Below, piece after piece: positions 1 through 64,000 of a stretch of 64,000 bases of DNA (positions are counted from its first letter, which is position 1; each line of letters begins with the position of its first letter). The position numbers and the translations under genes are program-made. A model generated the notes under the pieces. The model made no database searches and was not told the origin of the DNA. It saw nothing but the letters and a program-made list of their open reading frames with translations. This DNA comes from Paecilomyces variotii (lineage: Eukaryota), in the NCBI GenBank assembly GCA_004022145.1, contig RCNU01000008.1. One strand, given 5' to 3'.

Positions 1-573
1 CTCTGGAACTGGATTTCCGCATGAGTATAAAGCTCAACCCTAAAGTCTCCGTTGGCGCAGGCATCTGGGGACAGAGGGACTGGATCACCTTCATTGGTGG
101 ACAGTGGGCTGGTCGATGGGGCAAGGGTGTGGTTCTGGTATGTGCTCTTATTCATCTTTCAAGCTCTGTCCAATGCTAATTTCTATGTACAGCCTGGTGG
201 ACAGGATTCTCAGGTCGTGGTGAAGGAGTTGGCCACAAGCATTAAAGCCAACTACATGCTACAGACTGCCGACGAGCCTCCCGCTTTCATTGTCGTCAAG
301 ACCAATGGTTGGTTGACTGGCGCTAAGGACGTGCTGGAAAAGCTGGCTGATCCTAATGTCGCCGATACCATTAACCCGAACACATATAAGTATCGCATCA
401 ATCTCTCTATGGAAACCGGTGATGAGCGATATGCCTTTGTGAATACCCTGATGTGGATCGGCAGCTGCTGTCGCAGAGGCCATGAAAGTATGTGCAACCC
501 CTTACAGATAACTTAAACGAAATAAATTGCTAACTCCATCCTAGTCATCTTCGACGCTTTCCGCGTGAACTGA
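1..573 (+). CDS. DUF3237 (UPF0311) family protein, 5'-partial
   Basis: Spliced model: exons <3-137, 193-487, 545-573 with GTATGT..AG introns. Translates LELDFRMSIKLNPK...GQRDWITFIGGQWAGRWGKGVVL|PGGQDSQ...YMLQTAD...ETGDERYAFVN...IIFDAFRVN*, typical of the family. Confidence 0.85.
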
Positions 574-1467
574 TATGCTACAACACGATTTAGTTATGCT
601 TTGACCGTTATTCAGCGAGTGACATATATGTTCGAGTCAAATCCCGTACTCTAGTCTGAAATTGTGGTTCCTGATGGTGTCTCGGTCAGAATTGGGGTCT
701 GTTTCTTCTTATCGATACTCGTATTTCCACTCTTCCAATTATGATGCTGGCACGACTTGCTTTTGTCACTTTCGACGTTGGGCGTCGTTTTTCTTTTCAA
801 TCGGATGGTATTCTCTTATCCACCATTTATGATACGCAAAACTGTAACTTTTAGCCTAAGCTTATGTGGAGCATTTGTTTCTCGAGTGATGTAACAATTT
901 GATGGAGACCATTTATTTCTTTACAGGGAACGTGAACAACTCGGGTGTCTTTCCATCTGATATAATCAAACAGCCTTGAATCAGGCTGGATAGTTCACAG
1001 CTACTGATGAAACAACTGCCCGAGCTTTTATATTAGTAAAGCCCCTAAAGCTTATTATTTCGTCCGAGTATGTTGACCGACAAAGTACATACATAGATTA
1101 ATGCTCCAAACGATCTGTATTTCCGCCGCTGCGGACGAACCCTAAAGTGGCAACCGATTGATAATCGGACCGCATCTCCGAGATCTTCGTCCGCCCTCCG
1201 CTAAGTGGCTAAGTAGGTAGATTTCTCGAATCTATGCAGGAATCTCTCTTCAAGCGACCCCAGTTCTTTTGTCTTTTTCGAGGATGACAGATGTAGAAGG
1301 AGTGTAGTTACTATCTACTCTAGTGAAATATAAGGACTGACTTCACGAAGCAAATTGCTCCTCTCTGTAGCAGAAATCAATTTCGATTGATCGCTCCGCC
1401 CATTTCGTCTCCGGTAAAAGCCATGCAAGATAATACTAATTTATCTCGTCCGAAGCAGCTCCAAGTC

Positions 1468-2510
1468 ATGGCTAACTCAACCGTTGTCTTTATCACTGGC
1501 GTGAGGACAGGTATGTTCTATTTACAACTCACCAAGTCAAACCCTCTCCCGTCGAGGGGGTCATCTACTGTGCTACCTAGGTATCCGAGCTAATGTCCAT
1601 TCTAGGAATTGGTAAGGCCTTGGCTCAAGCATATCTCGCCCGGTCCAACCATATTGTCGACACCTCAGACGCGAGTGTCCAGGAGCTCAAAGATAACCCC
1701 GTTGCCATTGGTTCTAAACTACTTCTCGTTGCCTTCGAGAGCACCTCAAGCACTGACATTGCAAAGGCCATCAAGGAAATTGAGGCTATTGATATCTCCT
1801 ACATTCATCTTGTCATTGCAAATGCAGGCGTCTGTCCTGTCCTTACCCCAATTGCCACAGTTGATGTGAACGATGTGATCACTGCCTTCAATGTCAACGC
1901 GGCCGGCCCTCTTATTCTCTTCCAGGCAGTCAGGCACTTGCTCGAAAATTCAAAGAAGTCGCCCAAGTGGGTGTCTATGTCGAGTGCCGCTGGTTCCATT
2001 GGACTCCTGGAGGCACAAGGTGCGCTAGGCGTAGCAGCCTATGGAATGTCGAAGGCTGGAATGAATTGGTTGACTACGTAGGAACTCAGGTTTCTAATAC
2101 CTAGTCCTGTTTCTTCACATAATCGCAGGTTGTTCTGGAAATGGTGAAAGCAGTAACACTAACATTGATGATCATAGGGCCATACACAGCTCTGAAAAAT
2201 GGCTCACTGCCTTCGCTGTCCATCCTGGGTAAGCACCCCCCTCCGCCCCTTCAGGGGAGCTTATTCCCATATTATTATAGTTTGGTCCAGACGGAGACGG
2301 GCAACAGGGGTGCAAAGTTAATAGGACTGGAACTTGCCCCTAACTCTCTGGAAGAAAGCACCAGCAAAACTATCGCTGTAGTAAGTGTCTCTTTGGATAA
2401 TAAGTGGACTTGATGGAGCTAACTTGCTTATTCAGATTGACAAAGCCAGCCGCGAGAGCACGTCTGGAAAGTTCTTCAATGCTATTGATGGCACGGAGAT
2501 CCCTTGGTAA
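1468..2510 (+). CDS. Short-chain dehydrogenase/reductase (Nor-1-like ketoreductase family), possibly degenerating
   Basis: Five exons: 1468-1510, 1606-2077, 2178-2228, 2281-2380, 2436-2510. Motifs ITGVRTGIG, VIANAG, YGMSK, VHPGLVQT and C-terminal DGTEIPW*. Confidence 0.85.
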
Positions 2511-3222
2511 AGAGTATATCTATGAGTGCGGCCTGGAATGGAAGCAAAAACGAAAGCTAAATGTACTTATATTCGGGATAGTACCTCTTGAAGTTGATAG
2601 ACTACAGAAACTTGCCGCTGTTTGATATCCTAAGTCCTACAAATAGCATAGACTGCTCTGCCTACTATCCAAGACAGTGTTTCCCATTCAGAATGTCTTC
2701 TTTGATTAATGTCTGGTTTAGATGGATCGCCGCAGGTGAAACTGCATACCCGTTGTTCCGGGTAGTAGATGCGTGACGCAGCTCAGCTTGTGCCATAGCG
2801 ACCTGGTGCTGATGCATCTATTATTAGGATTGTAGTCAATCAAACTATTCACATAGGTTCTAGTTTCTCACAATATTCTCAGAAATTGAACCCTTAGCAG
2901 ACAAAGTGGAAGGGGAGCTGTCCAGGAGGTCAAAGAAGGCTACGCGTTGGAAGGTACTTGCTCCTACCTTGACACACAGGACGCGTGCCCTCCCCAGCAG
3001 CATATTAATATCTGTCAATTCTCACCCTCATCATTCACCATTCCCGTCAACTTCCATTACAGCTATCAGGGAACGATCTTCTTTCATCAAGCCACCCCTC
3101 ACCCCTCCCACCCTAGCGTTTCTTGTGAAGCTGCTAGACACTCTCTTTGGTTCTGTGCTCGCTTCATCTGTGCTTCCTTAAGAAATCATCAGTCTTCATC
3201 ATCTACGATCTATTACCCAAAG

Positions 3223-4211
3223 ATGTCGACCAACTCCATTTCCCAGGAGGATCACAGAGCAAACGCTGATGGCCACCCCGACCCCACATGTGTCGACGAG
3301 AACACTCTCATGTGCTATATCGAGCCAAAAGAGGGACACGAGAGCAGTGAAGTCATCGGAATCAAGAATGGCCGTCGCACCATAATGTGTACGTTCAAAA
3401 ATCCCAGAGACGGTGGTCACCTGTGCTCCTACGGCATAGTCGAAACCGAACCGACTTCCACCCCTGAGGAAGTCAAGAACGACTATACCAAGAAGTGCGA
3501 CGAATGGAAGAACTCCGAATGTTGGAAAGATCTTGAGATCATGTTGCGTTGTCTCGTTTCTGAGGGACAAATCTGTGTCGACCACTGTGTTCTGCTCGGG
3601 CCCGGAAGCCCTAGCTCGGCCAAACATGGCAGCATATCCACAGAAGAGTGCAGACAGCGCTCTTTGCTGCAGTTTGCCGTGTTCTGCTCTGTTGCGAGCT
3701 TGATTGGTATGAATTGTCGTCGAATAAAGCTTTATATGCATGCCCGATCTGACATTTTGTGATAGCGTCCTGCCAGGGTGACAAGCCTCCGAAACTATTC
3801 GCACAAGAACCTAGGTTCAATGATGTTGACCGCGAACTCTGCCATTACCTTGGAATCCAGATTGTGGACCACCCGGAGGGTTTCCAAAAGATCACCAGCA
3901 ACTCCTTCGCCTATTGCCCAGGCGCAGAACAGATTGTCGATCTGCGCTGTTTCGAGCATGATCCCGCTCTTTACCTGGGCGGGGAAGCTGAGACTTGGCT
4001 TGACGCCCGTGGACGCCTCAGATCGAGGTTTGAGGGAATCGAATATGACGAAAATCAGAGAATGGTTCCGTCGGATGAATCGTATGGCGCTGAGGAGGCA
4101 TTGTGTGCGCAGATTGTGAAGACGTTCATGAGCACGCGGGAGGAGCATGTTCTCGATGATTACGAAGACGGGGCTGTGGGTTCTTGGCTGATCTACAAGA
4201 AGAACCAGTGA
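3223..4211 (+). CDS. SRR1-like domain protein
   Basis: Two exons, intron 3707-3765. CVLLGPGS...SLLQFAVF...LFAQEPRFNDVDRELCHYLGIQIVDHPEGF...FAYCPG matches the SRR1 domain pattern. Confidence 0.7.
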
Positions 4212-4444
4212 ACAAAGTAGGAGTGAGCTGGTTTATCAACTCAGTCTGTTGTCTGGTGATGGCTTTCAGAAGTATTCTGCGAATTTGTACGAATGTACTA
4301 GGTAATACCAACAAAAGCACGGTTGAGATTCTTTTTCCTCCCTTGAGGTAGGCGCGGCAAAATTACCAGGACAGATCAGAGACAGTAGATTATAATTAAA
4401 CATACGTGTCGCATAGGATTTCTTTGGTTGACTCGCTTATAGAT

Positions 4445-4728
4445 TAGCTTCAGCACCGTTATTGCTGCCCTTCGCATTGGTCATTCCATTGGCGCGGTTG
4501 TAGACGTTCATCAGGCCCATGTTATGCTGCACTACAACCCACGTCTTGTCCACGAGTCGATTGTTGGCCCATCCACGCAGCTGTCAACTCAGCACATTGA
4601 GCAAGTCCAGTTGCACCAAGGGGCAAGCTTCCAGATAGATTCACGACCATCTTTCCACCGTACGTGATGTCCCCTCTCCTAACCATTCCATGGGACATTC
4701 CAAGTTCAGAGAAGCCTAGTGCATCCAA
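4445..4728 (-). pseudogene. Relic of the C-terminal part of an SCP2-type thiolase (non-specific lipid transfer protein)
   Basis: LDALGFSE...[32 protein letters not shown], frameshift, then [10 protein letters not shown]...QHNMGL..VYNRANG. It has short internal deletions and no 5' half. Confidence 0.8.
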
Positions 4729-5219
4729 GACCCTATCTCATTCGCAGTAATAATATAAAAGTTGCTCGGTTCAACTCCATAATATTAAATACTGGTGATG
4801 CGACACTAGTATATTTCTAACGACAGATGATTGGTGTAGACTGTTTTCTTGGCCATTGTTTCTCCTATTCGGGTCAAGTGCACCGCAACTAAATAATCAG
4901 TCCGTTGCTTTGCATTGGTCGATAATCGGCTCTACTCTACCATAGCTAGAGAATGGATTTGAATCAGATTATAATTAGCATCTGGAGTGTGGTATAAGGA
5001 CTAGACCTGTATAACCCATTATTTTCCTAGCTGAACTGTCCACGTAGTGTTTGTAGTAGGTACATAAGGGATTTTTCTTCGTGTCTCTCGTCGTTGTAGA
5101 CTCGTCTCAATCATTCAGTCAGCAGCCCTACAACAATCAACAACGCAATATCTGCAGCTGAACTGAGAGAAGGCGACTCCAACGCTGCAAACCCCAGAGG
5201 TAGCCGCCCATTACCTTTT

Positions 5220-6712
5220 TTGGTTGATCCAATAACTGGAAAGATCCTGCGAGGTTTGGCCGCTGGCATCGGGCTCGCAGCAGAAGCCTACCATCATCAC
5301 AAGGAGAAGAAGAAAACTACAACGGCAAATGAGGGAGAAGACAATCCACCACCTACTATCCATGAAGGGAATAGTCAGCATCACCCACACGATGAGGATA
5401 ATTACTCCGCTACACATGACGAGCAGGACACGCTCAACGAGTATTATTCATCCAGCATCCCGCAGCAAATGTACGAAGCGACCTGGCAGCTGGACGAAGC
5501 ACAAGATCGTCTCAGCAGCCAGGAACCTCCACCGTACTCCGTGAGCGAAGAACAGCTTCCTCAACTTGCAGAGTCGTTCTTACAGAATCACTCTTCACCA
5601 CCCCTTCAAAGAACACAACCCCCAAACCTCCCTTTACCTGTCCTCATCACCCAACGCCGCCCTGGCAAGCGATCAAGAGGTTTCATCCGCGCATACGCGC
5701 CGCCCCTTCTCAACGATGTCGGAATCGACCAAGTGACTTTCCTCGATTTCATCGACAATCTGAACAAGGCCGTCCAGCCAAGCGGCTTGATCCAAGCCCT
5801 CAACCTGGCGTCTATCGCTGGGCTATTCGCTCCGGATCACTTCGCTTTACTTATCTCCATTGCGATCCAGGTGGCTACGAATATAGGCGATGAGATCCAT
5901 AGTCGGGTGAAAACGAATAGTTTCCTTGATAGGATCAACGATTCATTCTTCGCGCCCAGAGGACTTGTCGCTATTATCATGACTTGGAAGCCCAGCCAGC
6001 TACAGGAAATGATCACGACAGCTACTTTCGATGTGGACTCGTCGCTCGCGCCGGTAGTATCGAACGGCGAGAGCAGTGGATACGAGAAGTTCAAGCGAAA
6101 GTTCGCTCCGTCGGGAGGAGTGCCGACTTTCGAGTGGCCTGAGTTCTCACCGGTGATTTTCCCCGGGCTTGATGATCTGGTCGCAGATAAGGAACAAGTT
6201 AAGAAGAAAAATGGACTTAAACGATCGTCGAATTTTGTCGAAGAGTATATGGATAGGAGAGCACGGGCGAAATGGGCAGGGCATCATCCGCAGAGCATGA
6301 TAGCCAATGCGGGGCCTAAGGAGACGTTCAAGTCGATTTACTCGGATCCTAACCATCCTGCGAGCAGTGGTGATCCATTGGCCTTGTTGACGGGAGGACG
6401 TGTGCAACTTCCGTCGCTGCCTGTACCTGGTCGTCTTGGAGGTCGAAATAACAAGCAGACGTCCGGTGGTGAAGGTAGAAGCTCGTCTACAGATGGCGTC
6501 ATTCGCAAGGCTAAGACTGGGGCCTTACCTACGTTACTATCAGGGGGATTGACACTTCTCAAGAAGGTAAGTGGTCCCCCACGCGTAAGTGCTTCTTCGC
6601 GGACATACTGACTTTAGTGACTGTGAAGGACATACTATACCTTTTGATTGTCAACCGTCCAACACAGCAGCAGCTCGCGGAGGCATCGGCTCTCTTACGC
6701 TCATCACAGTAG
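5220..6712 (+). CDS. Conserved fungal protein of unknown function (GIGLAxE / PVxIxQRRP / GFIRAY family); start codon uncertain
   Basis: Long ORF plus a terminal exon 6629-6712 after intron 6567-6628 (DILYLLIVNRPT...). Family motifs QRRPGKRSRGFIRAYAP, YMDRRARA and YSDPNHPASSG. No in-frame ATG precedes the N-terminal motif. Confidence 0.75.
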
Positions 6713-6940
6713 TCTTAATGATAGGGAGTATGATTCTACAGCGTCCAGTAAAGATGAATCTCTTGTTTCTTGAATTCCATAACTCAGCCTAGCTGAATAA
6801 TATACAACATAGCACATATGTTCATCGAAATGAAGATTTGTTTCTATTCCAACCAGTTCCAGCCTTCGTCGTATCAGACAAGCCCAGTGTCAATTCCCCA
6901 CGTTCAGAGTGAACCGTGGTGTCGTGTCTGCGTTATCGTT

Positions 6941-7323
6941 TTATGCCTTGAGCTGGCGGGCGTTACGCTTGAAAGGAAAGCTGCCGTCCTGAGGAGTCTT
7001 GCCAGGGAAGGGACCAGGAGAGCCGCCTTCGCCATGGTGTGGGTGTGGGCGTCGGCCATGGAAAGGAGCAGCGCCACTTGGAGTAGGGAGGGCACCGCTG
7101 CTGAAAGGGAATGGAGTGGGCGAGCCACTGGGGGAGCCACTGGGGGTTGGTACAGACAAGCCCGTGATGGTCAAAGTGTAAGGGCTGTTGTTCTGTTTCC
7201 GGATATCGAATGAGCTGCCGGTCACATATGTCTAGAGTTGACTATGGGACTTACCTGAGGAGCGGCCATGACAACAGAGCCGGACAGGAGCAGAACAGCA
7301 GAGATAGACGCGATGAACTTCAT
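6941..7323 (-). CDS. Small secreted Pro/Ser/Gly-rich protein (~106 aa)
   Basis: ATG at 7323 gives the signal peptide MKFIASISAVLLLSGSVVMAAPQ. A phase-0 intron 7193-7254 (GTAAGT..CAG) joins it in frame to NNSPYTLTITG...FKRNARQLKA*. TATA-like TTTAAATA near 7536-7543. Confidence 0.7.
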
Positions 7324-8880
7324 TTTGATGTGCTGGTGTACTTCTTGCTTTTTTCAAAAGGAGCAGATAGGTAATGAATGGACTTCCCAAAGAGTCGTTC
7401 CTTTGAATCTACCAGCGATTCGAGGTAAAGAATTGAAAAAGTATGTGTTGACGGTTGCAAAGAAAAAACAGAGACAGTGGATAGTTAGTTAGATGTGGTT
7501 CAAGAGAGAGGTTCACTCACCAGATAGAGGGAGGGTATTTAAATTTCAGTTCCTGGGACTGCAGGGACTATGATTGTCCTTCCTTCACCACCAGACGGGA
7601 AAGCAATGTAACCAGGTACTGGGGCCCATTGCTGATCAGTCCAGGTCTAGATCTACATGCGCAAGCCATCGAGGTGGGTTGGACGGATTGCGTGAACAAG
7701 ACGGCACATCGTTCCATCGGGACCTGGTCTGCGGGATCTAAACGATATCATTCGGTCTGGACTTCAGCAGATGGCGATCATGCTGTGGAGGGACATGTCA
7801 CTGCGGTACGGAGTACGTGTTTCATGAAACGAGAGACCATGACAGGTTGGAGAAACATGAACGATCGATCACCTCATTAGATGACCACGAGTCGCCGGTT
7901 CCTGCAATATGGGTCTCTGTCCAAAACCAATGTGGCACTTGTAGAACATTGGCGATCCAGAGAAAAGAGCAAAATTGCATCTGGGGATCAACCAACATTG
8001 ATGAGCAATGTCCAAACCATCCATGGATATGATGGATGGCGATGAAATCCAACGGGTGTTTTGGAGCATCCGTCAGGGGAACCAATGGCGTTGCAGATCT
8101 AATCGCTGAAACGAAACACGGACGCGCGTAGTTCTCCACAGAGCAAGTTGGTTTCGATCTTCAAGGGTCTCGATGAAACGTTTTGTCTTTCATTATATTC
8201 ATCTTTGGGAATTGACAGGAAACACGAGGGATTGCCATCAGAATGCTGGACTCGGGTTAGGTGAAGAATGTCGGACGCCATTCGATAGTGTCAGGCGATT
8301 AGAGAAGTAAGTATATGGCCATGCACTTCAAGCATACCTGCTAACACCAATACAGCTATGTAGGGTCCTTTTATTCCAAAACCATCAACGCAATGCAGGC
8401 TGAGATGCTATTTAATATTATGCCATACTCCGCACAAAGTACACTTAAGGTTAGACTTAGGCTTGAGCCGGTGCTTTGGCTGCCGACCGTGTGTAGAAGG
8501 ACAATGGCAACCATACTCGACTACAATGTATGTGACTCTGTAGGTATTTATCACAATTTCTGAAAGTCCATTCTAAGATATATCAACTGTGAATTATATA
8601 GACTCTATAGGATGACGTAGCAGTTATGAAGGTTTCCGTAAATGTAGAATCGCAGGAATATATGTATTTTTCTACTCTCTCTAAGTAGACAACCTATCCC
8701 CCCAGATGGTATTACCACGCAGCGCTACCAAGCCCTGAAAAATAACTGCTCTTGAATATTTCCTTTCGGAGTATCATTATCCTCGAAGAACATTGAATAT
8801 ACGCACATGTGGATCATGGGAGAATATTCCCAAGGCCGATTGATGATGGCCTTGTCTTGGATGCCGAGAGCGCTCTTCTT

Positions 8881-8975
8881 GGCATCGGCCACGCTTACCT
8901 AGCCCGCGTCCGGACCATCATCATCGGTGTGGCCAACCAGAGAAAGAGTCACACCTTCAGGAATTGAAGAAGTAA
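8881..8975 (+). pseudogene. Possible short relic of a Nor-1-like SDR N-terminus
   Basis: Reads GIG-HAYLAR-(PDH)-IIIG...LQELKK with indels. It resembles GIGKALAQAYLARSNHIV...VQELK of the SDR at 1468-2510. Confidence 0.4.
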
Positions 8976-9233
8976 TCCAGGAAAATCAGAGGAGCAAATT
9001 TTCATTCATTCTTGCTTATTTTCCCTCTTCAGTCTCAGTTTCTTTTTAATTCAGTACTCGTCCTGGGAAATCCCCGCTGGAATATCAAAAGGGGGGTTGT
9101 TTCTGACGGCAGCGGTGGGGGAGACTTTCACAGAACGCACGCAGCGTCACTTCAAATTACCTCTCGTCTAGCGGTTATTTGAGGCTTCATTCCAATCGCA
9201 ACTGGTAATTGCAGTAGTAGCAATCATCGCACT

Positions 9234-10356
9234 ATGTCGTCAACTCGGATATCAGAGAATGGTGCCGATGAGGAGGATGACTTCAAGAGTTTGGGCTTAC
9301 CGGCGGATCTGGAGGCCAAGACATATGCCAAGTTCGATAGTATGGTTAATGAACGGCGCATATTCTATGAAGTTACGAAGACTGAGATCTATTCGCATAA
9401 TGGGTTTCTGGTAGGTTTTCTTTATTTACTTTATTCATTCATTCATTCGTTCGTTTCCGTTTCGGTTACTACCCACTATTAGTAGTCGGGAGAGGATTAC
9501 CTATTCATGTCGGATTTCCCTATTGGGCTTTCTACCTGTTGGATTAATTGATAAAATAATATATAAAAACTCATTCCCACACATCCACTAACGAAAAAAA
9601 AACCCCCAGTTCGAATTCCGAATCACCCCCATCCTATCCGACAAACCAGTCCTACCACCCAACGACCCCGGCCGTATCAAATCCAGCGGACCCTTCATCA
9701 ACCCCAACCCAGACGAAGTAATCACCAACATCGGCGCATCCCATCGTCTCCTAGTAAATAAATACTGCATCTACAGACCCATGCTGGTCCTACCCACGCG
9801 CGAGTTCGCCTTACAAGAAGACGACCTGACCGCCACAGACCTCACTGCCGTATGGGCCGTGATGAAATCATTCTCTACGACCCGTCTCCTGATGATCTAT
9901 AACTGCGGTGTGAATTCCGGCTCGTCTCAGGGCCATAAGCACATGCAGCTGTTTGCAGAGCCGGAGTTTGAAATCTGGCCTGCGAGAGCGTCGGCGTCTG
10001 CTAGGGATGAAGTGGAGAGTAGGATTTCCGGCGTGTCGTTTAAGCATTTCGTGTTAAGGATTCCGGAACATGCCACGGCGAGGGATGTTGTGAGGATCCA
10101 TGACCGGCTTCTGGCGCTGACGAAGGATGTGTTGGTGAGGATTGGGGATGTGGATGGTGATTATAATGTCGCTATGACGGAGGAGTGGATGGTGCTTATT
10201 CCGCGCAGGACGTTTGGTCCTGGTGGACCGAATGGGTCGAATGCGGCGGGGATGTTGGGGCTTGTGGCGATTAAGGATGAAGAGGAGAGGAGGAGATGGG
10301 CCGAGTTGGGGTATACGGATTATTTGGCTTATTTGGGTGTTCCTATTGATGCGTAG
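9234..10356 (+). CDS. APA2: Diadenosine tetraphosphate (Ap4A) phosphorylase / ATP adenylyltransferase
   Basis: Exons 9234-9410 and 9610-10356. Motifs LLVNKYCIYRPMLVLPT, YNCGVNSGSSQGHKHMQ (HxHxQ), YNVAMTEEWMVLIPRR and NAAGMLG. Confidence 0.9.
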
Positions 10357-10619
10357 GTTTTCTCTACTTCTAGATATAGTTGTTTTTGTGATCTGTTTGT
10401 TTGCGAGCTGCTTTCGTTATGGGGGTTTGTGTTCAGGAAAAAAAGCTCTGCGCAGGGAAGACGGATATACGGAGTTTTTTTTCTTCTTCTTGCTCGATTC
10501 ATTTGTAGATAGTTGTTATTTTTAATAATGTTCAGATATATAGATATGAGAACTAGCATCCCGTCTATGCTAATAGGGAAGAAAAAGGTATTATTCTAAA
10601 GGTATCTATCATGACCGGT

Positions 10620-11757
10620 TTACCGAGCCAGGTTCTGGGGAGGAGGAACAGCTGGTCCCTCAGGGGTAACGTAGGCCTTGGTCATGCCTCCATCGACAAC
10701 AAAGTCGGCCGCATTGACGAAGCTGCTCTCGTCGCTGGCGAGGAAGACGACGGCCTGGGCTTGCTCGATGGCCTCTCCGAAACGGCCAGTGGGGAAGTGC
10801 ACTTCACGTCTGTGGCGCTTGGCCTGGTCGTCACCAAGCCAGTCCTGGAGGAGAGGAGTGCTGTTGATTGTTAGTATATTGCTCAGTGGATAATCATGAA
10901 GTGCATGGTGAGACATACTTGAGAGGAGCAGGGCAGAGAGAGTTGAAACGGAATCCCTCGCGGGCGTGCACAATGGCCAGCTCGCGGGTCATAGCTAGGA
11001 CAGCACCCTTGCTGGCAGTGTACGCCAGCTGAGGAGTAGCACTACCGACCAGGGCAACCACACTGGCCGTGTTGATGATGCTACCCTTGGTCTTCTTGTG
11101 TCTGCGCAGACTCAGGACGGCGTGCTTGCAACCGAACCACACTCCCTTGACGTTGATGTTGTGGGTCAGATCCCAGATCTTCTCGGGAGTGTCGAGAGCG
11201 TCGGCGTCATCGGCGTGCATGATACCCGCGTTGTTGAAGATGACATCCGTGCCGCCCCAGCTGTCCTGAGACTCCACCATGGCCTTCACGTCGGACTCCT
11301 TGGAGACATCACACTTGATCGTCTCGACGCGCTTGGCGTTAGGAACCAGCTCCTTCACCTTGGCCAGGGCTTTCTCGAGTGCAGGCTCGGAGATATCGGC
11401 CATCAGGACAGAGGCACCTTCGCGGGCAAAGAGGATGCTGGTCTCCAGACCGATTCCACTGGTAGCGGTTAGCATGTCTCGTTTCGTCAAGTGACTTCTG
11501 AGTCGATGTTGCCCCAAGTAGCTTGAAAAGGAGCTTCAAGATACTAGGTGAAGGTAGAAAAAAAGCATGCTAAACATGATGTAGAAGAGCCCCGCATGCC
11601 ATGCGAATAAATACACTGGCCAGATCAAACCACTTGCGCTTGACAAGCAGGACCAAAGGGCCTTTTGCAATCCACGGGTTTCAGTAATTATATAGAAATA
11701 AATAACTCACCCTGCGGCGCCAGTGATGATGGCATTCTTGCCTTCGAGTCGACCCAT
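10620..11757 (-). CDS. Classical SDR oxidoreductase, similar to the SDR of actinobacterial glnA4 operons (Rv2857c/SCO1611 type)
   Basis: Exons 11757-11711, 11458-10919, 10860-10620, plus a probable 5'UTR intron 11798-11872. [78 protein letters not shown]. Confidence 0.92.
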
Positions 11758-11879
11758 GGTGGCAGCAGCAGTGTTGATTCAAGGGAGATATAAACGCCTG
11801 CGGACAAGTTAACACTGAGTCAAACATTCCAAATGCCAGGCGCAGACTGGTATCAATCGCTGGTAAACTTACAGTTTGT

Positions 11880-12454
11880 GGAGAGCTGAGGATGTTAAAT
11901 GCCCAGCTCTGGATCTGATCTCGTTAATTGCCTGGAAGTTCGATGTCTTCTCAGGAACAGGACAGCAGAATCACCGTCGTGAATGCGGCGGGGTCTAGTG
12001 GCATGTGTGGATTCTCTTATCTAAGCTCGACCCGACAGGAGAGACGCCACATTGCTCAGGAACTAATCAGTCCAAGTACGTAACTATTCTATTGACTCAC
12101 TCTAGGACACACCGTTTCTAGAGAGACATCGCGATAGGAATAAAAGTCCTGACTTCATTATTGTCACTGAACATACGAGATCTAGTCCGACGTGTTTCGC
12201 TATCGAACAAGAAGAGGTAACCAGAGTCTAACCTTCCTTGGTGCCCGGGCGGTCAAGGATCTTGATAAGCTCCGATAAACGTCCTCAGCTCCTCCACCCC
12301 TCACTTGAACACTGGTCGTGCTGTCCGCTCCAGTCGCATACCTTCATCGTTGACCGTAGTAAAAAGGTTCTTCTTTGATAGTCGTTGTAAGTATTGACGC
12401 CGTTCTTCCGCCCAATCGTTGTGGTCCTGACAAGCAAGCTCTCAATAGGCCACC
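11880..12454. promoter_or_regulatory. Bidirectional promoter with clustered GATA (AreA-type) sites and a CreA-type site
   Basis: HGATAR on either strand at 12016-12022, 12132-12137, 12200-12205, 12263-12268, 12273-12278 and 12376-12381. SYGGRG (GCGGGG) at 11988-11993. Confidence 0.6.
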
Positions 12455-14158
12455 ATGTCCTCCGCAGATATCGAGGTCACGTTGGACAACGTCGCCCAGG
12501 TCCTGGAAAACGATACGAGGGTGAAAGTCGCTGGAATCGATGTCGATGGCGTCCTACGAGGAAAGCTCATATCCAAGAAGAAGTTCCTGTCGATTGCACA
12601 AGAAGGCTTCGGGTTCTGCTCTGTTATCTTCGGCTGGGATATGCACGACCGCACTTACTTCAAGGAATTGCAGATCAGCAACAAGGAGAATGGCTACAGG
12701 GATCTTGTTGCGATTCCGGATTTGAAAAGTTTCAGACGGATACCATGGGAGGACAATGTCCCGTTCTTCCTGGTCAGCTTTTTTGATCCAGAGACCAGGG
12801 AGCCCATTTGCGCGTGTCCTCGTGGCTTGCTCAAGACCGCAATGGATAAGTGGGAGAATGCGGGTTATAAGGCGATGGCTGGTGGTATGTATCCTGTTCC
12901 CAATCCTCAAGGCTGTCTCGACTGGGGTCTGAACTGACTTGGTCCAGCGGAATACGAGTTCTACCAGTTCCGCGCACCGGGCAGCAACGACAACCCTGAA
13001 CGCAATTCCTCCAACACAGCTACGTTTCTGAAGAACAACCCTGTCGAGGCTCTTCCGCCTCTGACAGAAGGCATGTTCGGGTACAGCTTGACGCGGCCAA
13101 TTCATAACCAAGAGTATTACTACGGTATCTTCGACGCATGCGAACAATTCAGATGCGATCTCGAGGGATGGCATACTGAGAGTGGGCCTGGTGTGTTCGA
13201 AGCTGTACGCCGCAGTTACCTTGAGAACATTGTCGAAGGCGACCGCTGATTTTATAATGATAGGCCTTGCAATTCGGGGAGATCAAAGATATGGCGGATA
13301 GAGCAGGTCTGTTCAAGTTAGTATACACCGTTGACCCTTCAGAGTCAGAAGAATATACACATGCTGACAGCTGCCAGATATGTGGTGAAGTCCTTAGGCA
13401 GTAAATTCGGCATTACACCCGCTTTCATGGCGAAACCCCGCGAGGGCCTCCCCGGTAACAGCGGCCACATGCACGTCTCCATCGTCTCGAAAGAGGGCAA
13501 GAATCTATTCGCGCGTGAGACGCCCGATGCTAACGCTCCCTATCCGGACGTTGCCTACCTCTCGGACCTGGGTAGACACTTCCTCGCCGGTCTACTTACT
13601 GGTCTGCCGGATATCATGCCTCTGCTGGCCCCGACCATCAACTCTTACAAGCGACTGGTCGAGAACTTCTGGGCTCCGGTTACCGTATCCTGGGGTCTGG
13701 AACATCGTGCAGCTTCCATCCGGCTCATCTCACCGCCGACAGCCAGCGCGAAGGCGACGCGCTTTGAGGTTCGCGTTCCGGGAGCGGATACCAATGCGCA
13801 CCTCGTCCTTGCCGCCATCGTTGCTTTGGGATGGTATGGCGTCGAGAACAAGCTCGAGATTCCCGTGCCTCCGCTGGGTAAGGGTGAAGATGTAGGCAGC
13901 GCGAGCGACCAGGGCACCCGACTGGCGAAGAATCTGAAGGAGGCAACCGTGCGATTTATGGCCAAGGACAGCATGGCCCGGAAGGTGTTTGGTGATGCTT
14001 TCGTGGAACACTTTGGTGGCACGAGAGAGCATGAAGTCCGCCTGTGGGAGGAGGCTGTTACTGACTGGTGGGGTTGCCTTTTTATGTTCCCAATGATGTC
14101 CACTTGATGCTGACCATTATCTGCTAGGGAGGTGAGACGATATATCGAGACGGTCTAA
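12455..14158 (+). CDS. Glutamine-synthetase-like gamma-glutamyl-amine ligase (GlnA4/PuuA type)
   Basis: Five exons: 12455-12884, 12948-13204, 13264-13316, 13378-14067, 14128-14158. Motifs DVDGVLRGK, GYRDLVAIPDLKSFRRIPW, AEYEF, HTESGPGVFE, FMAKP..GNSGHMHVS, NSYKRL..FWAP, RFEVRVPGAD, VTDWEVRRY. Confidence 0.92.
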
Positions 14159-14959
14159 GTGTGTGGGCTCGATCTTCGGACGGCTCTATAGATATGGTAC
14201 TATCCCCACTTTCCTTTGGTCGATCCGGTCATGGCTCGACATGTTATTGTCTCGCCGTACATGATACCAGATAGATCGATTATGATTTCTGTATGACTAT
14301 GGGTGGCTTGTTTGTGCCATCGGTTTGGAGCGATGCTCTTTGATAGCATCCTGATGCTGGGTGTAGGGTAGTCAGAAAGCAATGTTAACGATAAAACTTT
14401 CGAATCTTATACATTAGGTATTCAGTCTCCCCAGCTGGAATTCGATGATTGGATCACTAGAATTACTTTATCATTGTTAGCGTTGCAGGTGCCGTCGAGA
14501 GTCGAAAATAATAATGACTCACTCGATTTGTCGCCCATGTCCCGGCCGAGAACATGCTGCCCCGGAAGTGGACCAGTTCCCCAATGCGTTGATCTGATTC
14601 TGAGCTAACCGTCGGATGGATGGCAGATCCATTCCATGCCTGAGAGGACAAGGCTGGAATCTGGTGGAAAGAGGATTGTGCAGGCTGGCCCGAAGGTATC
14701 GGGAGAAATAATCCTAGAGCATACTGGAGTACAATATACCTTGTGGTCGATATGATTTCATACAAACGTTTCTCCGTGAAGAGGTAATCGGATTATAGAG
14801 AGTTTACTATGACAGTATGACTCCTAGGATAAAAGGTATGGTCTATACTTTACCTGCAGATGAGTCAGGGAATAAAACAATAAGTTGACGAGTAATTAAT
14901 TAACTAATAGTCTGATTATTATTAGTATTATTATTATTATGATTACTGCTATCTAAAGA

Positions 14960-15620
14960 GCAATCCGGACTGGTCCGACTGCGGAAGAATCCGGACGCGG
15001 GGCAGCGAGCTCTCACGTGATCTTCCACCGCGCCGAGCCTGATGACGTCCGTTTGGTTGCCGCGGCTTCTCGGACATGCGGGGCGTTTGAGCTTCTGAAT
15101 CTGAGCTTCCCCGGAGCTGCTGGGAGTTCGGGGAAATCCAAGGGATTATTGCTTAACAGAGGATATGATTTACTCCCGGACAAGAGAAGAGAAGAGAACA
15201 GAACAGATACTCGCATTGACACACCACCACACTACCACACCGCCAGACGAAAAAAAAAGAAGACATTCTTAGAGAAGTGAGGAGCAATGCTGGGAACGGC
15301 GCGGATGGCGATAACGATGACATGATAACGCGGGGAACGGAGAACAAACTGGCCAGTCAGCGTGCAGGATTCGGCCGAGAGCAGACAGTTTCCCGCGGGC
15401 AATTCACAGCGTCTTTTTGTCTTCCATTGCAGTGAATCAAAACTTCCGCTCACCCTTGAGAACGATCATGGCGTCTCCATTATTATTATTATTATTGGCC
15501 ACAGGCTCTTTTCTCGGCCCTTTCTCGCTCTTTTTGGGGCTGCCCATGGACCGCGGTAAAAAGATGTATCGTCTGACGTAGTCCTGCCGTCTCCAGCTAT
15601 ATAGCACCCGGTCTCCCCTC
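14960..15620 (+). promoter_or_regulatory. Malate synthase upstream region with CreA-type and FacB-like sites and a TATA box
   Basis: GCGGGG near 14997, 15078 and 15329. CGG/TCC-rich cluster at 14964-14996 includes TCC-N9-CGA. TATATAG near 15598. Confidence 0.4.
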
Positions 15621-15860
15621 TGCCACCGTTCCCACGGTCCTTCCCTTTCCCCGGCTTTTCCATCTCTCCTCTCGTCGATCGATACCATCAGTGATCTTAT
15701 ATAGCTTTATATTTACTGGAAGTCTCTCTTGAATTGGGATACGCAGAGAGAGACTCTATATACGCCGTTGTCGATCACGAGGATTCTTATCTCCTCAAAC
15801 TACGGGAACATAAATTCCACACAGGAACACCAAGACAAACCGAGCAGTCTTTCACTCACC

Positions 15861-17590
15861 ATGACTTCCGTCGAGGCTCAGCTGAAGGATGTTGCCATCC
15901 TGGGCAACGTGAGCAACGAAGCCCGCAAGATCCTCAGCAAGGAGGCCGTGGCCTTCCTGGCTCTGCTGCACCGCACCTTCAACCCCACCCGCAAGGCTCT
16001 GCTCCAGCGCCGGATTCAGCGCCAGGCTGAGATTGACCGAGGAAACCTGCTCGACTTCCTGCCCGAGACCAAGCACATCCGTGAGAACGATGCCTGGAAG
16101 GGTGCCCCTCCAGCTCCTGGTCTCGTCGACCGCCGTGTTGAGATTACCGGCCCAACGGACCGCAAGATGGTCGTCAACGCCCTGAACTCCGATGTCTGGA
16201 CCTACATGGCCGACTTTGAAGGTATGTGATTGAAAGTGAAACAACAAGCCTTGATCTGATCCTTATATTGGGATTGGTTTGGAAACTATCAGCGGTCTGG
16301 ATGGACTAAGCTAACACACGTACGATAACAGACTCTTCCGCTCCCACCTGGGACAACATGATCAACGGCCAGGTCAACCTGTACGATGCCATCCGTCGCC
16401 AGATCGACTTCACCCAGGGTGGCAAGGAGTACAAGCTCCGTACCGACCGCACCCTCCCTACCCTGATTGCTCGTGCTCGAGGCTGGCACCTCGAGGAGAA
16501 GCACTTCACCGTTGACGGTGAGCCTATCTCCGGCAGTCTGTTCGACTTCGGTCTTTACTTCTTCCACAACGCCAAGGAGCTGGTCGCCCGTGGCACCGGT
16601 CCTTACTTCTACCTGCCCAAGATGGAGTCTCACCTCGAGGCCCGTCTCTGGAACGACGTCTTCAACCTGGCTCAGGACTACATTGGCATGCCCCGTGGTA
16701 CCATCCGTGGTACCGTCCTGATCGAGACCATCACCGCTGCTTTCGAGATGGACGAGATCATCTACGAGCTCCGCGACCACAGCTCCGGTCTCAACTGCGG
16801 TCGCTGGGACTACATCTTCTCCTTCATCAAGAAGTTCCGCAACAACCCCAACTTCGTTCTCCCCGACCGTGCCGACGTCACCATGACCGTCCCCTTCATG
16901 GACGCCTATGTCAAGCTGCTCATCAAGACCTGCCACCGCCGTGGTGTCCACGCCATGGGTGGTATGGCCGCTCAGATCCCCATCAAGAACGACCCGGCTG
17001 CCAATGAAAAGGCCATGGAGGGTGTCCGTGCCGACAAGCTCCGTGAGGTCCGTGCTGGTCACGACGGTACCTGGGTTGCTCACCCTGCCCTGGCCTCTAT
17101 TGCCTCGGAGATCTTCAACAAGTACATGCCTACTCCCAACCAGCTGTTTGTCCGCCGCGAGGATGTCAACATCACCGCCAATGACCTGCTGAACACCAAC
17201 GTTCCCGGTAAGATCACCGAGGACGGTATCCGCAAGAACCTCAACATCGGTCTCTCCTACATGGAGGGCTGGCTCCGTGGTGTTGGCTGTATCCCTATCA
17301 ACTTCCTGATGGAGGATGCCGCTACCGCTGAGGTCTCCCGCAGCCAGCTGTGGCAGTGGGTCAAGCACGGTGTGACCAGCAGCGAGGGCAAGAAGATCGA
17401 CAAGGCCTACGCTCTCCGTCTGCTGCAGGAGCAGGCCAACGAGCTTGCCACCAAGGGCCCCAAGGGCAACAAGTTCCAGCTGGCTGCTCGCTACTTCGCC
17501 GACCAGGTCACTGGTGAGGACTACGCTGAGTTCTTGACCACCCTGCTGTACAACGAGATCTCCACGCCTGGCGCTGCTGCCAAGCTGTAA
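15861..17590 (+). CDS. acuE: Malate synthase, glyoxysomal
   Basis: Exons 15861-16221 and 16332-17590. Motifs [52 protein letters not shown]-terminal PTS1 AKL and strong codon bias. Confidence 0.98.
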
Positions 17591-19058
17591 ACTCGTTTCG
17601 ATGCAGTGCCCGGTCTTTAGTGATACCCATGTTGAAGTTTGACGCCGGCAGAAAACCTTCGCCACGCCCTACATCATCAGAAAACAAAATCTGGTGATGG
17701 GAAACCGAAAGGAAAATTGTTGCGTGGAGTCCTACTTTGGACTGTTTTTCAGTGAAATTGTCTGGATCGGACAGTGGATTTTTGAGTTTCTTTTAGCGGT
17801 TTGATGAAAACTTTTCTACGGTCATGTATATTTTCCATAGTTTTATGAGAAATGCAGGTTTCCTTAACCTTTCCATTTATTTCACGTTCCGGTCCAAGTA
17901 AGAATAAGTAGGCTCAAATACAGTGGCGGATACTATTTTGGGGAAAACGACGGTGTTAGTTTTCGGTTCGTATTGGATGTTCTCTATCTCCGATATCGAC
18001 TGCTTCAGAGCCCTTCCTGTGAAGTTGTAAAGATCCATGGTAGATGTCCACATTCCCCTTCTGTGGTGAATGTTACAGCTCGTAAATGTAGTCGGCCTTA
18101 CCCCTTTCTGTTTCAAGGGGAGGCACGCAGAATCGCTTACCGGCTGTCTCCAATGGCGCATACTTACTCGTCTTACATTCTCTATGTTGAATAACAAGCA
18201 TTCATTGCTCTAGCTTGAATAGCAGCGTTTCACCTAGTATTGCCATCATCAGTATGACATTCATATCCTTGACACCCACTCTATGTAATTAACATGACGG
18301 TTGATTCCCCCTGCGAATCACTTGTCTCCTGTGAAGGCCTCGCTGCATGGAACTTCGGTCTGGGTTCCGCGTAATTAAGTACCTACTTTGTGGGTGACTT
18401 CAGCTAGTTACTTATATCACCCAGGTATAAATATGACTAAATCAGAATCAGTATCCTTCCTCCTTCTGTTTCCTGAGGTGCCCGGTATTATGGGCTTCAT
18501 CATAAACAAAAATATATTATCAAACAGGCTACCGTCTGTTGGTATATGAATAAAGTACTAAATGGGTTACGGAAAGCTTTGAATTAAATTTCTTGCCATC
18601 TTAATTACTAAATACTAGCTCCTGCGCCGGGCTCCTGTACCACTGGAGAGTTGACACCCAAGTCACGCCAGCCCGGATGGTCACATTGTAACTCTCATTC
18701 TGGCCAAACTTTGCAACAGAAGTAACTACTCTGTATGGTGACGAACTAGGCCAATATTGGAAATAACCTTTCTATACCTAGGTATAGTTAGCTGCTGGTT
18801 ATTACCAAACAAAAGTGAACAACCTAGTTATACATACCTTTCTTTCTTTCACGTCCCTTATTATTATATATTTCTCATTTCCTCACTTATTTCCTTGCTA
18901 TCTACAACCCCTCTTCTACTTCTCTCCCATTATCTCCAAGCTATATCTTACCCTCTAAGTTCTGTTCTGCGATCACCAAGTCCTATCTTGTTATATACAA
19001 ATGCCTTTCCACCTCTTCGAATTTAGTCCCACGGTTTTCTTTCATATATCTATAGACC

Positions 19059-20444
19059 ATGTCGCTCCCAGAGCCTCGTCCTGAGTCCGCCCGGAATCTG
19101 CCACCGGGCCCAGGTGTATTCACACAGGAGCAAATTAGGTGCCTCGAGGAGGACGGGATACTTCTTCCCCAAGCCCAACCACATATCAGTGGGAAGAGGA
19201 AGGTCTCGTCTGCATTCAGCCCGCCGAAGTCTTCTTCAGGCTCGTCAGCGTCCGTCAAAATATGGGGTTTCCAACCTGATGTAATCCAAACCTTCGACAT
19301 CCCGATGGAAGAAGAGAGCATCGAAGTCCTCGAGTACGTTGGATTCGTGCCAAGCGCTGCAAAGCTCATCTATGAAAGATACATCAACCGGCCCGATCCT
19401 GATCGCAATCCCGATGATCTCATGCAGTATGTCTTTGGCCATATCGGCTCATTGAAGTCAAGACGATACGACAATATGAGCCACAGAGAAGCGCTGAGAC
19501 AGATCGGCCTTAATCTCCAAATACAAGAAGCAATCACTGATCCCAGATTCTCTCGCATCTTCGGTACTGAAACTCTCCACTATTGGGCAAAGGACACCGT
19601 TCAAACGAATTATGCTGCTCTATTCAGTCGGCAGAGACTGCTCAGGAGGCATGCCAACCAACGCATAGAGTATAAGAACAAGCGGAAAAAGTCAAGACAC
19701 CAGGCCAGTCTCCCTCAAGAGCAAGGCGCGTCGCAGAATCCAGCTGTGACAGCAACCATCAACATGACACCTCGTGATTTCCGCTTTCCGGAGGCATACG
19801 TGGCGATGCAGACTGAAGTCAATACTCTAAACGACCACATTTCTCTATACAAAGGCAAAGCATATGAGGAATTGAACCGGGAAGAAGGCATCGTCAACGA
19901 TGATGGAACTATTAACCTAACACCCCTTCTAACATACCCGGGCGGAGACACCAACTGGGATAAGATCGCGTATTATTGGAATCCCGAGAAAGAGACAGCC
20001 GAAGAGTATCGGAAATATGCAGCAAGAAGATGTCCCACATCTGAGACCTGCATTATACGAATTCAGATCCCGTGGTCATTATTCATTCATAGGCTTCGTA
20101 GGGAAGTCATATGGTATTCTCCTGAGTGGAAGGAATATATCTGGACATGCAGGAAATCTGTCCCGCCGCATCGGAAATTTAATAGGATTTTGCGTGCTGA
20201 TCTTGTCATCAGTCATATCTGCTCTAGGCTAAGCGGGCAGATCATGCGTATTCCCTGGCAGGATGTCCAGACGTGTATCACTGAAGATGATGTCATGCGG
20301 TTACCGTCTGGTAGGAAAGCTACTCAATGGATGTTCGCTCAACATGATACATCGACAACGGAACAGCTGGCTAAAGAGATTCGAGGGAAAATACACTTCG
20401 ACATTTTTGAGGCCGCTGTACGCTCATCCATGACCACGACGTAG
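19059..20444 (+). CDS. Hypothetical 461-aa protein; C-terminal half resembles a DUF3990/ADP-ribosyltransferase-like fold
   Basis: Single-exon ORF with a good ATG context (GACCATGT). C-terminal motif order LYKG..INL..GGD..AYYW.PEKETAEEY..IRIQIP..WKEYIWTCR..DLVISHI..QWMF. The fold call is inferred. Confidence 0.7.
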   Translation: MSLPEPRPESARNLPPGPGVFTQEQIRCLEEDGILLPQAQPHISGKRKVSSAFSPPKSSSGSSASVKIWGFQPDVIQTFDIPMEEESIEVLEYVGFVPSAAKLIYERYINRPDPDRNPDDLMQYVFGHIGSLKSRRYDNMSHREALRQIGLNLQIQEAITDPRFSRIFGTETLHYWAKDTVQTNYAALFSRQRLLRRHANQRIEYKNKRKKSRHQASLPQEQGASQNPAVTATINMTPRDFRFPEAYVAMQTEVNTLNDHISLYKGKAYEELNREEGIVNDDGTINLTPLLTYPGGDTNWDKIAYYWNPEKETAEEYRKYAARRCPTSETCIIRIQIPWSLFIHRLRREVIWYSPEWKEYIWTCRKSVPPHRKFNRILRADLVISHICSRLSGQIMRIPWQDVQTCITEDDVMRLPSGRKATQWMFAQHDTSTTEQLAKEIRGKIHFDIFEAAVRSSMTTT

Positions 20445-21289
20445 TTACGTGGTTACTCGCTTGACGACGCGATTTGATTGGGAACTGCCTCGTCGCTCCC
20501 TCGTCACTCTGTCCTATGCTTTATATCCTTACAGTTGCCTGATAGCTCCAGCAAGGATGCAAATGATATTTCAACACATGATTACACTAGGGACTGAATC
20601 AACCATAGTCCCGGAGCATCGACGAAGTAACGAGTATGCTGCAAGCAATAGTTACAACAATTGCAACCGCTCCTGGGAACGCTACCCTATACACTGCTGT
20701 GAAAAAGAATGGGATTGTGAGCAGGCTTCCGGTTATATAGAGCCGTTTGGGGGGCGAATTATCTTGAAATATCGTGTTTATGGTAGGAGTCTGTAGATTT
20801 ATGCCTCAAGTAATACCTCCGTCTCTCCATCTGTACGCCCTCCTTCATTGCTCAAGAGGAAAGAAATTTGTTTCCACGCCCTGGTTCTGCCGGCAGAAAG
20901 CCGTATATCTCAGCTAGCTACAGGACTTAGAGAAATTCAACCTTCTTACATCCCCCCAACCTGGCTACGCCGTCACAAAATGGTAGCATGTCGTCTTCTA
21001 ACGAGTGCAAACATCCTGCGGAGGCAGCAGACTTTCGACAGCGTCTCTTCGCTCTCGTTGCTGATGGCAGGCAGGCTTCCTCCTGACGCTGTACATTCTG
21101 TCGCCACCATCGATCCCCAGCAGGGGAAAGAAGCCAAGGTTAGGTAGTCATTCTGGACTGGGTCATCTAACATGTTGAAAAGTTCGACGACATTGGATTT
21201 ACAGCAGACGACCACTGGGGAAATGTTGCACGTTCTCGTATGAGGGAAGTGCTTAATCAATATTCTGCCGTTCGATATAACTTCTGGTA

Positions 21290-22405
21290 ACATTGCGATT
21301 GAACGTAAGCGACTCAATTCTATCGGCGAAATCGTCACATCGAGGATACCCTATATCAGCCACTTCCCCAAGTGTGCCTCTGGTGAAAGAATCGGACGGA
21401 ATCTGGGTCGACCATACCATATATGCTGGAGAAAAAAAAGGGGCTTTAGCTGTCGAGCAATGGGGACCTGACAATCCGAACCAGTTGACCAATTCCGAGA
21501 ATACCACTCCGCTTCCCCTGGATGCTGGAAAAGGAAAAGAGGCTTCAGCTGTCGAGCAATCTCTCCAGGTATTTGGGTCACGGCTGAGATATGGATGACA
21601 CTGAATAGTTACATATTTCCCATTATCATGCAGATGGATCGGGTTCACTCAGGAGTCTATTAATGGCCTACAGAACGCTATCACGATGGGCGAATCCTTG
21701 CATGGCCTTTTCGGCAAATTCGCGATTCGTGGAACTTTCTGAATTCCTATTACAGCGGAAAGGCGACTGTCGAGTTCGGAAAGCTCCAGACGTCATCAAT
21801 GAGACTAAAAGCAAAACATATGGTGAATGAGATTAGATCTTCGAGTTTCTTAATCATGTTGTTACAAACCCAGCACTTTATGGAGTAGTCCCAGGCACGG
21901 TCGCCGAGCTTCAGACTACCAAAAATGAGATACCGCACCTCAGGTGGAGTGCTTCTGTTCTTATAACTCCCGCCTGCTCGGTGACATCCTCAATGTACTA
22001 CATGAGGGAGACAGGCGGCGACTTATCCAGTTGGGTAACCAAGTCGTACGGGGTGGAAACTTTACATAAGCGCGATGCAGAGCTGTACATCCGGAAACTC
22101 TACGGTGTGCATCCAGCCATTTGCTGCTATTATTGGTAAGATCCGCGTCCATTTGTTGAACGAAATATCTAATCTCTCCCATTGCCTAGACTATTCGCCG
22201 ACAATCGAAGTTCTCGACAGATAGGCTACCATCGTTTCAGACCGGAAATATGTGGCATCCCAGTCTTGCATGATGGTTTATGAACTTTATCACTGCGTTG
22301 GATGAGCAAGGACACCCGAGTAACTACATTGAGAGTGTAACGGGGCCTGTTCATAAGTATTGGGTGTTCTGGGATGCTGTAAAGAAGGAGGTCAGGATAG
22401 ACTGA
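21290..22405 (+). pseudogene. Probable decayed gene of unknown family
   Basis: Coding-like segments in shifting frames (YAGEKKGALAVEQ.., YYMRETGGDLSSWVTKSYGVETL.., NFITALDEQGHPSNYIESVTGPVHKYWVFWD), a canonical-looking intron ~22135-22188, and premature stops. Confidence 0.35.
21423..21560 (+). repeat. Imperfect 39-bp direct repeat (21423-21461 and 21522-21560)
   Basis: ATGCTGGA..AAA.G.GGCTT.AGCTGTCGAGCAAT occurs twice, 99 bp (33 codons) apart. Confidence 0.75.
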
Positions 22406-23564
22406 AGAATGGTGTAAGGATTTACCCAGTCCCGGGGGTTTAATATAAGGTTGCCAGCTACTTATTACAGCGTCCAGTCTTTTTAGGCGAAGATCGTTAT
22501 CATACGACGGAAGTCGACTGCACGACTATCTAGACTGAAAAGGAGAACTCCTTAAAGGCCTGACCCCTAAGTCTGATATCATACATTATACTACTACACT
22601 CAAAACAGGCTGTTGTTCATACTATTTCGTATTTGGTATGTTCTCCTCTATCTAATAATCCGAATATAACATTATCCCATATTCATCTAGCTTTCCGTAT
22701 CCTGCAACACATTAGTAACTGGTCTATTCATTCATCCTCTAAAATGTCGCTGAACGCGCGAGGAAGTCAAGCGGCGTGCTCCTGTCCCATTCCTATCCCA
22801 GGAAATAAATTTTGGTGAGCTGCATTTCTGGAAGTGAGTAGTACTTATTGAGGTGACTTCTTGGTTCTCAACGACCGAATAGTCCTTTTAAAACGTCACT
22901 ACTAAGCTCAACGCTCCCATGTGCTATTTTCCTTGATTTTTAGTTCCATTGGAGACACTTAATGTCTGGTATCTAGCCCATGTTCAGTAAGATTTCTTGC
23001 ACAATCAAACCCAATCCGTCATTAGCGATTATATCCTATTTTACAGACTGTAAAATATGTTAGTTTCTGCATGATTTCCACACTGTATCCACCTAGTGAC
23101 ATTTTGTCTAATCCACTGTCCATACCTTGAGTCGATGATCTATGAGCCTGCCATTGACCACTCATTATTTCCCCGCCTGGTGGCTTGGCTCATCCAAACC
23201 CCGCATGAAAGTCATGGCTTGTTGACCATCGCATGACAATTGGTGGATATTTAATATAGATAGCCTGAACAGCCACAATATCGGAGATAGCTCGATAGGG
23301 TCATGCGATACTTCTCGATCCCTCACACCACCGATAACTACCTAGTAATATATCCCCGCACGGGCGATCCAGTAGCGAGATATCAAGCGCCAGGATCTAT
23401 TCGAACATCCGCATCATCCCACTCACCATGCGGTTCCGTCGGGTATGCTGTAAAGGGCGGGCTTCGGCTCATCAAGCTGCCATCGAGGGCCCCCCTCTTG
23501 CTCATAGTCCTTAGGCGATTGATCATAAGCTATAACTATTTACTGAAACTGGGTACTATTATCA

Positions 23565-24909
23565 ATGATTCGAATCACTTCGAGACTTCCTTCTGCTGTT
23601 AGAACAGCGAGTTACAAACGCAGCAGCGGATATTTACTAAGAACAATGGCGACCATGAGAGCTCTTGTCTACACGGACGTCGATACGGTCGAGTTTATGG
23701 ACCGGCCAAAACCTACCGTGACAGCTCCCACGGATGCAGTCGTCAAGATGCTACACACCACTATCTGCGGAACAGATCTTCATATCCTGAAAGGCGACGT
23801 GCCTTCGATCAAGACAGGTAGGATTCTCGGCCATGAGGGAGTCGGAGTGATCGAGTCGCTCGGAACAGCCGTCGATGGCCTGAAGATGGGAGACAAAGTG
23901 CTGATCTCAGCTATCACGGCTTGCGGCGTGTGTAAATTCTGTCGAAGAGGCATGAGTTCGCATTGCCTGACGGGAGGCTGGGTGCTTGGGAACCAAATCG
24001 ACGGCACTCAGGCGGAGTACGCGCGAATTCCGCATGCGACCTCGTCTCTGTATAAACTTCCTGAAAGCGTGGATCCCCGTCAAGCGGTGATGCTATCGGA
24101 TGCGCTCCCGACGGGACTCGAATGTGGTGTACTCAATGGAAAAGTACAGCCTGGAAATAAAGTTGCTATTGTCGGAGCTGGACCCGTCGGCATTGGAGTG
24201 CTGCTGACTGCTAGGCTGTACTCTCCATCCTTGATTGTGATGATCGATCTGGACGACGCTCGGCTCGAGGTCGCAAAGAAGTTGGGAGCTCATTATGGAG
24301 TGAACCCCAAGGCGCCAGACGCGATGTCCAAACTGAAGGAGCTCACGGATGGAGAGGGCTTCGACTCGGTTATGGAAGTCGTTGGTGTCCCTGCGACGTT
24401 CGAGATGTGTCAGGAACTGGTCGCACCTGGAGGTACGATCGCCAATGTGGGCGTGCATGGGAAGAAGGTCGATTTGCACCTTGAGAAATTATGGGATCGC
24501 AATATCAGTAAGTGAACTCTCGGTTTTACTCATGTATTTGGAGAAGCGGTGCGTGTTAAGCGCAATGACTGATACTTATACTAACGTTGCCGTTTCCGTG
24601 TAGGTATAACGACCCGACTCCTGGACGCCGTTACTATCCCGATGCTTCTTAAGCTTAATGAATCCGGAACTCTTAATGCCTCGTCGCTAGTAACTCACAG
24701 TAAGTAATGATTTGTTTTGATTTTCTGCAGACGTGCCCCCGCATTCCAGTGGGGGGGGGGGGGGGGTTTCCAGCTATCCCACGCGCCAATAGGTAGAACA
24801 TTGACGGTATACTTATCTAGCGTTCTCATTCCACGACGCGGTCAAAGCGTACGGCACTTTCCACGCCGCGTCTCATCATCAGGCATTGAAGGTTGTGATT
24901 GACATCTAA
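23565..24909 (+). CDS. Zinc-dependent medium-chain alcohol dehydrogenase (FDH-like, bacterial-type subfamily)
   Basis: Exons 23565-24507, 24604-24699, 24821-24909. Motifs TTICGTDLHILKG, GHEGVG, CGVCKFC..C, DGTQAEY, LSDALPTG, GAGPVG and ALKVVI. Alternative starts at 23646/23655. Confidence 0.93.
24751..24766 (+). repeat. G16 homopolymer in ADH intron 2
   Basis: Direct reading. Confidence 0.9.
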
Positions 24910-25437
24910 GATGGTGATCTTCAAGTGTAACAGTGTAACATCAGTCTAATATGAGCAAGCATCAGTGGAGGCGTCATAGCAAGGGGTGGTGTTTTGATGA
25001 ACGGTGTTTGGGGTAGAAGGCAGAGGTGACGAGAAGCATGAGAGATTCACATTGTACCAAATGGCATACCTAGGGCCGATCTTCATCTTAAGAGGATTGA
25101 TATTGAAGATTCTCGAAAATACTACCTGAGAGCAACATGCATAGGCGTTATACCGAAAAGATAAAAAAAAAAAAGAGAAGAACATTGGAACTTTTTATGT
25201 TCAAATTTGTATGTAAACTGTCGTAGATAGCTATCTACACATTAATGGAAATAACACAAATGAACAGAAGTCTATGAAATCTATATGTTCGTGGTCATCA
25301 TTTCCCCCACGAGAATATATCTCTCCGGTCACTTTTTTTCGCCGGTAGATCGAATTATGTATGATGGACATCTTTGTTCATAAAGAGCGAATCCCTGCCG
25401 GAACTCGCGGTTTTATACAAGGTTCGTAGCGAGGAGT

Positions 25438-26085
25438 TTAGATGTACTGCCAAGCAGCAGCAGTGCTGTTGGACTGCCACGGGTAGGTAAGGGCATCGAA
25501 GCCGAGGCAGTCGCCAATGTTGCCAGTAGGGACAGTGGCATTGGAGATCGCAGCATAGACGCGCCAGTTCGTGGTGTTACCCTGAGGCTGTGGGCAGGCC
25601 ATGAAGCCGGTGCTGTTCCACCCGGTGAAGGTCCAGTGGCCGAAGGGTTGACCGGCCTCATATTGGAATGGACCGACGGCGGAACCGGTGGGGATGTTGA
25701 TGGAGTGAGCCTGGGTGAAGGAGAGAGCGCCGGAGGGGTCGACGTAGATGAGCTGGCCGCCGGGAACTTCGACATCCTATTGAAAGTTATTAGCTTCGTT
25801 TCTGATAAATGATTCTGCTGTGTCGATCGAACTTACCAAAGCAGAAGCACCAACAATGACCGTGTCCGTGCCAGGTGGGCAAACAATACCCTCGCCAGCC
25901 GGGCAGTAAGTAGCAGGGCTACCACCGAGCCAGAAGGACTGGCCGGCGGCCTGGAGAGGCAGCAGATGAATCGGAGAACCAGAGCGAGCAGCCGTCACGG
26001 TGAACGGAGGAATGTCAATCTGTCTCTTGGCTGGAAGAGCAGATGCCAGAAGAGGGAGGAGAGCGGTGACAGCGAGGAACTTCAT
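25438..26085 (-). CDS. Secreted cell-wall protein, PhiA/IgE-binding protein family
   Basis: Exons 26085-25837 and 25776-25438. Signal peptide plus KR. ARSGSPIHL, ATYCP, DVEVPGGQLIYVDPSGALSFTQAHS, GFMACP, DCLGFDA, AAWQYI*. Confidence 0.88.
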
Positions 26086-28929
26086 GGTTGCGGTTGAGAT
26101 GTTTTATTTTCGTTTCCTCGGAAGAGCGTGTTTGTTTCTTGAAGGATGGCAGTCGAAACGTTACTTGCTTGAGGCCTGATATGATACTACGAGCCACGAG
26201 GGTTTATATACCGTTCTAACGGCCTGGCGAAACACACAGGAATTTCTAAGATTGTGCTGCCTTTCCGCAGGAACAACACACTCCACAGCAAGTGAGACAC
26301 AGCGCAGCCTAACCGACGCGAGTGATGTGATGTAATGGACGTTCAGCTAACTAGCTAACCAAAGTAACAGTAACATGGGGTCATTATTCACAGTCTCTAC
26401 TCCACCAATACATCGTCGACTAAGTTAGCCGTTGCCACGGGAGGCGCACGGCGCCTGCTGATCGTCACCGATGAGATTATGGTATAGCCTGTCTGGGCAT
26501 GACAGTGGCTGAGCCACCTCTGTTTGGGCTTTTAGCTCATGGAACTAGATGCAGGACAGGTTAGGTTGTCTAACTCGGAAGATTCGAGGAAACATGAGAC
26601 CGTCGATGCGGGCCTGTTTCGATCCCTTTAGGAAATTGGTCTCCCAGAGCATAATAATAAAAATAATAGCAGACTGCTAAAATTAATGCTCTAAAACGAA
26701 GGGTCCACGGCGGGTGCCATCTCCGAACCCGACTCGGGAAAGGAGATATATTCGGCTGCTGTGGCTAAAGCAGATTTGAGACCTCATCATTATTGGATCT
26801 TGTGTTTCTGGATCACGAGCCGGGTGGTGGCTCTGACACGAGTGCTCTCCGGACTTCCCTGCCTTACATTCGAGATCCTGCAATTTTTACAGGCTTCGGG
26901 GAGTCTCAGGACCTTTCTAAGCACAGCTCTATTCATCTTGATGTCTCTGCATAAGGCAAACCATCGATCACTCGAACAGTACAATTTCAAATCGAAATGC
27001 AACCCAAGCCGAAGGCATCGGACATGGCTAGCGAACCACTGCAGAGCGTGCTATAATTCTATTTCAGGAACGGTCCCGGCTAACACGATCAACCGGTGGA
27101 CTGCCAAGCCCGATTCAACTCCTTCATCTAAGACAAGATTAAGGCAAGCAAGCTCTTTCAACTGGCGCATCATGTCGATCATGACCATGTCGGTACGGTA
27201 GGGCCGTAACCGAGCTCACTATCGCATCGCGTGGGGATTATCATGGGTCCTATTAATAATTTATTTCGAAATTTCCTCTTCTTCCTTTTCTTCTTCTGCT
27301 GCATCTCTCTTTATGCACGGAAAAGGTCCGAAGGCAGATCGGCACCGCTAAAGAGAAACACGGATGCAGAGTACGGAATACGGAGTACATTCGGATCTTG
27401 ATAACCATGTCTTTCTTACTACTAACTAATTTGCGAGTAAATAAACGAGTCCGATTCTTCTACGACTCTACCACTTTCGGAATATGTACGGTACACCGCA
27501 TAGTAATACAATGCTGCAAGCCGACGTTATTGTGTTTTACAGCGCATATAAGCATACAAAAGTACCAGCAGTTGCAATCCAGACTCCCATACAGTATCAC
27601 CTCGGCAAACCATCTAGCGCGCCTTTCTATTCCTTCTTCTACGGATCAGACCGCCAGAACCTTTTTAGAAGAAGAAAACTCTTAAAAGCCCCAGCGGACA
27701 AACATGTCTCGGTCGTGACGTCAAGCCAAGAACAGCTGAAATATTCCGCGCGGAGAAAATTCTCACGTTAGCATCGTAAGTGAGATGAGATGAGATGTCA
27801 TCGAAGTTTTCACATGATCTCGCAGTGGGCAGTACTCTAGAGGCTGAACGTGTCTATAGCTGATCGATACGTCAAGTCGCGACCGATGTAACCTGCCGAA
27901 ATAACAGGGAATCATATACATTATGCACATTCCTTCCAGGAAGAAGAAGAACTAATCTAAAACTCGGATAATTTACTTAGCTAGCTATACTCTCGGACTG
28001 TGCTCAAAGGCCACACACAGGCTGAGACTAGCCTCGGTGGAAAACTGCGCAGTGGCCCTTCTTGTTCGTATCTCGCCCTTGAATGTTGGACGCCTTTCTC
28101 GAGCTCTTGTTCGCAAGTCAACTTTGGTAGGTACCTGGGTTTGACGACTGATGTGTGAAATTGAAATAGGTTGCACGAGGTGTGATATTTTGATACTAAC
28201 TGGTCTATTTTTAGTCCTTCTATAACAAAAACTCAGTCCGGAAAGCTAGGCCATGCATCAATTGTGGTGTACAATACAACCTATACTTCATCCACATCCA
28301 ATGAGAGTAGCATCGACAGTTACCGGTTTTAGATAGGTGAACCAGAAGATTCACCAAAAAGAACCGAGACATTGACCAATGGAGAACGATGCAAGCAATG
28401 AAGGGCCGTTTTGTCGAATTTCTTACTTAGATAGCAGAATAACCCGTTGAACACACCATTTTCTGGAGAAGAACCATGAGAATAGAAATAAATTAGGAGA
28501 CTCTGGCAATTTCAGCCAAGGACAAGTGGGTTCGGTGGATGCGTTGCGAGGTGTTCTGGATAAGGTGACACCGGAAGAAGTTATGATGGTATATACAGTA
28601 CAAGAGGGCGTGTCCTGATAGGTGAGAGATTCCGTGCTCTGCAGAAACTGGTTTCAAAAAAGAGAAAAAAAAATCTACAAATTTAACCAGGAACATATAT
28701 TGTTGGGATCCAACTCAAAGCGTCTAGATTGTCTTGATTCCCTTCCTAGAAGTCGCAAATAGAAATGGATATTGAAATAGAAGTCCCGAGTTTTCATTAA
28801 CTCTGGAGTTAGCTGCGCTATCATCATGCTTAGTCTATTATTTCATTTCTCCGTATGCCTGATAAGTATCAAATCGGTCCACTCCTAGACGCCAGTGTCG
28901 AAAGCTGAAGCAAATAATTCAGGAATCTA

Positions 28930-31900
28930 TCAATACTCTCCTACTAAAGGCAAATTTCTCGAACTGCGCCCAACCCCAATCTTAAACGTCCCATTCGTCG
29001 GCATGATCCAATTCTGATACCTGGTGCTCCAATAGCTCAAATCCTTCCTCGTTAGTGTGAGCTCGATATTCCGTGACTGGCCGGGCTTCAGTTGGACTTT
29101 GACAAAGTTCCTCAGCACCCGCACGGGGAAATCAATCGGATGCTCGCCATCCTCGTCCCATTCACTCACTGGAGGGAAGGACACATAGACTTGGACGACT
29201 TCTCGTCCAATGCGGCTGCCGGTATTTTGGATTTGAACGTTGACTTGGGCGTAAAGATCGTACAGCGAAGGATTGCCCCCTTCGTCACCGCCAGCAGGGG
29301 AGGGTTCTTGTGCTTTCTCATAACCGGCAGGATATTCGTAATGCCCGTTAGGTTCTGCTTCTTCGATACTAGAGATGTAAGGGTAGATGTATTTCTTCAG
29401 TTTCCTGAATCCCTCCGGGAATAGAGCCGTCTCTGGGGCAGGGATCGTATTGTCGTAGTCCGGAGGGTCCGCAGTGTCTCTAGGACGCGGGGATGGAAGA
29501 TAGTACTTCTTCTGCAAGGGGGTGATTCGCAAGTCGGAGAGCTCAATTGTCGTGTACGAAAGTCCGAAGCCAAATTCGTACCGAGGAGAAATATCGTGTC
29601 TATCAAAGTATCGATAGTCGATATACAGTGCATTCGACAAGTTTACCTGTGGGACCTCTCCATTCGGCTCGTAGAGGACCTGCGCGCCTGGGCCATAGTC
29701 TTCAAGACTTTTGCCAATGGTATATGGGAGCCTGCCACTTGCGTCTTGGACGCCGAAGAGCACGTCGACCAAAGCATTTCCACTTTCCTGGCCAGGAAGA
29801 TGCGCTAGAAGAACAGCTTTGACGCCTGGGTTTTCAATCCAGGACTCCATAATGACGGGGCCGACTGCATGTACGACAACAATAGTCTTCCCTTTGCCGG
29901 CACCACATCCATTGGCTACTTTTTGCACGAGCTCATCGCCGCCCTTTTGCAGGAAGAGATCATTCCTGTCTCCATGGATCCCGTCGCTGTTAATGAAACC
30001 CTCACCGCCGTCTGCATTCACAAAAACCATGCAGAGATCCTTGTCTGTGAGTTGAGATTCTTCTACATCGTTATTGAGGTAGGCAGTGGTTTCCACGTCC
30101 GAAGAGTTCCAAGCGGCCTGTAAAGCTGTCGAAGGGGCCACCAAATAAGGAAACTCGACGGCTCCGCTACCCCAGCCGGACCCCAGAGTGCCCTGATTAC
30201 AGCCCCTGTCTGGACAAGCATTCGGGCCATTGCCTGGACCAGCATCCTCTCCATACACGCCAACACGATATGTTCGTCCAGGTTCGGGGGATCCCCGCGA
30301 AAGAGGCAAAATGTTGTCCTCGTTCTTCAACAACACGATGCCTTCAGTAGCTACTTGGCGCGCGATAATGCTGTGAGCTTCGGCACCTTTCCCTTGAGCA
30401 TCGACGAATTTATTAACGACGCCCGTAGTCTCATCATCGCTGCCTGGGTGCAGAAGGCCAACCTCGTCGTTAGTCCATGAAGAGAAATTCGGGCCTCCTT
30501 TTCCGAACGGAGGAGGTGCGTCCCAGGAATCCTGTCTGAGGTGGTACCAGGCTGCTACAATTCGAGTGACCATATCATTGAGTCGCTCCATCGGAACGGT
30601 GCCGTTGAGGACCGCCTTCGTCAGCTGGCTACCCCAAAGCGAGTCCCCGTCGACCCAGCGAAGACCATCGCCTGGCATCGACATATCTAGACCAGCAAGA
30701 GCACTGTCGACACCGGATCGCTGAGCAAGCCAGTCGGATTGAACGAAGCCCTGGAATCCAAGCTCGTCCTTGAGAAGGCCATTGAGGATCTTGCTGTTCT
30801 CGCACGCATGTGTGTTGTTCACTCTCTGGTACGAGCACATAACACTGGCGACACCCGCTCTCACGCTTTCCGCAAAGGGCCAGACAAAGACCTCTCGAAT
30901 CGATCGATCATCGATATTCGAAGATAATGCCGTTGAGATACCCCACTCATAGGGCTGACGGAAATGCTCTTGCTCGTTCAGGAGGAAGTGCTTGGCTGTG
31001 GCAATGACTCCGTTACGCTGGATGCCTCGAATGGTCTCTGCGGCCCCAGCGGCCTGCAGAACCGGATCAGAGCCAAAGCCTTCCCAGTTCCTTCCACCAG
31101 CTGGCATCAACCCCAAAGGGCCCATGGATGGGCCTAGCAGCACGTTGACACCTTTGGCACGCGCTTCTTGGCCCAGAGCGAAGCCTCGCTTGCGCATCAG
31201 ATCTCGATTCCACGTGGCACCGGTAGTGATGCCAGCCGGGAAAGCACTGATATGGTCTGAGAAACGCAGTCCCAATGGTCCGTCTTGCAGACAAAGTGAT
31301 GGAAAGCGGACACCCTCCGCCGGACCTGAAAACGATCGGTCATGGACAAGGCACATCATTACAAGAGCGTCATCTTACCTGTATTGCCCACGCAGAGGCC
31401 CATTTCCCAGCCGGTTCCTGTCGTTACATTGACTTTCTCCACGAGCGACATCCGTTCCACAAGGCCCTTAGCTTTGCTGTAGCTATCAGCCCATCGCTTG
31501 ACAGTACCACCCCGTGGCGAGGGATACCACGGAGGAGAATCCTGAGGACCCATTAGCCATCCATAACCAATCTCACTCCACCGTGACATGGTACAATAGA
31601 CATCCTCATGATGATATACCAGCCGCTTTAAAAAGTGCGAAGCCATGCATCGCAAAAGTCAGTCCATGAAGAGAACACTTACTGTCTCTGGCCTTCGTCT
31701 CCACCACTCAACCGTATTTTTCCACGCCGACGCGAGCGGCGCAATCGAACAAGCCAACAGAAAGATCACCAATACCACCCAAAAACATTGTTTCCTGGTT
31801 AAACAGGAAGCAGTCAACCACTTTCTGGGCTTCTCACTAGCAGTACGCTGAGGACGTTTTCCTTTATTCCCTTTTTTGCTCTTCCCCAGAAGTAGAAACC

Positions 31901-32105
31901 TTGCAGCTGGACCCTCATTGTCTGAGTCGGAGCTCAGGGTTGACACTGACAAAGCATCCAAGTCGCGCGTTCCATGGAAATTATCCCGAACGTACGTCTC
32001 GATGTTATTGTTGTCATGGTGGGCGAGGAAGCCTTGTTGTTCTTCCTCGTCTATCGAGCCACGACTGGTCGATCTATGCATCGAATTTCCAGAAGGTCCA
32101 GCCAT
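28930..32105 (-). CDS. bglE: GH3 beta-glucosidase with N-terminal cytosolic tail and single TM anchor (BglE type)
   Basis: Exons 32105-31683, 31541-31379, 31325-28930. PPWYPSPRGG, EKVNVTTGTG, LCLQDGPLG, GGRNWEGF, VMCSY, GFVQSDW and a C-terminal Fn3-like domain. Hydrophobic FWVVLVIFLLACSIAPLA in exon 1. Confidence 0.93.
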
Positions 32106-32737
32106 AGCGTGCTTATCCCCCGTATTATTATTATCGTCGCCAGAGGGATAACCATCGCTGGTCGGAGTATTCTTAGAGTTGTGGACTTCGCGATCAGCCC
32201 CTGAGCGGGAAGGAGATCGTCGCGCTTGGCGTTCTTGGCGATCAGCGTGTCGTCCCTGCTTGGTTGGGATAGATAGTAGATACTAGATAGGAGCTTATCT
32301 TGCGATCATTCTAGAGTAAATAGATGAGTGGGATTATCTCGCTGTAATATTCTCGCGGGGGAGGCTAATGACGTGGCATATCAACAAGCGGATCTCTGCC
32401 GGATACGAGCAGAGATCCGGCGTCAAACTATACGCAACTGGATATTTCAGTCTGTTTATACACAACACATCTCAGAAAAACCACAGAGCAATTTATCTCG
32501 GTAGTTGCAGTGCAAACAATTACCATTTATCCCAAGCAAGCGTTATCCCCAGCTAGCGCACAGCTATCTCGTTTGCTCGAACAAAGGAACCTGCATATCA
32601 GCAATCAATGGCACTATTAAGAAAAAATTGCAGTGTACCTAGCTTGTGTACACCAAGTTCTAAAGCACAAATGATGTATATCGCATCCGATGTCAGACAA
32701 GCCCAGGAACTGCGACCAAACAGCAGATGTTGCACCA

Positions 32738-34216
32738 TCACAACTGCCCCATCAGCAGCTTCCACAAGCTAACTTGATTCCAACCGCCCTGGCCAGCTTC
32801 ACCGCCATCTTGCTGCTTGGCCCATTCTCCAAATGGTTTCATATCCGGATATGCTTTCTTCGCTCGCTCAATCTCCGCATCCAATTCTGCATACTCCCCA
32901 CGCGCCTGGACAGCGTGGTCGTTGTCCAGTTTTTCAATTCTAAATCTAATCAGTAACCATTCACTACCTAGTTACGAAGACCAAAACAGAGGATAACTTA
33001 CAAACCTCTCGCACCCGAGTTTATGGCCAGAATAAACCATGCGAATGGCCACGGGATCGATGGCAGCGGACGGCAGGTTGCACGCTCGTGTATCTTTTCG
33101 ATCTCGCTGATCGACAAGGATTCCGAGACGAGAGATAAGATGGAGTTTTTGAACTCTGGGAAGTTCTGCTTTGAACGTCAGCTTTCTTTTTTGTATGCAT
33201 TATAGCAATCATGACCCCGGATCGAGAAGGAAGAAGGAGACACAGACCTTGAAAACACTATCTGCAACCTTCCCTATGTCATCCTTTGCCTACGCATAGT
33301 TATAATAATCAGTACTCTGCATTAAGAAAAAACATAGGAATGTATACATACAATCAACCGAATCTTCGTCTCAGGCCGTAGCCCCTGTCTCAGCACTCCG
33401 GCAGTGATTCTCCCAATGAGCCCCGAGAAATTCTCCATGAAGAAACTTGGTCGGATGATTCTATCCCCCTCATCAGCACAGTCTTACGCATTCAAACAGT
33501 AGTAGGAATCACGACAACTCACGCCCAAGGTAATCCCTTCCCCCCCAGGGCCTGAACATGCCGTTCAATATTAGCTTTTGCGCGACCAGAAAGTCGCTCC
33601 TGATCATCATATTTCGGACCCGCACGCAGGGCAGAAGAATATATATACGCCGAAACATTATATTCCAGCGCTAAATCCGCAAGTATCTTTTGCACATTGG
33701 GATAGATCGTCAGCAAAGTTTAGTTCCAGATATAAACCACCTAATATATGTATATAACGAATCAAAAATATACCACTGAAAAAGAAACCAACTACTAACC
33801 TTCCCCTGCCTCTCCTCCCCCTCCGCATCCCTATTCAACCCCGGATACGCCATAACTGCAAAAACACCCCAAATCCCATCATTCTTCTTCGCATCCTCGA
33901 AAACATTCTTAATTGACTCTCTCCGATTCAAATCTCCTTCTACAACACGCACATGCTTCTCGCCCGCTAGACGCTTCGCCGCATCACTGTTCTTGTTGCG
34001 TGTTAATGCAAGAACGCGATACTCTATCACCGGTTCTGAGGTTTCTATTATTGGTGCTGCTTCTTCTGATGCGGTGGGTTCAGTGGCTGGGTTTGGATTG
34101 CTGTTATTGTTATGGTTATGGTTAGGTGGGCGCAAAGTGGCGATCAGCGCTTGGCCCTGTTGGCCTGTGGCGCCGGTGATGAGGATGGTTCGCGTTCTTG
34201 GTTTTGTGTCCGGCAT
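32738..34216 (-). CDS. NmrA-like family protein
   Basis: ILITGATGQQG, RVLALTR, VVEGDL, GVFAV..EERQGK, YIYSS, then several short exons (IIRPSFFMENF..) ending GWNQVSLWKLLMGQL*. Internal exon limits are approximate. Confidence 0.85.
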
Positions 34217-34829
34217 GGTTGGGATAGTGCTGGCATGTGGGAATGGGGTAGAGTGTGGAGGGGTTGATTTTATTTGATTAGATTAGATGAAGTGAGATGA
34301 GATGGAGAGAAAAAGACGTTCGTTTGAGAGATGGGTAACTAAGTATTCAGAGAATGGGTGTACTGTAATATATGGATGATCCACGGAGTCGGTTTCAGGT
34401 TATGCGCGTGGGTGATGTCAACAGTAACTAGACGTTTTCTTTTCTAGTATGTGTAACCCCTGCTTGAGACGAGGGAATCTTTTACTTTTCTGAAATCCAT
34501 GGAATCGATATCAGTCTTGGATAATATTCTTTCAATCAATTTCTACCAGTTCCAACCGAACCGCTAGATAGAGTTAGGAACCACTTGATCAGAAAAGAAA
34601 AAATATACAAATGTCTCTCTCTCTATATATATATACACAGCAATTCATGGCGATCTCGTATAGATTGCCCATCATGGCATCTTAGACTGAGAAGCGCAAC
34701 TCGTGTCCGAATCGGACAACTTTCATCAATAGATACACCAATATAGATTTGCGTTAGTTTTTTTTGTTTATACGCGGTTACCGCCGATATGTACACCGCA
34801 AGGAAATAACTGTATGTATGTACATGCAC

Positions 34830-36571
34830 TTATTGCACAACGCTGCCTGATCTCCCGAAGGTGTCCTCAACTTCGTCATGGCGCGTCGACTGGCCACGGA
34901 AAGACTTGCGGCCGCGGATGAACCAATCGATCAGAATGATCGCTACGACGATGGCGTAGACGACCGAGATGTAATTCATATCTAAGCATGTTAGCGCATT
35001 CATTGGCAGGTGCAGACGGGGGAGAGCAGGAGGCTTACCTCCAGTAGTGGCCGGCATCACAGTCGGGAAAGAGTAGAAAACCGTGGTGAATAGTGTCCAG
35101 AGGAGGACAACAATATTGGACGCAAGGCCAAGCGGGCCAAGCCAGAAGGGTCCACGCTGGATGTTGTTTCGTCCACGCCAGAGAAGGCATACAATGGGAA
35201 TAGCGTAGGAGAAGTAGAGCAGACAGATACACGCAGTAACCATACTGTTGAACGCGGTAGAGGAACCGAGATAGAGGAGACCCAGAGCACCGACTATGAA
35301 GCAGCTAACCGAGTGCGCAACCAGCGGCACATCGAGGGTAGGATGAATCTTCGACAGCCATTGGTGACCGGGAATGCCACGGTCTCGCGCAAAAGACCAG
35401 CAGAGGCGCGACTGCCATGTGTGCGAGGCGATCAAACATCCAAAACCGGTCACAAGCACCATGGAGCCCAGGACGATGGCACCGGCGCGATTCTGCAAAG
35501 CCTGGTAGTACAGCTCAATGATGGGGACACCAGTACTACTATCCATGACCGCGGTCAGATCCGTGACGCTGAAAAACATCGAGATAACGTAGAACCACGA
35601 TGTGACGAATCCAATGGCAACGGTGGACATGATGGCGATCGGAATGCTCTTCTCAGGGCTGCCAACTTCCTCCGCCATATGGGTGGCCGAGTCCAGACAG
35701 GCAAACACCCAGTTCGGGTTCATGAGGCCGACAATGTACGCGATCCCGTCGGAGGACCAGCCCGTGTTGTTCACGAATTTGGCGAAGACATCCTTGGCGG
35801 ACGCATGGTGGTGTGCTGTAGCCGGAACAGTGATCAGGATCACCACGAACGAAATCAGAGAAATGTACAGAGTCGCCGTGGCGACCTTGGGCAGCACCTT
35901 GCCCACGCAGTTAAACAGGAAGCACCAAAAACTGATGATTTCGTACGCGACCACACTGTGCCAGGTCTCGATAACACTGTGATTCCCATCAATAAGACTA
36001 TCTTCCGGAGGGAAAAGCAGGCGCAAGGGCTATGATATCCAGAACGAATGTGAGACGAAAACGCAGATTGAGGAGGAACCTACAAGTCAGGATGACCGAG
36101 CTGCCACAATCCCACAGCAAATGAACCCAGACTGAGAGCCACACTGGCCGAACAGAAGATCGAACCTGCCCAGGCGAACCAACCGGTCACATAGGATGCG
36201 AAGTTGGCATGCTTTCGGGGAGCGAGCTCGCTGGCCCAGAAATACTGTCCACCAGCATTGGGCATAGCACTGGCCAATTCCGACAGGGTCACTGCGACAC
36301 ATGTCGAGATGAAGGTGATCCACGGAATTCCGTAAATCGTCACGACCGTACCGCCCGAGTTAATACCTGTGATCATGGAGGCGGAGATACCGAACCACGA
36401 GTTGGTCAGCGAAAAGCCCACACCCAGCAGGGACAACACGGAAAAGTTGCGCTGCATGTCCTGTGTGTAGCCCATCTCCGCCAACTTGATGGCATCCTCG
36501 TCGACGACCTTGCCCTTGGCATCGTCGAGGGGCGGCGCGGCCGAGATCTTCTCTTCGTCTGGGATACCCAT
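34830..36571 (-). CDS. hnm1: APC-superfamily (ACT family) choline/ethanolamine permease
   Basis: Exons 36571-36084, 35976-35039, 34982-34830. GFSLTNSWFG, LSELASAMPNAGGQYFW, CLDSATHMAEE, HTWQSRLCWSFARD and RGPFWLG are Hnm1-like signatures. Confidence 0.88.
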
Positions 36572-38366
36572 TGTGGTTATACAGATCTACCAGGCGAACG
36601 ATCTGTCGATAGGTCGGTTGGCGCAAGGGCAGTTGAGATCCGATCCCAATATTGGAAACACGCGATACAAAAGCTTGCTATCTGCCGCAGAATAGGGGTC
36701 TTTTCGGGGGGGATCAGTGTCGCATATGGGCTCCTCGATCGATCAATCCACCGTTTACTGATGACGGGCACTCTCCAAAACGTTGCGGACTGGCGCTGTG
36801 GGCGAAGAACACTTGCGGTAGTTACTCCAGGGGATTGTTGGTTCGAATGGAGGTCGCACAAGGGCTTCGACAGCTGCGTTACCGTGGACTGAGAGTCTAG
36901 CAATCACTATTTCGCCGTTTCGGTACAGTAGGAGGTGAGAAATTCAAAATGCGGAATCAACCGCTTTGTTGTTTTAAAACAAAAAGCACAAAAAAACAGA
37001 CAGACAAGTTATCACAGGTATGCTCAATCCACGAGGATGAAGATCCAGGCGGAGTGATGAGATCCAGAGAGACCGAGGGGGTAATTTTTCCAGAGGGGAA
37101 GGGGAGCCGGAGGGCCTGATCGCGAGTATTTATCTCGAGACGAAGCTTCTTCTTCCTGCGAGGCTTTTTGGCGCTATAAAAAAAATATCAAAATTTTACG
37201 CCCGCAAGCGGCAGGCGATAAGACAGAGATGACCGTGGCTCAATCGGCCATCTGGGAGAGAAGCAGGACCCGTCGAACAGTCCTGGCCCAATTAACGCGG
37301 GATGGATGAACCTCTTTCGGGCAACTTTGTCACTGGTCGAAGATAGCAGAAGGCGATCGACTTGAGGCCTTTGGATATCCACCGGCTGCTAACTAACTAA
37401 TTAATTCCTCTTAGCCACAACGATCCGGCAACGCCGTCGGCCCCGCGATGTCTGAGCCCAGGTCTTGTTTCTTCTTGACAGTAGTAGTGCTAGATGATGG
37501 TACTCCGTATACTTATTATTGCTCAATGATACCGCAGTGGATTCCTGATCTAATTATTAGCTAGAACTCTCTCGACGGGCATCTTCCGAACAACGACTCC
37601 CTTCCGAGTCCTTTCTCACATACAGGGAATACTGTAGGATACTTCCAAAGACCTCAAAACTTTTCTCTTTCCTTCTTTCTTTCCTTTTAACCTTTGCCCT
37701 AGCGGCGCAAATACCTGGTTTCGACTCCATGGCCGCGCGGGGTTGACCACACGATGCGGCGAAGAAAAAAAAAAAGGTGCCACCAGCGGGCCAAAGCGAC
37801 GGTAGAACCGAACGTTTTTGACAACTAACACAGCTTGGATCGGCGAATAATAATGATCACAGGGAGGCAAGAATGGGGTCGCCATGTGCCAGGAATCATA
37901 ATAATGTCCGATTACCTTTCGTTTAGACTGACCCCTTTCGGCAACGCAGAGCCTAAAACTTTCCACGCGCACGTTGACTTAACTTACCAGTCGACAACTC
38001 GAACAAATGGTTATACTTAACTTGTGGTATGTGGTGTGCTGTAGAGTAACGCTTCCAGTGGCCTGCTTCATCGTCCAACTCGCGAAAGCTACAATATCAG
38101 CGTACATACAAATCGTCAGTCAACAGACTCAAAAGGCTGTCCAAGATGTAATCAAAATAGCGCAACCGAAAAAAAAAAAAGAAGAACCAGAAGAAGAATA
38201 ACAAGAATAATCACAATAGGAAGACTTCACTACCTAGAATAGTTCCATGCAGAGTCCACCGTAATAAACCGTCTAATACATGCAGGTACATTCTCTCCCA
38301 TCCAATCAGTATACACTTGTTTTTTAGTATTTTCCATCGTTGTCATTACCTACGTCCTAGAATATA

Positions 38367-38387
38367 AATCAATCAATCAATCAATCA
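38367..38387 (+). repeat. (AATC)5 microsatellite
   Basis: Direct reading. Confidence 0.8.
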
Positions 38388-39219
38388 GCTTCCCCGCACA
38401 TCTGATGGATCCCTCTTACTACTACTATTATGGATACTATAACTTACTTCACTATTATTATACAAGCCTTATCTCCATATCTCTCTTCCTTGCCGGCACT
38501 ATCCCCCAAAAAAGCAATGCTTTCCGCAGATTCTTACCCATCCATCCATCCACTCACCCCCTGCTCGAGCTAAACTATCATGGCGCTAAGTATTAAGTAT
38601 AGTACATATCTACTGTCAGGCATATTTATCGCCGACTTCTGATTCGAGGCTGGGATTAGTCGTCCTGATAGAGTAGTAATGCCCTCCCGTTCAACCCAAT
38701 CTTATCTTAACCGTCAACTTTCCCGCTTTCCCGTGGGGACAGCAGGTTTCAATCCATATTGATTCTCCATTATTCCGCCGGGGAACCATCGGAGAAAAGA
38801 TATATATCTCGATGAAATATTTGCTGTTCATGGGTTTGACGATAGTGACGCCTGATCTTTTGATCGCAGACGATAGATGTAGGCGGAAATAGGAGAGGGC
38901 GCTGGCTACTGGAACAAGTTCCTCTGTACGGGACCTACGGGTTGTCTCAGCAGGAAAAGGACTCTAAAACCAGTGGTATATATATATAGACCGATGACAT
39001 TATATTCAATCTGAAGTTTTAATACCGTGAACGAAACATGAATAGAAACAAAAGGTGTCTAAACGCCATTCCCCGTCTATCAAGACCCTGATCCAGAAAC
39101 GATGAGAGAAAAAGTCATTAAAGCTCGTCACACAAAGTTCTCTTTTGCAAAAGTCACTGTCCAGTCAAACAAGCATATAGAATGAGATCCGTCTTAAATG
39201 TTGCACATCCGACATGCGA

Positions 39220-42200
39220 TTACTCGGCTTCGTCGTCGGTGTTAGGAGGGTGGGGTGTTCCCTTCGGGCTGTTCAGCCACTCGATGTGTCTCAGTCTCCG
39301 ACGCGTCTCTCTCTCCTTCATCTGCGCACGCGTCAACTTCTTCTTCTTCTTGGCCTTGAACTTCAGGTCGCCGGTATCTTCAGCGCCGGAGTTGACAGCG
39401 GACGGGGCAGCGCTGGTAGCAGTAGAGTTGGCAGCGGTACTGCCACCCTTGGGCGAGCTCGCTGCGCTGTCCTCGAAGCGATCCAGAGAGACGGCCGTGT
39501 TGGTACGGGACACGATGCGACCGTCCGCAATATGGATCTGCTCGGGGCATAGAGCGCCAACGAATTCCTCGTTATGGGAAATCATCACGACACCGCCCTT
39601 GTAGTCGCGAATGGCGACAGCCAGACCACCCAGGGAATCACGGTCCAAGAAGTTGGTCGGCTCGTCCAGAACGAGCAAGTGAGGGTTGTTCCACATGGCA
39701 CCGGCAAGGACAACCTTGACTTTTTGTCCACCGGACAGGCCACCGATTTGGTTGTGGTTGGCGATCTCCGGGTCAAGACCGACGTCTTCGAAGTGCTTCG
39801 AGATGACCTTGGGCTCCAAGACACGATATCCAAGACCCTCACGCGACGCTTCGTGGTCATCGAACTCCTGGATGAGCTTGGCGAAGCCCAGCTCCAGTAG
39901 GGTTTCACGAGAGATCATGGTATTGAACTTAGGTAGGAGACCAACCCATTTCCTGAGAAGCTGTCAGTCAGGTTCTATAGATTGCCAACGGCTCCATAGG
40001 GGCAGAACTTACACTTCGTACTGGAACGACTTCTTGTATTTCTGTCGACCAATGAGCGCCTCGATGCGGCGAGGACCACGACCGTCTCCCAGGTCAACAG
40101 GTTTCTCCATCTGGGCCTTCTCATCATCGGTCAAGATTCTAGTCTGCTTCATGAGGACCTCACGGTCATCACCATTGGCGTATCGCCACTGGAGATATTG
40201 GTTGGGTGTCTTCTCCAGATGCATCTCCACGTGCTCGAGAGCGTGCTGCTTGATGTAACCGATACGCAGGTTGGGGTGTTTCTCCACCTTTCCAGTCTGA
40301 GGGATGGTCTCACCCGTGAGGAGCTTGATGAAGGTGGACTTTCCAGCTCCGTTACCACCGATGATAGCGGTACGAGAGGAGAGAGTGAGAGTAATTGAAG
40401 CATCACTGAGCGAAGGCTTACTGGCTCCCGGGTAGGTATAAGAGCAGTTGGTCATACGCAGGATCGCTCGCGTCTGAGACTTGATACCGGACAAGATACC
40501 AGGGGGCGGGAACTTGAACTGCACGTTGGAAGCCGAGAGTGTGTAGTAGCTCTTAGCCTCGGGCTTGACTTTGACGAAACTGTTCATCTGATTAGTATAT
40601 AGCAACATAACTAGAGGGGAAAAAGATCTACTCACGCAGCGAGATTACCCTTGTAGCAGACCAACTTCTTCTGCTCGTAGTGGTAGATGTCCGTGCAAAC
40701 CTCATCCAAGAAGCCTGAGTCGTGACTGACAATCAAACTGGTGATCTCAGTGTGCTTCTTCAGATATTCCTGCAGCCATTTGATGTTGGCAACATCCAAG
40801 TGGTTGGTAGGCTCATCCAGCAGCAAAACGTCTGCCTTCATCAGCATGGCGCGGGCAAGCGCCAACTTCATCTTCCAACCTCCGGAAAGAGAGCCAACTT
40901 TCTGTGACTGTCTGCCCTCCGGACCCGAGGTGAAGCCGAACTCACTGAGAACCTCCGAAATGTGCTCTGTGCCCACAGCAGCGATCTCGGGATCCTTGGC
41001 CACGAATTCGAGGATACTCAGATCAGCGTCCTCACCCTGGTTGTGTTCTACAAAGCACGTCTTGACGACATCCCTCGGAGGGAAGCCTTCCAGCTTACCA
41101 TTTGCGATACTTCGCATCAGGGTAGACTTTCCGGCACCGTTTCGGCCACACAGACCGTATCTGTGGCCCTTGAGCAGACGTAGGTTGGTGTGAGACAGAA
41201 GCAACATTCCTCCATAAGCCAGGGAGAAATCGGCGTTGACAATCTCGACCTCGTCACTGTCTTCCTGGACAGGCTTGCCGAATTTCCGGTGGTCTTCCTC
41301 GACGAAGAAGGTCTGGACTTCAGAGGCCACAGCCTCGTGTTGCTCATCCTTGAGGAGGCCACGGAGGTATGGACCAATGCAGGCGACGATGCGGTCGTGC
41401 ATTCTGCAGTTGACGTCCTCCCGGACCATCTCGGCCACATAGGTCTTGACCAAGTCGAAGAATGGGGCATCCTGCTGCTGGGCCAGACCACCGTGCTGTT
41501 CGACCTTCTCAAGAAGGACCTTGAGAACATCTTCAGGGGTAGTCTTGGCAATGGCACCAGTCGCCAGGTTTCCATCGCTGTCGCCCATAGCCTTCTCGAT
41601 AACGCTCAAGGCTCTAGAAGCCAGCTCTCGAACCTCGGGAAGGGACGCGCGATCTTTCACGCCCTGGACACCGGGCTTCAACTTGGGAAGGAAAGTCCTG
41701 GCTTCGGCGGGATCGTGAACAAGCTTGGTCAAGTTCTCAACAACGACGACTGTCTGGCGGAGAACTTCCTGCGGGGTCGTGGGAGTGTTGAGGGATCGCT
41801 CCAAGAGAGGAGTGAGAAGGGCCAAGACAGGAGAGGTAACGATTGCAACGAATGTGGTCTGGGAAAGTGCCAGGATGGCCTTCTGAAGAGTAGTGGCGGA
41901 TGGCTCGGCCATAGCCTTGATCAGGAGGGGAATTCTGGGAGCGACATCGTCGTTGGAGAGAAGAGTCGTAAGGGCGTTCATTGCCTTGGTCGCCTGCTTC
42001 GCGACCTCGCCCTTCAAGTCATGCATACCGGACTCGACAATAGGAATGAGATCCTTCAGAGTCTTTCCCATGGCTTCACGGAGCAGATCCTTCTGACGCT
42101 CCTCCTCCTTGGTACCCGTTCCCATCTGAGCCTTCTGCGCCATCTTCTCGATGATGGCATACGCACCGACAGCGCCCTGCCATTTTCCGCTGCCCTTGCC

Positions 42201-42704
42201 GAGGTACTGCGAAACAGCAGGAAGAAGAGCATTGACCAGCGACTCGGGCTTGAGGCAGACGAAGAGAGCGTCAATTGCATACTGAGCTGACTCACGCACG
42301 ACAGCACCTTTATCGGCCAGAGCATCCAAGGCGAGGTTGAGGACACCGCCGTCCTGAATCAGGAAGACAACCTCGCTGGCCGGGTGCTCCCGAGGGAACC
42401 GCTCGAACAGAGCACCCAGGATGAGCATAGCACCCTCGCGTTTAGCACCATTCTTCTTATCCGTGGCCGCCTTCTTGATTTCCGGCAAAAGGTTGTAGTT
42501 GTGCAGACCGCGTACGCCGACCGACTGGATGAGTAGGTTCGTCAGAGCGTAGGAGGCATCGAGGGACTGCTGCGAGGTCTCCGCCGTGAAGATGGTATTG
42601 AGAAGCGATGAGACCTCCTCGTTGGTCGGAGGCACCGCAGACGGCGTCTTGGACACGACAGTAGGCATGGCTGGCGATTCTGCAGGGGAGATGTGGTGTG
42701 GCAT
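39220..42704 (-). CDS. new1: New1/Elf1, eEF3-like ABCF ATPase with chromodomain
   Basis: Exons 42704-40636, 40579-40013, 39952-39220. HEAT repeats, two ABC cassettes (GRNGAGKS/LSGGW/LLLDEPTNHLD; GGNGAGKS/LSGGQ), chromo insert YEVKW, and New1-type tail RRLRHIEWLNSPKGTP..DDE. The start may be 42668. Confidence 0.93.
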
Positions 42705-42945
42705 CGTCTCCAACGGCGTTCACACAAAGACGAAAAACTTCAACTGAGGGGTAATCGATCAAAAGGCTCGCCTCCGGACGCGAGTACGGAAACAGACGGG
42801 ATGAAAAAAAAGAAGAGTCTATCACAAACGCACGAGATCTATAAACAAAAAGATAGAAAACCAACAGATTTACAATCGTGACACGCCCGCCTGCGGTCCG
42901 ATGTAATTTGAGAAGAGGGGAGAGGGGAGAGGATGAAAAGAGACG

Positions 42946-42960
42946 AGAGAGAGAGAGAGA
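42946..42960 (+). repeat. (GA)n tract upstream of new1
   Basis: Direct reading; pyrimidine-rich on the coding strand, as is common for fungal core promoters. Confidence 0.6.
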
Positions 42961-43349
42961 TTGCAGCCCGTCGAGTTAGTGATTATTTTATTTTTTTTAT
43001 CTTAGCGGCGGCAGCTGAGATAAACTCCAGCCTGAGGCAGAAATGCGGGCGCTGACCAATCCGACTGCAGTCTGTCGAAGCGTGGCGGAAAGGGGAAAAA
43101 AGTCGGTCGCGGAGTTTTACGGTGGCGTTGGTAATAATTAGTATTATTATTAACCGGGGGACGGGAGGATCTGGATTCTTGATCTATTGGGTCTATTGTT
43201 GTTCATGACTCGTCTGAGACCGGACTTTTCGGGTCCTGGCAATGGCAGGGGAGGAACAGTTATATGTATATACATCGGCAAGAACTGATGATAATGCAGA
43301 GATAACCCGCAGCTACACGAGCGTCCATCTTACAGCATTTGAAAATCTA

Positions 43350-45456
43350 TTAGAAACCTGTGGCAAGCAGATGTGTCAGCATGCTTTAATTACTCCAGGG
43401 AGGAAATACGACTGTTCGAGAGCCAACTGACCTTTCTCCGTGTTTCCTTCTCCCATACTCCTGTTGCTGCTGCTGCCGCTCTGAATCGCCCCGAGGATGC
43501 CGTCCATGTAGGGAGCACCACTCCACTTCTGGTGCGTGAGGACATCGACCTTCAGCTCCTTCTCACGGGACTGGATCAATCGCACATATGCCAGCATGCC
43601 TTCATCCTTGAAGGCACGCGACAGTTCCGTGGTGATTGTGGCATTGGAGTGGAGACCGGCGAGCGAGATAAGTTGAAGCACAAAGCTAAGGGAAGTCATC
43701 AATTAGCAGGTGGCCAGCACATCCGCAGAAGGAGGTTACTCACCCATGCTTGGCAAGATCCCAGACGAAGGACTTAAGACTCTGCTCATCAAATCCTTGG
43801 CCCATCCAGTTGAAAGACGGACTGAGGTTGTACACCAATTTCTTGCCGGGGAACGCGCTTCGAACCTCTCCAGCAAGTCCCGCGGCTTTCTCGACATTGG
43901 GGTCACCGGTCTCAACCCATAGGAGATCCGCATACGGAGCGAACTCCTTGGCTCGCTTCGTCGCAGCGGGGAATCCTGCGCGGTAATGGTAGAACCCTTC
44001 TCTGGTTCGGGGAACGTCCCACGACCACACAACGGGGCTTTTGGTAAAGTCGTTTGCCAGCTCCCGACGACGCGAAAGGGCGAGATCAGGGGTCTCGCGG
44101 ACCTTGGCCTTGTAGGCGTCTCGGACAGACTGCGACGCTCCCTCCTTCTCCAGATGCAGGTCGACAGCTATCGAGAACCTTTAGTAAACCTCAAACGGTA
44201 TTTATCGTATGGGGAGAACGTACCTTCATCGAACGTTACCAGCTTGTGTCTCTTCACCCAATCCAGCTCGTAAGCATCGATTTCGGCCGAGGAAGCACCT
44301 TCACGCTCCATTGCCTGAAGGGTCTCGGCCAGAGGCTCAGTCTCCTCCGTAACACCAAGAATGAACTCATGGTCACGAACGTCGATAGCGCTACTGATGA
44401 GCTTGCCGCTCTCAGAGTCCGTTCGCGCGATCAGCAGGTTCTCGGTTCCCATCATGTCCCATTGGAAACGAGCAGCTACCAGGCGGTTGATATGTTCGCC
44501 CACAGGAACCAGGACCTTTCCTGCGAGATGTCCGCATTTCTTCCCCCCATGCAGCTGATCTTCGAAATGGACCGCTGCAGCTCCATTTTCAGCAAAGAGC
44601 TTGGCGAGTTTCAGGACGGCTGAAAGTCCTCCGTGACTAGGATTTGTCAGTAAACAGTATTGCAACACCATGATCGAGAATCTCATACCCAGTATCGCCG
44701 TCAGCCACAATCGGCCTCAGGTAGTCAATGTAAGGCGTCGATTTACGTTCCTCTGGAGTCAGCTTCCGGCGCGCGTCGAAGTGCTTGCGGTCGTGCAATT
44801 GCTGGGCTTTGAAGAGTCTCTGAACCTGGTTTGGCACGGTGTTGTATGGGTAATCACCAAAGTCTGCGGAGACTTCATTGGTAGTTGTCAATAGAGACGA
44901 GCATGCCCACCCGGAAACGTATAGAATTTCCTGGTTTGGAGCTTGCTGGGTCATCTGTACCGGGTCGATGGCGCCCACTAGAAGTTGTCAGACGTATGCT
45001 TCCTTACAGTACCAGCAGAAAACCGTAGCGCTTACTGGTATGGACAGGCAGCCCCTGCGCCGCCCTCTCATTGAGCAGGTTAAAGAGCTTCCGTGCCATT
45101 ATTGAACTTGGATATGTCTGCTGTAGAGACCCCCGCTTGCTCACAACATCCGCCGCACTATACGGCCGCTTGATTCCCTCGAACCGAGGGGTCTTCCACC
45201 AGGCTTCCACATCCTTCACCTGCTGCTCGAAAAGAGCATCCTCAGCTTCTCCTGCCTTGTCCGCTGTCGACAGCAATTGAAACGAGTCCGATGGCAGTGT
45301 GGTCGACACTGGCGGCTCAACAGGGCGGAGGGACGAAGCCATCCGAGGATAGCCGACTGTGAAGGTCCGGACTGCTGTGCGAGACAAGCAGCCAGAAGTT
45401 GTAGATGGTCCAGGAACGCGACGAGGAACTCGACGAGCAACAGAGCGGAGCATCAT
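43350..45456 (-). CDS. mclA: 2-methylisocitrate lyase, mitochondrial
   Basis: Six exons, including a terminal 8-nt micro-exon 43357-43350 after intron 43358-43431 (…GNTEK|GF*). Arg-rich presequence, [47 protein letters not shown] and THQKWSGA. Confidence 0.95.
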
Positions 45457-46264
45457 GGCCGACAATGATCTTCACAAACGTGATGTTCAGGGCCGACAAT
45501 AAGAATTGCAGAGCCCCAAGCAAAGGATAACTTAGGTTTCACGTTATAGCCAGTTAGTCAGTCAGTTGCAGCTTAGGTAGCTGATGAATGGCAAACGCCG
45601 CCTCGGCCAAGTACCCGAGGTCTCTGGCAATCCGACCAGCTGGATCACCGGAAATCGGAGGGAAAGTAATGTGCAGGTTGCTGATCACCGATCTTCCACA
45701 GTTCGACCATCTAACTAAGACGCAGGACTTACACGTTTCGGTTGACCGAGAGGCGTTCGCAGATTCCAGCCGAACCAGGGCGACGGTATGCGCAAAGCTC
45801 AGATCACCAACTAGTTAGTTCTAGAGCGCACACAAAAGTGTCCGAAAGGAGCTTAGCAGTGCAGAAACCCTTTGGAGGCCAAGATGCGGTTTTCGCTGAT
45901 TAGAAATGGCCGGTCTCGCGAGAGGCAGGAGAATGAGAAGAAGCTCGGGAGTCTCTCTCACCCCTCAGCGGCTAAGCTAAGCTCAGTCGTGGCGTCTCCT
46001 CCTCTCCTGTCCCGACAACATCCCTCGGCTCATGCATTCTCACCGCGGGAAACCGAAGATGTGGCCTGACGGCATGATCCTGGTCGCTGCTGCTTATTTC
46101 TCGCCGGTCGAAGCGATTCACCCTTCTTGATATTTTTTTTTTCTAAACCTCCAGGTCTGGTCTGTATAACTATACTCGTCTTTTGGCTCTCCCCGCTAAG
46201 CTTCTCCGTCCCGTTCCCCAGCTTTAGCTGTCAGCCCCATTTTACCCCACAGATTCCCCAGACA
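45457..46264. promoter_or_regulatory. Bidirectional mclA/mcsA promoter with FarA/FarB-type CCTCGG sites
   Basis: CCTCGG at 45601-45606, CCGAGG at 45615-45620 and CCTCGG at 46023-46028. Confidence 0.65.
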
Positions 46265-47804
46265 ATGGCGCTGGCGTCGAGAACAACCCGCCAGGCTCTG
46301 AAGCTGAATCAAGTATGTCTGCTGTCCAAATACCTTGATACAATATACGACTCGAGCCATTGGGCAGTGAGAGGAGAGCATAGACTTACTTTTCAGTAGA
46401 CGTCGCGATTCGCGACTAGATATGCGCGCCAGTATTCGACTGCGGAGAAGGATCTGAAGACCACCCTCAAGGAGGTCATCCCCGAAAAACGCGAGCTTCT
46501 GAAAAAGGTCAAGGCCCAGGACGATGTGATCGGTGATGTCAAAGTCTCCAATGTCATTGGAGGAATGCGTGGTCTGAAGGCGTTGGTCTGGGAGGGATCA
46601 GTGCTGGACCCGAACGAGGGCATCCGCTTCCATGGCAAGACGATCAAGGACTGCCAGAAGGAACTCCCCAAGGGAACATCCGGCACGGAGATGCTGCCAG
46701 AGGCTATGTTCTGGCTTCTGCTGACTGGTCAGGTTCCTTCAACCAGCCAGGTGCGCGCCTTCTCGCGTGAGCTGGCCGAGAAGTCTCATCTTCCCCAGCA
46801 CATCCTAGATCTGATCAAGTCGTTTCCCAAGCACATGCACCCAATGACCCAGCTCTCCATCGCTGTTGGGGCGCTTAACACAGAATCCCAGTTCGCAAAG
46901 GCATACGAGCAGGGCCTGAACAAGGCCGATTACTGGGAGCCTACTTTCGAAGACAGCATCTCTCTACTTGCCAAGATCCCTCGTGTGGCGGCTCTGGTTT
47001 TCCGTTCGAATGAGATTGACCAGGTTGGAAACCAGAAGTTGGATGCCGCTCAGGACTGGTCCTACAACTTCGCAGAACTCCTTGGCAAGGGTGGCAAAGA
47101 GAACGAGGACTTCCATGACTTGCTGAGACTCTACCTTGCTCTGCATGGAGACCACGAGGGTGGAAACGTTTCGGCTCACACTACTCACCTTGTCGGTAGC
47201 GCCCTCAGCGACCCGTTCCTGAGCTACAGTGCTGGATTGCTGGGTCTCGCCGGCCCGCTACACGGTCTTGCGGCCCAGGAAGTCCTTCGCTGGATCCTGG
47301 CCATGCAGGAGGAGATCGGCACCAAGTTCAGCGACGAGGACGTCCGAGACTACCTGTGGAAGACCCTGAAGTCGGGGCGTGTTGTCCCTGGCTATGGACA
47401 CGGAGTCCTGCGCAAGCCTGACCCTCGTTTCCAGGCCCTGATGGACTTTGCTGCCACTCGACAGGACGTCCTGGCCAACCCAGTCTTCCAGCTGGTCAAG
47501 AAGAACTCTGAGATCGCTCCTGGTGTTCTGACTGAGCACGGAAAGGTATGTTTGCTCATTCTTGATATGTTCCAAGATACACTGCTAACGAAAGATTTAG
47601 ACTAAGAACCCTCACCCGAATGTCGACGCTGCATCCGGCGTGCTGTTCTACCACTACGGTTTCCAGAAGCCCCTCTACTACACTGTCACGTTCGGAGTCA
47701 GCCGTGCTCTTGGACCTCTTGCACAGCTCATCTGGGATCGGGCTCTGGGTCTACCCATCGAGAGACCCAAGTCTATCAACCTGCAGGGTCTGCTGCAGAA
47801 ATAA
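46265..47804 (+). CDS. mcsA: 2-methylcitrate synthase, mitochondrial
   Basis: Exons 46265-46312, 46400-47545, 47601-47804. Presequence, [61 protein letters not shown]. Divergent from mclA. Confidence 0.95.
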
Positions 47805-48374
47805 TACAGCCACCTCCATCTTGACGTGACGAGAGCTTCAAAATTGTGTGATTTTCTTTATTCCCCATATGTAGATCTGTCCAAGGAGTGTTAGTTTCAT
47901 TCCTTCTGAACGTGCTGCTTCTCGAAACGTATCATTGACGAGTGATTGTGGAACGTGTTGTACACTGGCCAGTTTGAATTTCACTTATCAGAATAGACAC
48001 TAGAATCATTTAAAACTTGAATGCCTATAACTATTTATGCCGCCCTTATAAATTATTATTCGAGATCTCTGTATCGGAATAATATATGGTTTTATTTAGT
48101 CCTCGCAGAAGCACAGAGGGCCAGATATCGCAAAATCATTACCGGTCACTAATACATTATCTATGTTGAAACCATCTAGACATCTAGCTGGGGTTTCTTA
48201 AATTTAATATCTAACGGGGACTGCCCCTTATTTAACTCCTTATTAGACAAGGAACAATCAAAATATAATAATTGCATCTCCTAAGTCCGTAACCAAGCAA
48301 ACAACTAGCGGTTCACGAAACCATTCAATCAATGTCTCCTTCTGTGCTGTCCAGGATTAACTAATAGCACCAGA

Positions 48375-48680
48375 GCAGCATATGATCCACACGGCTTTTA
48401 TATGTCAAAACGCTTGGAGGAGGTGGTATATGAGGGCGGTACTGGCATGAAACTCAACATAACACTTAGGATGATGGCTGTACAGGCGCCATACAACTGA
48501 GCAAGAGGTACAGCGAGAGCTTCTTCACAGGCCACTTCTATCGGGCCCTGCTTCAGCGTATCCTTCTGGACAAGAAGATCATTCCTAAGCCAGGGGTACC
48601 GGCCGATTCTTCTAGTATGGAGTCAACTACAAAGGGAACTCTACACATCGTTGGTTCTCTCAGGAAGGGAGTATTTCAAC
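48375..48680 (+). pseudogene. Relic fragment of a METTL25/RRNAD1-like methyltransferase gene
   Basis: YDPHGFYMSKRLE..GTGMKLNITLRMMAVQAPYN, 1-nt frameshift at ~48498-48500, then SKRYSESFFTGHFYRALLQRILLD...IVGSLRK. No flanking exons were seen. Confidence 0.75.
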
Positions 48681-48915
48681 GCATATTTCACACGGCACTG
48701 TTATATACTTTGCTTATAACGTAAGTATTATACGTACATTGCCTCCCAACTGTGCTCCGATTCGCCAATTTATGTCTAAGCCAAACCATGGAACCTAACC
48801 CTGTACGAGTAACTACACCATTTGAATGAAAAAAAAAGCATATACATATATACAAGAGTAAACTGCTCATATCTTTCCTTCATTTTCTTCTCCCGTACTT
48901 CTACTAACTCCAAAC

Positions 48916-49978
48916 ATGCATGAAAGCTGGGCCCTTGGACCTTCGCCAACATGGCAATTCGTCAATGGGACCTTGTTCAAGAAGCGGGAAGGGGAAGTTA
49001 TAACAGTCGGGGACAGGCAGTTTCTAATGACAAGGGATATGCACGAGTCTCACTGGCAGGGAGTGGAGCAATGGAAAGTGGTCTTCGAAGGAGTGGATCT
49101 TCAAACATCTGAGCCGGTTGTTATAAAGTTCAGGTACTTGTAAGTTCCTTGGTTTTTTTCATCAAGCAGAGGAATGAGAGCATGATATTATGATACTAAC
49201 TAAAGACATGACCAGACTAGACCAGCATGCCATCGAGCCTGATCGACGCGGATGCAGATGTCGCCCAAAGGAATTTTTCTTAGCGGCAATAGATGCCTTG
49301 CAATCATGTCATGGATGCAGACAATTTCCGAAATATATCATTCATGAGGAAAAACAACAGTCCAAGGAGGATCCTAATCCTGGCGCTCCGATATTTATTC
49401 TGGTCATGAGCAAGATTGACGCTCTTCCACTCTTTGGTCACTCATCAGTCCCGGGCGATGTCCTTCCGGAACCACTAACCCCTGAGGACAAACAGATCAT
49501 ACGGAGACAATGTTTAGAAGTACTGGAGTATGTATTGATGTTTTAACCGACCAACGCTACCGCCTACTAGCTTACATGACTATTTGATAAAGGATTATTC
49601 GTCAGCGAGGCTTCGGCCCTTGCCTTGACCTCTTTGACGCGCACTATAATATTAGGACGAAAATGCTGTATGAAAAAACCTAGGTCTTGATATTTTAGTC
49701 CAAGAGGGAAAAGACTGCGAAATTCTGACGCTGATATTATTCTACCTAGTTACTTTCTTGGACATCATCGCATGATGCGTGATTGGCCTTGGACCACGGA
49801 GGGCCCTCTGACAGAGTCATCGAAGGAGTTTCTATCGGTGATAGACCAACTTGACAGGGTGGAGAGACAACAACAGGAATATGAGAGGATAAGTCAACAA
49901 CAAGCGCTAGAAAGACAACGGTACGAGTCACAAAGGCAACAATTCCAGTCATATCATGGTCTATGTGATATGTACTAA
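48916..49978 (+). CDS. Hypothetical protein, divergent kinase-like fold with Gln-rich coiled tail
   Basis: Four exons (48916-49139, 49216-49527, 49593-49667, 49750-49978) joined in frame by three GT-AG introns. VVIKFR, ALQSCHGC..FPKYI..QQ..DPNPG..IFILVMSKI..PL, and DKQIIRRQ. Confidence 0.65.
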
Positions 49979-50621
49979 ACAGCCTCATTGCCTTATTGTG
50001 GGCGGGAATGATTCAAACTTTTGGTAGTTTTATTGGCTATAAGTCCTGGAGATTACTATGTTCCCTATGGATTTATATAATGTAAGATCTCCCGCAGCAA
50101 ATCAAGCTCATTTAGTTGATGAATGTCCTCAGCCCGCTATGGACTCTTAGGAACACCCAGATTAACTTATGTATTATCTTTATTTCCCGCGGATCTATAA
50201 GTTTTGTTATAGATCTACTATCAGAAATCAAGATAGTCTCGTTTGTAATAAGAATACCCCCAGTTGTGATGTCCGGAACATCATAGCATATGGGGGAAAG
50301 CTTTATGATCTAAGTCTGCTCTAGATTTCGTACCTCGTCTATACGCCCGCGGGACTATACGAGAAAGCGAGAAACTTGATACCGGGGTCGGATGTATACG
50401 AACGCATAAATTATACTTCCAGTTGGATCGAATAGAATGAACTGTACTAGCCCAATCCATAGCGACGCACGGCACATAGATTAGCTTAGCTGGAGAGTAT
50501 GACTTCAGAAGTTGAAAATGTATGAAAAAGAAAGCTGTCCATAATAATACGATGTAAAACATTCTTAGTCTCAGTTGAAACAATGAAAAGGCTAGACTAG
50601 TTAATATGATCCCATCAATGA

Positions 50622-52226
50622 ATGAGAACGATTATATGTCGGAGCCCGCCTACAGGCAGACCTTCTGTCGGATTCTTCCCACGCCTTTCTAGCTCCATTC
50701 ACAGAGATAAATATGCTGAGCTACTTGCTCGAGGATTCATGCTCAGCGAGCTTCGCTCCAAGGTTATACAGCGAATGGTGAAAGATCCATTCACATTCAT
50801 ACGGAGGGGAAATGACTCAACTTGCCACTCTGCGGAGTGATTGTCTACTGCTATATATTCCATTATATTCCATCTTCTTTCGAACACCCCTACAAGTCAT
50901 CCTTGGATATACGGATGTTGGCTTATATATAGAACATTACAATCTTAACTTGAAGGACGAAATGGGCCCCTATGGCGGCCCTGCGTCAGGCTACTACTGG
51001 AGAGTTGACACTCAAGTCACGCCAACTCGGATGGTCATTGCACGGTTGGCAACTCTTATTTTGGCCAAACTTTGCAACAGATGCCCGCAAATTCTCTATA
51101 ATCATTTATATATCGCGTGGGCCTTCCCCCTGGAGCATATTCGTCTACCCTCCAACGAGAAGAGCGCCTAATAGTTTCGAACAAGATTAGTATCTGTGGC
51201 AGATTCTTCAATAATTTAGGAGTTAAAATCTCCGATATATGCCATCAGTTTTCCGACCTTTGCGGAAGCTCAGGCGGGAAGAAATTTCCCCGAGGGGTGT
51301 ATCCAAGGGGAGATCCCCGACTTCATTCTCCTGGGGTATAAGAAATCTCAAGATGGCAGATTTCCGATTTGTCACTACGATCGGGTACATGGCAGAATGG
51401 AATGACTTGCTTGGTCGGGGAGATAAAGACACCTTAGAACACCAATCTGGACGAACTTCACGGTCGCGACTTTGAGAGCGTTTGGGGTACGTAACTCACC
51501 ATATATCGTTGGTATGAAGATTAACATGAAAATACGGCAGATTGCCAGGTATATGGACGACTGCCATTGCAGGTATGGCGTGGTGAGCACGTAAGTATGA
51601 CAAGACGGTCTTCGTGCGTAGGACCGGTGATATGATTTTCGAGAGGACTCAGGTCTTTTTGGCCTCCACAAGGTCTCTTAACAGAAATCCTCCGGTTGTC
51701 AGCGTTAAGGAAGCAATGTTATACATCGCATGGCTTGCCTCGAACGGCGGCCCTGGAAACGCTTATTACCCGAACAAAATAGGTGACCCACTGGTAAGGC
51801 GCATCTCTAATGGTTTCATCGAGAACCCGTGATACTCATAAGAAAAATAGGTCCACGTCGTTAACCCATACTCCTCCACCCAAGCGCCCCGTTCTGGACG
51901 ATCCACGGCATCTCCTGCTTATACCTGCGGGTATTCTTGCGGACATGTGTCATAGCAAGGGACATATGGTCCTGCTCCGCGCCAACACGTCTACGAAGCA
52001 ATACACTTATGTGAACGAGAACAGCGCGCTAGTCTCCACTGATCACGTCTTGCTCTCCCCTTGTGCCGAAACCGAGGAAATGCGAGCCAATCTAGTCGCT
52101 GCAGCGATAGCAGAATATGAAGATCATCTAAAGGTTGCACTGAGAACGTTTAGAAAGGAATATGCGCGCTGGAAGAATGACCGCCAACACTGGGAATGGG
52201 AGCTTTTGTTAAGTTCGAGGCCATGA
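50622..52226 (+). pseudogene. Probable decayed gene of unknown family
   Basis: Chain of same-strand coding-like ORF pieces (50622-50840, 50812-51171, 51614-51832, 51810-52226) that I could not join with clean introns. Confidence 0.3.
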
Positions 52227-52800
52227 ATCTCTATCCTCTATCCCTGCATCTGCGAGAAAGTTGCATTACAGCGATTATTGGAGGGACGTTGACTTCTGGG
52301 AACCTGGTTCTGTAGTTAATCGGTTTCTTATATGTGCTGTTTTTTGGTTCTTGCGGTTCTATTTTCACAAATGTATGCAATTTGCTACCAATGGTCATAA
52401 ATATCATGATTCTATTTTCTCTCGGTGACACAGATACGCAACTAACTAATACAATTTGGAATTTAAGAGCATGGACCACCACTTGATCACTTGTCACGCT
52501 TTAACATAGTTCTTCCTATGAGTGAGTATGCATATTGTGCATGCTCCACGCTTTGGAGTAAACCAAGCAGATGACAATTCAACCTACTACTTAATGCAAC
52601 CCAATCAGCAATGGTCTTCACCGTTCTCGATGTGCACTGTTTTTGGAAGCTATACACGATGAAGACATGCCAATATCAGATAAGGTCTGCACGAGATGCT
52701 AGGAGCTAGGAGCTAGATACAAATCCAATGAGCTAAATAATAATAATAACTATATATAAACATATACTTAAAGCGTATATCAGGTTTCTATCAGAGAAAT

Positions 52801-54923
52801 TTACAACTTCGCCTTACCGGCAACAAGACTATCCCACTGTTCTTTTCCGAAGTCAACATATCCGTCATTCCCGGGAGTCAGCCATAAAAGTCGATCCATT
52901 TTGCCATCACTGACACGGGACCCAGTCTTAGCTGGATCGACTCCCTCCTCTCGTAGTGGACCCTTGTTCTGCTTGTTGTTATGAATATGGCTTGGACTTT
53001 GCACGACCCGTAGGAAAACCGGCACAGCATATCTAGGCAGCTTGGAGCGCGCGTGAGTAGCCAAAGCCTGGAAGTTGAAATTGCCCTTAGCTTCTGGCGA
53101 TAGTTGAATCGCAGCACAGCCCGCACGACCTTCGTGGTGGGGAACGACGACCCCATATACATTAGCTTCGACGACACCAGGGAATTCCCCTATCACCTGT
53201 GAGACTTCAGCCGTAGAGACATTTTCGCTCTTCCAGCGGAATGTATCGCCAAGTCGGTCTAGGAAGTACCATCGTCCGTCGGAATTTCTTTTCAATGCGT
53301 CACCGGAACGATAGTACAGGTCTCCTTTACGGAACACATCACGCAGGAACTTCTTTTCTGTTGCTTCTGGGTTTTTCCAGTAACCCTGGAAAGCGGTCGT
53401 GTCTGGTATGGCGACGATTATTTCACCTCCCTTCTCGTAAGGGTTCCTGGTTGCGAGACCTGTCTTCGGATCTCGCAGTACATCACCGGTGACAGGGTCT
53501 ATGGCCACGGGAATGTAGGAATTGCGGAGCAGTGTACGGTAAATCAAACCATGATGGCCGACACAACCAGTCAGGAAAGGACCACGAGAATAATTCAGTA
53601 GTTGGAAGATGCCTTCGGTGCTGCTGAAGAACTCCGCTACTTCGGCAATACCAAAACGTTCACGGAATTTCTCCCATACTTCGGGGCGAAGGCCATTGCC
53701 ATACATCAATCGGACCTTGTGTTGACGATCTTGTGGTGATGGAGGAGCTGCAAGTAGATACCGAGCGGTTTCGCCGACGTAGACAAAGGCGGTGCTTTCA
53801 CTATCCCGAATGTCGTTCCAGAAGTTGCGTACGCTGAACTTCCGCCCAATGGCTACTCCAACGCCGGATAGTAAAACGACTATCATCGAAATTGCCGCTG
53901 TTCCATGATACATTGGCATCGAGTTATACCACCGATCCCCACCGACGCCAGGCGCCTCGTGGAATTGGGCACCGCGTGCGAACACTGTCAAATATAGACG
54001 GGACATCGTAAACGCACAGCCTTTAGGCATTCCGGTAGTTCCAGAAGTGTAGAGCAGGATGGCAGGAGCCTGGCGGGGGAAATTCTTTCGATATTGTTCA
54101 TCGGCTGGTTTATCAGAAAAAGTTTGAACGTGCGCCTTGAGGGACGAATCCAGCGTGATAAGCTTCAGGTTCAACTCCCGTTCGAGTATTTCTCTACTCG
54201 CTTCAATGTTTCTGCGGCACTGTTCATCTTCGTCGACGAGCAAGATATTCGCTCCACTAATCTTCAAGCAGTGAACGAGGGCATCCCCAGACAGATTGTA
54301 ATTTATCGCAGCCGGAGAAGCCCCGATACTCAAAAGACCAAGCCACACGATGAGGAACTCCGGGCTGTTCTGTAAGTAGAATGTAACGAGATCTCCCCGC
54401 TTGACGCCTATAGACAGAAAGTAGTGTCCATATCTGCTAGCGAGCGCATGGGCCTCTCGGAAGGTATAGACACCTTCGCGAGACCATATGCATGTAGTGG
54501 TCGGGTATTTCTTAACTACCTCGTCGAATATGAACCAGACATCCAGAAGACCCTGTGCAGCTGTTGAGGTGTTAGTATAGGAATACAGCGAGCTATGCTT
54601 TCGGCAGATGGATGGTCTATAAGTTCTGGGCCCAGGACGCATGGAATGTGACATTGGTGAGCTCAATGAAGCGTTGACGTACCTGCATTATCATGAGCCT
54701 TTTGCGCCTGCCTGAGTCTTCGTATAGTTGAGACATCTTTTGCAATATGAAACTTTGCGTTTAAGTACGCAGCTAGAGCGGTACCGCCAGCAACAGCTGC
54801 AGCCGCAGTTCCTAATATGATTAAACAGATGAGCAACTGAACCGTAGAGCTTTACAAACATATACAAATTTCCCCTTGAATAGAAACATTGATTGAGAGA
54901 TAACGTGTCGTACCTATGGCCAT
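52801..54923 (-). CDS. FATP/Fat1-family (very-)long-chain acyl-CoA synthetase, peroxisomal
   Basis: Exons 54923-54914, 54811-54683, 54560-52801. AYLNAKFHIAKD, LYTSGTTGMPK, YVGETARYLL, GNGLRP and DRLGDTFRWKSENVST. C-terminal PTS1 AKL. CCTCGG at 55147-55152 upstream. Confidence 0.93.
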
Positions 54924-55540
54924 GATGTCTGGTCAGCTTGGAATCAAGGGCTATCAAATCCCCGGATTTTCCGACGAATACAAGGCTTGCGTCGAAGATG
55001 ATGTAGGGCAAGATGGAAGAATAGAGATTCGATCCTCTTAAGAGGTGTTGAGCTTTGATTCCCCTCCCCCGTAGTTCTCGGGCGCGTCTCCGTGTCTTCT
55101 ATTCCCTGTTCGAACGGAGTTGTGTATTGCGCTGTGGCCGAAGCATCCTCGGCTCAAAAATAGCAAGATAGGATGTTATTCGTCCGTTAACGCACCGAAG
55201 CAGATCCAGTGCGGAGAAAGCTTGATTGTCGATCATCTATCGGCCAGTGACGATGCAGACGGGCAAACGTCGGTTATTCCGGAATGCATAATTTTCATCC
55301 ATGATAGAGTACCAATACGTGGTTCGTGGATCTCATAAGCGAGATCAAGATTAGGGATGCCACGACCGACTTTATCAAGATGCATAACTTCAAACTTAAA
55401 GTCTCTACGAGCTCTAATACTGTGAAGTCCTATTGTCAAGATGGGCAGTGCCTCGGACTACAAAAACACGATAATGTTCGTGTCATCCAATTAAGCAACG
55501 AATTGGCCCATTCCGTCTGTACTTTTGTCATCCCCGAGAG

Positions 55541-56894
55541 TTACTCGAGATCTCTCAATTCCCTCCGAGGTACTACCTTTTCGTGAGCACCTCGTTCAGC
55601 AAGGGATGATGGATGCTTCCACGACCAGACTTCGTCCTTCTCGGGACCATTACTTATGCCTTCAAGCACATTCGCAACATATTTCCCGATCGTGGGAAGG
55701 AACTTCCAGCTGTGAAAAGATCCTCCTACCGCGAAGTACAGGTTAGATAGCCGTGGGTCCGGGTGTTGTGTGAGGAGCTGGCTCTGATTAGGGGTGATTC
55801 CATCCCAGCACATTCGGTAGTAGTCGACTTTCCTCCCATTTTCCAAGATCTGGGGAATACGGTCTCGTACTAGTTTAATAGACTCTTCCTGGAGTTTCAA
55901 TGGCACGATGTGCTGCTCCTGGTCCGGTGGTACGGATATCTTGTGGCCTGTCTTGGTTGTGATTGTGTTTCTGAATGAAGTTGCATTCGTGAATTTGAAC
56001 ACGTCCCGATCAGTGGGAGGGAGCACTTCTCCTGGTTGCTGTAAGTATCTGCAACCATCCCCCTCTCAAGGGGTATATTGGATTGGATTTCTCACCTTTG
56101 GCTCCAAAGATGAGCACGGGCAACTGTCTGTATAATGCCGCTTCCTCCGGCTTAAGCTGAAAATGTGCGACGCAAACGCCAGCAGCTGTAACTTGATTTT
56201 CGACTCTTTCAGCGTCTGGCATATTAAGCTCGTCTTCGACTGTCGACATCAGCTGGCTCGTCCACGCTCCTGTAGCTAATAGCACTTTCTCTGCTGTGTG
56301 CCGTCTTCCATCCTTTGTTTCTACACCTTTTACCGCACCCTGTTCAAAAACAATCCGCGCAGCTTCTCCAACCTCATACTTGACGCCCAATCTTGTTGCT
56401 TCGTGCATCATCACCTCGACTGCTTTTGCGGCATCCGCCCAGCCTGCTGACGGATTCCAATAGTACGAGCCATATTCCCGTGCATCCATCTGCGCCAGGA
56501 GGGCCCCCCATCTAGTCCGTACTTCCTCTTCAGTCAAATCGGCAGAGACATCCTCCCGATTGCCATCACGGAAGTTCTTGCGGATTCTAACCGCCAGATC
56601 GCTGTTTTTCTCATCCATCATGATCCACCCCGTCTGGTGATAAACGTTGGCGTCCCTGAAGAATGGAAAGCTCCTCCAGGCATCCATGGCTTCATACGCG
56701 AGCTCGACATAGAATGGTTTCGAGTAATCCGCACGGACGATTTTATTTATGTCCGTTGAGGCCGCACATGCTGCTGGTACTGGTGCTCGATCGAGCACTG
56801 TGATCTTGGATGGGTCATGGTGTCTTTGGGCGAGGTGGTACGCTGTGCTTACGCCAAATATGCCAGCGCCGACAATTAATATTTCTGCATCCAT
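55541..56894 (-). CDS. FAD-dependent oxidase, sarcosine/pipecolate/fructosyl-amine oxidase family
   Basis: Exons 56894-56096 and 56031-55541. IVGAGIFGVSTAYHL, AASTDINKIVRADY, RMCWD, GGSFHSWKFLPTIGKYV. Confidence 0.9.
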
Positions 56895-57764
56895 AGGGGA
56901 TTATTATTTATTGTATGTTTTGTTCTTGTTAATATATGCGAGATGTTTCTACAACAACTCAAGTATGAATATTTGCGATAGTGAACAGGCCATGCGGGGT
57001 TGACTTATCTAATACTTAATCCCTGTCGCGATAACGTTACCTGGACTGGCCAATATTATTATCATCATTATCACACTGCTCAACCATACAATAATATTCA
57101 ATCTCACACAGAGTAGATCAAGCCAATTCTGGATGTTCCGAGTTATCTTGCATCGTAGCTGGTCGCATAGTAACTAGATAGCTACCATAATAACTGATGC
57201 GGTCTGGGTCGTGGAAGATGGTGAATGATATTATTGGCCCAAGACAGGACGGGATACAGTGGAACTGATTATTTACCCAACACTTTCAGAAGACATTGAC
57301 AGTGCATTAGTAATTATTATTGGAGATGGAGATGACACTGAAATCTGAACATACCTAGTAGTTACTACTGTACTGAGTTAACTACTGACTCATTATCCCA
57401 CAAGGTTGAATGATTGGGGCCCAACAAAGCGAAGAGGGGCAACACTGGCTTGAGCTGGCGATCTTCCGCCAAACTCCAAGTCAGTCAGACTCTGGATAAA
57501 AATGCCGGAAAGTCTCCACTGGCGATAATAGTTCGATCGCCGCGGAATCCAGTCAGAACGGGCGAATTCTCTTTGGCACTGAAAAAAGCCCCTCACTGGT
57601 GATAATTATTAACCATAACTAAGTCCTCTACGAAGATCTCCCAGCCCGTCACCGTCGGCTGATTGCGGGCTTCTAAGTAACTAAGCTGGGGGCCTTTTCT
57701 CCTCCGTCTCCGTATCGGTCTGGCTTGCACCTTCACTCTCTGTCACTACACACACACACTCACA

Positions 57765-59092
57765 ATGTCGCTCCCTCTACCTCGGCCGCTCTTTCGTGCT
57801 GTCCTGAGCAGATCCTACGGGACTGTCCAGGGCACTCCGCCAGCAGCTGCCTCCTTGGCCTCGAGGATACCCCCGGCCCTGCAGGAAGCCACTGCGGCGA
57901 CAGCCCCGCGCACCAATTGGACTCGCGATGAAATCAAGCAGATCTATGAGTCTCCGTTGAACCAGCTCACGTATGCTGCGGTACGAACCAGTTGCTTGCT
58001 GACTTTGTTGTGTTCTGCTATTTTTTTGTTTTGTCGACTGTAACCTCGAGGAACGAATGATGAGGATTTGCATTTGCTCAAATTGGATATGCTATGATTA
58101 TCGAGACTGATCCTCCCAACCCATAGGCCGCCGTCCACCGCCGCTTCCACGATCCCTCTGCGATCCAGATGTGCACCCTGATGAACATCAAGACCGGCGG
58201 CTGCAGCGAAGACTGCTCCTACTGTGCGCAGTCCTCCCGCCACAACACGGGTCTCAAGGCCACGAAGATGAGCCCCGTCGACGAGGTGCTGGAGAAGGCC
58301 CGGATGGCCAAGAAGAACGGCAGCACGAGGTTCTGCATGGGTGCCGCCTGGCGAGACATGCGCGGGCGCAAGACCAGTCTCAAGAACGTCAAGCAGATGG
58401 TGTCCGGCATCCGGGACATGGGCATGGAAGTGTGTGTGACGCTGGGCATGATCGATCAGAACCAGGCCAAGGAGCTGAAGGAGGCTGGTCTCACGGCCTA
58501 CAACCACAACCTCGACACCTCGCGCGAGTTCTACCCGTCCATCATCACCACCCGTTCCTACGACGAGCGTCTGCAGACTCTCTCGCACGTCCGCGACGCG
58601 GGCATCAACGTCTGCTCCGGCGGTATCCTGGGTCTGGGTGAATCCGACTCGGACCGCGTTGGTCTTCTGTACACCGTCTCGAACCTGCCTTCGCACCCGG
58701 AATCCTTCCCCGTTAACGCTCTGGTTCCCATCCCCGGCACGCCCCTGGGTAACCGCAAGATGATCCCGTTCGACAAGATCCTGCGCACCGTCGCTACGGC
58801 CCGTATCGTGATGCCCGCTACCATCGTCCGTCTAGCCGCCGGCCGCATCTCCATGTCCGAGGAGCAGCAGATCCAATGTTTCATGGCGGGCGCCAATGCC
58901 GTCTTCACGGGCGAGAAGATGCTTACCACTGACTGCAACGGATGGGACGAGGACCGTGAGATGTTCGAGAAATGGGGCTTCTATCCCATGAAGAGCTTTG
59001 AGCGAGAGCAGACGCCGGACGCTCCCCCCGCCCAGCCCAAGGTGGAGAATGTGGAAACCGCTGCTGCTGCGCAGGTTGCGGCCAGTGCCTGA
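57765..59092 (+). CDS. bioB: Biotin synthase (radical SAM), mitochondrial
   Basis: Exons 57765-57980 and 58127-59092. CSEDCSYC, RFCMGAAWR, YNHNLDTSRE, VCSGGILGLGE, CFMAGAN. N-terminal presequence. Confidence 0.98.
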
Positions 59093-59417
59093 TCTTATTT
59101 CCCCCTCATTCTGCCATTCTGGAAACACCTTATGTCTTTGTGTTTATTTATGTTCTCATGTCGAAAAGAGCGACGATGGAGGCGAATATGTTTATATCTT
59201 TCAGCCTAGCGACAAAAATTTAGAGAATTTCGCATTTCTCATGAAAATACATATATTGTAGAACAAGTAAAGCTTGCGTCTTTCTAAAGGCGGTCTATAG
59301 TAAATTCAAATTTGCTTTCTTGGAAGATATCTGTTGATACAAAACATCTCATTTATTTATTCATGATTCATCTGAAAAGAATAGATAACTAGCTAGCTTA
59401 TCACGTCTTTTTTTCTA

Positions 59418-62052
59418 TCACAAAAGAGCCTCACGCAACAACCCCTCAATCTCTCTCAGAGATTCAGGCTTAGATGTCACGCTAGCCATGAGGTAGATCA
59501 CATTACCTAGTACCCGAGAGTGCACACCGTACGGCTTACCCGTCACGGCAAGTCGTTTCTGAAGGCCCTGAGCGGCGGTTGAGGTGTAACCTAGACTGGA
59601 GTTAAAATGACTTATTCAAATTATATAAACCGAAGATAGTTCCGTCGAGTGGGAAGGGGGAATGATCGTAACGAACCTCCTTTTCCAGATTCATCACGCA
59701 GAGTAATGCTCAACACGGTACCAATTGCAAACAGACCCTCGACAGAGTGCGCGAAGGAGAGATCCCGCACGAGACCATGGGACCAACTACTCCAAATAGC
59801 GTCTTCGGGCTTTGTGTGGGCGGCGGGAGATGATGCAGAAGTCCAATCGGCCTGGTACGGGTTCCATTGGCCTGTCTGCTCCATGTCCATCATTGTCTGT
59901 AATGATTTCTGAGCCACGGTACATCCGATCGCGTGGGCGGTGTAGCTGTGGCCGTGGAGGAGAGCGTCGCTCTTCTCGGGACTGGAGAAGGCGTCGAAGA
60001 TCTCGTTACTGGCCATGGTGGTGCAGAGGGGGAGTAGACCGCCTGTGAGGAGCTTGGCGTTGACTGTGATGTCCGGGTGTAAGCCTAGGAAGGAGGCAGC
60101 GGTGCGACGACCGAGACGGTATAGACCGGTGAAGACTTCGTCGAAGATGACGGGGAGGCCGGACCAGGATGTCGTTGAGGGCGATGGAGCCTTGGGGCTG
60201 AAGAGTTGTGGGTTGGAGCGGGTGACTTGGGTGAGGGTGTATTGGAATAGGGGATCGCTGTCGATAAGTGATAACATTAGTGAAGATTATAGGGAGCAGG
60301 TCAGATAGTGTGTTGAACTTACGCAAAGAGCATTCCGCCGGCTCCAAGGATGATCGGCTCCATGATGAGAGCGCCGAATTTCTTTCCTTCCTTGGCAACG
60401 AGATCCTCGATGGTACTTTGGATGTATGAGCGATAGCGCTTGGCGGCGTCTGAGTTGACGCGCTCTTCCAGATTGAAGATGGAGTCTAGAGTAGGGAATT
60501 CGAGATTGGGTCCCAGCGCTTCTTTCAACTCCTCAGGGACCTCTACATGCCACATGCCTTGGGACATCTTGATCTGAGGGAAGTCGAACCAATATCCACG
60601 TCCGCGGTACCATTCCACCTTCTTGTTATAGGTGGATGGTTCGGAGCAGTCCATGACACCGATGGTATCTCCGTGATAGCTTCCCTTCAGACCCAGGATG
60701 CTGATCTGTTCCTCGCTCCCGTCCCAACCGTAACGTGCACAAGATGCTCTCAGACCCATTTTGACAGCAACCTCCATACCTGTGCTTCCGTTATCGCTGT
60801 AGAACACTTTGCCAAGTCTGGGGTTTTCGTGGGCCTTGATCAATGACTCTGCCAGAGAAAGAGCTGGTTCGTGGACCGTGCCCGCAAACATAACATGGCC
60901 GTAGCGTCCGGCAGCATATGCGGCAGTCAGGGAGAGCTCTGGGTTACCATGGCCTAGACCCTGAGTCCACCAGGAGGCTGAGCCATCGAAGGTAGGTTTC
61001 AAGACACCAGCACCAGCATTGCTCGCCTGAGCGCTGTCCGGCTTGTAGGTCTGGAAGTAGTCGTCATATGCCGAGTCGATCACGGAGATATCCTTGGCGG
61101 TCATGCCTTGATGCTGCGTGAATGGATACCAGATGACATTGTGTGCGCGCTCCGCCATTGAACTTAGGCGATCCACTCTCTGCGTATTCTTGGTAGACAG
61201 ATCGTCCAGTAGACCCTGGATATCAGATTTCTTAGACACGCTCTCATAATAGGCAGCTAGAGCTTCTTCATCTCTGGCAAGTGCGTCTGCGTCTTCGACT
61301 GGTGGTTTCTCAGGCGGCTGAGGAAGCGAGAGCAATGGTATGCCTCTCTTTTCGAAGTACGTACGCAGATACTCATGGTTCTTGTAGTAGTCATCTTCGA
61401 AGAGCAAGACCGTGTGCACATCGTAACCCCGAATCAGCAGTGATTCGAAAGCCGAGATTGATGATGAGATTCCTCCCAGACGCGAATCGCCAACCAGAAC
61501 AACTGGCAGTCTTAGAGGCCTGTAGAGGTCTGCCTGAGAGTTTCCATTAGGACCAGGCGAGTGGACGCCGCCTGCCGTTTCCACCAGGGCGAATTTGATC
61601 CCGTCGTCAGCCCATTTGGTGAGAGTGGTATGCACCCCAGTCAAAATCTCGTCATCCTTGGGGATCTAGGACTATGTGAGTGACGGTCGATCTAATTGGG
61701 AAATGGAAGCCTTACAGTCTTTGACTGAGCTGCGATATGAGGGCTGACAGGCTCATCAAATTGATATAGACCCTTCTGCAGCGTCCCCGGTGAGAAGCGT
61801 TCGATATGCCTGAAAGACCCAATTAGATCAATTGCACTGCCATTGGCTTTCACACGTAGCGCACCTGTAGTCTGCTTCATCTAACGGGCCTGTAGACACA
61901 GGTTTGAGGAAGCCAACCTTGCGCGCAGAGGGGTGTCGCAAGGCTCCATTACATAGAACTGTCGAGACGACTGTTTTGCCGACGTTGGTGTTCGCGCCGT
62001 AAACCTGATGCGCACACAGCTGTCGCCAAAGGGCGCCGCCAACAGGAGCCAT
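59418..62052 (-). CDS. bioDA: Bifunctional dethiobiotin synthetase / DAPA aminotransferase
   Basis: Five exons (introns 61810-61864, 61666-61715, 60258-60322, 59591-59676). YGANTNVGKT, LKPVSTG, VETAGGVHSP, WYPFTQH, DGSASWWT, FDEVFTG, AKLLTGG, HGHSYTAH. Confidence 0.96.
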
Positions 62053-62601
62053 GGTGGTGAAGAGCTGCGATCACCTCTTCCTACTCAACCACCGTGCAAT
62101 TGAGCGGAAATCTATGCGACATCAATTGGACTCAAAAGACTGCTCTGATTCCATGAATCAATAATCAATAATCAATCCATGCTATCTCGGAACTGATAAC
62201 CGAACGCCGCGGCCACCAGAGCGCGTCCGACGATCGCTGGCGCTTCAACGGTTCCTCGCGGCCTGACAAAATTTTTCCCGTCGTGCTCCGCTCCACCAGA
62301 TTTCTCATGGAAAAGGCGTTGGCCCCAACACGATTCGTCACCGGGAGCGTGCGGTCCATGGTGGGATTTTTCTCTGGAAGTTAAGTTAGTCTAGTTCTAT
62401 CTGAACGGGAAATTTGGTCTATCTCGTTCTCCACTGGTGGCCGTCAGACCGGTCGATGTTAACTAACTAGGTCACTCCCGCAGTTAGTCACAGTTGGGAT
62501 CTTTATAGAAACTCCCTCGTACCTCGGAAAGGAGCACAATGGCAATGGCGAAGCTCAAAGAATAAGATTGCTAGTTTTCTTGTTCCTGAAGATGCGTTAG
62601 G
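62053..62601. promoter_or_regulatory. Bidirectional bioDA/bioF promoter
   Basis: 549-bp head-to-head spacer. It shares motifs with the bioB promoter and has CCTCGG at 62522-62527. Confidence 0.6.
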
Positions 62602-63948
62602 ATGGCTTCTTCACAATCTCTCCTCAATTCGTTCCAGGCCGCGCTGAAGCGGAGGGAGGCCAAGTCATCCAGGCGAAAATTGACTGTGCTTCCCCCGGGC
62701 TCCGTTGATTTTTCGTCTAATGATTTCCTGTCACTTTCTACATCTTCTAGTTTCCGGTCTCGTTTCCTACACCATGTGAACAGTACGCCTGCGTCTCAGC
62801 CGCTGGCAAGCGGTGGATCCCGACTTCTGGACGGCAATTCCCACTATGCGGAGGAGTTGGAGAAGTTCATTGCGGGGTTCCATGATGCCCCGAGCGGATT
62901 GCTATTCAATTCAGGCTATGACGCTAATGTCGGGGTCTTTTCATGCATCCCGCAGCCTGGGGATGTGATCCTGTATGATGAGCTGATTCATGCCAGCATC
63001 CACGAGGGCATGCGGCTCTCAAGGGCGACTAAACGCATCAAGTTCGCACACAATTCGCCATCAGGTCTAAAAGAGGCGCTGGAGAAGCAGATTCAGGATG
63101 ACCAGGCCATTGTAAATGGTACCCGCAATGTCTTCATCGCCCTGGAATCTGTGTATAGTATGGACGGGGATATCGCCCCGGTAAAAGAATTCATCCAGGT
63201 CGTGCACGACCTTCTCCCACGAGGCAATGGCTACTTCATCGTGGATGAAGCACACGCAACAGGTGTCTTTGGCCCCCGCGGCGCTGGCGTTATCCAGGGC
63301 CTAGACGAGCAGAAGCATATATTCATTCGAGTGCACACTTTTGGAAAAGCTCTTGCAAGTCATGGAGGTATCTTCGCGGCCCACGTCACTTGCATTTCGA
63401 TAGCCCGCTAATATTACGATTCAGCCATTGTTCTATGTGATCCTCTCACAAGAGACTATCTCATTAATTATGCTCGAAGTCTCATCTACACCACGGCATT
63501 GGCCTTCCCATCACTAGCTTCCATCCGCACAGCATACGAGCTCCTTCAGCGAGGTGAAACAGAATCCGTACGTCCCCGAACAGCCCAAAAAAGATATTCC
63601 ACACTTACTAATATCATCCAGCTTCGAGAAAACCTCCAATATCTAATCCGACATTTCCGCGCCCGTCTGAGAGAGATTCAACTAGCAGACTCCTCCATTC
63701 TGGAAGTAGATCACTTCCCAGACTCCCCGATCTTCTCCTTTCGGAGTCCATTCCCCCGTGATCTGGCAACTGCCTGTCAGCGTGAAGGGTTTATCGTTCG
63801 TGCTATCATGCCTCCCACCGTTCCTGCAGGTAAGGAACGGGTAAGGGTTTGTCTGCATGCCGGCAACACTACGAAGGAAATCGATGATTTTCTAAAGATC
63901 GTCCGGAAATGGGCGTCTGAGAAGAAAGGGGCTGTCCCTCGTTTATGA
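62602..63948 (+). CDS. bioF: 8-amino-7-oxononanoate (KAPA) synthase, peroxisomal
   Basis: Exons 62602-63367, 63425-63567, 63622-63948. DFSSNDFLSL, SGGSRLLDGN, FNSGYDAN, DEAHATG, HTFGKA and RVRVCLHAGN. C-terminal PTS1-like PRL. Confidence 0.96.
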
Positions 63949-64000
63949 CGCGGAGTGGAATTCTGTATCCTACTAGCTTGATGGCATAACAAGTGATCTC

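What the first reader, a model, noticed from the sequence alone, without database searches (positions are those of the whole stretch)
10620..14158. Candidate fungal gamma-glutamylation pathway for ethanolamine/amines: GlnA4-like ligase head-to-head with a glnA4-operon-type SDR
Seen: a bacterial-type GS-like gene and an SDR transcribed divergently, with start codons about 0.7 kb apart. The GS-like protein has FWAP (~13667-13678) where ammonium-using GSI enzymes have the Glu flap (YEAP), and it carries GYRDLVAIPDLKSFRRIPW. The SDR has [42 protein letters not shown]. Known: an aromatic residue at the flap position is typical of gamma-glutamyl-amine ligases. In Streptomyces coelicolor, GlnA4 (SCO1613) glutamylates ethanolamine and lies with an SDR (SCO1611), an aldehyde dehydrogenase and a hydrolase; Mycobacterium Rv2860c-Rv2857c has the same layout. 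From memory, this SDR closely resembles Rv2857c. Inference: this fungus keeps the first two steps (ligase, then alcohol dehydrogenase) as a co-regulated unit, i.e. a B12-independent ethanolamine utilisation route. I know of no characterisation of such a route in fungi.
Basis: partly seen in the sequence, partly recalled or inferred. Interest (0 to 1): 0.82.

Follow-up and report, generated by a model that had tools for sequence, protein, structure and literature searches.

The report
Fungal gamma-glutamyl amine-breakdown gene pair
A mould carries, back to back, a glutamine-synthetase-like enzyme and a small dehydrogenase that most likely start the breakdown of ethanolamine by first tagging it with glutamate, a route known in bacteria but which I did not find described in fungi.

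Summary
The window (most likely Paecilomyces variotii) holds a 486-aa GSI-like gene (+, 12455-14158, 4 introns). It also holds a 275-aa classical SDR gene (-, 11757-10620, 2 coding introns). Their ATGs lie 697 nt apart. Spliced RNA contigs confirm every intron.

The ligase keeps all metal, ATP and glutamate residues of glutamine synthetase. It has G188/P272/W345 where GS has Y179/N264/E327.

It is not inside the actinobacterial GlnA4 clade (AU test p 1.7e-10). It nests (SH-aLRT 99) in a sister bacterial clade at 38-45% identity. That clade's genes sit beside an ethanolamine permease, an Fe-alcohol dehydrogenase and an aldehyde dehydrogenase.

The SDR is the best match of the SDR of actinobacterial SDR-ALDH-GlnA4-type clusters (45-52% identity). 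It clusters with that family.

The pair is adjacent in 23 of 31 dereplicated fungal metagenome contigs with enough flank. It is also adjacent in five named species.

Two independent lines therefore point to glutamylation of ethanolamine, or a close amino alcohol, followed by oxidation. No ALDH or hydrolase gene is linked. No biochemistry exists. No fungal report was found in my searches.

Verdict: interpretation partly supported; a new variant of a known bacterial pathway.

The parts
10620..10860 (-). SDR last coding exon (stop codon at 10620-10622); holds [15 protein letters not shown] and the C-terminal AYVT tail
   Evidence: splice model; joint 10860>10919 in X1 and X2; adh_short_C2
10861..10918 (-). 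SDR intron 2 (58 nt, GT..AG on the minus strand)
10919..11458 (-). SDR main exon: NNAG 91-94, S148, Y162-x3-K166, D37 after strand beta-2
11459..11710 (-). SDR intron 1 (252 nt); splits the TGAAGGIG cofactor motif
   Evidence: joint 11458>11711 in X1 and X2; orthologue N-termini
11711..11757 (-). SDR first coding exon (ATG at 11757-11755); an in-frame TGA lies upstream
11797..11871 (-). intron in the SDR 5' untranslated region (75 nt)
   Evidence: joint 11796>11872 in X1 and X2
11758..12454 (.). shared divergent intergenic/promoter region with 6 HGATAR sites (12017, 12132, 12200, 12263, 12273, 12376)
   Evidence: the orthologous regions are enriched
12455..12884 (+). GS-like exon 1 (N-terminal beta-grasp-like domain; FGWD and GYRDLVAIPDLKSFRRIPW)
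12948..13204 (+). GS-like exon 2 (E145, E147, G188, E221, E228)
13264..13316 (+). GS-like exon 3 (53 nt micro-exon)
13378..14067 (+). GS-like exon 4 (catalytic domain; P272, G273, H277, H279, S281, R339, W345, R357, R362, R375, E377, R379)
13667..13678 (+). codons for F344-W345-A346-P347; W345 replaces the Glu327 flap residue of glutamine synthetase
14128..14158 (+). GS-like last exon and stop codon
   Evidence: orthologue C-termini

Best explanation
The two genes encode the first two enzymes of a glutamate-tagging (gamma-glutamylation) route for ethanolamine, or a very similar small amino alcohol.

Step 1 (inferred). The GS-like ligase makes gamma-glutamyl phosphate from Glu and ATP. All residues for this half-reaction are kept. 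The amino group of ethanolamine then attacks it, giving gamma-glutamylethanolamide. The ammonium site of true GS is rebuilt (Y179>G188, N264>P272, E327>W345), exactly as in the bacterial clade linked to ethanolamine permease.

Step 2 (inferred). The SDR is probably NAD-dependent (D37, S148/Y162/K166). It oxidises the free hydroxyl to gamma-glutamyl-aminoacetaldehyde.

Steps 3 and 4 (not found here). An aldehyde dehydrogenase gives gamma-glutamylglycine, and a hydrolase releases glycine and glutamate. These enzymes would be encoded elsewhere.

The pair shares a GATA-rich divergent promoter, which fits nitrogen-regulated expression.

Shown: gene models, transcription, residues, phylogeny, synteny. 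Inferred: substrate, reaction order, regulation.
For: (1) Catalytic core. E129, E131, E212, E220, G265, H269, H271, S273, R321, R339, R344, R355, E357 and R359 of GS are kept in 9 of 9 fungal rows. Site 179 is G in 8 of 9, site 264 is P in 9 of 9, and site 327 is W in 8 of 9. The permease-linked bacterial clade has the same residues (G 16/16, P 15/16, W 16/16).

(2) Tree of 77 GS-family rows. The fungi (SH-aLRT 94) plus 2 unnamed rows (100) nest in a clade with the permease-linked bacteria (99). That clade lies in a 58-row clade (98) that also holds the GlnA4-type clade and excludes PuuA.

(3) The 80 closest bacterial loci (38-45% identity). An ethanolamine-permease homologue is present in 34 of the 71 loci with enough flank. 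Fe-ADH is present in 53 of 73 and ALDH in 41 of 69. All three are present in 23 of 80. The one permease scanned scores 420.4 bits on TIGR00908 'ethanolamine permease', whose cut-off is 381.75.

(4) SDR family. The orthologue P0128 scores highest on NF004713 (278.1 bits; next family 211.1). NF004713 passes its cut-off in 30 of 201 Actinomycetota genomes. In 19 of 20 fetched loci a GS-like gene lies within about 3.5 kb. The layout is SDR-ALDH-GS plus GntR plus Peptidase_C26. That ligase scores 405 and 395 bits to PDB 11zs and 5dm3.

(5) Best hits. In 5 of 5 genomes the best hit of the fungal SDR is the GS-linked one (215-251 bits; next paralogue 110-160 bits). The fungal and GS-linked SDRs form one clade (87, inside a clade with 95). 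They share 20 clade-specific columns, many of them in the substrate loop.

(6) Linkage. The pair is adjacent in 23 of 31 dereplicated fungal contigs (21 divergent). It is adjacent in T. stipitatus, two Emergomyces species, Helicocarpus and Cirrosporium.

(7) Promoter. There are 135 HGATAR sites in 21 orthologous intergenic regions, against 68.8 +/- 7.6 in shuffles (0 of 500 reach the observed count).

(8) The pathway exists in bacteria: GlnA4 in S. coelicolor (passages of PMC6529630) and a cluster induced on phosphatidylethanolamine in Phaeobacter (passages of PMC10132767).
Against: No enzyme of the fungal clade, nor of its nearest bacterial clade, has been assayed. The substrate call rests on gene neighbourhood in bacteria at 38-45% identity.

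The SDR role is only a prediction even in S. coelicolor (PMC6529630 Discussion).

No ALDH, Peptidase_C26 hydrolase or ethanolamine permease was found next to the pair. This holds in the window (68 ORFs of at least 110 aa scanned). It also holds among the conserved neighbours in 41 fungal contigs of at least 6 kb.

8 of 31 dereplicated fungal contigs lack the SDR within the DNA held.

The SDR is below the NF004713 cut-off (278 vs 404 bits). Its exclusive clade has only SH-aLRT 87.

Both proteins are conserved at about 80-90% identity across classes. That is high for an accessory catabolic route and may point to a more central substrate.

A 2026 paper reports that in M. tuberculosis GS3, not GS4, is the efficient ethanolamine enzyme (abstract and passages of PMC13740247). 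Clade and substrate therefore do not map simply.

In M. oryzae, deletion of MoGLN3 gave no growth or virulence defect on the media used (passages of PMC8229676). MoGLN3 is possibly the orthologue, but this was not verified.
Confidence: 0.6

Rival explanations
1. The chemistry is the same (gamma-glutamylation, then oxidation) but the physiological amine is different. Candidates are another small amino alcohol (aminopropanols, serinol, 4-aminobutanol) or a hydroxylated amine from lipid or secondary metabolism. Ethanolamine would be at most a side substrate.
For: The substrate is inferred only from bacterial operons. Conservation is very high, 77-100% for the ligase exon and 84-100% for the SDR exon among the 120 best hits of each search. 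No ethanolamine transporter is linked in fungi. GS-like enzymes are promiscuous towards amines (abstract of PMC13740247). In genome G230 the same SDR type sits beside a GS-like gene of a different subfamily.
Against: The pocket residues G/P/W are the same as in the clade whose genes sit beside a permease that passes the 'ethanolamine permease' equivalog cut-off. The SDR's nearest family lies in clusters that match the published ethanolamine cluster of S. coelicolor.
Confidence: 0.22
2. The two genes are neighbours by inherited synteny and a bidirectional promoter only. They act in unrelated processes. The SDR would be a general oxidoreductase, and the GS-like protein a regulator or sensor, as is discussed for other GSI-like proteins.
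For: 8 of 31 fungal contigs lack the adjacency. Public records annotate the SDR as 'glucose 1-dehydrogenase' and the like. GSI-like proteins such as FluG have developmental roles with unknown chemistry (abstract of PMC6478659).
Against: An SDR of the same family is linked to GS-like genes in three separate settings. These are 19 of 20 actinobacterial loci, the one proteobacterial genome that has such an SDR, and fungi. All catalytic residues of the ligase are kept. The protein resembles the FluG surrogate PA5508 (PDB 4hpp) poorly: 78.6 bits against 147.6 for 5dm3.
Confidence: 0.1
3. The GS-like protein is a genuine additional glutamine synthetase that uses ammonium.
For: Public annotations call it 'glutamine synthetase'. 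The best NCBIfam row is TIGR00653.
Against: It scores 213.7 bits against a cut-off of 429.15. Y179, N264 and E327 of the ammonium site are replaced. It falls outside the GlnA clade in the tree.
Confidence: 0.03

Closest known systems
Bacterial GS-like clade linked to ethanolamine permease, Fe-ADH and ALDH (Bacteroidota, Burkholderiales, Myxococcota, Bdellovibrionota and others). It is uncharacterised biochemically.
   Same: It is the nearest relative by sequence (38-45% identity) and by tree (SH-aLRT 99). It has the same G179/P264/W327 pocket signature. The predicted reaction is the same.
   Different: In bacteria it forms an operon with an Fe-type alcohol dehydrogenase, an ALDH and a permease. 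The fungal gene has introns, stands in a divergent pair, and is partnered by an SDR instead. That SDR type is absent from those bacterial loci: 1 weak hit in 80 loci and none closer than 38% identity in 5 genomes.
GlnA4 (SCO1613) gamma-glutamylethanolamide synthetase cluster of Streptomyces coelicolor, and the C. salexigens homologue (PDB 5dm3)
   Same: It has the same fold and the same loss of the ammonium site, with an aromatic flap residue. It lies in the same 58-row superclade (98). 5dm3 and 11zs are the best PDB matches of the fungal protein (147.6 and 146.4 bits). The partner SDR is of the same family.
   Different: Identity is only 27.5-31%. A joint clade is rejected. The signature is D/E/F rather than G/P/W. 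The bacterial cluster also holds ALDH, a Peptidase_C26 hydrolase, a GntR regulator and often a permease, none of which is linked in the fungus.
NF004713 / PRK06057 SDR (the short-chain dehydrogenase of actinobacterial GlnA4-type clusters; SCO1611 by the published layout)
   Same: It is the best-scoring family. Identity is 45-52% over the full length. It shows a best-hit relation with a wide gap to paralogues. It shares 20 clade-specific columns.
   Different: The score is below the curated equivalog cut-off (278.1 vs 404 bits). The fungal branch is long (0.81). The activity is only predicted, in bacteria as well.
E. coli Puu pathway (PuuA, PuuC, PuuD)
   Same: The logic is the same: gamma-glutamylate an amine, oxidise it, then hydrolyse. 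PuuA also has an aromatic residue (Y) at site 327.
   Different: PuuA lies in a separate clade (98). Its substrate is putrescine, and its oxidation step uses an oxidase rather than an SDR (feature table; pathway from general knowledge).
FluG and GSI-like proteins of fungi and plants
   Same: These are eukaryotic GSI-type proteins without GS activity, thought to make a gamma-glutamyl compound (abstract of PMC6478659).
   Different: FluG carries an N-terminal amidohydrolase region. It resembles SCO6962 and can be replaced by PA5508 (passages of PMC6478659). The window protein has no such domain and matches PA5508 (4hpp) weakly. FluG itself was not put in the tree.

Membership tests
GS-like gamma-glutamyl-amine ligases (GSI fold, no ammonium site) | Metal, ATP, glutamate and phosphoryl-transfer residues of GSI are kept | tested here: met
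   E145, E147, E221, E228, G273, H277, H279, S281, R339, R357, R362, R375, E377 and R379 align with the GS residues
GS-like gamma-glutamyl-amine ligases (GSI fold, no ammonium site) | Ammonium-site residues are replaced, with an aromatic residue at the E327 flap | tested here: met
   Y179>G188, N264>P272, E327>W345. F331 in GlnA4 and W296 in PauA7 are as published
Actinobacterial GlnA4 (SCO1613-type) clade | Falls inside the clade of SDR/ALDH-linked actinobacterial ligases | tested here: not met
   The ACT clade (100) excludes the fungi. The AU test of FUN+ACT held together gives dlnL 227 and p 1.7e-10 (the group was named after the tree was seen).
Actinobacterial GlnA4 (SCO1613-type) clade | Pocket signature D179 / E264 / F327 | tested here: not met
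   The fungus has G/P/W. ACT has D 13/13, E 13/13 and F 13/13
Actinobacterial GlnA4 (SCO1613-type) clade | Clustered with SDR, ALDH, gamma-glutamyl hydrolase (Peptidase_C26) and a GntR regulator | tested here: not met
   Only the SDR is adjacent. No ALDH or C26 was found among 68 window ORFs of at least 110 aa, nor among the conserved neighbours in fungal contigs. Short exons could have been missed
Actinobacterial GlnA4 (SCO1613-type) clade | Glutamylates ethanolamine in vitro and is needed for growth on ethanolamine | not testable with these tools
   Needs an enzyme assay and a knock-out
Ethanolamine-permease-linked GS-like clade (bacterial, uncharacterised) | Phylogenetic inclusion | tested here: met
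   The fungi nest in the 28-row (99) and 38-row (99) clades with these bacteria. Identity is 38-45%
Ethanolamine-permease-linked GS-like clade (bacterial, uncharacterised) | Pocket signature G179 / P264 / W327 | tested here: met
   FUN: G 8/9, P 9/9, W 8/9. EAP: G 16/16, P 15/16, W 16/16
Ethanolamine-permease-linked GS-like clade (bacterial, uncharacterised) | Operon with eat-type permease, Fe-ADH and ALDH | tested here: not met
   None of them is adjacent in the window. An SDR takes the place of the Fe-ADH
NF004713 (PRK06057) SDR equivalog | Score at or above the curated cut-off of 404 bits | tested here: not met
   The orthologue P0128 (92% identical over exon 2) scores 278.1 bits. The window exons score 157.4 and 81.3 bits
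NF004713 (PRK06057) SDR equivalog | Closest family and shared clade with GS-linked SDRs | tested here: met
   It is the top NCBIfam row by 67 bits. It is the best hit in 5 of 5 genomes. The clade has SH-aLRT 87 inside a clade with 95. There are 20 shared specific columns
Classical SDR | TGxxxGxG, NNAG and the S-Y-K triad | tested here: met
   TGAAGGIG at 12-19, NNAG at 91-94, S148, Y162, K166; Pfam adh_short
True glutamine synthetase type I (TIGR00653) | Score at or above 429.15 bits and an intact ammonium site | tested here: not met
   213.7 bits; the site residues are replaced
FluG-type bifunctional protein | N-terminal amidohydrolase region fused to the GS-like region | tested here: not met
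   The protein is 486 aa with only Gln-synt_C detected. The alignment to 5dm3 covers residues 20-484

The most novel reading that the evidence does not exclude
Filamentous fungi, and by the tree also chytrids, Glomeromycota and some yeasts for the ligase, carry an old, vertically inherited gamma-glutamylation route. It turns ethanolamine from phosphatidylethanolamine turnover into glycine. It would be the first such pathway in eukaryotes. It is a mosaic: a ligase of the permease-linked bacterial type joined to an SDR of the actinobacterial GlnA4-cluster type, under AreA-type nitrogen control. It would be the main ethanolamine catabolic route of Pezizomycotina, with the later steps done by unlinked general enzymes.
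Probability: 0.4. Interest if true: 0.72.

Novelty: new variant of a known kind. Interest (0 to 1): 0.6.

Why it matters
If true, it assigns a function to a gene pair that is present and highly conserved across Pezizomycotina, including model and pathogenic species (A. nidulans AN6654; the A. fumigatus, Neurospora, Blastomyces and Coccidioides orthologues). Public records now label these genes 'glutamine synthetase' and 'glucose 1-dehydrogenase'.

It would add a B12-independent, microcompartment-free ethanolamine route to fungal nitrogen and phospholipid metabolism. It would extend the gamma-glutamyl 'protect, oxidise, release' logic from bacteria to eukaryotes.

The prediction can be tested directly with two recombinant enzymes and two knock-outs.

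It also shows that 'GlnA4-like' hides at least two deep ligase clades with different pocket signatures.

Tried and rejected
- No whole genome is held for the window. The missing ALDH and hydrolase could therefore not be sought genome-wide.
- A 40-row alignment was too diverse for the search for related loci. An 11-row alignment worked.
- The 14 named control genomes of the genome search do not include Streptomyces or Mycobacterium. SCO1611/1613 and Rv2857c/2860c could not be placed by name. GlnA4-type loci were recognised by their layout instead.
- PDB entry 11zs could not be identified beyond its title. The M. tuberculosis GS4 entry 9WRM named in PMC13740247 was not among the hits.
- Metatranscriptome runs X6 and X7 gave unspliced contigs with many differences. 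They may be DNA or another strain and were not used.
- Contig depth was not used to compare expression, as the tool warns.
- Two low-depth joints with CT..AC ends inside the ligase gene appear in X2 only and were left unexplained.
- The first GATA comparison, intergenic against the rest of each locus (21 of 21 higher), is confounded by base composition. It was replaced by dinucleotide shuffles. General promoter enrichment was not controlled.
- Orthology of MoGLN3 (MGG_02538) could not be verified.
- Literature searches for a fungal route found nothing: glutamylethanolamide spellings gave 8 papers, none fungal by title; AN6654/AN6655 gave 0 papers. Supplements and subscription journals were not searched.
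- FluG itself was not fetched. Its distance is argued through PA5508 (4hpp) only.
- No structure or complex prediction was run, because none would decide the substrate.


Full report
**What is there**

The window is fungal. Exon 4 of the GS-like gene is 100% identical to a 486-aa 'hypothetical protein' of Paecilomyces variotii. Exon 2 of the SDR is 100% identical to a P. variotii record.

From the sequence I built two gene models.
- The GS-like gene lies on the + strand: 12455-12884, 12948-13204, 13264-13316, 13378-14067 and 14128-14158. It encodes 486 aa and has four GT..AG introns of 59-63 nt with CTGAC-type branch sites.
- The SDR gene lies on the - strand: 11757-11711, 11458-10919 and 10860-10620. 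It encodes 275 aa and has introns of 252 and 58 nt.

Contigs of two runs (X1, X2) contain all six joints. They also contain a 75-nt intron in the SDR leader, at 11797-11871. Both genes are therefore transcribed and spliced as modelled.

The public SDR model for this species (P0122, 313 aa) reads through the first intron and loses the TGxxxGxG motif. Orthologues such as P0128 start as in my model.

The ATGs have 697 nt between them. FWAP is encoded at 13667-13678.

**What the ligase is**

Pfam sees only Gln-synt_C. No NCBIfam model reaches its cut-off; TIGR00653 scores 213.7 bits against a cut-off of 429.

I aligned the protein with E. coli GlnA (positions).
- Every residue for the two metals, ATP, glutamate and phosphoryl transfer is kept: E145, E147, E221, E228, G273, H277, H279, S281, R339, R357, R362, R375, E377 and R379.
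- The ammonium site is rebuilt: Y179>G188, N264>P272 and E327>W345.

**Relatives of the ligase**

- The family is conserved at 77-100% identity over exon 4 among the 120 best of 1600 hits. These hits are named from several classes of Pezizomycotina.
- At 50%-clustered depth it also appears in Glomeromycota (57%), two chytrids (51% and 48%) and two yeasts (46% and 49%).
- The nearest prokaryotic genes are 38-45% identical. The scan found 599 relatives, and the best 80 were kept. They come from Bacteroidota, Burkholderiales, Myxococcota, Bdellovibrionota and others.

I looked at what lies around those 80 bacterial genes.
- A permease homologue is present in 34 of the 71 loci with enough flank.
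- An Fe-type alcohol dehydrogenase is present in 53 of 73.
- An aldehyde dehydrogenase is present in 41 of 69.
- All three are present in 23 of 80. An independent clustering gave 38, 59 and 49 loci.
- The one permease that I scanned passes the curated cut-off of TIGR00908 'ethanolamine permease' (420.4 vs 381.75 bits).

I reached it independently and checked only its composition.

**Relation to GlnA4**

I found the actinobacterial type through its SDR.
- NF004713 passes its cut-off in 30 of 201 sampled Actinomycetota genomes.
- 49 of 201 match at E<=1e-90. That tally includes three unpublished genomes, G121, G175 and G089, all below the cut-off.
- I fetched 20 of the 30 loci. In 19 of them a GS-like gene lies within about 3.5 kb. 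The twentieth is cut by its contig end.
- Three annotated loci show SDR-ALDH-GS plus a GntR regulator and a Peptidase_C26 hydrolase. Two also hold a permease, and one is followed by glycine-cleavage P-protein genes.
- This is the published S. coelicolor layout.

Scores against solved structures rank the three ligase types.
- These actinobacterial ligases score 405 and 395 bits to PDB 11zs and 5dm3.
- The permease-linked type scores 283 and 268 bits.
- The fungal protein scores 146 and 148 bits, against 130 for the best true GS and 79 for PA5508/4hpp.

I built a 77-row tree (quick IQ-TREE, SH-aLRT only).
- The 9 fungal rows are one group (94). With two unnamed rows they form a clade (100).
- That clade nests among the permease-linked bacteria (99).
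- The actinobacterial type is a separate clade (100).
- Both lie in a 58-row clade (98) that excludes the PuuA clade and the true GS.
- Holding the fungal and actinobacterial rows together costs 227 log-likelihood units (p-AU 1.7e-10). The group was chosen after the tree was seen.

The pocket signature agrees with the tree. It is G/P/W in the fungi (8/9, 9/9, 8/9) and in the permease-linked clade (16/16, 15/16, 16/16). It is D/E/F in the actinobacterial type (13/13 each).

The ligase is therefore a relative of GlnA4, but not a member of its clade.

**What the SDR is**

It is a classical SDR, with TGAAGGIG, NNAG, S148, Y162 and K166. An Asp (D37) follows strand beta-2, which from general knowledge of SDRs suggests NAD.

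- The orthologue P0128 scores 278.1 bits on NF004713, 67 bits above the next family but below the 404-bit cut-off.
- The window's SDR protein is 44-52% identical to the SDR in 20 of 20 actinobacterial loci.
- In 5 of 5 genomes that hold 35-142 SDR candidates each, the best hit of P0128 is the GS-linked SDR (215-251 bits). The next paralogue scores 110-160 bits.
- Among 351 sampled Pseudomonadota genomes only one has a hit at E<=1e-55. There too the SDR sits divergently beside a GS-like gene, one of another subfamily.
- The five genomes with the permease-linked ligase have nothing closer than 38%. The 80 loci hold one weak hit.
- In a 58-row tree the fungal and GS-linked SDRs form one group (87) inside a clade with 95.
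- They share 20 columns that 29 other SDRs mostly lack. Many of these lie in the substrate loop and the C-terminal tail.

**Linkage and promoter in fungi**

Adjacent accession numbers or locus tags show the pair in Talaromyces stipitatus, Emergomyces africanus, E. pasteurianus, Helicocarpus griseus and Cirrosporium.

In metagenome contigs I found 79 loci, which dereplicate into 62 groups.
- 31 groups have at least 2.2 kb upstream of the ligase gene.
- 23 of these carry the SDR: 21 divergent and 2 on the same strand.
- 8 do not carry it.
- The carriers include three groups whose ligase is only 53-60% identical to the window's.

No ALDH or hydrolase is a conserved neighbour. None is in the window.

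The 697-nt intergenic region has 6 HGATAR sites, against about 2.2 expected. 6% of sliding windows are as dense, and the shuffle P is 0.03. The 21 orthologous regions hold 135 sites against 68.8 +/- 7.6 in dinucleotide shuffles, and 0 of 500 shuffles reach the observed count. This is suggestive of GATA-factor nitrogen control. It was not compared with other promoters.

**Reading**

Two independent lines converge on one function. The ligase's kin sit in ethanolamine-permease operons, and the SDR's kin sit in GlnA4-type clusters. Together they point to gamma-glutamylation of ethanolamine, or a close amino alcohol, followed by oxidation of the hydroxyl.

The route is established or proposed in bacteria:
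- S. coelicolor (PMC6529630);
- C. salexigens (cited in that paper);
- Phaeobacter, where the cluster's proteins rise on phosphatidylethanolamine (PMC10132767).

I found no fungal report.

Several points stand against certainty.
- No assays exist for either clade.
- The later steps are not linked.
- Conservation is unusually high.
- Substrate and clade do not map simply in M. tuberculosis (PMC13740247).
- A possibly orthologous M. oryzae deletion had no phenotype on standard media (PMC8229676).

I rate the pathway reading at about 0.6. Its novelty is a new variant of a known kind: a eukaryotic, two-gene, mosaic version.

Noticed in passing
window 11459-11757 (-): The public P. variotii model of the SDR (P0122, 313 aa) reads through the 252-nt first intron. 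This gives a wrong N-terminus without the TGxxxGxG motif. RNA joints and orthologues support a 275-aa protein that starts [19 protein letters not shown].
   Followed up: yes
window 11797-11871 (-): A 75-nt intron lies in the 5' untranslated region of the SDR gene (joint 11796>11872 in runs X1 and X2). The SDR transcript therefore starts well inside the 'intergenic' region.
   Followed up: partly
window 15705-17587 (+): A malate synthase gene lies about 1.5 kb downstream of the ligase gene. A Penicillium record (P0062, 1040 aa) fuses the two families in one model, so the adjacency is probably conserved there. The A. nidulans orthologue of the ligase is AN6654; that malate synthase acuE is its neighbour is recalled, not checked. 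One X1 contig of 4827 nt starts at 12449 and runs on past 14500.
   Followed up: partly
window 13308-13559: Run X2 alone shows two low-depth joints with CT..AC ends (13308>13359, 13504>13559) inside ligase exon 4. They may come from a spliced antisense transcript or from assembly noise.
   Followed up: no
window 43739-45471 (-) and 46400-47602 (+): An isocitrate-lyase-family gene and a citrate-synthase-family gene are divergent neighbours, possibly methylcitrate-cycle genes. In metagenome locus L268 an MmgE/PrpD gene lies near the ligase-SDR pair.
   Followed up: no
window 58127-63408: An apparent biotin cluster: a radical-SAM/BATS gene (bioB-like), a class-III aminotransferase gene (bioDA-like) and a class-I/II aminotransferase gene (bioF-like).
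   Followed up: no
window 9592-10353 (+): An Ap4A phosphorylase / ATP adenylyltransferase-like gene lies just beyond the 3' end of the SDR gene.
   Followed up: no
proteins P0242 (4424 aa), P0279 (2757 aa), P0340 (1356 aa): These giant predicted proteins carry 9, 3 and 3 separate GS-like stretches related to this family. Their origin is unknown. They may be tandem arrays merged by gene callers or true multi-domain proteins.
   Followed up: no
L138 6438-8789 (genome G230): A proteobacterial genome has a divergent GS-like/SDR pair, as in the fungus. Its ligase belongs to another GS-like subfamily: its best PDB matches are true GS and Glu-methylamine ligase. The same SDR type may therefore serve several gamma-glutamyl ligases.
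   Followed up: partly
L131 3849-12290: In one actinobacterial GlnA4-type cluster, a PLP enzyme gene and glycine-cleavage P-protein genes follow directly. This fits glycine as the end product.
   Followed up: no
L221 9350-9997 and 10 other fungal metagenome loci: A dienelactone-hydrolase-family gene lies downstream of the ligase gene in 11 of 41 fungal contigs of at least 6 kb. Its relevance is unknown.
   Followed up: no
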